The notes under the pieces: generated by a model
Told to the model about the DNA's origin: nothing
The model's database searches: none
The model's input: only the letters and a program-made list of their open reading frames with translations
Shown: positions 1 through 32,000 of the stretch, in pieces
Layout of the letters: each line of letters begins with the position of its first letter
Position numbering within the stretch: position 1 is the first letter of the stretch
Made by a program: the position numbers and the translations under genes
NCBI RefSeq assembly: GCF_003231495.1
Contig: NZ_PQWO01000005.1
Coordinates: forward strand, 30,001 to 62,000
Direction of reading: 5' to 3'
From: Acaryochloris thomasi RCC1774
GTDB lineage: Bacteria > Cyanobacteriota > Cyanobacteriia > Thermosynechococcales > Thermosynechococcaceae
DNA: 32,000 nucleotides

Positions 1-65
1 TTATTTTATTTTATGCATTGACCTAAGGCTATGAATCAGTATTTCAGTTCACCAAAGACCGTGAT

Positions 66-467
66 TCAGCCCATCAGCAAAACAGTATCAATGCAGTGGA
101 TGATGCCGTTGTCTACTTCAATATCAGGGGCAATGACGGTGGCATTTTTAACCTCAAATCCATCTGAAATATGGATGGGGAGTGGCGAACCTTCTACAGA
201 GGTCAGTTCACCGAGATCTTGCAGATCTTCCTGGCTATAAGTGCCAGAAACAACGTGGTAGGTGAGGATGCGGCCCAGTTGCGGTAGGTTCTGCAGTAGG
301 GTTTGAATAGTTCCAGGCGGTAGCTTTTCAAATGCGCTGTCTACAGGAGCAAAGACAGTGAAGGGGCCTGGGCTTTGCAGGGTTTCCACTAGGCCCGCTG
401 CGCTGACGGCGGCAACGAGGGTTTTGAAGTTGGGAGATGCGATCGCAGTTTCGACAATATCTGCCAT
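66..467 (-). CDS. cupS: Fasciclin (FAS1) domain protein, probable CupS subunit of NDH-1MS
   Basis: The 133-aa ORF carries the classic FAS1 motifs [15 protein letters not shown] and [12 protein letters not shown]. It is the last gene of the ndhF3-ndhD3-cupA cluster on the same strand. That is the position held by the roughly 134-aa fasciclin/MPB70-like CupS (sll1735) in Synechocystis, recalled from memory. Confidence 0.7.
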
Positions 468-510
468 TGAAGATTTTCCTTATAGGTGAGAAATATCAAA
501 AACTCTACAT

Positions 511-543
511 TGGCCCCCCCGGCCCCCCAATTCTGGGGGGAGA
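511..543 (+). repeat. 33-nt C6/G6 hairpin repeat, copy 1 (TGGCCCCCCCGGCCCCCCAATTCTGGGGGGAGA)
   Basis: This copy is identical to 1974-2006 and matches the reverse complement of 2424-2456 at 31/33 positions. It contains a CCCCCC-AATTCT-GGGGGG stem-loop. It lies in the cupA-cupS spacer. Confidence 0.9.
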
Positions 544-559
544 GAAGCATAGGCTGGGG

Positions 560-1858
560 CTAGCGATATTGAGCTGTTTGAATGTCTCTAAGGCGGGCTT
601 CAGACCGCTTGAAACGATCCATTTGCGCTTCAAAAAACGCGCGGTTGGCCTCTAGATGCTTGGGGTTCGGATCATCAAGGGGATACAGCAGCGCACACCG
701 TAGCGCCTGAATAACAGCGGAGGTAACGGTGTACATCGATCGCTGAAAGCTAATACCCAACTGAATCAGGGTATCGTCGTCGCCGCGACAGTGCTGCTGA
801 TAGTAGTCCACCAGATAGTCGGGCAAGAAATGGAGCATATCCTGCATGAGCTGGGTGGGAGGAATCCCAGCGGTGCCAACGGGGAAAACATCGGCGTATA
901 AAATGCCGTAGTGAAACTCTTTTTGCTGCTCGGGAACTTGCCCCACCTGAGCGTTATAAGATTTCGTGCCCCGAAACGGAGAGGTGCGGTAGAAAATGGC
1001 TTCCACGTAGGGAAGTGCGGCTTCGTAGAGCCACATGAAGCCTTTTGATTTAGGGATGATTTCGTAGCACTCGCCTCGGATGTATACATGGTGATAGATG
1101 GGACGACCTGCGATCTCAAAGATCCCATTCACCAAAAAGTCCATCGCCTCTGGCACGGTGGTGAGTTTGCTTTCATCGTATAAATCAGACATCTCAAAGA
1201 ACACTGGGGCCATCACCTCCCAGAACAGACCCAAATTTGAGTAGTACGACATCTGCCGACACTGCTCTAAAAACATCTCTGGGAAGAGCTTATAGAGGCC
1301 CAACATAACAGGGTTGCGAGCGAAGAAAGCGCGAATCGCTTGGTCCGCATTGGCTCGATATTCGTCAGTATCGAGAAACGCATCGAACTGACCCATGCCC
1401 ATATCTCGACCGTGCCAGAGCATCGCTCGCATACAGGACTCAGCGAACTCCATATTGATGCGATCGTGCCAGAGGTGGTGGAGCAGCTTCGGCATTTTCC
1501 GGGTTTCGCCGGATTCCATGAAAGCCAGCAGCTCAGGATGGGCGGTGGCTTCTCCACGCCAGACTCGAAGGTCGGCCCCCTCCCCTGCATAGTGGTTGGG
1601 CAGATCGAGGTAGGACTGCGGCAGAAAGTATTTGAAGAAGGGGAGCGGTTCTAGAAAAACGTGCTCAGCAATGTAGAGCAGATCGCGCCAATAGAAATCC
1701 ATTGGCACAGCATAGGCTTTGTAGAGACCGATAATCTGCATCAGGTTCGCGGGAGAGTCAGGCAGCATTGCGCCCCCTGCTTCAAGGCGATGGACAACCT
1801 CAGCAAACTCATGGTTTGAGGGTGGCAGAGTAGCGGGTGGCGATGCGGCTTGAGTCAT
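560..1858 (-). CDS. cupA: CO2 hydration protein CupA (ChpY) of the NDH-1MS complex
   Basis: The 432-aa ORF has ChpX/ChpY-type sequence (for example LPFFKYFLP and YWRDLLYIAEHVF). Its size fits CupA rather than the shorter CupB. It lies downstream of ndhF3/ndhD3. Confidence 0.85.
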   Translation of the reverse strand: MTQAASPPATLPPSNHEFAEVVHRLEAGGAMLPDSPANLMQIIGLYKAYAVPMDFYWRDLLYIAEHVFLEPLPFFKYFLPQSYLDLPNHYAGEGADLRVWRGEATAHPELLAFMESGETRKMPKLLHHLWHDRINMEFAESCMRAMLWHGRDMGMGQFDAFLDTDEYRANADQAIRAFFARNPVMLGLYKLFPEMFLEQCRQMSYYSNLGLFWEVMAPVFFEMSDLYDESKLTTVPEAMDFLVNGIFEIAGRPIYHHVYIRGECYEIIPKSKGFMWLYEAALPYVEAIFYRTSPFRGTKSYNAQVGQVPEQQKEFHYGILYADVFPVGTAGIPPTQLMQDMLHFLPDYLVDYYQQHCRGDDDTLIQLGISFQRSMYTVTSAVIQALRCALLYPLDDPNPKHLEANRAFFEAQMDRFKRSEARLRDIQTAQYR

Positions 1859-1973
1859 GGTGTTTGTTAAGTGTGGATCTCAAATTTGAGGTAGAAGTTT
1901 TGACTTGGTGTTCGTTCCTTTAGAGCGATTGTTGTATATACATAGGCTGGGATAGGACTTTTGGGCTTTGCAC

Positions 1974-2006
1974 TGGCCCCCCCGGCCCCCCAATTCTGGG
2001 GGGAGA
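1974..2006 (+). repeat. 33-nt C6/G6 hairpin repeat, copy 2
   Basis: This is an exact 33/33 copy of 511-543. It ends 6 nt from the stop codon of the DUF559 ORF. Confidence 0.9.
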
Positions 2007-2012
2007 TTGTCT

Positions 2013-2408
2013 TTATTGGGTTGATGCTTGGTTGTGAATAGTCGCTAAGACCGTCTGGAGATTTTGCTCTACGGCTTTATTGCTAAAGCGGATTACTGTG
2101 TAGCCGTACCTTTCTAAATGCTCAGTTCGGGCTTCGTCATAATCCTGTTGCTGTTGATGAACCCCGCCATCAATTTCTACGACTAGTTGGCAAGAGGGGC
2201 AGTAAAAGTCGACGATGAAACGACCAATGGGATGCTGACAGCGAAATCGAAGCCCACCTAGTTTCCGATTTTTTAGAGCCTGCCATAACTTAGCCTCTGC
2301 TGGCGTGAGTCTGTTTCGCAGGCGACGAGCTGCAAGCTCAGTCTCTGGCGTCGTACCGCGAATCCTGTCGTAAGACTTATCCATCAAAAGCTGAGTTTCC
2401 ATTACCAT
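2013..2408 (-). CDS. DUF559 domain protein (Vsr-like PD-(D/E)xK endonuclease fold)
   Basis: The 131-aa ORF shows the typical DUF559 pattern: TPAEAKLWQALKNRKLGGLRFRCQHPIGRFIVDFYCPSCQLVVEIDGGVH...RTEHLERYGYTVIRFSNKAV. Confidence 0.85.
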   Translation of the reverse strand: MVMETQLLMDKSYDRIRGTTPETELAARRLRNRLTPAEAKLWQALKNRKLGGLRFRCQHPIGRFIVDFYCPSCQLVVEIDGGVHQQQQDYDEARTEHLERYGYTVIRFSNKAVEQNLQTVLATIHNQASTQ

Positions 2409-2419
2409 GAGACCTTCCG

Positions 2420-4039
2420 CTATTCTCCCCCCAGAATTGGGGGGCTGGGGGGGCTAAGCGCAATACTTCGAGAATCCTCTAATTGAATTGCATGAGCCGA
2501 GGTCGCCAGCGCAATACTCTGAGCATCCACTACCGAACCTCTGCTGTCCAACCCACGACTAGGAATCTCAGCCACAACACCCACCTGCGGCACCGCAGCA
2601 ACGATCGCATCTGCCGTATTCTCGCTCCAGCGCGTCAACCACATCGGCTGCAGTCCCAAAATCAAGATCATGACCGTGAGAATCAATGCTGGGGCGCGTT
2701 CTGGCACTGTCACTTTAGGATAGTAAGCCGTTTGACTATCCAAACGACCAAAGCAGGTGCGATTAATCAAAATCACGAAATATACCGCCGTCAAACCCGA
2801 AGCAATAATGCACAGCAGCGTCGGTATCGGGAAACGCGCGAAGCTGCCTTGAAAGACCATGTACTCAGCAATAAAGCCTACGAGTCCCGGAATTCCAGCA
2901 CTCGCCATGCCCGCGACCACTAGCAATGCACTCACCATCGGTAAGCCTCGCACGGGGTTCATAAGACCGTTTAGTTTGTTCAAATCGCGGGTGCCCACTT
3001 TCGTTTCCACCAGGCCAAGGAGGTGAAACAACAGGGCCAGAATTAAACCGTGGCTGACCATTTGTGCGATCGCACCCGTCAAGCTCAAGGTGTTGCCCGC
3101 CGCCGCCGCCACCAGAATGTAGCCCATGTGCCCAATCGAACTGTAGGCCACCATACGCTTGACGTCGGACTGTGCGATCGCACTTAACGCCCCATACATA
3201 ACGCTAAACGTTCCAATCGCGGCTAAGCCGGGAGCGACCAAATCCCATGCTTCTGGGAAAAGCTGCAGACAAAATCGAATCAGCCCGTAAGTTCCTAGTT
3301 TCGCCAACACCCCCCCCAACAAGATGGCAATAGGCGGGGAAGCTTCAACATACACATCCGGTTGCCAAGTATGCAGAGGAACAAGCGGCGTCTTGATGCC
3401 GAACCCCACCAGCAAGATCGTCAGCAAGACTAGCTGCAGATTTCGCGGAATTGTGGTGGTATCGAGATCGATGTATTCAAAACTAGTGCTGCCGCTCAAC
3501 CAAGTCAGGCCCAAAAAGCCCAGCAAGATCAGGATGCCGGAGAGTGCCGTGTATAAAAGGAACTTCGTGGCTGCATATGATTTTTGCTCACCGCCCCAGA
3601 TTGATACCAGCAGATAAAAGGGAATCAGCTCTAGCTCGTAGAACAAAAAGAAGAGCAGCAAGTTCTGCGCCAGCAAAGACCCAGCCACGCCAATATTGAC
3701 GATAAAAATAAGCGAATAGTACAGCTTCGGACGCTCTAGCTCCGCAGGGCTACTATAGATCGCAATCCAGGTGAGGACACTGCTCAACATCAGCAGCGGC
3801 AGCGATAACCCATCCACCGCCAGCGAATAGTTGAGACCCAAATCAGGCAGCCAAGCCAAGACAGTTGTGAGCTGCAGCCCTGAGACAGCAGTTTGAAACT
3901 GGCTCAAGACATAAACGGTCCAGACCAACAACAGACCCGCAATCCACAGGGCAAGCTGCTTAATGTGCTGAGCCTGAGGCCAAGCAATAATCAGCAATGC
4001 ACCAGCCAAGGGAATTAGAAGTAGAGTGCTTAGCGTCAT
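2420..4039 (-). CDS. ndhD3: NAD(P)H-quinone oxidoreductase subunit D3 (NdhD3, NuoM-like antiporter subunit)
   Basis: The 539-aa polytopic ORF is of the NuoM/NdhD type. It sits between ndhF3 and cupA. The C-terminal roughly 40 aa are hydrophilic and the frame ends inside repeat copy 3. Confidence 0.85.
   Translation of the reverse strand: MTLSTLLLIPLAGALLIIAWPQAQHIKQLALWIAGLLLVWTVYVLSQFQTAVSGLQLTTVLAWLPDLGLNYSLAVDGLSLPLLMLSSVLTWIAIYSSPAELERPKLYYSLIFIVNIGVAGSLLAQNLLLFFLFYELELIPFYLLVSIWGGEQKSYAATKFLLYTALSGILILLGFLGLTWLSGSTSFEYIDLDTTTIPRNLQLVLLTILLVGFGIKTPLVPLHTWQPDVYVEASPPIAILLGGVLAKLGTYGLIRFCLQLFPEAWDLVAPGLAAIGTFSVMYGALSAIAQSDVKRMVAYSSIGHMGYILVAAAAGNTLSLTGAIAQMVSHGLILALLFHLLGLVETKVGTRDLNKLNGLMNPVRGLPMVSALLVVAGMASAGIPGLVGFIAEYMVFQGSFARFPIPTLLCIIASGLTAVYFVILINRTCFGRLDSQTAYYPKVTVPERAPALILTVMILILGLQPMWLTRWSENTADAIVAAVPQVGVVAEIPSRGLDSRGSVVDAQSIALATSAHAIQLEDSRSIALSPPSPPILGGE
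2424..2456 (-). repeat. 33-nt C6/G6 hairpin repeat, copy 3 (inverted orientation)
   Basis: The reverse complement, TAGCCCCCCCAGCCCCCCAATTCTGGGGGGAGA, matches copies 1 and 2 at 31/33 positions. It lies 15 nt upstream of the DUF559 start. It encodes the last 11 codons (SPPSPPILGGE) of the ndhD3 ORF. Confidence 0.9.
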
Positions 4040-4126
4040 GGTTATCGCTTTTTATACATGGATTTATACATCGACAGAAAAAGACAGCTATGAATTTTGA
4101 GTTCTCAAAGGCTGAGCATGCAACGC

Positions 4127-5986
4127 CTACGACAGCAGTGGATAGGCCAACGCCAGAATCAAAAGAGTGACGCCAATTACAATCGACAGCAAGTAAAACT
4201 GTCCCGCTCCAGTGTTGTTGTACTTCAAAGTCTGTCCCCCAAAAAGCGTCGCCAGTCCCACGCCGTTAACGGCTCCATCAACGAAGATGCGGTCAAACCA
4301 GTTCACCAGACGCGAGACCTGATTCACAGCCAAGATAATGGTGCCGCGATAAATCTCAGCGGTGTATAAATCATTAGCAAACGCCTTCTGGAGCTGCGGC
4401 CAAAATAAGCGAATGGGGCGAGGCGTCAGCTTACCGATGTATAAAACACCACCGATGCCGCCGCCCAATAGACAGGACCAGAGCAGCAAAAGAACAAAAG
4501 GCTTTTCTAGCATTGCCCAGTCGGGCAGCGCTGACGCCTGATTTAAGATCATCGGCACATGAAGAACCACGCCTGATAAAACCGTCATCGGCACCACCAT
4601 CGGCCACAAAACCTCAGGAGATCGCGCCATCATTGCATGGGGCTGCCCCATGAATACCAAGCCAAACAAACGAGCCAAACTCAGCGTTGTCAAGGCGTTC
4701 ACCAACAGCACCACGCCCACCAATAGCGGATGATCAGTCCATAAATCAGTCAGAAGCCTGAGCAAAGCCCAAAAGCCACCCAGAGGTGGTAGCCCCACTA
4801 GACCCGCAGCCCCCACTAAAAACGCAAGGCCAGAGATCGGTCGTCGCGCCCAAACGCCACCCATTTGAGTCACGTCTTGGGTAATATTGCTCCAGATAAT
4901 CGTGCCGGTGCTCATGACCAGCAGCGCCATCGAAACGGCGTAAGTAAACATCAGCAGCAGGGCTGTATCGGTATGCCCAGTTCCCACTGCGATAAAGACA
5001 AGGCCCATGTAAGCGCTGACGCTGTAGGAGAGGGCGCGCTTGAGATCAATCTGTGCGATCGCAACCAAGGTAGCCCCAACAGCCGTCGTTGCCCCCACCC
5101 ATACCACTGCGGCAGAGGCAACAGGCGACAGCGCCAAAACCGGCTGCACCTTAATCAAGACCCAGGCTCCAGTACCAACCACCACCGCATTCCGCAAAAT
5201 ACTGGCGGGGAGCGGCCCCTCCATCGCTTCATCAAGCCACAGATGCAGCGGGAACTGCGCGCATTTGCCCAGCGGTCCTGACATCAACGCCAGTCCCAGC
5301 AGCGTTAAAGTCAATGGCGCGACGGAAGCCTGATCGGCCCAGGTCGCAAGATCTCCATAGTGCCAAGTACCGGCCAGCGGCCAGAGCGCCACCACCGCCA
5401 TCAGCAGAATCAGGTCACCCACCCGCTTGGTCAAGAAAGCATCTCTTGCGCCTGTGACCACCAGCGACTGATTAAACCAGATGCCCACCAGTAGATAGGT
5501 GCCCAACGTCAAAATCTCGAGAATGACGTAGCTAAAAAACAGTGAGTTGAAGAGCGCCAAAGCGCACATCCCAGCTTCAAACAGGCTGATGGAAGCGTAG
5601 AATCTAGCCCATCCCCAGTCCATCTCTAGATAGCCAACGGCATAGAGCTGCGCCAAGATATTGAGACCCGTTATGGTTGAGATCGCGCCTATCGTCTGAC
5701 TGGAATACTCCAGCGGCAAAATAAGCTGCAGATCAGACACCGTCAGCCAGTTTACCGAAATCTCCTGGGCGGGTTCTCCCCAAATGGCGGTCAACGCCAG
5801 CAAACTATGAACAAAGCCCACACCTGCCGTCACGATATTGATATATCCCGCCGGACGCGGCCCCGTTCGCCGAAACCCTGCCGGAGACCAAAAAACCGAC
5901 GCCATCCCGCTCAGCAGCGTATAGATCGGAATCCAGTAGACCGTACTGAGACTCGCTTGCTGAACCGACTCCAATGCTTGGGACAT
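4127..5986 (-). CDS. ndhF3: NAD(P)H-quinone oxidoreductase subunit F3 (NdhF3, NuoL-like)
   Basis: This is a polytopic NuoL/NdhF-type ORF and the first gene of the cluster. I chose the internal ATG at 5986 (MSQALESVQQ..., 619 aa) over the track start at 6079. The extra 31 aa look non-native, and about 615 aa is the usual NdhF3 length. Confidence 0.85.
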   Translation of the reverse strand: MSQALESVQQASLSTVYWIPIYTLLSGMASVFWSPAGFRRTGPRPAGYINIVTAGVGFVHSLLALTAIWGEPAQEISVNWLTVSDLQLILPLEYSSQTIGAISTITGLNILAQLYAVGYLEMDWGWARFYASISLFEAGMCALALFNSLFFSYVILEILTLGTYLLVGIWFNQSLVVTGARDAFLTKRVGDLILLMAVVALWPLAGTWHYGDLATWADQASVAPLTLTLLGLALMSGPLGKCAQFPLHLWLDEAMEGPLPASILRNAVVVGTGAWVLIKVQPVLALSPVASAAVVWVGATTAVGATLVAIAQIDLKRALSYSVSAYMGLVFIAVGTGHTDTALLLMFTYAVSMALLVMSTGTIIWSNITQDVTQMGGVWARRPISGLAFLVGAAGLVGLPPLGGFWALLRLLTDLWTDHPLLVGVVLLVNALTTLSLARLFGLVFMGQPHAMMARSPEVLWPMVVPMTVLSGVVLHVPMILNQASALPDWAMLEKPFVLLLLWSCLLGGGIGGVLYIGKLTPRPIRLFWPQLQKAFANDLYTAEIYRGTIILAVNQVSRLVNWFDRIFVDGAVNGVGLATLFGGQTLKYNNTGAGQFYLLSIVIGVTLLILALAYPLLS

Positions 5987-6099
5987 AGATTTTAAGGGGC
6001 AGACAGTGAAATTAAAACAGAATTGATAAAGACCGTTCAACGATCGGATACCACTCTCACCATAGAAACGAAAGAGCACAGACGAAGTTACTTAAAACT

Positions 6100-6330
6100 T
6101 CTTAACTATTCTCACGATAATAGAGTTCAGGCATTTATCAAAAGCACTATATTTTATTAAATGGATAGACTTAAGCCTACTTGACCGCATTATTGGATCT
6201 TTCCCGTAAATCCTTAAGTCCTTGCAGAAAGTAGCATACGACATAACCTTATCGGACTGCCAAAGTGCTTACATTGAGTAAAGACTATGTTTTTTGTCTA
6301 TCAATAGACTCTATCCTGTTAATAGGATCA
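6100..6330. promoter_or_regulatory. Divergent ndhF3 / LysR-regulator control region with clustered ATAG/CTAT half-sites
   Basis: This AT-rich spacer holds about 10 ATAG/CTAT tetramers. Examples are CTATT-N8-AATAG at 6105-6122 and the overlapping inverted repeats TCTATCAATAGACTCTATCCTGTTAATAGGA at 6296-6326. As I recall, NdhR/CcmR-type LTTRs are reported to bind ATAG/CTAT dyads. Confidence 0.4.
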
Positions 6331-6384
6331 AACCATTCTGATGTCTAAACCGTCACCCGAACGTAGAACAGAGATAGCGATTGT

Positions 6385-7299
6385 ATGCAACCCACACTTC
6401 ACCAGCTCAAAGTTTTTGAAACAGCAGCCCGCCATCAAAGCTTTACCCGTGCTGCGGAAGAACTGTTCCTCACCCAGCCCACGGTCTCAATTCAGATGAA
6501 GCAGTTGGCCCAGACGATAGGGCTACCCCTGTTTGAGAAGCTGGGGAAACAGCTCTTTTTAACGGAAGCGGGACAAGAGCTATTAGGCACCTGCCAAGAT
6601 ATTTTTGAACGGCTCGATCAGTACGAGATGCTCGTGGCCGATTTGCAGGGGATGGCGAAGGGCAGACTGCGGTTGGCGGCAGTCACCACCACCAAATACT
6701 TTGTGCCGCGCCTCTTGGGGCCTTTTTGCCAAGAATATCCCGGCATCGATGTCTCCCTTAAGGTTACGAACCACCGGCAACTTGAAGAGCGCATTGCCAA
6801 TAACCAGGACGATCTCTACATTTTAAGCCAGCCGCCGGAGCAGCTTAATTTACACGTACAGCCTTTTTTAGAGAATCCTTTAGTGGTTTTTTCCCCTGCG
6901 AATCATCCGCTAGCGCATAAAAAAGGGCTGTCCATTCAGTGTCTAAATGATGAACCCTTCATCACCAGAGAGGCAGGATCAGGAACTCGGAAAGCTGTTC
7001 AGGAGCTGTTTGGTGAACACAAGGTCTCCGTCAAGACTCGCCTGGAGTTAAGCAGCAACGAAGCCATTAAACAGGCGGTTGCGGGTGGTCTTGGTATTTC
7101 GGTCCTCTCCCGCCATACGCTGCACTCAGGTGATGATAAGGAGCTATCTATTTTAGATGTTGAACATTTTCCGATTCAGCGCCAGTGGTATGTCTGCTAC
7201 TTCATGGGCAAACAGCTTTCGGTGGTGGCAAGAACGTTCTTAGAGCATCTACTTAAAGTTAGTGAACAACTGGCTGTTCTCTACAAAAGTGGGACATAG
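6385..7299 (+). CDS. ccmR: LysR-type transcriptional regulator, CcmR/NdhR (RbcR/CmpR family)
   Basis: The 304-aa ORF has an N-terminal LTTR helix-turn-helix (LKVFETAARHQSFTRAAEELFLTQPTVSIQMKQLA). It is divergent from ndhF3, as ccmR is in Synechococcus PCC 7002. Confidence 0.65.
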   Translation: MQPTLHQLKVFETAARHQSFTRAAEELFLTQPTVSIQMKQLAQTIGLPLFEKLGKQLFLTEAGQELLGTCQDIFERLDQYEMLVADLQGMAKGRLRLAAVTTTKYFVPRLLGPFCQEYPGIDVSLKVTNHRQLEERIANNQDDLYILSQPPEQLNLHVQPFLENPLVVFSPANHPLAHKKGLSIQCLNDEPFITREAGSGTRKAVQELFGEHKVSVKTRLELSSNEAIKQAVAGGLGISVLSRHTLHSGDDKELSILDVEHFPIQRQWYVCYFMGKQLSVVARTFLEHLLKVSEQLAVLYKSGT

Positions 7300-7331
7300 C
7301 TGACCCACTCACCTTAGGTAGCTTCTTACAC

Positions 7332-8171
7332 TTAAGAGGCAACGGGGGTGAGCTGTCGTTCTAGCCATTCAATCAAGTCGGCCAGAATTTCTGGGTAGTT
7401 CAGGTCGATATAGAGATCGTGGTATGACTCTGGATAGAAATACCGCTCTTTGTTGGTAAACGTGACCCGTTCAAAAAATTTTTGGCTGCCTTCAGGAAGG
7501 GCGATGCGATCGCACCCTCCATGCATCATCAACAGCGGCGTCCGTAAATCACTGGCATGCTCTAGCAAGCCATCCGCCGTTTTGGCAAATTCCGTCACCA
7601 TACGCGCCGTCCCCTGATAGTGCCGCAGCGGATCGTCCAGCAAGGTCTTCATGACCGCCTGATCACGGCTACCGAGACAGGGATCTAAGCCTGACTTGAG
7701 GCTAAATCGAGGCCAGATGATCGACAAAACTTGTCCCAAAGCTCTCTGGAGCCGTGGGAGTGAGTTCTCAATCGGCAGGGCGCTGGCAATCACGCCCTGG
7801 AGTTCGTTTGGCATCTGCAAAACATAGTCCAAGACGATCATCGCTCCCAGGCTATGCCCCCATAAAAAGCACGGCGTTGCAGCCTGTTCTTCAGCCACTA
7901 ACTTGAGAAAGCAATCTAAATCTTGGCGAAATTCTGACCAGGAGTTAATGTAGGCCCGCTGTCCTGGTGAGCGTCCATGTCCTCGCAGATCAAAGGCATA
8001 GACAGCATAGCCCTGCGGCATCAAAGCCTTCACAAGATTGGTATGGCGATCGCTATGGGCACCGAGGCCGTGAACAGCCACCACAACGGCGCGCAGATCA
8101 AAGGGGTGCCAGGATTGATAGTAAAGGGGGAGGTCTCCAGCCCCTAAAAAGGTTCCTTCGTGGTGATCCAT
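7332..8171 (-). CDS. Alpha/beta hydrolase (lysophospholipase / monoacylglycerol lipase-like)
   Basis: The 279-aa ORF has the nucleophile elbow GHSLG. The spacing of HG...GHG...D...H is typical of this fold. Confidence 0.7.
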   Translation of the reverse strand: MDHHEGTFLGAGDLPLYYQSWHPFDLRAVVVAVHGLGAHSDRHTNLVKALMPQGYAVYAFDLRGHGRSPGQRAYINSWSEFRQDLDCFLKLVAEEQAATPCFLWGHSLGAMIVLDYVLQMPNELQGVIASALPIENSLPRLQRALGQVLSIIWPRFSLKSGLDPCLGSRDQAVMKTLLDDPLRHYQGTARMVTEFAKTADGLLEHASDLRTPLLMMHGGCDRIALPEGSQKFFERVTFTNKERYFYPESYHDLYIDLNYPEILADLIEWLERQLTPVAS

Positions 8172-8239
8172 ACAATTCCTGACGCCTATTTCGCTATCCT
8201 AACAGGAGCACTTTCGCCTCGTCGGGGCTTTGCCAAAAG

Positions 8240-9211
8240 ATGAACCTGCCCCCACGCAAAACCCTGGGCTTCTTCCCCACACCGTTGATGCCACTGCCCC
8301 GACTCTCACAGGCGCTCGGAGGACCGCAAATTTGGATCAAGCGCGACGACCAAAGCGGGCTAGCGCTGGGGGGCAACAAAACCCGAAAACTAGAATTTCT
8401 CATGGCTGAGGCGTTGGCCCAGGGTTGTGACACCGTGATTACGGCAGGAGCCGCTCAATCCAATCACTGTCGCCAAACAGCGGCAGCGGCGGCAGCTCTA
8501 GGGCTAGGCTGTCACTTAGTTCTAGGCGGCGAAGCCCCGGCACAGCCCACCGGAAATTTACTCCTCGATCAGCTCTTCGGCGCGACGCTGCACTGGAGCG
8601 GTGCATCGCGAAAAGGAGAACAAATTCCTGCATTAATGGAGGTGCTGCAGCAGCAGGGCCATACACCCTATCCGGTCCCCTACGGAGGGTCAAATGCAAC
8701 CGGGGCTGTGGGCTTTGTCGCGGCGGCGATGGAATTACGCGAACAGTTGCGATCGCTGGAGCGAGGGTTTGACGCGATCGTATTTGCCTCTAGCTCTGGC
8801 GGCACGCAGGCGGGATTAATGGTGGGACAAGCCGTCACCGATTTGCAGACACAGCTAATCGGCATCGGCATTGATAAGGCAGATGCCGCCACATCGGTCG
8901 CTCAAATTTCTCAATTAGCAAAGGAGACCGCCCAAAGCATCAGCCTGACTCACTACCAGCCTCAACCCATCACCGTTAATCTGGATTATCTCGGTGATGG
9001 CTATGGCGTTGTCAGTGACCGGGAGCGAGCAGCGATCTCGCTAGTCGCTCAGTTAGAGGGCATCTTGCTCGATCCGGTCTACACGGGGCGAGCCATGGGC
9101 GGTCTTTTGGATCTCATTGACCGTCAAATTCTGAAGTCAGGACAGACGGTACTGTTTTGGCATACAGGGGGCACACCGGCCCTCTTTAGCAGCGCTGGGA
9201 GCCTGCTTTAG
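8240..9211 (+). CDS. PLP-dependent D-cysteine desulfhydrase / ACC deaminase family protein
   Basis: The 323-aa ORF has the GGNKTRKLEFL PLP-lysine motif and AGAAQSNH, as in DcyD and ACC deaminase. Confidence 0.75.
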   Translation: MNLPPRKTLGFFPTPLMPLPRLSQALGGPQIWIKRDDQSGLALGGNKTRKLEFLMAEALAQGCDTVITAGAAQSNHCRQTAAAAAALGLGCHLVLGGEAPAQPTGNLLLDQLFGATLHWSGASRKGEQIPALMEVLQQQGHTPYPVPYGGSNATGAVGFVAAAMELREQLRSLERGFDAIVFASSSGGTQAGLMVGQAVTDLQTQLIGIGIDKADAATSVAQISQLAKETAQSISLTHYQPQPITVNLDYLGDGYGVVSDRERAAISLVAQLEGILLDPVYTGRAMGGLLDLIDRQILKSGQTVLFWHTGGTPALFSSAGSLL

Positions 9212-9216
9212 ATTTT

Positions 9217-9333
9217 CTACAGATTATTTTGACGCTCTTCTTGCTTTACTAGATAAGTAATAATGCCGAAAGCAACTAGGAACTCAACAGCGAGTGTTGT
9301 CCAAAAGATAGCGGAAGTAGGCTCAGTAAACAT
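9217..9333 (-). CDS. Possible 38-aa single-pass membrane peptide
   Basis: This ATG-initiated ORF, MFTEPTSAIFWTTLAVEFLVAFGIITYLVKQEERQNNL, is below the track's size cutoff. It has one hydrophobic helix followed by a charged tail. It lies in an otherwise empty 290-bp spacer. Confidence 0.3.
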   Translation of the reverse strand: MFTEPTSAIFWTTLAVEFLVAFGIITYLVKQEERQNNL

Positions 9334-9503
9334 AGTTTTAACTCGGTACTTGCGAACGGTCTCATTCTATTTAATTCTGCCCAGAAAAGAATGAGAAAGC
9401 GTACGTGGATGCACCCAATTTTTCTAAGAAAAATCGGTTTGGCTTGAAGATTCACGAAGCAATTGTGAGGTTGTGTGGTGAAGCCTTGCGTTTTGTAAGG
9501 GAA

Positions 9504-10025
9504 CTAGAGTCCACCGACCAGCATTAGGGGCCATAGGATCAGGCCCAGAAGAGCCAGACCAGAGACTCCTAGCGTGAGAGACAAGCCCACCGCAGCCTGC
9601 ACCCAACTAAGCTGATGAACTTGACGCACCGAGCCAGCCAAGGTAATCAATGTGCCGATTAGAATGCCGAGGGTAAAGAGGCTACCGAGGGTGGGGGAGA
9701 GATGCTTGGATGCGATCGCACTTCCTGACAACAGCAGCGGCCACAGCCCTCGAACAACCGCCTGAAAAGTCTGTCCGCTGGTTCCCTGACCGCCCAAAAG
9801 CTGAGCGCAGAAATGTAGCGACGTTGCTAACCAATAGCAGCCCAGCCCCCCCGCCAACACAAACAGCAGCAGAATGAGCATCAACCCAGAGGTTCCAGCA
9901 TGGAAGACACCCGCAGTATTGAGCGCCAGAACCAGGACCGTCAGGCCGCCAATCATCAGGCTGATAGCAGCCGTTCCCTGACTGTCTCTGGGTCTAAAGA
10001 GGGTTGTATAGAACGTATTCAACAT
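9504..10025 (-). CDS. Multi-pass membrane protein (possibly Yip1-like)
   Basis: The 173-aa ORF has about 5 hydrophobic segments. It starts 4 nt downstream of the sppA stop, so the two are probably co-transcribed. Confidence 0.55.
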   Translation of the reverse strand: MLNTFYTTLFRPRDSQGTAAISLMIGGLTVLVLALNTAGVFHAGTSGLMLILLLFVLAGGLGCYWLATSLHFCAQLLGGQGTSGQTFQAVVRGLWPLLLSGSAIASKHLSPTLGSLFTLGILIGTLITLAGSVRQVHQLSWVQAAVGLSLTLGVSGLALLGLILWPLMLVGGL

Positions 10026-10029
10026 CGGA

Positions 10030-10977
10030 TCATTCCATCAGAGCCAACGGCACTTTCTGAGAGCTAGAAAAGCGAGCCTGCTGGTAACCGGGCAACAACT
10101 GCTCTAGCGAAATAGAGAGAGAGTTTCCAAGCACCCGCTGCAGCACTCCACCGCCTTTCATATAGTCCCGCACCCGAGGTTCCCCATCGATTTTGGCCAG
10201 TTCTGCCACCTTGTCGAGGGCGTCGGCATAGTTTCCTAGCGAATCTGCGAGCCCCGCTTTCTGGGCCTGGGTGCCGGTGAAGATACGGCCATCAGCCAGG
10301 GGCTTCAGCTTCTCTAGCGAAATATCGCGTCCCGCTATAATGGAGTCAAGAAACTGCTGATAGGATTCCGTAACAATCCCCTGCAGCAGCTCTGTCTCTG
10401 CGGGCTTGGGATTGCGGTAGGGCGACAGGATATCTTTATACTCGCCGCTTTGGATGGTGCTGTTTTCAACTCCAACCTTATCGAGCAAAGGCGACAGGTT
10501 TTGGGTGCGAATAATAACGCCGATGGACCCAGTAACGGTGGTGGGATTGGTGACAATATGGTGGGCCGCACTGGCAACAAAGTAGCCGCCGGAAGCGGCC
10601 ACATCACCGAGACTCGCGACAATCTGCATGTCGGTTTCTTCGCGCGCACGCATCAGCTCATCGAAAATAGCCTGGGAGGCTGCCGCCGTGCCGCCAGGAC
10701 TATTAATCCGCAGCAAGATGGCCTTAACGTCATCTTCGCGGGCTTTGCGAATGCCAGCAATGACGCTGTTTGAGCTGACGCCAGTACTGCCACCCAACAA
10801 TCCAGGAGCAGCGCTGTCGCTGATGCCGCCGTAGATATCAAACAGGGCGACTTCTGCGGGCAAAGCACTGGTTAGATCACTGGGCGACTCGCGGATGCTG
10901 CCCCCCAGCCAGTTACCGAAGGCGGAGATAAAGCACAGTGTAATTAAGGCAATGGCAAAGATGCGATCGCGACGCAT
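10030..10977 (-). CDS. sppA: Signal peptide peptidase SppA (36K type)
   Basis: The 315-aa ORF has an N-terminal anchor and the S49 peptidase motifs INSPGGTAAAS and GDVAASGGYFVA. Confidence 0.85.
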   Translation of the reverse strand: MRRDRIFAIALITLCFISAFGNWLGGSIRESPSDLTSALPAEVALFDIYGGISDSAAPGLLGGSTGVSSNSVIAGIRKAREDDVKAILLRINSPGGTAAASQAIFDELMRAREETDMQIVASLGDVAASGGYFVASAAHHIVTNPTTVTGSIGVIIRTQNLSPLLDKVGVENSTIQSGEYKDILSPYRNPKPAETELLQGIVTESYQQFLDSIIAGRDISLEKLKPLADGRIFTGTQAQKAGLADSLGNYADALDKVAELAKIDGEPRVRDYMKGGGVLQRVLGNSLSISLEQLLPGYQQARFSSSQKVPLALME

Positions 10978-11026
10978 AGCAACAGGTTATCTATGTATAG
11001 ATGTATAAATTGAACAGTACTGGAAA

Positions 11027-11072
11027 AGGGGAATCAGCGATCGCAATATATACAACAATCGCCGATTCCCCT
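11027..11072 (-). terminator. Hairpin downstream of gyrA, possible terminator
   Basis: AGGGGAATCAGCGAT (11027-11041) pairs with ATCGCCGATTCCCCT (11058-11072) with one mismatch. The hairpin begins 12 nt after the gyrA stop. Only a short T-run follows on the minus strand. Confidence 0.45.
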
Positions 11073-11083
11073 ATTTCAATCAT

Positions 11084-13702
11084 CTAAGCTTCAGCTTCGC
11101 TACCTTCAGCTTCGCCACCCTCAGCTTCTTCAACCTCTTCGTCCTCTTCATCCGGCGGCACCAAAGCCACCGCAGCAATGAAGTCATCGGCATCTAGACG
11201 CTGAACCCTGACCCCCGTTGCCGAACGGGACTGGGAAGAGATATCAATGACCGCTTGGCGAATAATCACGCCTCGACTGGTCACCAGCATCAGCTCATCT
11301 TCAGCATTAACCACCCGCAGCGTTGCGAGCTGGTCGTCCGCCTGTTTCTTCGTTTTCTTGGCCTTGAACTTGGTGGCAATCAGCCCTTTACCCGCTCGAT
11401 TCTGGAGCCGGAACTGATCAACCGGAACTCGCTTTCCGTAACCATTGGTGGTGATGACCAAAATCCAGGGACCGGGAATATCATCCGGCAAATCTTCCGC
11501 AACCGCATCATCAACATCGGCATCATCACCGGCCTCAGCCAGTCCCGCAATCACGGCACTGGGCAAGATATCAATGCCGATCAGTTCGTCGCCGTCACGC
11601 AGATTCATTGATCGCACGCCACGAGTCGCTCTCCCCAAAGGCCGGAGCTGTTGATGATCGGCCCGAAAATGGATCGCCATCCCTAGGCGAGACCCAATCA
11701 CAATGCTGTCTTCAACGCGAGCGCGGCGCACCCAGCGAAGCTGATCACCGTCCTCAAGCGAAATAGCAATCAGACCATTAGAGCGAATATTACCGAAGGC
11801 AGAGAGGGCTGTTTTTTTGATGTACCCGCCGGAGGTCATCATCACCAGGTACTCATCTTCGCTAAATTCGCTAACGGGGACGACCGACGTAATCCGTTCA
11901 TCGCGGGGAATGGGAAGCAACTGTACAATCGGCACCCCTCGTGCCGTTCGAGACACCACCGGAATCTGGTAAGCATGGACGCAGTAAACAACACCGCGGT
12001 CGCTGAACAGCAAAATACTGTCGTGGTCACAGCAGGCGAAGAAATGCTCAACAGCATCGTTCTCTTTGATGCGTGCACCCGCCCGCCCCCGAGTCGCCCG
12101 ACTCTGAGCCTCAAACGCATTCGCAGCCATCCGCTTAATGTAGCCCTGCTCGGTCACCAGAATAACCGACTGCTCATTCGCAATCAGATCCATATCATCG
12201 AGCTGGCCACCGGCTCCAAACACAAGCTGGGTCCGGCGTGGCGTCGCAAACTTAGTCTTGAGGTCGGTGACCTCGGTTTCAATAATTTCTAGCCGTCGTT
12301 CTCGCCGATTGAGGATATCTTCGCAGTCTTTAATTTTGGCCTGCAAATCATCGTGCTCTTTGTGGATTTTCTCCGCTTCTAGGGCAGTCAAACGCCGGAG
12401 CTGCATCTGCAGAATGGCGTCCGCCTGCGGTTCTGAAAGACCAAAATCTTCCATGAGACCCTGACGTGCGATCGCAGAGTCTGCCGCCTGCCGAATCAAC
12501 TGAATCACAGCATCAAGATTGTCCAGGGCAATCAACAAACCCTGAAGCAGATGGTCGCGCTCTTGGGCTTTACGCAGGGCAAAGCGAGTGCGGCGAATCA
12601 CCGTCTCTTCCCGAAACTCCAGGAAAACGGTCAAAAACTTCTTCAGACTCAGCAGTTGCGGATCGTTCTCCACCAGAGCCAGCATGTTGGCCCCAAAATT
12701 GGTCTGAATCGGCGTCTGCTTATACAGGTTATTGAGCACCACCTGCGGATAGGCATCCCGCCGCAGCTCGATCACCACGCGCATCCCGTCGCGATCGCTC
12801 TCATCTCGAATATCCGAAATGCCCTCTAGCCGCTTCTCGTTGACCATCTCAGCAATGCGCTCAATCAGCGCCGCCTTGTTGGTCTGATAGGGCAGCTCCG
12901 TAATGATGATCGCCTCACGATCTGGCCGCCCTGTCTGCTCTAGCGTTTCAATGCTGGCCACACCACGCATCGTAATCGAGCCACGTCCCGTAGTGTAGGC
13001 TTCGCGGATACTAGTGGTGCCCAGAATCAGCCCCCCCGTGGGAAAGTCCGGCCCCGGAATATACCGCATCAGGTCGGCATCGGTCAGCTCCGGATCATGA
13101 ATGAGCGCCACCAAACCATCCACTACCTCCCCGAGGTTATGGGGCGGAATATTGGTCGCCATCCCCACCGCAATTCCAGACGAGCCATTGATTAAGAGCT
13201 GCGGCAGACGCGAGGGTAAAACAACCGGCTCCTGCTGTGAACCGTCAAAGTTATCGGCAAAGTCAACGGTATCCTGATCAATATCTTGAATCAGGGAATC
13301 GCTGCTCAATGCCTGCAAACGACATTCGGTATATCGCATGGCCGCAGGCGGATCATTATCAATCGAGCCAAAGTTTCCATGGCCGTTGATGAGGGGCATC
13401 CGCATCGAGAAATCTTGAGCCATCCGCACGAGGGCGTCGTACACCGCCGTATCGCCGTGGGGATGATATTTACCTAGAACTTCCCCCACCACACGGGCGC
13501 ACTTACGAAACGGGCGTTCAGGAGTCAGTCCTAGCTCGTGCATGGCGAAGAGAATGCGACGATGCACCGGCTTGAGACCGTCTCGCGCATCGGGGAGCGC
13601 TCGCCCCACAATCACGCTCATGGCATATTCAAGATAGGAGCGCGACATTTCATCTCGTAAATTGATGGAGATGATGCGATCCTGGGGTGACTCTATGGCC
13701 AT
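11084..13702 (-). CDS. gyrA: DNA gyrase subunit A
   Basis: Canonical GyrA sequence is present ([31 protein letters not shown], active-site region AAMRYTE). There are C-terminal beta-pinwheel repeats and an acidic tail. I chose the start at ATG 13702 ([10 protein letters not shown]...) rather than the track start at 13747. Confidence 0.95.
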
Positions 13703-13764
13703 AGGGAAAACTCCAAAAAAATGAGATTTCTGCCGCTCAGGCAACAAAAATCATCGAAAAATAA

Positions 13765-13789
13765 TTAAATAGCGTCTAGGGCTATTTAA
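13765..13789. promoter_or_regulatory. Perfect 9-7-9 inverted repeat upstream of gyrA
   Basis: The sequence TTAAATAGC-gtctagg-GCTATTTAA lies about 65 nt upstream of the gyrA start, in an AT-rich leader or promoter region. Confidence 0.3.
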
Positions 13790-14064
13790 TGCGTAGATTG
13801 TGTTGTCTATTTTAACATATTTTGCACTTCACTAACCGCCCTTGAAACCCTCTCTATGAGGCTATTTGACCGAGTTAGATCATTGCGATCCGTTTAGTCT
13901 CGGTTTCCTCTCACGCAACCCTTTCACCGAGATGTCTAAATACCGACAGGTTGCTCCCACAACGAATCGGGAAGACTAGATACAAAGCAATCCCAACATC
14001 CACAGGTTAAGGGTCAGGCTTGACCTCAAAGCGACGCAAGGAATATAGGCGAACGAGACACATA

Positions 14065-14565
14065 ATGATCAAGAAAAGGTGGGGCTGGCCCTTCCGTTCA
14101 CAACGCAAGCCCAAGCCAATAGAAACCTTAATTTGGCAATCATTCTCTGAGCCACAACACTTTCTGATTTTGCTGCCTAAGAATCGAGTATGGGGAGTCG
14201 ATACGTTTCATTTTCTGCGAGTGAGTCTAGATCCAAGTCAAATCGGCATTGAAATGCGATTCCGGCATTCTCAAAAGCTACCCTGGCTTGATTCCTGTTA
14301 CGGCCCCACCTGCTCCACTCTGAATCCCTTAGCTGAGGCTGTCGTTAAACCACTCGAACAATATCTGCAAGCTCGATCAGCAGGTCACATCGAAGCAATC
14401 GATCAGTTTCACTCACTAATGTTTCGACTGCATGAGAACATCCTCAATGAAATAGCACTCCTGGCACCCCCTGAATCAGGGTACACAGCACAGCCACAGC
14501 AAGGCAGTGTTGACTACTCTGATATGGAAAATATGCTGGATGCCTTTGATAGAAGCCGTACCTAG
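14065..14565 (+). CDS. Hypothetical protein (basic N-terminus, acidic C-terminus)
   Basis: This is a long ORF with no motif I recognise. The track starts it at TTG 14020, while the first ATG is at 14065. It lies upstream of the sigma-factor gene on the same strand. Confidence 0.45.
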   Translation: MIKKRWGWPFRSQRKPKPIETLIWQSFSEPQHFLILLPKNRVWGVDTFHFLRVSLDPSQIGIEMRFRHSQKLPWLDSCYGPTCSTLNPLAEAVVKPLEQYLQARSAGHIEAIDQFHSLMFRLHENILNEIALLAPPESGYTAQPQQGSVDYSDMENMLDAFDRSRT

Positions 14566-14793
14566 CCTCAATAGTTTTAAGCCACAGAACCCAACAGAAA
14601 GGCGTGATTCACTGGTTTAGACCCTACAGAGCATTGATAGATCGCACCAAGGCACTGGCAGTGAACCTGCGTGTAAATGCGGATGCTTTGCGATCGCACC
14701 TGTCGAAAGTTCAGTAATTTAACGATGTTGTGGCTTGAGCCGTCCCCCCATAATGATTTCTCGTAGGGCGTTATCAATAGTCGGCAAAACAAC

Positions 14794-15594
14794 ATGGCTT
14801 ATCAAACAACTCTTCAATCTCAATCCATGGAGCTTCTGGTCTCCTATCAGCAAGCACCGTCCGTCCGTCTCAGAAATCGCCTCGTTCGACTCAACATGGG
14901 CCTAGTGCGCAAGGTTGCTCACCGTCTAGCTAATCAATGTGCTGAGCCTTACGAAGATTTAGAGCAGTGCGGTTACATGGGTTTGATTACCGCCATTGAG
15001 CGCTTTGACCCCACCCAAGGCTATGCCTTTAGTTCCTTTGCCGTCCCCTACATTCGCGGTGAAATTCTTCACTTCTTGAGAGACCGCGCCAATACCGTTC
15101 GTGTCCCCCGTCGCTGGCAGCAGCTCAGCCGTGAAGGTGCTAAGGTCCGTCAAGCTCTCACCATGGAGCTGGGGCGTCAGCCCAGTGACCAAGAGATTGC
15201 CGATGCATTAGACCTCTCGATGAATGAGTGGCGCTCTGTGAAGCTTGCCGCTTCTAACCGCACCCCTTTGAGCCTGAATGCTCGGGTTTCTTCTAGTAAT
15301 CATCAGCAGTCTGAGTCAGCCATGACGCTCGGTGATACGTTAACCGATACGCACTACCAGATTTTGCAGGTCAATGAAGAGGACCGCATTGAGCTACAGC
15401 ATGCCCTCAACCAGCTTGAAGATAAGACACGGGAGATGATTGAGTCAGTCTTCTTTCATCATCTCTCTCGCCAGGAAGTGGCCAAGCGGATTGGCGTTAG
15501 CCCAGTCACAGTCACTCGCCGCATTAAGAAAGGAATTGATGAGCTAGTGGAGCTGCTTCAGAATCAGTCCCAGGTGCAGGCGACAGCTTCCTAA
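14794..15594 (+). CDS. RNA polymerase sigma factor, group 3 (SigF/SigB-like sigma-70 family)
   Basis: The 266-aa ORF has region 2 (GLITAIERFDPTQGYAFSSFAVPYIRGEILHFLRD), region 3 and the region 4 helix-turn-helix (LSRQEVAKRIGVSPVTVTRRIKKG). It has no region 1.1. Confidence 0.85.
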   Translation: MAYQTTLQSQSMELLVSYQQAPSVRLRNRLVRLNMGLVRKVAHRLANQCAEPYEDLEQCGYMGLITAIERFDPTQGYAFSSFAVPYIRGEILHFLRDRANTVRVPRRWQQLSREGAKVRQALTMELGRQPSDQEIADALDLSMNEWRSVKLAASNRTPLSLNARVSSSNHQQSESAMTLGDTLTDTHYQILQVNEEDRIELQHALNQLEDKTREMIESVFFHHLSRQEVAKRIGVSPVTVTRRIKKGIDELVELLQNQSQVQATAS

Positions 15595-15660
15595 GTTCAA
15601 GTTTTCAGTCACCTAGGCAGCGCGTTTGGACTGAGCGCCTCGCCTTACAAAATGCCCTTA

Positions 15661-15700
15661 AAAACCTCCTGAGCTCGTATAAGCTTCGGGGGTTTTCTTG
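15661..15700 (+). terminator. Rho-independent terminator after the sigma-factor gene
   Basis: AAAACCTCCTGAGC pairs with GCTTCGGGGGTTTT around the 8-nt loop tcgtataa, with one mismatch and two G-U pairs. The stem runs into TTTTCTTG. Confidence 0.55.
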
Positions 15701-15749
15701 CGAAGATAACGCCTCGGGGAATGACTAGCACGTATCTTCAGAGGGTTAC

Positions 15750-16334
15750 TTAGTCTTTCTGAATAAGCAAATGAACAGCTCGGCGGACATAGTCGATCCA
15801 AGACTCAGACTTGGGTAAAAAGAGGAGAGCATGCAGCATAATGCCGCTCATCATATCGAAGACCAACCACGGGTCTAGATCCTGCCGTACTTCCTTTCTT
15901 TGCTTAGCTCGCTCTAGGACTTCAGCAAAAGCGCTTCGTCGGGGCTGCAAATATTTATCCCGGTAGATTTCAGCGAATTTGGGGTTACTGGAGGCGCTGC
16001 TGATAATAAGGGCAACGGTTTGTCGTCCCACAGGACTAAGCGTAATCTGAGCTGCATTCTCGATCAGAATGTCAATGTCGCGCTCTAGACTTCCGGTATC
16101 GGGGATGGTGATGTCTTCTCGAATTCGCTCAATGGCATCAGCCACCAGCTCTTCTTTGTTGCTGTAGCGCCGATAAATGGTGGTCTTACCCACTCTGGCT
16201 CGAGATGCGATCGCATCCATACTCATCCCATCAAATCCAACTTCCCCCAGTAGTTCCAGTGTTGCCTGCAGAATAGCCTGCTCAGACTGAACACTACGCG
16301 GTCGCCCCGGTGTCTTTTTGCGATTCTCATTCAT
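15750..16334 (-). CDS. TetR/AcrR family transcriptional regulator
   Basis: The 194-aa ORF has an N-terminal TetR helix-turn-helix (FDGMSMDAIASRARVGKTTIYRRYSNKEEL). Confidence 0.85.
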   Translation of the reverse strand: MNENRKKTPGRPRSVQSEQAILQATLELLGEVGFDGMSMDAIASRARVGKTTIYRRYSNKEELVADAIERIREDITIPDTGSLERDIDILIENAAQITLSPVGRQTVALIISSASSNPKFAEIYRDKYLQPRRSAFAEVLERAKQRKEVRQDLDPWLVFDMMSGIMLHALLFLPKSESWIDYVRRAVHLLIQKD

Positions 16335-16352
16335 GAATGCTATTTTAATTTA

Positions 16353-16370
16353 CGATACCGTTTCGTATCG
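16353..16370. promoter_or_regulatory. Candidate TetR operator (CGATAC-N6-GTATCG)
   Basis: This 6-6-6 inverted repeat sits in the 47-bp divergent spacer between the TetR gene and ORF 16382. Confidence 0.4.
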
Positions 16371-16381
16371 CAAATAGAGTT

Positions 16382-16870
16382 ATGCATCAGCGACCTGATT
16401 ATGCTGCCCCCAAGAGCACCCAGACACTACGCGAAGGATTAGCAGAGTACTATGCACTTAACCCTCAGGTCACGGATCCACAGGCTCAGCCAGCGGAATT
16501 TGGCGCAATTCTAGCGGCTCACGATGCAGGCCACGTTATCTATGGCTGCGATACCGGTATGTACGATGAGTTGAAAATTCTGCCGCTATTTTGGTGGACC
16601 AGCGAATGTACATTTTCTACTTATCTGAAAATGCGAGACTCACCTGCAGTGGATGTCATGTACGAGGATATGATTCGGGAGAAAAGTATCTGGTGGCTGT
16701 ATGGCGCGGTTCTCAGAGTTCTGCCCCGTCTAATTCCACAGTTGATTGTGATTTGGTTCAAAACCCGTCAGCGTCAAAAGCGTGTTCCCTTTCTGGAATT
16801 TTCCCCCCTTCTAGAGCAGTCCTTGCTAGAGATTCGGCAAAAGTACGACTTGCTGCCGCTGATACAGTGA
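16382..16870 (+). CDS. Hypothetical protein with a Coq4-like HDxxH-x11-E motif
   Basis: The 162-aa ORF contains HDAGHVIYGCDTGMYDE, which matches the spacing of the putative zinc motif of the Coq4 family. It is divergent from the TetR gene. Confidence 0.4.
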   Translation: MHQRPDYAAPKSTQTLREGLAEYYALNPQVTDPQAQPAEFGAILAAHDAGHVIYGCDTGMYDELKILPLFWWTSECTFSTYLKMRDSPAVDVMYEDMIREKSIWWLYGAVLRVLPRLIPQLIVIWFKTRQRQKRVPFLEFSPLLEQSLLEIRQKYDLLPLIQ

Positions 16871-16916
16871 ATACGAGGATTTCTGATAAGCCTCCAGTTC
16901 TCTCACGCTAGAAATT

Positions 16917-17591
16917 TTGCTAGACATCCAAGAACAACAAATTTTGTCCGCTTGGCATCAGAACGCTCAGCCTTGGATTGATGCGATCGCAAATAACGAG
17001 ATCGAGAGTCGGATCGCCGTCACTAATCAAGCAATTATTGATGCTGTTCTGGCAGAGCCTACACAAACAGCAGTGGATATTGGATGTGGTGAAGGGTGGT
17101 TGGTGCGAGCGCTGACTTCACACGGGCTAGATATGCTGGGCGCGGATGGGGTGCCGAAACTGATTGAACAAGCCCAACTATCGGGAGACGGGCAGTTTAG
17201 ACAGGTCACCTATGAAGAAATCGCAAATGGTCAGCTTAACGATTCCTTTGACACCGCAGTCTGTAACTTTTCGCTCCTCGGCCACAACTCAGCGTTGGGA
17301 CTATTTACGGCATTCCCGAACTTACTGAACAGCAACGGACGACTTATTGTTCAGACCCTACACCCGCTGATTGCCTGTGGCACAGAAGCTTACAAAGATG
17401 GATGGCGACCCGGATCGTGGGCAGGCTTTAAAGGAGATTTTGTCACAGTGCCCTGGTACTTTCGCACCCTTGAGACTTGGGTTGCTTTATTTACCCAGCA
17501 TGGGTTCAGGCTTATCCATTTATATGAGCCAATTGATCCCAGCACTGGACATCCTGTTTCTGTGATCCTAGTGGGACAGCTCACCCAATAG
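16917..17591 (+). CDS. Class I SAM-dependent methyltransferase
   Basis: The 224-aa ORF has motif I VDIGCGEGWL and the post-I acidic residue. A TTG start is implied because no ATG precedes motif I. Confidence 0.75.
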   Translation: MLDIQEQQILSAWHQNAQPWIDAIANNEIESRIAVTNQAIIDAVLAEPTQTAVDIGCGEGWLVRALTSHGLDMLGADGVPKLIEQAQLSGDGQFRQVTYEEIANGQLNDSFDTAVCNFSLLGHNSALGLFTAFPNLLNSNGRLIVQTLHPLIACGTEAYKDGWRPGSWAGFKGDFVTVPWYFRTLETWVALFTQHGFRLIHLYEPIDPSTGHPVSVILVGQLTQ

Positions 17592-17763
17592 GACTGTTTT
17601 TACCCTTGTATGAGGTGTAACCCTCTAAGACAGGCTGTTTAGAGATCATCGCAGGATCTTAGGCTTTCCTCAGCTATCCCTAAGACTTGGTCATGTTTTC
17701 CGTGTTTTTCTAATAGAAGCAATCATTTCAACCCGCTACAGATATGTTTGCTCACACACCACG

Positions 17764-17793
17764 GACCCCCTGTAACCCCCAGGGGGTCTTTTG
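17764..17793 (+). terminator. Strong rho-independent terminator
   Basis: GACCCCCTG pairs with CAGGGGGTC in a perfect 9-bp stem with a 7-nt loop, followed by TTTTGT. It lies 172 nt after the methyltransferase stop. Confidence 0.7.
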
Positions 17794-17837
17794 TACCGCA
17801 AGCTCAGAAAGTTCAACAACAGAACCATGGCTAGACA

Positions 17838-18599
17838 CTAAACCCGTTTGTAAGAGTCTGGATCCGCCTGTACGACAAACATATCGTCATACTGAATCAC
17901 GTCTCCTGTGATCTCTACCGGATCGGCCACGAGATCTAAGATGCGCTCATTGATGGCTTTTCCCTGCTGATCGGCTAACAGGAAGTAGAGAACATCCTTG
18001 CGACTGTTCTGCACCCGAAACACGGCAGGCACCCCGCCACTAATGCAGCGAATCGCACAGGCCCGATGGGTTTTGCCCTGGCCCGGTTTCATCACACCGG
18101 GGTAGCATTTGCTGTCTAGAATCTCACCCGTGAGGGTATAGGTTCCTATCGGTTTTCCTTCTTGGGGTCTGGCAGCAGCGCTTGCTGGAGGATCAATCGG
18201 CTCTGCAGATCGGGTTGCGATGACCGAGAGCTGATTGCGCGAAACCATCGTACCAGTGAGCTTTACCCATCTGCCTAGATGCTCCAAAATGTCCGCACTG
18301 GGAGCCGTCTTGCCACCCCCCGTCAGCAAATAGCGGGAAAAAGGACTGTTATCTCCAATATTGCCAGGTCGAGGCACCACCAGATGTGGGACTGGCTCAG
18401 CCGCGAGGAAGCCCTCTAATTCTTGTGTGCCCTGCAGCTTGCCGGTATTGAACTGGTTGTGAACCATCGGCAACAAGCCCGCAAATAGGACAACGCCAAT
18501 CACCAGTAAAGGAACAAAACGGAACAGGAAACGGCGATAACCCTTGGGAACGGGGGCGTAGCTGATATAAAACTCGTCTGGTTTGGATTGATTCTTCAT
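17838..18599 (-). CDS. Membrane-anchored hypothetical protein with a Cys/His cluster
   Basis: The 253-aa ORF has an N-terminal transmembrane helix. It carries the motif CYPGVMKPGQGKTHRACAIRCISGG (C-x13-C-x3-C with an embedded His). It is the last gene of the four-gene operon. Confidence 0.6.
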   Translation of the reverse strand: MKNQSKPDEFYISYAPVPKGYRRFLFRFVPLLVIGVVLFAGLLPMVHNQFNTGKLQGTQELEGFLAAEPVPHLVVPRPGNIGDNSPFSRYLLTGGGKTAPSADILEHLGRWVKLTGTMVSRNQLSVIATRSAEPIDPPASAAARPQEGKPIGTYTLTGEILDSKCYPGVMKPGQGKTHRACAIRCISGGVPAVFRVQNSRKDVLYFLLADQQGKAINERILDLVADPVEITGDVIQYDDMFVVQADPDSYKRV

Positions 18600-18618
18600 C
18601 AGATAATTTCGCTCAAGC

Positions 18619-19725
18619 CTAAGTAATCAGGGCAGGTTCGACTCGGGTGCCGGGTGGGTTGGGAGTGGTGCTGACAAAGATGCGATCGCCCTCCACTTTC
18701 ACCGCAAAGGTCGGAATACGCTCTTCAAAAGGGGGCGGCGAGGCACCCGACTCTGGTAAGTACTGGTAGCCATGCCAGGGACAGGTAATGCAGCCCTCTA
18801 CGATTTTTCCTTCGCCAAGGGGGCCATTCTGGTGCTGACAAACGTTGGACACCGCAGAAATCTTGCCCTCGTATTTGAAGATGGCCACCCGTTCACCACT
18901 CACGATCACCACTTTTGCCCGAGATTCAGGAATCTCATCAATGGTGCCCACCTCCACAAAATCATTGGTGGTCAGGAACAGCGCTTTCTTATCTTTCTGG
19001 AACTCGCGGTAGCCCGTAATGAGGTGAAGACCCACAATCCAAACCATCCCAACGAGAACCGCGATGGTCAAAGACGGATGTTTATTGGTTTGCAATGCCC
19101 CCAGCACAACATGGCCCACTAGCAAACCATAGGCAAGATAGACACCCATGTGTAGGGCTTTCCAGATGGGAGCGGTGAGGTTCGCCAGCCAGAAATCGTG
19201 GCTAGTGGCGGCCATCAAAAACAGGATGAAGAGGGCGATCACCCCCAAAAACTCAAACGGGAACAGAATGAAGTCACCGTAGTGGGTATTGCCCACAAAC
19301 AGGCTGACCAACGGATCGAGATCACCAAAGTCGTGATACCAGGTCAACGCTCCGTTGAAGTCCCAGGGAAACTTCGGCGCTTTAGCTCCAAACAGCTCCC
19401 AGGGCAGCTTGAGAATCTTCCAGCCATCGACGTGGGCGAGGGCCAAAAAAAACATGGTGACGCCCATGTGACGCCGATTGAACAGTAACGGTAAAAACTT
19501 GGGATTGAGCCGACTCAGAGGGCCAATGGAGAGAATGATGTGGAGCAGGATAAAGGCGGCAGAGCCATAGGCACGAATAGCAACGCCGTGAGTGTCTAAG
19601 TTGTCACCCGCTTTTTCTGTAAAGGTCATGAACCCCCACAGATAGAGAAAAACGCTGAGCCAAAGAATGACGTCGTAAATTCTTTTCTGACGATTCCACT
19701 GAACGGCTTTGTATCCGACGCTCAT
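18619..19725 (-). CDS. Fusion of a ferric-reductase/MsrQ-like heme-b transmembrane domain and a Rieske [2Fe-2S] domain
   Basis: The 368-aa ORF has about 6 transmembrane helices with conserved His residues (HIILS, LAHVDG, HMGVYLAYGLLVGH). The C-terminal Rieske box is CQH-x16-CPWH. Confidence 0.75.
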   Translation of the reverse strand: MSVGYKAVQWNRQKRIYDVILWLSVFLYLWGFMTFTEKAGDNLDTHGVAIRAYGSAAFILLHIILSIGPLSRLNPKFLPLLFNRRHMGVTMFFLALAHVDGWKILKLPWELFGAKAPKFPWDFNGALTWYHDFGDLDPLVSLFVGNTHYGDFILFPFEFLGVIALFILFLMAATSHDFWLANLTAPIWKALHMGVYLAYGLLVGHVVLGALQTNKHPSLTIAVLVGMVWIVGLHLITGYREFQKDKKALFLTTNDFVEVGTIDEIPESRAKVVIVSGERVAIFKYEGKISAVSNVCQHQNGPLGEGKIVEGCITCPWHGYQYLPESGASPPPFEERIPTFAVKVEGDRIFVSTTPNPPGTRVEPALIT

Positions 19726-19727
19726 GA

Positions 19728-20222
19728 TTACTGGGTAGCTAACGTGAATGGGAAAGTGGCAACGAGGGTCTTCTGGCCCCGGCTGTAGAGAAGCAAGTGT
19801 CCTTGTTGACCCTGAATCTCTGTGGGTAGGCGAAATCGGCGGCGACGGTTTCCAGAGAGCTGTCCGAGCAGTACGGCGCTACTATCGACAGTTTGGGCAT
19901 CTCTAGCGGGAGCTTCACCCGCCTGCCAGTACACAAGCACATCTGCAGATTGAAGATTGTCAACGGGCTGTAAATCTAAAAATTTAGATTCTGAATCGTT
20001 GATAATTTCAGCGCGGATTCGAACGTTCTCTGCGGAGAGGATCGCGCTATCAATGGCCTCAGTTTTGTTGGGGAAGTTTGCGATCGCAAACAGTTCATCC
20101 ACCGACTCATCGACGGTGGGAATCGCGGGACGCAGCAGCAGACCTGCCAGAAAGACAACGGGAAGAGCACAGGCAAGGGCAATCGCAGCATAGAAGTGGG
20201 CTTGGCGTCGAGCCAAAATCAT
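19728..20222 (-). CDS. Membrane-anchored hypothetical protein
   Basis: I chose the start at ATG 20222 (MILARRQAHFYAAIALACALPVVF...), which overlaps the upstream stop as ATGA. The stop lies 2 nt before the Rieske-fusion start. The track's longer N-terminal extension (to 20375) overlaps the upstream gene. Confidence 0.6.
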   Translation of the reverse strand: MILARRQAHFYAAIALACALPVVFLAGLLLRPAIPTVDESVDELFAIANFPNKTEAIDSAILSAENVRIRAEIINDSESKFLDLQPVDNLQSADVLVYWQAGEAPARDAQTVDSSAVLLGQLSGNRRRRFRLPTEIQGQQGHLLLYSRGQKTLVATFPFTLATQ

Positions 20223-20497
20223 GGGGCACCTCCGGCTTGGCCTTGAGCTGCGATTCGATGGGCGTTTCGTTCGATAGGGCGCTGCTTGCGGCGGAGAAGA
20301 CGGGTTGCAAAGAGGGGCCAGAATGCACAGAGACCCGGAAGAATCATGAGCCGGAACCCCAGGTTCCAACTCCATCGAGCATCGGGGTCAACCCGCTGCA
20401 GTCCAAACAGGATCAAGGGAACAGAGAAGACTAGACCCGCAAACAGGTAAGCCCGCACGGCCTGGAGTAGCCACTCAACCAAGGCAACATTGTCCAA
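20219..20497 (-). CDS. Small two-helix membrane protein
   Basis: The 92-aa ORF has a TTG start preceded by AGGAGG 11 nt upstream. It has two hydrophobic segments and is the first gene of the operon. Confidence 0.5.
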   Translation of the reverse strand: MDNVALVEWLLQAVRAYLFAGLVFSVPLILFGLQRVDPDARWSWNLGFRLMILPGLCAFWPLFATRLLRRKQRPIERNAHRIAAQGQAGGAP

Positions 20498-20645
20498 TAG
20501 GGTCGATCCCTCCTGATGAGCTTAACTTCACAGTTGCATCATATCGGTGTAGGACCATTTTTAGGGACAACGCTCCACTTTGCTACAGAACTTACTTATA
20601 GGAGACAGGGGCTTTGTTACATGAATCTTGCAAAAGTCGTATCAG

Positions 20646-20892
20646 TTATCTCCGAGCTTTTTCTTCAAGCATCAATGCCGTATTGAGATCGTCATTCATA
20701 AACTGAATTAGCTCTGGTTTACCAATGTAATACCCCTGAGCACAGGGTTGCTTCAAAGTCACGGTAGAAGTGGATGACCAAGATACGCTGCGTAGCGTTT
20801 GCAGATGACGTATCGATGCTCCCAATGATTGAGCTGCTGATTAAGCCAGCTGCAAGAATTCGATAGATAGGACGGAGCAAACTATCGATCAC
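20646..20892 (-). pseudogene. Possible decayed EAL-domain (c-di-GMP phosphodiesterase) C-terminal remnant
   Basis: The minus-strand translation gives ...CAQGYYIGKPELIQFMNDD...*, an EAL C-terminal signature. Upstream, in a different frame, it gives VIDSLLRPI...SSIIGSI, which resembles the (L)KIDxSF...IIxL region. At least one frameshift is needed and there is no intact ORF. Confidence 0.3.
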
Positions 20893-21398
20893 AAACACGG
20901 GCTGAATCTAATGTCATCAGAGCATTGAGAGCAATAAAACTGAGATAAAGCTACGATACCCAAGCCCAAGCAAGCATTACACGGCTCTTGGTTGAATTTA
21001 CGACTCTACCTGACCTTATCAGTTACTTTGCCTACTTCATATTGCGATCCGAGATGAGAGTAAAAGTCAAGCCAGACAAGGTTCCCGAGGTTATTTTATT
21101 CTCAAAAATGAAATCATTTTTGAGAATAAACAACAAATCATAGACGGTTGGAGCTGTGACACCCATGATGACGATACGATGGCCTACGGCCCACCTTCGA
21201 TAATCGCAAAATTCTTCCACAGACATTTTTCCCTTCAAAGCTTGCTGCCAAAAAGTCTCAGAAGGCAAATATCAACGTCATCAAAACAAGCCTACTGATG
21301 CGATTTAATGCGATTATGCTCCTATTCGTGGGTAGAGCTAGAAGGCGAAGTGAGCCTGAAGACTTGGGCATCCTAACAAAAGGACTGCAGGATTGTTC

Positions 21399-22361
21399 AT
21401 GGATTTGTCGGTATCTCAAATACAGCACTTGTCAGGACAGGAGATTTATCAACGTCTCTCTGACAATATTGAACAAGTGGTCAAAGGACAGTCTGCCGCC
21501 ATTCGAAAACTACTAGCCGCCTTTGTCAGTGGCGGTCACGTGTTGCTCGAAGATTATCCCGGCACAGGCAAAACGACTTTAGCAAAGGCCCTCGCCCAGT
21601 CCGTCGATGTATCGTTCAAGCGCATTCAATTTACGCCGGATTTGCTGCCGTCTGATATTCTTGGCGTTTCAATTTTAGATCCGGTGGAGCGTTCTTTCCA
21701 TTTTCATGAGGGGCCGATTTTTGCCAATATAGTGCTGGCAGACGAGATAAATCGCGCGTCACCCCGCACCCAGTCTGCCCTCTTAGAAGCAATGGCAGAA
21801 TCTCAGGTCAGCATTGATGGCAATTTGAGAAAGCTGTGCGCCCCTTTCTTTGTGATTGCCACCCAGAATCCAGTGGACTCCCGAGGTACCTATCCTCTGC
21901 CCGAAGCGCAAATGGATCGCTTCGCTTTGCAGTTCAGCTTGGGCTATCTCTCGCCGGAAGCTGAAATCGAGATTTTATCGCAGCAAATTCAGGAGCACCC
22001 GATCGAGAAGCTCGCTCCCTGCCTGTCGTTAGAAAATATTTTGACCCTCAAACAGCAGGTGAAGCAGGTGAGAGTCAGTCCAGAACTGAAGCGCTACGTG
22101 GTAGATATCGTTAACGCAACCCGTCAGGTAGAGGACGTTCAGCTCGGTGCCAGCCCGCGAGGATCTATCGCCCTGATGAAAATTGCTCAAGCCCTAGCTC
22201 TCTTTGATGGTTATGAGTTTGTAACACCAGAACAGATTCAGGAAATCGCAGTCCCCGTGATCGCTCATCGATTGGTCATGGAACCTCAGGCTAAGTTTTC
22301 GGGGCAAACTGCCGAAGGTGTGGTGCAGGAAATTGTGCAAGCAGTTCCCGTTCCGGCTTAG
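21399..22361 (+). CDS. MoxR-family AAA+ ATPase
   Basis: Walker A is GTGKTTLAKALA and Walker B is LADEINRASP, followed by the MoxR-type sequence QSALLEAMAE. ATG 21399 lies two codons inside the track's TTG start. Confidence 0.9.
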   Translation: MDLSVSQIQHLSGQEIYQRLSDNIEQVVKGQSAAIRKLLAAFVSGGHVLLEDYPGTGKTTLAKALAQSVDVSFKRIQFTPDLLPSDILGVSILDPVERSFHFHEGPIFANIVLADEINRASPRTQSALLEAMAESQVSIDGNLRKLCAPFFVIATQNPVDSRGTYPLPEAQMDRFALQFSLGYLSPEAEIEILSQQIQEHPIEKLAPCLSLENILTLKQQVKQVRVSPELKRYVVDIVNATRQVEDVQLGASPRGSIALMKIAQALALFDGYEFVTPEQIQEIAVPVIAHRLVMEPQAKFSGQTAEGVVQEIVQAVPVPA

Positions 22362-22364
22362 GTG

Positions 22365-23699
22365 ATGGATCGCTTTTTCTACCGGCTACTGCGGTTTAAC
22401 TACACGGCGCGACAGTGGCTGACCCGGCGATTTAGCCGCGCGGGGCTAGGGGTGCTGATAGGTTTGATCGTCTGTGCAATTATCGGCATGGATACAAACC
22501 AGAGCCTGTCGTACCAGGTCTACACGCTGCTGATGGCTTTGCTGACGGTTGCGATTGTTGCGACGCTCTTCTCGCGCTATCGATTCAGCGCCACCCGCAC
22601 GCTGCCGCGCTTCGGCACCATCGGCACACCGCTGAAGTATCGGCTTGTGCTACGCAACCGCACCCGGAAGCAGCAGCGGGGCTGGAAGCTCTTAGACTCT
22701 GTCGCTGATTCTTTCCCCAGCCTGAAGGAATACCAGCGGATTGCCCACCGCCGCGTAAACTGGCGCGTTCGACGCCGACAGTGGCTGATGCTTTTAACAC
22801 AGCGTCAGCAAGCCATTGCTGCGGCTGTTGAGCTACCGCCCCTGCCAGCAAATCGGGATGTGGAGGTGATGGGCGAAGTGATGCCGCTGCGGCGCGGGCT
22901 ACTGCGCTTCAAGGCGGTGACGGTTGCCTGCCCTGATCCGCTGGGGTTGTTCAATGCCTGCGTCACTCAAGCGCTTCCCCAGTCAGTTTTGATTTTGCCT
23001 AAACGCTATCAACTGCCTACCATTCAACTGCCGGGAGCACGTCGCTATCAGTCGGGGGGGTTGGCACTGGCCTCGTCTGTAGGGGATTCGGAGGAGTTTC
23101 GCGGACTGCGAGAATATCGTCCGGGTGATCCGCCTCGCAAGATTCACTGGAAAAGCTGGGCGAAGGTCGATAAACCGATTGTAAAAGAGGAGCAGGAAGA
23201 ATATTTTGTTCGCCATGCCCTGATTCTCGATACCTTTCAGTCAGAAACCTATAGCGAACTTTTAGAGGAGGGGGTTGCGATCGCATCTTCTCTAGCCTGC
23301 GAAATTCAAACTCAGGAATCCCTTCTTGATCTGATGTTTGTGGGCCTCGAAGCCCACCGCTTTACCGTCGGTCGCGGTCTGGGACAAACTGAGCGCATGC
23401 TGGAATTATTAGCATCCGTCGTCCCCTGCCAAGATCAACCCTTCGAATCCATGATGCCCGCAATTCAAAGTCGTCTAGCGCTTTTGAGCGGCTGTATCTG
23501 CATCCTGCTGGCCTGGGATGAAGCCCGCCAAGCCCTGGTGGAACAGCTCCAGCGATGCGGCATCCCTACTCTTATCCTTGTGATTACCGATCAGCAGGGC
23601 TTACCCAATACTCCCGACCTCGAAAGATTTCAAAATTCTCAGAGCAGCCTGCACGTGTTGAAGCTCGGCCAGATTCAGCAGGGACTCGGGCAGCTATGA
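22365..23699 (+). CDS. DUF58 domain protein
   Basis: The ORF has N-terminal transmembrane helices and the DUF58 signature DSEEFRGLREYRPGDPPRKIHWKSWAK. It starts 1-4 nt after the MoxR stop (GTG 22362 or ATG 22365). Confidence 0.85.
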   Translation: MDRFFYRLLRFNYTARQWLTRRFSRAGLGVLIGLIVCAIIGMDTNQSLSYQVYTLLMALLTVAIVATLFSRYRFSATRTLPRFGTIGTPLKYRLVLRNRTRKQQRGWKLLDSVADSFPSLKEYQRIAHRRVNWRVRRRQWLMLLTQRQQAIAAAVELPPLPANRDVEVMGEVMPLRRGLLRFKAVTVACPDPLGLFNACVTQALPQSVLILPKRYQLPTIQLPGARRYQSGGLALASSVGDSEEFRGLREYRPGDPPRKIHWKSWAKVDKPIVKEEQEEYFVRHALILDTFQSETYSELLEEGVAIASSLACEIQTQESLLDLMFVGLEAHRFTVGRGLGQTERMLELLASVVPCQDQPFESMMPAIQSRLALLSGCICILLAWDEARQALVEQLQRCGIPTLILVITDQQGLPNTPDLERFQNSQSSLHVLKLGQIQQGLGQL

Positions 23700-25711
23700 A
23701 ACGTCACGTTGCTAGCCTCTGCAGCCTTGCCCTCACCCTCTGGGGCGTCCAGACCGGACTATTGCTGTGCGCCATCCCCATGATTCTGCTGCTAGAGGGC
23801 CGTCATATTATCCAGCAGCGCTGGGATGTCCCCGTGCAGGATCTCAAGCGCCTTGCTCAGCTCTGCGGTCTTATCTTTGCTCTCTTTCTCGTTTTTCTAT
23901 TCATCACTCAGCCCTCATTTTCGCTGATCTATCGCCTGCTACAGTGGCTACCCATTTGCGTTTTCCCCTTTGTAGCCGCCCAAACCTATGCCACCCATTT
24001 TTCGGCGTCCTTCCGGAGTCTATTTACTCGGTTCTATGCCCCCCGGACCAAACTGCGACAAAAGCCGATTAATCTCTACTATCCGTATTTCGCACTCTGT
24101 CTCGTCGCCGCCAGCGCTACGAACTGGAACGGCCCAATTTTCTATGGGGTCACCGTCGGTCTGATTGCAATTCTGCTCTGGTCACGGCGTCCGCAGCATT
24201 CAACGCCGGTGCTTTGGATCTGCCTGATCGTGCTGGCAAGCAGCCTGGGATTTGTGGGACATCTGCAGCTCCATCAACTCCAGGCCAAACTGGAACAGCA
24301 GACTGCGCCATGGCTGAATAGCTTGACGGGTGAATCGGTTGATCCATACCAAAGCATTACCCAAATGGGCAGTATTGGTTCGCTCAAGCAGTCCAATGCC
24401 GTCGTCTTTCGGGTGGCAGGCGATCGCAACTCTTTTCCACTGCTACTGCGAGAAGCCACGTACAACAAATATGGTGCTGGCTCTTGGGTCGCCCTCCAGT
24501 CTAAATTCAGGCGCATCAGGACTTCAGCTAAGGGAATCTGGAAGCTCAGCAACGCCGCTCCCCCCTCTGATTCAATGACGGTGACAGCCCGCCTAAGCGG
24601 CGGCAAAGGGATCCTAAGACTGCCGGACGGAACCGCCGAGATCAGCCAGCTTCAGGTCAAGCAGCTGGAGCAAAACCAGTACGGCACGGCCAAAGTAATC
24701 GGGAAATCTGGACTGCTCCGCTATCAGATACAGTTCAATCCGGCCCAGTCTGAAGATGCTGCACCAACGGACGCCGATTTACAAATCCCAAAGACCGAGC
24801 AGGCCGCCGTTGAGCAAACGCTGCAGACCCTCAACACTGCCGGGAAGTCTGAGACTGAGGTAGTGAATCAGATCTCAGCTTTCTTTCAAAGAGATTTTGA
24901 ATATTCTCTTGAGTTCTCTAAGTCCCAAAAGTCCCAAACGCCGCTGTCGGCTTTTCTGCTCGATCATAGATCGGGGCACTGCGAGTACTTTGCTTCAGCT
25001 ACGACGCTCTTACTGCGCGGTGCAGGGATTCCGGCCCGTTATGCGGTGGGCTATTCGGTTCATGAATTTAGCCCGCTAGAGCAGCAATATGTTGTCCGCA
25101 GTCGCAATGCCCATGCCTGGGCCATGGCGTACATCAACGGCCATTGGCAATCGGTGGACACAACGCCGCCCGACTGGACGGCTCAAGAAGATGCAGCAGC
25201 ATCTCCGCTTCAGGTTCTTTCAGATTGGTGGTCGTTTTTGCGATTCCAGCTATCGAATGGGCTACAGCAGCTTACGCAAGGCAAGATTTGGATTGGCGTT
25301 GCGATCGCACCTTTTATTCTCTTTCTATTCTGGAAGTGGGTTCGTAAGTTTTTTGGGTTGCGATCGCGATCAAAAGAAACCACACCCTCAACTCCAATTG
25401 CCCAGACCGTCAGAGCAGGAATCGACTCAGAGTTTTATCAAGTTGAGAAGCGCCTAAACGAACTCAACCTACAGCGCGCCGAATCTGAGTCTTTACAACA
25501 GTGGATAAAACGACTACAGGTACACCTTACAGCCCAACAATTAGAGACATTGCAGCAGATCAAAAAGCTGCACTATCGCTACCGATTTGATCCACAGGGC
25601 CTTGAGCCAACAGATCGTGAAACCCTCCGATCTCTAAGCTATCTTTTGCTCGATCAATTAAAGATAGAATTCGCTGGCCCGCAAGATCCATCGATTAAGA
25701 ATGCACTCTAA
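23696..25711 (+). CDS. Transglutaminase-like membrane protein (TgpA-like)
   Basis: The start at ATG 23696 overlaps the DUF58 stop as ATGA. The N-terminal domain is polytopic. The transglutaminase core has Cys (GHCEYFASATTLLLRGAGIPARY), His (NAHAWAMAY) and Asp (SVDTTP), followed by a further transmembrane helix and a C-terminal tail. Confidence 0.85.
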   Translation: MKRHVASLCSLALTLWGVQTGLLLCAIPMILLLEGRHIIQQRWDVPVQDLKRLAQLCGLIFALFLVFLFITQPSFSLIYRLLQWLPICVFPFVAAQTYATHFSASFRSLFTRFYAPRTKLRQKPINLYYPYFALCLVAASATNWNGPIFYGVTVGLIAILLWSRRPQHSTPVLWICLIVLASSLGFVGHLQLHQLQAKLEQQTAPWLNSLTGESVDPYQSITQMGSIGSLKQSNAVVFRVAGDRNSFPLLLREATYNKYGAGSWVALQSKFRRIRTSAKGIWKLSNAAPPSDSMTVTARLSGGKGILRLPDGTAEISQLQVKQLEQNQYGTAKVIGKSGLLRYQIQFNPAQSEDAAPTDADLQIPKTEQAAVEQTLQTLNTAGKSETEVVNQISAFFQRDFEYSLEFSKSQKSQTPLSAFLLDHRSGHCEYFASATTLLLRGAGIPARYAVGYSVHEFSPLEQQYVVRSRNAHAWAMAYINGHWQSVDTTPPDWTAQEDAAASPLQVLSDWWSFLRFQLSNGLQQLTQGKIWIGVAIAPFILFLFWKWVRKFFGLRSRSKETTPSTPIAQTVRAGIDSEFYQVEKRLNELNLQRAESESLQQWIKRLQVHLTAQQLETLQQIKKLHYRYRFDPQGLEPTDRETLRSLSYLLLDQLKIEFAGPQDPSIKNAL

Positions 25712-25800
25712 AGCCCATCAACATCTCTTGTTAAGATCAATGCAGTCTGAGCAACAGGCGTTTAGACAACGTATACCGACGTTATCTCTGCAAACATCGT

Positions 25801-26301
25801 ATGAATTCCACCTCTACCCTCAAGCAGCTGATCGCCCATCCCATCTCATCTGAATTATTTCAGCCCTTTGGTCAGGTCATTTTTCCCAGCGCTGACGGTG
25901 CAGCCTACGGCCCTCAAGATGCCCAGCTCCAGCTTAGCAACGGCACACCCCGGTTTTACATCATGCGGCTAGACGCCAAAGGTCGCCAATTCCATACGAT
26001 CACACGCCATCAGCAGTGTACACAGTGCCTCGGATCTTTAGGCGGTCAGGACTGGCTGATGGCCGTTGCACCGCCTTCAGAAGGCAAGCCTAATCCTGAT
26101 GAGATTGTGGCATTTCAGATTCCTGGCAACTGCTTTATCAATCTCAAGATGGGCACCTGGCACGCTGGCCCCTACTTTGAGCAAGCCGCCATTGATTTTT
26201 ACAATCTAGAACTCAGCGATACCAATATTACAGATCACGAGACCTGCAACCTGAAGGCAAGCTATGGTCTGGAATTTGAAATTCTAGGTTCTCAGTCGTA
26301 A
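25801..26301 (+). CDS. Ureidoglycolate lyase/hydrolase (AllA) family protein
   Basis: The 166-aa ORF follows the AllA pattern: L..ELFQPFGQVI, ITRHQQCTQ, AFQIPG...N...GTWH..P...IDF. Confidence 0.65.
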   Translation: MNSTSTLKQLIAHPISSELFQPFGQVIFPSADGAAYGPQDAQLQLSNGTPRFYIMRLDAKGRQFHTITRHQQCTQCLGSLGGQDWLMAVAPPSEGKPNPDEIVAFQIPGNCFINLKMGTWHAGPYFEQAAIDFYNLELSDTNITDHETCNLKASYGLEFEILGSQS

Positions 26302-26664
26302 CGAGTCTGGCTAACGCGGGCAGAATCGCTAAGCCGCAAAGATCAAAAACACCTTGAGAACAAGGGTCAACATAATACAGAACACCAGGAACCCTAGCAA
26401 AAAATTACGGATCAGCGATTTCTGTTGATGCATGTTGTAGACACAAGCGAGTAGCTCACTCATAGAATTATCCATCAGAAGCCCTAGGCAAGGCAATTCT
26501 GAAGATCTATATTGATGCTCAGAAGTTGCCTGTGATAGGCTCAATTTTGGGAAGGCAATGTTATGTAATGCAGCGGTTCAGGGTCTGTATCCCTGACTGG
26601 CGCGCTGGGGCTGAAAATTGTCTGGGTGTGTACCGCAGAGCATAGTAAAGCTGGTTCCACCCTC

Positions 26665-26731
26665 TCTCAATTAGCTCAGTGGTAGAGCGCCGGACATCCG
26701 GCGGACGTGGGTTCGAATCCCACATTGAGTA
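26665..26731 (+). ncRNA. tRNA-like gene lacking an anticodon loop (tRNA pseudogene or anticodon-less tRNA-like RNA)
   Basis: The acceptor stem is TCTCAAT/ATTGAGT (T1-T72 mismatch), the D arm is GCTC-AGTGGTA-GAGC, and the T arm is GTGGG-TTCGAAT-CCCAC. The anticodon arm is only G-CCGG-ACAT-CCGG-C, a 4-nt loop. The total is 67 nt, 5 nt short of a canonical tRNA. Confidence 0.7.
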
Positions 26732-26733
26732 CC

Positions 26734-26808
26734 GCAAAGTTAGCTCAATGGTAGAGCAACAGACTCATAATCTGTGTGGCACAGGTTCAAATCCTGTACT
26801 TTACTCCA
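26734..26808 (+). tRNA. tRNA with CAU anticodon (Met/Ile2 class unresolved), genomically encoded CCA
   Basis: The manual cloverleaf has acceptor stem GCAAAGT/ACTTTAC (C2-A71 mismatch), D arm GCTC-AATGGTA-GAGC, and anticodon arm ACAGA-CTCATAA-TCTGT. The variable loop is GTGGC, the T arm is ACAGG-TTCAAAT-CCTGT, the discriminator is T, and CCA follows. It starts 2 nt after the preceding tRNA-like gene. Confidence 0.8.
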
Positions 26809-27225
26809 CCCCAGCCCTGGGTATGGGCACCTTGTTAGGGACGAGTCCAAATGGTACGGGAGCAATCCCAAATCGGTTCAAGTCCGTGTTTTTCTCAACT
26901 CCGCTGTGCTGGCTGTTCGGCCACTGTCATCACCTGGTGGTGGCGATGGCAGCAGTGAAAGGCCAGTGAGATCGCAACTGATGATCGGTTCGAGTGTGTC
27001 CCTTCCAGTCGCTGAGTCCTTCGGGATAGGCGGCAGGAACAGCACATCTGCCAGAGGCTTGGCCAAACCTACGGGGGCGGTCGGGGGAAGGCATCTGGCT
27101 TAGTCCAGCCGGTCACAAGCGATCGCCCGCACTGACGCTGTGAACACCAGCAATAGTGGAGTTTTCAGACTAGCTTTAAATTTATTTTCAGAGACTGGGG
27201 CCAAGGGGACTGATAGAATCGCCCA

Positions 27226-28059
27226 ATGTATGACAACACCTGCAAATTTCTTGCAGAGACGTTCTCAAGTGACTTTGCAACCTGGTTGCTGGGTAAGCCT
27301 GTCCCTTTGACCAAGCTAAGTCCATCTGAGCTATCGCTGGAACCGATTCGAGCAGACGCACTGATTCTCCTGGAGTCTGAAGAGCATGTCCTGCACATCG
27401 AGTTCCAAACTGAGCCTGATGCGACAATGCCCTACAGGATGGCTGATTATCGTCTAAGAGCTTTCCGCCGTTTCCCGAACAAACAGATGAAACAGGTGGT
27501 GGTTTACCTGACTCCAACGAAGTCGAGGTTCGTGCATCAGACTGTTTTTGAGATTCCGGGCACTCGTCACGAGTTCGGGGTTGTGAGGCTATGGGAGCAA
27601 CCCACTCAACCGTTTCTCGATTCGCCAGGATTGCTACCCCTAGCTGTGCTCACTCAAACACTAGATAAGACTCAGACACTGAAACAGGTAGCTGTTCAAG
27701 CTGACTCTATTCAGGACAAGCAAGTACAAAGTAATGTGGTGGCTTCTGCTGCAATTCTGGCCGGGCTATCATTGGAGAGAAGCTTTATTAATCAGGTTCT
27801 GCGCAAGGAAATTATGAAGCAGTCTGTTATTTACCAGGACATTATTGATGAAGGGCGTCTAGAAGGGCATCGAGAGGGGCGTCTAGAAGAAAGTCAATCC
27901 CTTATTCTCCGTCAACTCAATCGCCGTGTTGGGGAGTTGCCCTTTGAACTGAGATCGCAACTCGCAAGATTATCCCTAGAGCAAACTGAAGCACTGGCAG
28001 AGGCACTGCTAGATTTTGCAGAACAGTCTGATCTTGTTGAGTGGCTAGAGAGACAGTAA
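27226..28059 (+). CDS. Rpn-family recombination-promoting nuclease / putative transposase (PD-(D/E)xK, DUF4351-type C-terminus)
   Basis: The 277-aa ORF has the N-terminal sequence YDNTCKFLAE...EPIRADALILLESEEHVLHIEFQTEPD, typical of the cyanobacterial Rpn/YhgA-like family. The C-terminus is helical (...IYQDIIDEGRLEGHREGRLEE...). Confidence 0.75.
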   Translation: MYDNTCKFLAETFSSDFATWLLGKPVPLTKLSPSELSLEPIRADALILLESEEHVLHIEFQTEPDATMPYRMADYRLRAFRRFPNKQMKQVVVYLTPTKSRFVHQTVFEIPGTRHEFGVVRLWEQPTQPFLDSPGLLPLAVLTQTLDKTQTLKQVAVQADSIQDKQVQSNVVASAAILAGLSLERSFINQVLRKEIMKQSVIYQDIIDEGRLEGHREGRLEESQSLILRQLNRRVGELPFELRSQLARLSLEQTEALAEALLDFAEQSDLVEWLERQ

Positions 28060-28125
28060 CAGCCAGCCCCGGATGCAATTTTCTAAGATATTTGCGATCG
28101 CAAACCGGGGCAAAAACTCAACTGA

Positions 28126-28548
28126 TCAAGAATCCTCAATTTTGAGCGATGTAATCTTATCGCCTTGGGCGATCGCATTGACAACATCCATATCCTCAGT
28201 TTGGCCGAAGGTGGTATGTACACCATCTAAGTGTGCCTGCGGTGCATGACAGATAAAGAACTGACTGCCGCCGGTATCTTTGCCCGCGTGGGCCATCGAA
28301 AGCGTCCCGGCCTTGTGCTTGTTGTCATTAATCTCACACTTGATGGTGTAGCCGGGGCCAGCGGTACCGGTTCCCTTGGGACAGCCCCCCTGAATCATAA
28401 AGTTGGGAATCACTCGATGAAACGTAAGGCCGTCATAAAAGCCCTTATTCGCAAGATCAACAAAGTTCTTAACCGTGTTGGGTGCATCTTGAGCAAACAG
28501 CTCCAGGTTAATGGTGCCTTTATTCGTTTCCATAATGGCGCGAGTCAT
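28126..28548 (-). CDS. ppiB: Peptidyl-prolyl cis-trans isomerase, cyclophilin type
   Basis: The 140-aa ORF has [13 protein letters not shown] and GSQFFI together with the other cyclophilin motifs. Confidence 0.9.
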
Positions 28549-28836
28549 TGAGGTACCTCAAGTTGTTTACACTCCACGCTAGCGAACTTTGGTGCATTCC
28601 CCAAGGGTGGTTCGGCACGGATACCTCCTGCCAAAGACCGACGACTATTTCTACAGCCTCAGATCCAAATCGATAAAGAGCCACACTTTTGGTATGATTT
28701 GGTATGCAAAAAGCGTCAGAATTCTGATGGTCATTGAGCGTCTTGGCAAAGGGGCACGATAGAGCGTTCTAGCAAAACCGCTATTATCGCAGGGATCACC
28801 ATCCAACCCCTCTAATTGCAGAAGGCACAAAAAAGC

Positions 28837-29934
28837 ATGCACCCCCCCCACGACGATTCCCAACGTATCAGCGAGAGCACTAAGACACCGGCCTTAGAGA
28901 TCAATGCTTCACGGCAGTTTACATCTTGGTTGGCAGAGCAGCAAGTGAGCCTGACGTTCACAACCTATCAGGCCGGTAAGGTTTTCTTCATCGGCCTACA
29001 GCCCGACGGTAAACTTTCGGTTTTTGAGCGCACCTTTAATCGCTGTATGGGTTTGTTTGCACAAGACTCCAGCCTTTATATGAGTTCGCTCTATCAGCTT
29101 TGGCGCTTTGAAAATGCCCTAGAGCCAGGGCAAACCCATCAAGGACATGACCGTCTCTATGTACCCCAGATTGGTTACGTTACGGGTGATTTAGATATTC
29201 ACGATATTGTCGTTGACCGGGATGGACAGCTCATCTTTGTCAATACGCTCTTTAGCTGCTTAGCGACGGTTTGCGATCGCAACAGCTTTATCCCCCTTTG
29301 GCAGCCCCCCTTCATCACCAAACTCGCCGCCGAAGATCGCTGTCACCTGAACGGCCTAGCAATGCGCGATGGAAAGGCCCGCTACGTCACCGCTGTCAGC
29401 CGCAGCGACGTCACCGAAGGCTGGCGAGATCGCAGGCAAGACGGTGGCTGCATGATTGACATTGTCTCTAATGAAATCGTTGCCAGCGGACTGTCGATGC
29501 CCCACTCGCCTCGGTGGTATCGAGACAAGCTGTGGGTGCTCAACTCCGGCACCGGCGAATTTGGATTTATTGACTTAGAATTTGGAACCTTTCAACCCGT
29601 AGCCTTTTGTCCGGGGTATTTGAGGGGACTGGCATTTTGCGGAGACTTCGCGATCGTCGGTTTATCCAAGCCACGCGAGAACAAAACCTTCTCGGGATTA
29701 CCCTTCAACGAAACCCTAAAAGAGAAAGACGTCGAACCTCGGTGTGGCTTGCTCGTGATTGACCTGCGGTCGGGTGACATCGTTCATACCCTCAACCTGG
29801 AGGGAATAGTGACCGAAATGTATGATGTCGCATTCTTGCCCGGCGTGCAGAGACCGATGGCCATTGGGTTCAAAACCGATGAAATTCGACGCACCATCAC
29901 CGTTGGATCAAGTTCGACACAGTTGATCAACTAA
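28837..29934 (+). CDS. TIGR03032/DUF4915-like conserved hypothetical protein
   Basis: The sequence resembles what I recall of the TIGR03032 family (FTSWLAEQQVSLTFTTYQAGKVFFIGLQPDGKLSVFERTF..., HSPRWYRDKLWVLNSGTGEF). The first ATG is at 28837, while the track uses TTG 28816. Confidence 0.55.
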   Translation: MHPPHDDSQRISESTKTPALEINASRQFTSWLAEQQVSLTFTTYQAGKVFFIGLQPDGKLSVFERTFNRCMGLFAQDSSLYMSSLYQLWRFENALEPGQTHQGHDRLYVPQIGYVTGDLDIHDIVVDRDGQLIFVNTLFSCLATVCDRNSFIPLWQPPFITKLAAEDRCHLNGLAMRDGKARYVTAVSRSDVTEGWRDRRQDGGCMIDIVSNEIVASGLSMPHSPRWYRDKLWVLNSGTGEFGFIDLEFGTFQPVAFCPGYLRGLAFCGDFAIVGLSKPRENKTFSGLPFNETLKEKDVEPRCGLLVIDLRSGDIVHTLNLEGIVTEMYDVAFLPGVQRPMAIGFKTDEIRRTITVGSSSTQLIN

Positions 29935-29961
29935 GTTTTCAAATGAGTGGAGCATGTCAGC

Positions 29962-32000
29962 ATGATCACAGTCAGTCTTTCGAACTTAAACGGAGAAAAT
30001 GGTTTTGTCGTCCGCAGAATTACCTTCCCAGATCCGTCAGAGGGTGTTGGCTCGTCTGTTAGTGGAGCGGGAGACATTAACGGTGACGGATTTGACGATC
30101 TGATTCTGGGGCCAGATAGTGGCATGTACAAATATGGAGAGACCAAAGTCTATGTCATATACGGAAGCAGTGAGAATACCAGCGGTAGCTTGGGCTTAGC
30201 CGATCTCAATGGAAACAATGGCTTTATCATCGAGAGTGCCAACCCCAACAGCACTTCCATTAGACCCTCCAGTTTTGGCAGCGAATACAGTATTGAAACG
30301 GGCACAGCGGACAGCAATGCCGGATTTTCGGTCAGTGGGCTAGGCGACATCAACGGAGATGGCATTGATGACTTCATTATTGGCGCACCCAGAAGACCGC
30401 TCAAGATACCATTCAGTCCCCCTACCCCCGTCGGTTCAGGACAAGGTTACGTCGTCTTCGGTCGTTCTGAAGGCTTTAGCAAAAACTTCAGCCTAGCCGA
30501 GCTTGATGGTGAGACAGGCTTTGTCATTGAAAGCGACACGACCGGAAGCCTCACCGGACAATCCGTCAGCAACGTTGGGGACTTTAACGGCGATGGATTA
30601 GACGACATTATCATTGGAGCACCTGGCTTAGACCCTGCAGGAACTAGCTATCTAATCTTCGGCTCAGATAAGGGCTTCGATAAAAGCCTTGCGCTATCAG
30701 ACTTAAATGGCAGTAATGGGTTCGCCCTATCTGGCAGCAGCATTGGTGATCAAACGGGGACTGCTGTCAGTGGAGCAGGCGATGTCAACGGTGATGGATT
30801 TGATGATCTCATTGTTGCTGCCCCCAACGGCAGCAATGCAGCAGGCATTACCTACGTCCTTTTCGGTACTAATACGACGCCCAGAAGTATCAACGTCGAC
30901 AGCTTAAATGGAAACAATGGTTTCGCAATCTTTGGAGAAGAAACATACGACATCTCAGGACTTTCTGTCAGTGACATTGATGACTTTAACGGCGATGGAT
31001 TTGATGACCTCATTATTGGTACAGGGAGTGGCACAAACGGTGTAGGAGTAAGCCACGTGATCTTTGGACAAGCTGACGGTTTTCCTGCAGCTTTGAACGT
31101 GAACGAAATCGACGGCAGGAATGGCTTTAGCATCGTCGGTGAAGAACGGACTGGCGCAGGCCGGTCTGTCAGCGGTGCAGGTGATATTAATGGTGATGGC
31201 TTAGGTGATGTTATTGTCGGCGCCCCCGATACCAATTATTTAGCTGGCGCTAGCTACGTTCTCTTCGGCCAACAAGACAGCGTCGAGCCAGCCGTAGATT
31301 TAGCGAATCTATCTCCCAGTCAGGGATTCTTGATCCCCGGTGATGAGAACTTCAGTCGTGGCTCAAATTCGTACGCTTACATTGGCGATGCTGTCAGTGG
31401 AGCAGGCGATATCAATGGGGATGGGATTGATGACTTGGTCATCGGTTCAAGGGGCGGCTTCATCATAGGGACCGGTTCTGCACAGAGCTATGTTGTCTTT
31501 GGCAACGCTCCGCCTGAGCTTGATCTAAATTCCAAGCAGGATGGTTTGAACTCTACCGCAACCTTTACACAAGGAGCCATTTCCCTTGCTAGACCAGGTA
31601 GCATAGCGGTCACAGATGCCAACACTTCCACTCTGAGAAGCGCAACGATCTCAATTACTAATCCTCTAGATAATGAATCAGAGATCCTAGCGGCTAACGT
31701 TAATGACACTGAGATTACGGCCACCTACGACAGTGCGACATCGACGCTGACCCTGACCGGGAAAGATACGCTTGAGAACTATCAGCGAGTTCTAGCAACC
31801 ATTACCTATAACAATACGGCTGATAGCCCTGACCCGACAGATCGCTCCATCCAATTTGTCATCAATGATGGTGCAGATTTTAGTAATGAAAGTGCGATGG
31901 CCGATGGCCGGTCGGAGACCATCGCAACGACAGCCATCACGTTCGAGTTACTTAACAGAATTGACGGCACAAGTGATCCCGATACGCTGTTCGGAAGCCG
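29962..32000 (+). CDS. Large secreted FG-GAP repeat (integrin-alpha-like beta-propeller) adhesin, 5' part only
   Basis: The reading frame is open from ATG 29962 to the window edge and is absent from the ORF track because it has no stop. It has seven FG-GAP blades, each with a DxNGDGxDD calcium motif (for example GDINGDGFDDLILG and GDFNGDGLDDIIIG). An adhesin-type module (LTLTGKDTLENYQRVLATITYNNTADSP) follows, then the start of RTX-like repeats (DGTSDPDTLFGS). Confidence 0.85.
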   Translation, partial: MITVSLSNLNGENGFVVRRITFPDPSEGVGSSVSGAGDINGDGFDDLILGPDSGMYKYGETKVYVIYGSSENTSGSLGLADLNGNNGFIIESANPNSTSIRPSSFGSEYSIETGTADSNAGFSVSGLGDINGDGIDDFIIGAPRRPLKIPFSPPTPVGSGQGYVVFGRSEGFSKNFSLAELDGETGFVIESDTTGSLTGQSVSNVGDFNGDGLDDIIIGAPGLDPAGTSYLIFGSDKGFDKSLALSDLNGSNGFALSGSSIGDQTGTAVSGAGDVNGDGFDDLIVAAPNGSNAAGITYVLFGTNTTPRSINVDSLNGNNGFAIFGEETYDISGLSVSDIDDFNGDGFDDLIIGTGSGTNGVGVSHVIFGQADGFPAALNVNEIDGRNGFSIVGEERTGAGRSVSGAGDINGDGLGDVIVGAPDTNYLAGASYVLFGQQDSVEPAVDLANLSPSQGFLIPGDENFSRGSNSYAYIGDAVSGAGDINGDGIDDLVIGSRGGFIIGTGSAQSYVVFGNAPPELDLNSKQDGLNSTATFTQGAISLARPGSIAVTDANTSTLRSATISITNPLDNESEILAANVNDTEITATYDSATSTLTLTGKDTLENYQRVLATITYNNTADSPDPTDRSIQFVINDGADFSNESAMADGRSETIATTAITFELLNRIDGTSDPDTLFGS

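Follow-up and report, generated by a model that had tools for sequence, protein, structure and literature searches.

A predicted DUF559 nuclease gene between inverted hairpin repeats in the CO2-uptake operon of Acaryochloris thomasi: a possible selfish cassette

In Acaryochloris thomasi RCC1774 the gap between the CO2-uptake genes ndhD3 and cupA holds a single gene of the DUF559 family, bracketed by inverted hairpin repeats, and the locus raises the question of how the gene came to be there and what ties it to the repeats around it. An earlier note on the 32,000-nucleotide stretch analysed here (the window; contig NZ_PQWO01000005.1, positions 30,001 to 62,000) read the arrangement as a minimal selfish cassette. 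That reading has gained support, as both the association of such genes with such repeats and the state of the site in relatives came out in its favor. The explanation that we favor, with modest confidence, is a selfish cassette in which the DUF559 gene lies between the two inverted arms of a REPIN-like palindromic unit. The operon genes, DUF559 included, are co-directional on the minus strand, and the sequences given for the arms are read in the direction of the operon:

503-543, minus strand: solo third arm (copy A), oriented as copy B, 16 nt past the cupA stop codon and ahead of a fasciclin-domain gene
560-1858, minus strand: cupA/chpY, encoding a CO2 hydration protein; downstream neighbor of the cassette
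1917-1965, minus strand: putative outer segment at the right end of the element, ...AGTCC...TATGTATATACAAC, with likeness to an outer end ...AGTCCCTGTAGACTTGTGTGTACACGGTAGC found elsewhere
1966-2006, minus strand: right arm (copy B), TCT-CCCCCC-AGAATT-GGGGGG-CC-GGGGGGGCC-AGTGCAAAG, beginning 6 nt past the DUF559 stop codon
2013-2408, minus strand: DUF559 gene, 131 aa, a predicted nuclease of the Vsr-fold PD-(D/E)xK type
2420-2463, minus strand: left arm (copy C), TTGCGCT-TA-GCCCCCCC-AG-CCCCCC-AATTCT-GGGGGG-AGA
2420-4039, minus strand: ndhD3, 539 aa, the family model stopping near residue 487-499
2457-2477 and 2508-2528, minus strand: 21-nt direct repeat, two copies in the ndhD3 tail, AGCGCAATACT..., 51 nt apart

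The DUF559 ORF is indeed flanked, as had been described, by inverted 33-mers (1974-2006 and 2424-2456; 31/33 identical) at distances of 6 nt on the stop codon side and 15 nt on the start codon side. Each contains CCCCCC-AATTCT-GGGGGG and forms a hairpin with a G-C stem of 6-7 bp (-20 to -25 kcal/mol), and in the left arm the order is C-box 1, spacer, C-stem, loop, G-stem. While this account of the arms stands, it overlooked the third copy at 503-543, which shares 93% identity with copy B across 41 nt. The 22-mer core of the 33-mer occurs three times in the window (0.00 expected from shuffles), with no further arm copies in the remaining ~30 kb. Each of the three sits in an intergenic gap of the one operon, and copy A is absent from the matching position in both relatives. 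Arms are also met in ordinary operon gaps without DUF559, as copy A is past cupA and as at L119 around ndhK-ndhJ.

The inverted likeness of the arms continues outward, to ~2463 on one side and ~1966 on the other (TTGCGCT / TTGCACT). Beyond the latter, the segment 1917-1965 is conserved in L201, and the outer end ...AGTCCCTGTAGACTTGTGTGTACACGGTAGC that it resembles bounds both duplicated cassettes (L072, L208) and short units of the repeat that carry no gene (L019, L038). The right end of the element is probably near 1917, which would make the element closer to 545 bp than to 483 bp. On its left side the element has left its mark on ndhD3, an ORF that has no stop codon of its own ahead of the repeat. 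It runs through the left arm, which codes for the final residues (...SPPSPPILGGE) and the stop codon, so that part of the NdhD3 C-terminal tail comes from the inserted element. Both copies of the 21-nt direct repeat include the TTGCGCT motif found at the outer side of an arm, and the pair may be what is left of an arm once present there.

That the cassette was inserted here is, in our view, highly probable, and comparison with relatives shows the ndhD3-cupA site in three states. It is occupied in the window, empty in L204, where a compact junction of 33 nt is found, and decayed in L202 and in L201, the closest relative, both of which retain only the right arm and the final ~45 nt of the DUF559 ORF. 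The earlier note had asked whether the gene might be an ancient resident present in every relative; related genomes do not all carry it. Another cassette, L209, comes from a metagenome shared with L202 and lies beside tRNA genes. Its copy C arm is identical to that of the window, and the copy B arm is conserved there as well as in L201. Here the arms are conserved far beyond the protein, being near-identical around a gene with 70% amino-acid identity, and their upkeep could be due to something other than the DUF559 gene. Two cassettes within one MAG are 93% identical, with unrelated flanks and a sharp right boundary. On the other hand, exact-protein look-ups for P0062 and P0025 returned one genomic context each across samples, and recent bursts are therefore not in evidence. 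The ends of the window and L209 cassettes show no target-site duplication, which fits homing, though weakly.

The 131-aa ORF matches Pfam PF04480 (E=1.4e-38; 131.6 bits, the curated threshold being 20.6), with DUF559 and MTES_1575 the only Pfam matches in the 131 residues. Profile search by hmmsearch finds 3hrl (E=8e-32) and the catalytic domain of I-Bth0305I (3r3p; E=8e-4), and the protein is detectably homologous to that homing endonuclease. By its AlphaFold2 model (pLDDT 82.6) it is a Vsr-type α/β nuclease fold: Foldseek returns 3hrl with a target-normalised TM-score of 0.91, 3r3p with probability 1.0 and a target-normalised TM-score of 0.72, and 1vsr with probability 0.99. Residues 1-20 of the model are of low confidence and are followed by two helices; neither Pfam nor the model gives a NUMOD/HTH N-terminal DNA-binding region in the 131-aa protein. 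D67, E78, D80, and H84, invariant in a 38-sequence alignment, are all present, and the protein, a predicted endonuclease, matches the active-site pattern D...ExD...H. The annotated protein begins two residues later than the 131-aa ORF, which is why an exact look-up of the latter found no match. DUF559 is the sole ORF of the cassette, and no transposase family was matched. A reading as a defense system was also considered and dropped, the PADLOC and PHROGs matches being weak and uninformative.

Co-transcription of the gene with the CO2-uptake operon is plausible, because the gap from arm to ATG is only 15 nt and a promoter/terminator scan found no promoter-like site within 300-2700. The gap is too short for the gene to have its own promoter, and a Shine-Dalgarno-like GGAAGG stands 5 nt 5' of the ATG. 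No terminator was called on the sense (minus) strand at any of the three arms, where the U-tract is missing; copy B alone was called as a terminator, on the antisense strand.

Is the pairing of gene and repeat a feature of this one locus or of the family? A metagenome scan, which drew mainly on distant, non-cyanobacterial DUF559 relatives and served to test generality, found flanking inverted repeats at 23 of 52 DUF559 genes (44%) and at none of 414 random windows from the same loci (Fisher p=7e-25). A flank inverted-repeat score of at least 30 was reached by 40% of DUF559 genes (n=70) and by 1.6% of other ORFs (n=193), while about half of the DUF559 genes sampled fall below the flanking inverted-repeat threshold. 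Moreover, the ORF ends in PPELGG or a close variant in 27 of the 120 nearest homologue clusters, most often as FPPELGG directly before the stop codon, and therefore the end of the ORF, usually with its stop codon, lies inside an arm. This reading-frame fusion is conserved among proteins just ~60-65% identical. The layout of the window (left arm, gene, right arm) is dominant at 11 of 17 scorable cases, and where 5C and 6C arms are paired the 3' end of the gene consistently adjoins the 6C arm. It is not uniform, with the gene lying between outward-facing arms or within arm arrays at L108 and on pAQ6 of PCC 7002. In other phyla the order C-box, spacer, C-stem, loop, G-stem recurs beside DUF559 with different sequences. 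We have very little doubt that the association is real, and the bracketing across bacteria suggests a partnership of the family with widespread short repeats.

These results bear directly on the possibility that the neighborhood is a coincidence, in which the arms would be generic REP-like hairpins (mRNA stabilisers, terminators, or insulators) sharing dispensable DNA with a dispensable gene. The hairpins are stable in RNA, and the arms in operon gaps without DUF559 (copy A; L119) are what such an account would lead one to expect. It has nonetheless to contend with the contrast of 44% with 0/414, with the conserved FPPELGG fusion, with sense-strand arms that lack a U-tract and are not called terminators, and with the lack of any Rfam family for the arms in window positions 1-7000 and ten cassette loci, and we consider it quite improbable. 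A variant would make DUF559 an RNA endonuclease on transcribed hairpins, comparable to the RAP domain of FASTK proteins; the Foldseek list does include mitoribosomal Vsr-like RNA-binding proteins (PMC11879112).

The same layout data speak to a further proposal, that of an invertible switch, in which the segment with DUF559 would undergo programmed inversion by way of the inverted repeats. DUF559 is 14-fold enriched among inverted-repeat-flanked targets predicted to undergo programmed inversion (PMC9881135), and inverted repeats of 33 nt would permit recombination. However, the gene end found at the 6C arm is consistently the 3' end, inversion within a co-directional operon would have no obvious purpose, and no recombinase was found in the cassette or among the six neighboring proteins of positions 1-8000 that the Pfam scan covered. 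An invertible switch seems to us extremely improbable. The inversion enrichment also qualifies the earlier note's claim of novelty. No paper was found that links DUF559 (PF04480/COG2852, ycjD) to repeats, and in that respect the coupling appears not to have been described before, but Vsr-fold nucleases related to DUF559 are known homing endonucleases, as for I-Bth0305I (PMC3239194), and these, like the enrichment, were already published.

The 33-mer itself is not private to the cassette, being one arm of a ~68-nt palindromic unit that carries no gene. Such units are common in many cyanobacteria, and the repeat was found at at least 120 loci in many cyanobacteria and some Chloroflexota, with several unit copies per genome visible among the matches listed. 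It is in this sense the ubiquitous REP-like element that had been envisaged as the contrary outcome, yet one that preferentially brackets DUF559 genes. Arms in the gene-less units are only 10-25 nt apart; at repeat-selected loci, among the matches listed, 59 of 73 left-to-right arm pairs lie within 60 nt of each other, short units outnumber gene-bearing ones by ~20-30 to 1, and DUF559 is the sole recurring cargo of wide inward-facing arm pairs. Cassettes have ends that match those of the short units at L034, L019, L065, L114, and L072. At L085 the gene lies between two arms at the position taken by the ~6-nt core spacer of short units, with the arm extensions ACTTTGA and GGTT retained.

How the short units end is pertinent to whether the gene is a mere passenger, the units being MITE-like and moved by a conventional transposase encoded elsewhere, with DUF559 as cargo or once captured in the spacer. 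Short units of the Acaryochloris and Petrachloros group finish in long outer inverted sequences, and candidate direct repeats of 7-13 nt border those of L019, L065, and L114, as for insertions made by transposases; a Tn5-type transposase fragment also adjoins one cassette. In most cyanobacteria, however, the palindrome stops exactly at G|CCCCCC...GGGGGG|C without extended terminal repeats or target duplication, and for most of the 57 short units searched no target-site duplication was found. Nor would a single capture explain why DUF559 and C-box hairpins recur across phyla with different arms, and, among the matches listed, no other gene family recurs between arms. On balance a passenger role is improbable.

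A parallel from outside the cyanobacteria is provided by ycjD, the DUF559 gene of E. coli. A C-rich/G-rich hairpin repeat lies at and just downstream of its 3' end, in the order box, spacer, stem, loop, stem of the cassette arms, with a different sequence (CCCTCTCCCC...GGGGAGAGGG...GGGTGAGGGG); no arm was seen upstream of ycjD. The gene is single-copy, whereas genomes have a median of 19 copies of the BoxC-like repeat, which persists in the 38% of E. coli genomes without the ycjD segment. Such genomes were rejected as a clean empty site, the O157 region holding an RND efflux operon instead. To our knowledge, C-rich hairpin repeats, E. coli BoxC among them, have been catalogued for decades with no known origin or enzyme. 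BoxC was presumably first described beside envM/fabI, and by that location and its copy number the repeat at ycjD is probably BoxC. In E. coli, BoxC is 56 bp long and present in 22-32 copies (PMC2267715).

What mechanism might underlie the selfish cassette that we favor? Vsr-type nucleases only hydrolyze DNA, and therefore any movement must rely on host repair. Insertion at the 3' end of ndhD3, where the cassette took the place of that gene's stop codon, would go back to an ancestor shared by A. thomasi and the closest relative sequenced, and the cassette would later have decayed in the relative while staying intact in A. thomasi, where the gene would be expressed only by read-through of the low-CO2-induced operon. 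The nuclease would recognize the sequence or structure of the arms and nick or cleave at or between them; that it acts on the arms in some way is, we think, reasonably likely. Host repair would then copy the gene from occupied into gene-less units, the arms serving as homology, with homing into a dispersed repeat as the outcome, and the same cuts may also drive the copying of short units. Spread by homing-type copying is put forward tentatively, as somewhat likelier than mobilization of the units in trans.

An alternative that has to be weighed seriously, if still a rather doubtful one, is that the system is an analog of REPIN-RAYT, in which a resident and largely vertical DUF559 gene, in one to a few copies per genome, mobilizes the short units in trans. 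The arms around the gene would then mark the origin of the system and not mobility of the gene, much as RAYT genes have inverted REPs on either side (PMC3116915, PMC3337134). The excess of short over gene-bearing units at repeat-selected loci (among the matches listed), the single ycjD beside a many-copied BoxC-like repeat, and the stable context of exact proteins across samples would all be in keeping with it. Yet close relatives differ in whether the ndhD3-cupA junction has the cassette, a decayed form of it, or none, the cassette has been duplicated as a whole unit within one MAG, and the repeat persists in E. coli genomes that lack the ycjD segment. Furthermore, DUF559 is not an HUH/Y1 transposase, and we know of no strand-transfer chemistry for it. 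A broader conjecture, which we regard as possible but would not press, is that DUF559/YcjD nucleases are the partner enzymes of pan-bacterial C-box/G-box hairpin repeats, a second REPIN-like system that is nickase- and not HUH-driven. The repeat class would comprise the cyanobacterial GCCCCCC-TAG-CCCCCC-loop-GGGGGG, CCTCACCCC-CCCCTCTCC-loop-GGAGAGGGG in other phyla and, probably, E. coli BoxC.

The DUF559 family is very large (~25,000 clusters at 50% identity; 12,283 clusters with E up to 1e-10) and has no assigned biological role, and a systematic coupling to repeats, if true, would give a testable function to both. Few enzymes are known to maintain repeat populations within genomes, and a hydrolytic Vsr-fold nuclease would join them. 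The coupling would also explain many spurious PPELGG/SPLPxGEG ORF tails in annotations. Examples exist in tractable hosts, namely E. coli ycjD and Synechococcus PCC 7002 pAQ6. Locally, it means that a core carbon-concentrating operon is open to reshaping by selfish elements: the C-terminus of NdhD3 has been rewritten, ndhD3 and cupA are spaced by ~560 nt of hairpin-rich RNA, and a predicted nuclease gene has plausibly been put under low-CO2 control.

Of the systems already known, the EDxHD/Vsr-like homing endonucleases (I-Bth0305I and the free-standing genes of the phage Hef type) share with DUF559 the catalytic fold and detectable homology. In both, a small nuclease gene of selfish character is found at sites that also exist as empty alleles, and decay follows. 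In contrast to the I-Bth0305I type, the DUF559 protein has only 131 aa, lacks NUMOD/HTH, and is not encoded in an intron or intein, and the cassette sits within a dispersed chromosomal hairpin repeat and not in a unique conserved gene. REPIN-RAYT systems offer the likeness of multi-copy short non-coding units made of two inverted hairpin repeats, with an enzyme gene between inverted copies and no obvious target duplication in either system. The enzyme of the cassette, however, is a PD-(D/E)xK Vsr-fold protein and not an IS200/IS605-type HUH/Y1 transposase, its arms consist of two C-rich boxes and a G-rich box where REP is a GTAG- or CGTC-tagged palindrome, and the DUF559 gene has apparently been gained, lost, and duplicated. 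MITEs and their autonomous partners likewise combine a long gene-bearing form with far more numerous gene-less short forms that share terminal inverted sequences, but the cassette has no recognizable transposase, and most short units have neither target-site duplication nor inverted repeat beyond the hairpin arms. The BoxC-like repeat of E. coli, finally, differs in sequence but has the same architecture, and here, too, a DUF559 gene, ycjD, adjoins it.

The CO2-uptake operon of Acaryochloris thomasi RCC1774 runs on the minus strand in the order ndhF3, ndhD3, DUF559 ORF, cupA/chpY and fasciclin-domain gene, with the DUF559 nuclease gene lying between two inverted hairpin repeats, here called arms, in the ndhD3-cupA gap.

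6385-7299, divergent from the operon: LysR-type regulator
4127-6079, minus strand: ndhF3
2420-4039, minus strand: ndhD3
2420-2463: left arm of the cassette (copy C)
2013-2408, minus strand: DUF559 ORF, 131 aa (PF04480 at E=1.4e-38)
1966-2006: right arm of the cassette (copy B)
560-1858, minus strand: cupA/chpY
503-543: solo arm (copy A)
66-467, minus strand: fasciclin-domain gene, last in operon order, probably cupS (CupS has a fasciclin-like fold)

The earlier note had described this ORF, on the strand of the operon, between inverted 33-mers that are 31/33 identical, sit at distances of 6 nt and 15 nt from it and each contain a hairpin; the domain match, coordinates and folding bear this out, the 15 nt separating one 33-mer from the start codon and the 6 nt the other from the stop. 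The closest protein in databases is an A. thomasi "endonuclease domain-containing protein" identical to the product (100%). Each arm comprises a C-box (GCCCCCCC), a 2-nt spacer, a C-stem CCCCCC, a loop AATTCT and a G-stem GGGGGG, and folds as a 6-7 bp hairpin. The 22-nt arm core occurs three times, versus 0.00 expected by chance, the third occurrence being copy A, 16 nt past the cupA stop codon and oriented as copy B; no further C5-N6-G5 hairpin was found in the remaining ~30 kb of the window. Copies A and B form 41-nt direct repeats, 93% identical, on either side of cupA, and a precise cupA deletion would result if they recombined. Repeats of other kinds are also present: seven diverged copies at 30058-31445 (period ~201-273 nt), within a large ORF, encode GD(I/V)NGDG(I/F)DD-type motifs (FG-GAP / calcium-binding-like), and HIP1 sites (GCGATCGC) are common across the whole window.

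ndhD3 has no stop codon ahead of the arm, and its 539-aa ORF ends inside it (...SPPSPPILGGE*), the family model stopping near residue 487-499. The C-terminal extension contains, at 2457-2528, a 21-nt direct repeat (AGCGCAATACT...) whose copies, 51 nt apart, both include TTGCGCT, an outer motif of the arms. Only one copy is present in the relative L201; an earlier arm may have left the repeat as a scar, or slippage may have produced it. On the other side of the arm, a scan of 300-2700 found no promoter-like site for the cassette, and the arm-to-ATG distance is 15 nt. A promoter of its own would not fit into this space, and DUF559 expression would therefore depend on the operon transcript induced by low CO2.

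The regions around the closest CupA proteins show the cassette present, absent or decayed at this single site. In L204 (CupA 87% identical) the site is empty, cupA lying 33 nt from ndhD3 on one side and 42 nt from the fasciclin gene on the other. In L201 and L202 (CupA 92% identical; a stromatolite Thermosynechococcaceae MAG) the ndhD3-cupA gap is 318 nt; what survives there is the right arm, the outer flank as far as cupA and ~45 nt from the 3' end of the DUF559 ORF, with little of the left arm and no other part of the gene remaining. This remnant places the cassette before the split of the A. thomasi and L201/L202 lineages, with decay in one of them, and insertion, as the earlier note proposed, is favored over ancient vertical residency.

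An intact cassette is found elsewhere in the metagenome of L202, beside four tRNA genes (L209). It has practically the same arms as the window cassette but a protein only 70% identical, and similarity ends at the outer arm ends with no target duplication visible. The whole unit is also duplicated within one Acaryochloris MAG (assembly JAAUOM01), in which cassettes from separate contigs share a 514-nt stretch at 93% identity; the match between the two stops sharply at ...GTGTGTACACGGTAGC, and the outer flanks are unrelated. Two exact-sequence protein look-ups across samples returned one context each, with no sign of recent bursts. DUF559 cassettes are often found close to contig ends, at distances of a few hundred bases or less (L208, L209, L210, L211 and L072), consistent with the assembly breaks expected for repeated DNA, and copy numbers in draft genomes are therefore probably underestimated.

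The gene junctions of the ndhF3-ndhD3-cupA operon are generally variable. In the cupA-fasciclin gap, where the window (468-559) holds solo arm A and L204 has just its 42 nt, L201, the closest relative, carries a Uma2-family (PF05685) gene for a 265-aa endonuclease (6430-7227), with no C/G-run arms; both this gap and the ndhD3-cupA gap are colonized by small PD-(D/E)xK nuclease genes or repeats. In another relative, L206 (2304-2945), ndhF3 and ndhD3 are separated by a beta-carbonic anhydrase gene (PF00484), and the ndhD3-cupA junction is overlapped by an antisense acetyltransferase gene.

The arms are not private to the cassette. A scan with the 18-nt hairpin core, in which each species was represented by a single genome, returned at least 120 loci, those listed spanning many cyanobacterial genera and a few Chloroflexota and others. 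The aligned matches define a common ~68-nt unit, GCCCCCC-TAG-CCCCCC-AATTCT-GGGGGG-(10-25 nt)-CCCCC-AGAATT-GGGGG-ATTTA-GGGGGC, in which two inverted arms form a long palindrome and no gene is present; among the repeat-selected loci listed, 59/73 left-to-right arm pairs lie no more than 60 nt apart. In most taxa the palindrome ends exactly at the outer G/C and no target duplication was seen at the short units. In units of the Acaryochloris, Petrachloros and Altericista group the inverted ends extend further outward (...TGCAYT.GCCCCCC, with GTGTACACACAAG or AATACTGTTCGG beyond), and some of these units have 7-13 nt flanking direct repeats. A conventional transposase with DUF559 as its cargo is a less likely reading. 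No Rfam family matched the arms in positions 1-7000 of the window or in ten cassette loci. A second tiny element of ~25 nt (...ATAGCCCTGACGGGCATTCAAGAAA / TTTCTGGAATGCCCG...) lies within the hairpin-arm loop at L072 27-57, near L072 6742 and in L016, which suggests nested micro-elements targeting arms.

DUF559 genes are specifically bracketed by arms although the repeat is widespread. Searching the 120 repeat-selected loci listed with the window protein (tblastn) recovered four DUF559 genes, two with a left arm on one side and a right arm on the other, in the exact window layout (L072, L085), and two embedded among arms (L052, L108). In L085 the gene sits exactly at the ~6-nt core spacer of the short units, the extensions ACTTTGA and GGTT being retained. 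Clean inward-facing arm pairs 100-3000 nt apart number four among these loci, and DUF559 lies inside 2/4; of the others, one spans ndhK-ndhJ (two independent arms) and one has no ORF.

An independent sample of 80 metagenomic DUF559 loci (40-66% identity, many lineages) was scored by the best local alignment of the 150 nt upstream with the reverse complement of the downstream flank. Scores of at least 30 were reached by 40% of 70 DUF559 genes versus 1.6% of 193 other ORFs at the same loci (Mann-Whitney p=6e-10). In a comparison with size-matched random windows of these loci, flanking inverted repeats were counted for 23/52 DUF559 genes versus 0/414 windows (Fisher p=7e-25). Next to these counts, a chance neighborhood of DUF559 genes and arms is the less likely explanation. 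The earlier note had counted a ubiquitous REP-like element indifferent to DUF559 as a refutation; the ubiquity is real, the indifference is contradicted by the random-window comparison. With the association and empty-site tests both favorable, its selfish-cassette interpretation is supported, and the bracketing generalizes well past this window.

Other lineages use different arm sequences, e.g., CCTCACCCC-TG-CCCCTCTCC-loop-GGAGAGGGG or ACCCCCAAACCCCCC-AA-GGGGGG, the box-spacer-stem-loop-stem architecture remaining constant. Left arm, gene, right arm is the dominant layout (11/17 cases with both nearest arms typed). In 27/120 nearest homologue clusters the ORF ends in PPELGG or a close variant, mostly exactly ...FPPELGG*, so that the last codons, usually including the stop codon, are themselves arm sequence (TTCCCCCCAGAATTGGGGGGCTAG). 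As these homologues are only ~60-65% identical to the window protein, gene and 3' arm are inherited as a unit.

Homology links the cassette nuclease to a homing endonuclease. A profile built from 38 cyanobacterial homologues matches the N. gonorrhoeae DUF559 structure 3hrl (E=8e-32) and the I-Bth0305I catalytic domain (3r3p; E=8e-4), I-Bth0305I being a homing endonuclease with a NUMOD/HTH module that the window protein lacks. The AlphaFold2 model (pLDDT 82.6) matches 3hrl (target-normalized TM-score 0.91), 3r3p (probability 1.0) and E. coli Vsr (probability 0.99). D67, E78, D80 and H84 are invariant in the homologue alignment, and a conserved stretch near the N-terminus, R-I-R-G-T-T...L-T-P-A-E, folds into two helices. 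DUF559 is a large family (25,255 clusters at 50% identity, E up to 1e-3), and its genes recur beside clusters of DUF1156, DUF499 and DUF3780, predicted DNA-modification or defence-like genes, on PCC 7002 pAQ6 (L212 2143-3345) and metagenomic contigs L224-L233.

Here, too, E. coli K-12 mirrors the cyanobacterial picture. Its DUF559 gene ycjD (L207 5408-5761) ends ...NRRSPSP*, running into a C-rich arm, and ~170 nt downstream, in the ycjD-fabI interval (L207 5195-5425), lies the BoxC-like repeat CCCCTCGCCCCTC-TGG-GGAGAGGG-TTA-GGGTGAGGGG. Ahead of it is a second copy of the 3' end of ycjD, the remnant of another DUF559 gene end. The gene adjacent to ycjD is envM/fabI, beside which BoxC was first described. 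This 47-mer repeat occurs in 5,426/5,426 complete E. coli genomes, at a median of 19 places per genome, a copy number that fits the BoxC family (22-32 copies; PMC2267715). The ycjD 3' segment is found in only 3,378/5,426 genomes (62%), never at more than two places, and ycjD offers a tractable test system for the DUF559-repeat pairing.

The recurrent physical unit is arm, DUF559 gene, arm, alongside a population of gene-less units with the same arms. We infer that the nuclease would recognize the arms and nick or cut at or between them, that repair might copy the gene into gene-less units with the arms as homology, and that the same cuts possibly drive short-unit amplification, in an arrangement resembling REPIN-RAYT. 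The data fit both a gene homing into a pre-existing repeat and a repeat dependent on the gene. We found no paper linking DUF559 to hairpin repeats or MITE-like units. "DUF559 domain-containing protein" is 14-fold enriched among inverted-repeat-flanked predicted inversion targets, a result given without further comment (PMC9881135); an inversion switch is a less likely reading of the unit. Vsr-fold homing endonucleases are established (PMC3239194), VSR, DUF559, DUF2726 and 3r3p form one clade (Steczkiewicz et al.; PMC3424549), and in some T4-like phages mobE is replaced by Vsr-like genes (bioRxiv 10.1101/2022.08.31.505936). The concept of an enzyme gene lying between copies of its own repeat has its precedent in REPIN-RAYT (PMC3116915, PMC3337134), the REPIN being, like the ~68-nt cyanobacterial unit, a palindromic pair of inverted arms. 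The DUF559 cassette is akin to both of these known kinds, homing-endonuclease genes and REPIN-like systems.

Follow-up and report, generated by a model that had tools for sequence, protein, structure and literature searches.

A predicted structured RNA of about 600 nt with tRNA-shaped domains in Acaryochloris thomasi RCC1774 and a widespread family of slipin-associated relatives

Comparison with relatives predicts that the forward strand of the window (the whole 32-kb stretch of A. thomasi DNA that was analysed) encodes, at about 26570-27165, a single complete structured non-coding RNA of approximately 600 nt, and that the sequences initially annotated as two tandem tRNA-like genes (26665-26808) are not genes of their own but tRNA-shaped domains 1 and 2 of this RNA, which extends beyond them by about 100 nt on the 5' side and about 355 nt on the 3' side. 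The block conserved among relatives is much larger than the tRNA pair, and covariation is found in every structural part of the RNA. The window RNA consists of a 5' three-helix domain, two tRNA-shaped domains, a putative degenerate third, and a 3' domain with a 16-bp long-range closing helix; the order of parts in the family is a 5' three-helix domain, one to three tRNA-shaped domains, and a closed 3' domain. The same architecture occurs at more than 150 loci in at least five phyla, the family being distributed among Cyanobacteria, Alpha-, Beta- and Gammaproteobacteria, Bacteroidota, Planctomycetota and Firmicutes. It is apparently undescribed as well as widespread: the generic tRNA model is the sole match of the window RNA in Rfam 15; a permissive Rfam scan of 25500-28500 returned only YrlA, mascRNA and plastid-UTR, all below threshold and attributable to generic tRNA features; and searches of the literature on SPFH proteins or slipins with tRNA-like or non-coding RNAs yielded no description of a slipin-associated RNA.

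Structure of the RNA and its tRNA-shaped domains

The RNA is preceded by a putative promoter-like region (26532-26569, + strand), with a conserved upstream element (GTGATAGGCTCAATTTT) and a -10-like TGTAAT at 26564-26569, which is kept in five genomes, the sequence further upstream being scrambled, and which has a counterpart ahead of the RNA in other cyanobacteria (ATGCTACATT, about 13 nt, then GGTAGTAAT); it may function as the promoter of the RNA. The 5' three-helix domain (26563-26641, + strand) shares the strand of the first tRNA-shaped domain and lies immediately before it. Its helices are a closing stem, the CAGGG/CCCUG hairpin, and a stem rich in G.U pairs (GGCGCGC/GUGUGUA) around a small hairpin. 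A covariance model (R1) of 26 non-cyanobacterial sequences of this domain, containing no tRNA part, has its best match in the whole window at 26563-26641 on the + strand (15.4 bits, E about 0.1), which appears modest by itself and becomes convincing only when taken with its position and the stronger matches in relatives. R1 also finds 16 other cyanobacterial copies, has a hit at the corresponding position in 17 of 17 cyanobacterial loci (E between 8.5e-9 and 0.09), and has homologous matches in L006 and L054. Compensatory changes affect 13 of the 25 pairs of the fold in the source set of R1 and 11 of the 25 in cyanobacteria, where 79.5% of alignment cells are paired, compared with 19-47% in slid controls.

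The tRNA-like pair recognised by the initial annotation is real. Both members exceed the gathering score (29) of the Rfam tRNA model RF00005, domain 1 with 59.7 bits (26665-26731) and domain 2 with 68.8 bits (26734-26805), and they are the only tRNA-model matches in the 32-kb window; the pair, with a stub of identical length, occurs in four further genomes; and the cloverleaves are paired in 96.3% of cells across 14 cyanobacterial relatives (35-42% in slid controls), with compensatory changes at 20 of 42 pairs. Domain 1 (26665-26733, + strand) has a 7-bp acceptor stem (with U1.U72), a D arm and a T arm, including G18G19 and the T-loop consensus, and its acceptor, D and T helices are paired in 98-100% of cells, with compensatory changes in the acceptor and T stems. 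It lacks a canonical 5-bp anticodon stem and a 7-nt loop containing an anticodon, as the manual fold had suggested: ARAGORN does not call it in the window, alignment to the covariance model leaves 1 nt in place of six anticodon-loop model positions, and RNAfold predicts a cloverleaf whose shortened arm pairs CCGG with CCGG around the loop ACAU. By direct reading, domain 1 ends in A73-CC and is followed immediately by G1 of domain 2; across phyla, this junction has the form N73-CC(A), with the second domain 0-5 nt from the first. The 3:70 pair of domain 1 in the window is U3-A70, not G3:U70. G3:U70 is conserved in domain 1 of the lineage comprising proteobacteria and Flavobacteriaceae, along with G1-C72 and N73-CCA.

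The stub that replaces the anticodon arm (26690-26701, + strand; CCGG-ACAU-CCGG) is predicted to be a 4-bp stem with a tetraloop of free sequence. Its loops in five close genomes are all different (ACAU, GCAC, UCAC, AAAA and AGAC), with length and stem fixed, and four of five stem pairs covary across 14 relatives. The stub had been read as CCGGA-CA-UCCGG, with five pairs and a 2-nt loop, which does not hold, since the fifth pair forms in only two of five close relatives and is unpaired in 4 of 14 sequences. The accompanying claim, that five loop nucleotides are missing from a canonical arm, is borne out by L131 and L175, which have a full arm at the position of the stub (5 bp plus CUCAUAA) and so show it to be a CAU-type arm minus five loop nucleotides; L120 also has a full CUCAUAA arm. 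The loop of domain 1 ranges from the full CUCAUAA to assorted stubs, which arose in several lineages, and domain 1 is absent in L150 and collapsed in PCC 7120. Stub tRNA-likes were also considered as a single family, which was rejected because they occur alone or in arrays lacking the 5' domain as well.

Domain 2 (26734-26808, + strand) is a full cloverleaf with the loop CUCAUAA, which ARAGORN calls as tRNA-Met (CAU) at 26734-26808, including the CCA. Direct reading agrees with the details reported at the outset: position 73 is U, C2 faces A71 as a mismatch, CCA is encoded, and initiator features are lacking. A U at position 73 is unusual in Met and Ile2 tRNAs. The judgement that this is an atypical sequence and not a housekeeping tRNA-Met also stands, since its orthologues do not consistently share CAU or a 7-bp acceptor stem with every pair formed: of 13 sequences, 7 fail to pair at 1-72 and 6 at 2-71, and the triplet or loop may be GUU (PCC 7120), AAU, UCU, CAG, GAU or the non-anticodon UGUAUCG. 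CAU is the commonest triplet in cyanobacteria, where it is probably ancestral, and the CUCAUAA loop is invariant in the window's clade of five close genomes. In domain 2, the five lower acceptor pairs (AAAGU/ACUUU) do not vary, and the T stem of L062 carries a compensatory change. Of 11 cyanobacterial lineages, 10 end the domain in N73-CCA, the N73-CC junction being kept; domain 2 is missing in L120 and ends in UCCC in PCC 7120. The PCC 7120 domain scores as tRNA-GUU. A T-box-like intramolecular pairing of the triplet with a conserved downstream hairpin loop was considered and rejected, as no covariation between the two was seen by eye in an alphaproteobacterial alignment.

Downstream of domain 2, a nearly invariant linker (26809-26897, + strand) is the most conserved stretch of the five-genome alignment. 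It contains what may be a degenerate third tRNA-like module, read by eye and not called by Rfam, with a stub (GGGA-GCAA-UCCC, 26858-26869, + strand) and a T-arm-like sequence (CGG-UUCAAGU-CCG, 26874-26886); this module is present in L175 and L078, fuller in L118, and absent in L087, L103 and PCC 7120. The 3' domain is closed by a long-range helix, of which the 5' strand (ACUCCGCUGUGCUGGC, 26898-26913, + strand) pairs at 15 of 16 positions with 27146-27162 (ACCAGCAAUAGUGGAGU). All but one of 16 cyanobacterial sequences have this helix, with 97.3% of cells paired (27-47% in slid controls) and 6 of 16 pairs compensatory; in the window sequence alone, its score was reached in 7 of 300 shuffles. 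The interior of the domain (26914-27145, + strand) includes a long imperfect hairpin (about 26921-26955) and the conserved blocks CAGUGAAAGGCCAGUG, UUCGAGUGUGUCCCUUCC, UCCUUCGGGAU and GGAACAGCACAUCUGCC, and is homologous to distant cyanobacterial relatives up to about 27170. It is considered non-coding because close relatives differ by frame-breaking indels of 1-2 nt; such indels, together with the lack of a Pfam match (tested for 26774-27103), led to the rejection of a coding reading of the open reading frames at 26679-26969 and 26774-27103. The 3' strand of the closing helix and a U-rich tail (27146-27169, + strand) are likely to be the 3' end of the RNA; in relatives that keep a slipin, tandem TrcR operators (TGTAGTAT) and then the YdeI and slipin open reading frames follow right after it.

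Family context, selection and translational stress

The usual position of the RNA family is directly upstream of a gene encoding a slipin (SPFH, PF01145). Among 75 metagenome loci, namely those that extend 1,500 nt or more beyond the first base of domain 1, a slipin gene lies downstream on the same strand in 64, a slipin match of any kind is found in 65, and about 10 are orphans without slipin; 33 loci of species-representative genomes also have a slipin match. The window belongs with the exceptions: tblastn for slipin found no match in the window, L001 or L002, and no SPFH gene was called in L062 or L063. The downstream slipin gene is a contextual, not a structural, feature of the family.

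The window's lineage has lost the adjacent YdeI and slipin genes and kept the RNA under purifying selection. Across the five genomes the RNA core is 87-94% identical, whereas fourfold-degenerate sites of the adjacent gene are 37-66% identical (second codon positions, 90-96%), synonymous sites being near saturation. The suggestion that the first tRNA-like sequence is more than debris is upheld by this selection and by its retention of acceptor, D and T arms with the anticodon loop truly absent. The window's flanks are chromosomal housekeeping genes, syntenic in relatives, with a putative transposase of the Rpn family where the YdeI and slipin genes would be; homology to the close relatives L001 and L002 stops earlier than homology to L062 and L063. 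A comparison with mobile tRNA arrays fails in view of these ordinary, syntenic flanks and of the mere two tRNA-model matches in 32 kb. A defence-island or mobile-element reading was likewise dropped: PADLOC matched neither the slipin protein nor the window's Rpn-like open reading frame to any defence system, and the neighbours in L103 are housekeeping genes. Viral contigs gave no matches to the 3' element, one match (L064) to the family signature, apparently by chance and not parsed as a tRNA-like domain, and three unrelated stub tRNA-likes to the stub pattern, one of them inside a tRNA array, with no phage link. The invariant 3' element GGTACGGGAGCAATCCCAAATC was not matched in a metagenome collection that does not include the window's clade.

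A connection to translational stress comes from Anabaena PCC 7120, where the probe alr0738_igFwd represents an intergenic transcript homologous to the window RNA, encoded between alr0738 and alr0739 (BA000019.2, about 860,600-861,150). This probe stands at the top of its table, with a log2 fold change of -2.41, and changes along with rtcB, the tRNA L-array (a cryptic tRNA operon), and alr0739/alr0740 (PMC9938897, Suppl. Table 2). The genes alr0739 and alr0740 are induced by chloramphenicol as members of the TrcR translational-stress regulon, and are upregulated 72-fold and 42-fold, respectively, in a trcR deletion mutant (PMC10272220). The stomatin-like (slipin) gene beside the family RNA is switched on in cyanobacteria upon inhibition of translation, and exact TrcR operators follow the RNA in relatives. 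The window has a weak match to an operator of the TGTAGTAT type near the putative -10, and no enrichment of TrcR operators (9 matches versus 11.4 expected); because it has neither such enrichment nor a slipin gene, the stress link of its RNA is drawn through homology alone, by which the RNA may belong to the response to inhibited translation. The sole tie of the RNA to tRNA arrays is an indirect one, the co-induction of its PCC 7120 homologue with the L-array.

Possible function and competing explanations

The account favoured here, with confidence and doubt in about equal measure, is that the window encodes one RNA of about 600 nt, a member of the family, whose tRNA-shaped domains act by their shape, chiefly for built-in processing, and would have no part in decoding. 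What is conserved in these domains is the acceptor stem, the N73-CC(A) end, and the elbow of D and T loops. RNase P, the CCA-adding enzyme and other tRNA-handling enzymes recognise the acceptor stem, CCA end and elbow, and tolerate loss of the anticodon arm. Built-in processing would most likely be the concrete role of the domains: RNase P would cut 5' of each of them; its cut at G26734 would leave domain 1 with an end ...ACC, one A short of CCA; and cleavage would set free the RNA of the 5' domain and the closed 3' domain, along with one or two CCA-ended RNAs the size of a tRNA. Among the roles first proposed for domain 1, that of a processing signal or substrate mimic is the best guess; a specific decoy role is conceivable. 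A pure cleavage signal leaves unexplained the canonical U33...A37 loop and clade-invariant CAU of domain 2, the sequence-invariant lower acceptor helix of the same domain, and the conserved G3:U70 of domain 1 in the proteobacterial lineage. More tentatively, and with rather less than even confidence, the slipin-associated RNA may be an unrecognised class of large bacterial non-coding RNA that reports on or buffers the state of translation and tRNA processing, thereby controlling or assisting the slipin/YdeI stress module; for example, it might be cut, charged, CCA-tailed or bound in competition with genuine tRNAs. In that case, the window's clade would show the RNA to be functional in its own right, even where no slipin gene lies next to it.

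The tight linkage of the RNA to slipin genes across phyla would also be expected if the intact RNA were a subunit or scaffold of a ribonucleoprotein (with slipin/YdeI or another tRNA-binding protein, for instance), the tRNA-shaped domains being protein-binding modules comparable to that of YrlA-Ro60. The large, closed, covarying 5' and 3' domains are typical of ribonucleoprotein RNAs, the co-induction of the PCC 7120 homologue with rtcB parallels the Salmonella rsr-yrlBA-rtcBA operon, and the sequence invariance of the lower acceptor helix of domain 2 is also in keeping with such a role, but in the window's clade the RNA persists with no slipin gene next to it, and the conserved N73-CC(A) at domain junctions fits free 3' ends better than an intact RNA, so that a scaffold appears unlikely. 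It is more doubtful still that domain 2 is a real stress-inducible tRNA (CAU for Met, or for Ile after lysidine modification), like those of the L-array, with domain 1 a degenerate tandem duplicate kept as a processing aid: orthologous domains have GUU, AAU, UCU, CAG, GAU or UGUAUCG, roughly half of the sequences do not form pairs 1-72 and 2-71 (the window has C2.A71), U73 is atypical for either identity, L120 has lost domain 2 and that of PCC 7120 ends in UCCC, and the conserved 5' and 3' domains would go unexplained. The points in favour of a real tRNA are the complete cloverleaf, which scores 68.8 bits and includes U33, A37, G18G19 and an encoded CCA, the retention of CUCAUAA in five close genomes and the commonness and probable ancestry of CAU in cyanobacteria, the co-regulation of the PCC 7120 homologue with an operon of functional extra tRNAs, and the aminoacylation of the majority of L-array tRNAs in vivo (PMC8421152).

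Either or both of the tRNA-shaped domains might instead be aminoacylated in a non-decoding role, as a donor, a sensor, or a tmRNA-like entrant to stalled ribosomes, a proposal for which domain 1 of the proteobacteria and Flavobacteriaceae is suggestive (G1-C72, conserved G3:U70, N73-CCA), as is the tie of the family to translational stress. The G3:U70 pair is the identity element of alanyl-tRNA synthetase, which charges minihelices that have no anticodon. Since domain 1 of the window has U1.U72 and U3-A70 with no recognisable anticodon-independent identity set, domain 1 of PCC 7120 is wholly collapsed, and ARAGORN detects no tmRNA-like tag, this role is regarded as very improbable. The reading given the least credence, and already disfavoured, is that the block is a decaying relic, functionless now and containing a pseudo-tRNA: either what remains of the leader of a vanished YdeI-slipin operon or a leader that acts purely in cis. 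The missing adjacent slipin and YdeI genes and TrcR operators, the Rpn-family putative transposase in their place, and the earlier end of homology to L001 and L002 than to L062 and L063 are as such a relic would have them; yet the core is 87-94% identical against 37-66% at neighbouring fourfold-degenerate sites, there are compensatory changes inside the clade, variation sits in the stub loop instead of being scattered at random, the complete RNA is retained up to its closing helix, and in relatives the RNA ends in a helix and U-run ahead of a separate, operator-bearing promoter.

Resemblance to known RNAs

The RNA shares with the bacterial Y RNA-like RNA YrlA (RF02553), the partner of Ro60/Rsr, the character of a structured non-coding RNA with a tRNA-mimicking domain (D and T arms and an acceptor-like stem), encoded beside the gene of an oligomeric protein partner and expressed jointly with the RNA ligase RtcB under stress that affects translation or damages RNA, as PCC 7120 data indicate for the slipin-associated family. 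The link of YrlA to RtcB is that of the Salmonella rsr-yrlBA-rtcBA operon. The tRNA-like domain of YrlA is, however, single and circularly permuted, whereas the slipin-associated RNA has one to three collinear cloverleaves and unrelated 5' and 3' domains; no Ro60/TROVE domain is found among the neighbouring open reading frames of the window RNA; and the RF02553 match scores 25.5 bits against a gathering score of 69, spanning the T arm of domain 1 to the D arm of domain 2. The mascRNA elements of MALAT1 and MEN-beta (RF01684) are likewise tRNA-shaped modules with a shortened, anticodon-less arm inside a longer non-coding transcript. Modules of this type are signals for processing by RNase P, RNase Z and the CCA enzyme, a mechanism that by analogy would be the one proposed for the window RNA. 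They differ in being eukaryotic, in their location at the 3' end of a long nuclear RNA, and in having no sequence relationship to the window RNA (16.5 bits; gathering score 42.5).

Transfer-messenger RNA is also a tRNA mimic without an anticodon, with an acceptor stem, T arm and CCA, that is tied to trouble in translation, and G3:U70 is common to tmRNA and the proteobacterial relatives; but tmRNA has no D stem, carries a tag reading frame, and has SmpB as its partner, whereas ARAGORN finds no tmRNA, and domain 1 of the window has a normal D arm with U-A at 3:70. The L-array or trn operon of Anabaena PCC 7120 resembles the window RNA in consisting of atypical extra sequences of tRNA type, and is induced together with the PCC 7120 homologue by translation inhibitors in the same TrcR-controlled response. 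L-arrays contain up to 43 complete tRNA genes, mostly aminoacylated, in a plasmid or mobile context (PMC8421152), whereas the window has two to three tRNA-shaped domains in a larger RNA, with dispensable anticodons, in a chromosomal housekeeping context. Canonical tRNA (RF00005) is matched by both domains above the gathering score, as covarying cloverleaves, but domain 1 has no anticodon loop, and domain 2 has an anticodon that varies among orthologues and an acceptor stem incomplete at its top.

If the single-RNA interpretation is true, genome annotation in hundreds of bacteria gives a wrong label ('tRNA-Met', 'tRNA-Asn' or pseudo-tRNA) to a portion of a large structured RNA, and an RNA of 450-600 nt with strong covariation joins the few large bacterial non-coding RNAs of unknown function. 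Handles for its study would be the neighbouring slipin (with YdeI in cyanobacteria), the repressor TrcR, the translation inhibitors that act as inducers, and a tractable host, Anabaena PCC 7120, in which the response of the transcript is already recorded in a published array. The family would also be a natural experiment on which parts of a tRNA matter for recognition outside decoding: the anticodon loop has been deleted repeatedly in evolution, and the elbow, acceptor stem and CCA end have been kept.

The tRNA-like pair and the RNA that contains it

The initial annotation proposed an anticodon-less tRNA-like gene followed by an atypical tRNA-CAU, and the Rfam tRNA model, ARAGORN and folding together bear out such a pair at 26665-26808. 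Domain 1 (59.7 bits to the Rfam model over 26665-26731, with the anticodon loop deleted in the alignment) folds alone into a cloverleaf whose third arm is the stub CCGG-ACAU-CCGG, and domain 2 (68.8 bits over 26734-26805) is the only one called by ARAGORN, as tRNA-Met (CAU) at 26734-26808 including the CCA. Direct reading agrees that domain 1 ends in A73-CC directly abutting G1 of domain 2, and that domain 2 combines U73 and a C2.A71 mismatch with an encoded CCA and is without initiator features. Among cyanobacterial members the third arm of domain 1 is a full 5-bp stem with the loop CUCAUAA only in L131, L175 and L120 and consists of assorted stubs elsewhere; thus, the stub in the window is an arm of CAU type from which the loop has been lost. 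Conservation does not extend to the fifth, A-U, pair ascribed to the stub stem, which 4 of 14 cyanobacterial relatives leave unpaired, and the resemblance drawn to mobile tRNA arrays did not hold up: the pair was found not to belong to the cyanobacterial L-array, and its flanks (a MoxR-DUF58-transglutaminase cluster, a ureidoglycolate-lyase-like gene, a DUF4351/Rpn-family ORF, cyclophilin and DUF4915) are ordinary cyanobacterial chromosome.

Syntenic loci, retrieved through homologues of the ureidoglycolate-lyase-like gene, contain the tRNA-like pair in four further genomes (L001, L002, L062 and L063; L003 and L036 are a second contig with the same sequence as L002 and add no genomes). Close-genome alignments delimit a conserved block from ~26530 to past 26975, beyond which the sequence is scrambled, and the most conserved stretch of the block is the 80 nt 3' of the domain 2 CCA. 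A coding reading of the block was rejected, its overlapping ORFs being broken by 1-2 nt indels among close relatives. The stub is always CCGG-NNNN-CCGG with a different loop in each of the five genomes (ACAU, GCAC, UCAC, AAAA and AGAC), the domain 2 loop CUCAUAA is essentially invariant, and the T stem of domain 2 has a compensatory change from G-C to A-U in L062.

Homology between the window and distant relatives runs to ~27170. A long-range helix of 16 bp with one bulge pairs 26898-26913 with 27146-27162 in the window. Of 16 cyanobacterial sequences, 15 have the helix, its sequence differing between lineages, and in the alignment, from which the bulge was removed by a fit to best pairing, 97.3% of cells are paired versus 27-47% in slid controls, with 6 of 16 pairs compensatory. 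In the window alone, 7 of 300 shuffles matched the helix score. Next to the helix comes a U/A-rich tail, and in relatives that keep the gene for slipin (a stomatin-like SPFH/Band-7 protein) there follow operators for TrcR, the Anabaena PCC 7120 repressor of translational-stress genes, and ORFs; therefore, the window contains the complete RNA, ~26570-27165. At 26858-26886, GGGA-GCAA-UCCC and a T-arm-like hairpin were read by eye, tentatively, as a degenerate third tRNA-like module, which is optional among relatives; L118 (oriented locus ~9140-9560) has a much fuller third tRNA-like domain at the same place, as well as an insertion of ~26 nt within the T loop of domain 1.

The downstream promoter, YdeI gene and slipin gene are absent from the window, and their place is occupied by an ORF at 27226-28059 (+) encoding an Rpn-family recombination-promoting nuclease/putative transposase (TIGR01784, with a DUF4351 C-terminus). 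L001 and L062 are without this ORF, and in both the RNA and the cyclophilin gene are convergent. In the interval from the cyclophilin gene to the DUF4915 gene, L001 has an exact TrcR-operator-like TGTAGTAT (~8052) and L062 has a tandem TrcR-operator-like TTTAGTAT pair 10 nt apart (~3829 and ~3839); no equivalent match was found in the window. L063 alone has an IS605-family OrfB/TnpB (Cas12f-like) gene (1274-2518, +) directly upstream of the ureidoglycolate-lyase gene.

Relatives in other phyla and linkage to slipin genes

A scan for D and T arms of tRNA type whose spacing is 3-7 nt too short, with each species represented by a single genome, gave 53 loci. In ~33 of them a stub tRNA-like is directly joined to another tRNA-like, whose anticodon varies, and the pair is followed on the same strand, after a few hundred nt, by a gene for an SPFH/Band-7 protein. 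These loci belong to Hyphomicrobiaceae and other Alphaproteobacteria, a Casimicrobiaceae, Thiothrix, Flavobacteriaceae, Niastella, a planctomycete and Shimazuella, and the protein, named "slipin family protein" by NCBI, resembles stomatin when its sequence is compared with those of solved structures. Alignment of the non-cyanobacterial loci delineates a structured RNA longer than 400 nt. It consists of a 5' domain, a stub domain bearing G3:U70 and N73-CCA, another tRNA-like domain in which just 3-5 acceptor pairs are good, and a long conserved 3' domain, and an Rfam scan of these loci gave no match besides the generic tRNA model. In alphaproteobacterial and Flavobacteriaceae members (L011-L058; for example, L014 3300-3371 and L035 3999-4070, both on the minus strand), domain 1 combines G1-C72, conserved G3:U70, a stub of 5 bp, in many cases with a GNRA tetraloop, and encoded N73-CCA. 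The G3:U70 wobble is the identity element of AlaRS, and by its sequence this domain could be alanylated; domain 1 of the window is without G3:U70.

A covariance model, R1, was built from 26 non-cyanobacterial 5' domains with tRNA sequence excluded (25 pairs according to RNAalifold, 13 of them compensatory). Its best match in the whole window, both strands included, is 26563-26641 (+; 15.4 bits, E ~0.1), directly upstream of the stub domain, and it matches at the equivalent position in L001 (E 0.01), L006 (2e-6) and L054, and in all 17 cyanobacterial loci examined (E 8.5e-9 to 0.09). The score of the window is modest by itself, but its 5' domain is securely assigned in view of position, strand and the graded series of relatives. 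A second, weak R1 match in L131 (5748-5813, +; 13.3 bits), ~1.8 kb downstream of the first and clipped by the contig end, could be another copy of the RNA in that genome.

A metagenome signature of 5'-domain motifs followed by TAGCTCA matched at least 120 loci. Among the matches listed, 75 loci extend at least 1,500 nt past the start of domain 1, and 65 of these have a slipin match, which is downstream on the same strand in 64. Fifteen of the 120 loci (among the matches listed) have low GC content; they share with the window the 5' domain, the domain 2 acceptor helix AAAGU/ACUUU and the 3' elements, and they are clearly its kin. The slipin of L103, one of these fifteen, has homologues in Oscillatoria, Microcoleus, Nostoc, Anabaena, Chroococcidiopsis, Fischerella, Calothrix and others, and the neighbours of L103 are cyanobacterial housekeeping genes. 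L188, a Leptolyngbyaceae MAG with no 5'-domain match on its short contig, has an RNA 2'-phosphotransferase gene (Tpt1/KptA, PF01885; 158-562, +) directly ahead of YdeI-slipin, and a match to the NsiR4 sRNA (4421-4489, -; 40.1 bits) at the same locus.

Covariation and the Anabaena homologue

Covariation is found in every part of the RNA. In the cloverleaves of 14 cyanobacterial pairs, 96.3% of cells are paired versus 35-42% when slid (20 of 42 pairs compensatory), and in the cyanobacterial 5' domain the figures are 79.5% versus 19-47% (11 of 25). The anticodon loops are dispensable, and acceptor, elbow and CC(A) features are conserved: the N73-CC junction 3' of domain 1 is kept, and N73-CCA follows domain 2 in 10 of 11 lineages. 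About half of the sequences have pairs 1-72 and 2-71 of domain 2 open, and the lower five pairs of its acceptor helix never vary. The domain 2 triplet is CAU in the window clade, L087, L131, L175 and L118, and elsewhere GUU, AAU, UCU, CAG or GAU, or else the loop is UGUAUCG (L143 and L150). This same non-anticodon 7-nt loop is found in domain 1 of L066, and its recurrence hints at a specific alternative motif and not drift. Whole domains are also lost, domain 1 being missing in L150 and domain 2 in L120.

In Nostoc/Anabaena sp. PCC 7120 (BA000019.2), the RNA lies in a stretch of ~680 nt without a called gene, flanked by an ABC-transporter permease gene and by a YdeI/OmdA-family gene followed by a slipin gene. 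These are taken to be alr0738, alr0739 and alr0740, because the second gene upstream is NTRC-like and corresponds to all0737 and because published annotations give alr0739 as a YdeI homologue and alr0740 as a slipin family protein. The 5' domain (L186 2763-2831; R1 26.6 bits, E ~2e-5) is followed by a collapsed domain 1 and by a domain 2 (L186 2906-2977, BA000019.2 ~860,747-860,818; tRNA score 64.5 bits) with anticodon GUU and the 3' end UCCC, not CCA; if annotations label it tRNA-Asn, the label is probably wrong. The interval from the RNA to the YdeI gene contains two exact TGTAGTAT motifs. TrcR, whose site resembles TGTAGTAT, binds to the promoter of alr0739, deletion of trcR raises alr0739 72-fold and alr0740 42-fold, and chloramphenicol induces both genes along with the trn tRNA operon and rtcB (PMC10272220). 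In a comparison of a cvkR deletion mutant with its complemented strain, the intergenic forward-strand probe alr0738_igFwd heads the table (log2FC -2.41), above rtcB (-2.38), the L-array (-1.99), alr0739 (-1.62) and alr0740 (-1.50), changes that the authors attributed to erythromycin used for plasmid maintenance (PMC9938897, Supplementary Table 2). On this evidence the PCC 7120 homologue is transcribed and increases together with the translational-stress regulon, provided that the probe lies on the RNA, which fills most of the alr0738-alr0739 intergenic region, and not on the short alr0739 leader. Neither PMC10272220 nor PMC9938897 mentions the RNA itself.

Possible modes of action and stubs outside the family

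The closest analogues are YrlA/Y RNA, mascRNA-type processing modules, the tRNA-like domain of tmRNA and the L-array; the RNA was compared with each and found to belong to none. It is a member of the family delineated here, which was not found in Rfam 15 or the searchable literature (subscription journals lying outside this coverage) and may have been described earlier. Structured non-coding RNAs that mimic tRNA are known as a general kind, among which this one is apparently undescribed.

Bacterial RNase P, the CCA-adding enzyme and AlaRS can each act on RNAs without an anticodon arm, a tolerance that matches the features kept and discarded here, and the tRNA-shaped domains may act through their tRNA shape. 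The abutting N73-CC/N1 junction is as expected if RNase P cleavage 5' of domain 2 were to create the 3' end of domain 1; such built-in processing would free the 5' domain, tRNA-sized pieces and a closed 3' domain. We favour this mechanism, giving it, together with the identity of the RNA, about an even chance of being correct. Simple processing does not account for two features of domain 2, its conserved canonical loop and its invariant lower acceptor helix, or for the G3:U70 of the proteobacterial lineage. Its rivals are that the RNA, by analogy with Y RNA, may serve intact as a ribonucleoprotein scaffold, that domain 2 is a genuine stress tRNA with a degenerate partner, and that the RNA is an aminoacylated mimic. 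That it is a relic is disfavoured: although the window, like ~10 of the 75 metagenome loci (among the matches listed), has the RNA as an orphan without an adjacent slipin gene, identity among the five close genomes is 87-94% for the RNA core versus 37-66% at fourfold-degenerate sites of the neighbouring ureidoglycolate-lyase gene (90-96% at its second codon positions), and so the orphan RNA is under purifying selection.

Stub-armed tRNA-likes are also found outside the family, in viral contigs (L059-L061), Levilactobacillus (L022, L024, L045 and L048), Parabacteroides (L016 and L049), Obscuribacterales (L056), and L009, L010, L026 and L044. R1 has no match next to the stub in L022, L016, L056, L009, L010, L026, L044 or L059-L061, and thus the anticodon-less tRNA-like is a polyphyletic phenomenon. 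The stub of L060 is within a tRNA array on its viral contig, and others are solitary or, in Levilactobacillus, ~105 nt upstream of tRNA-Met.
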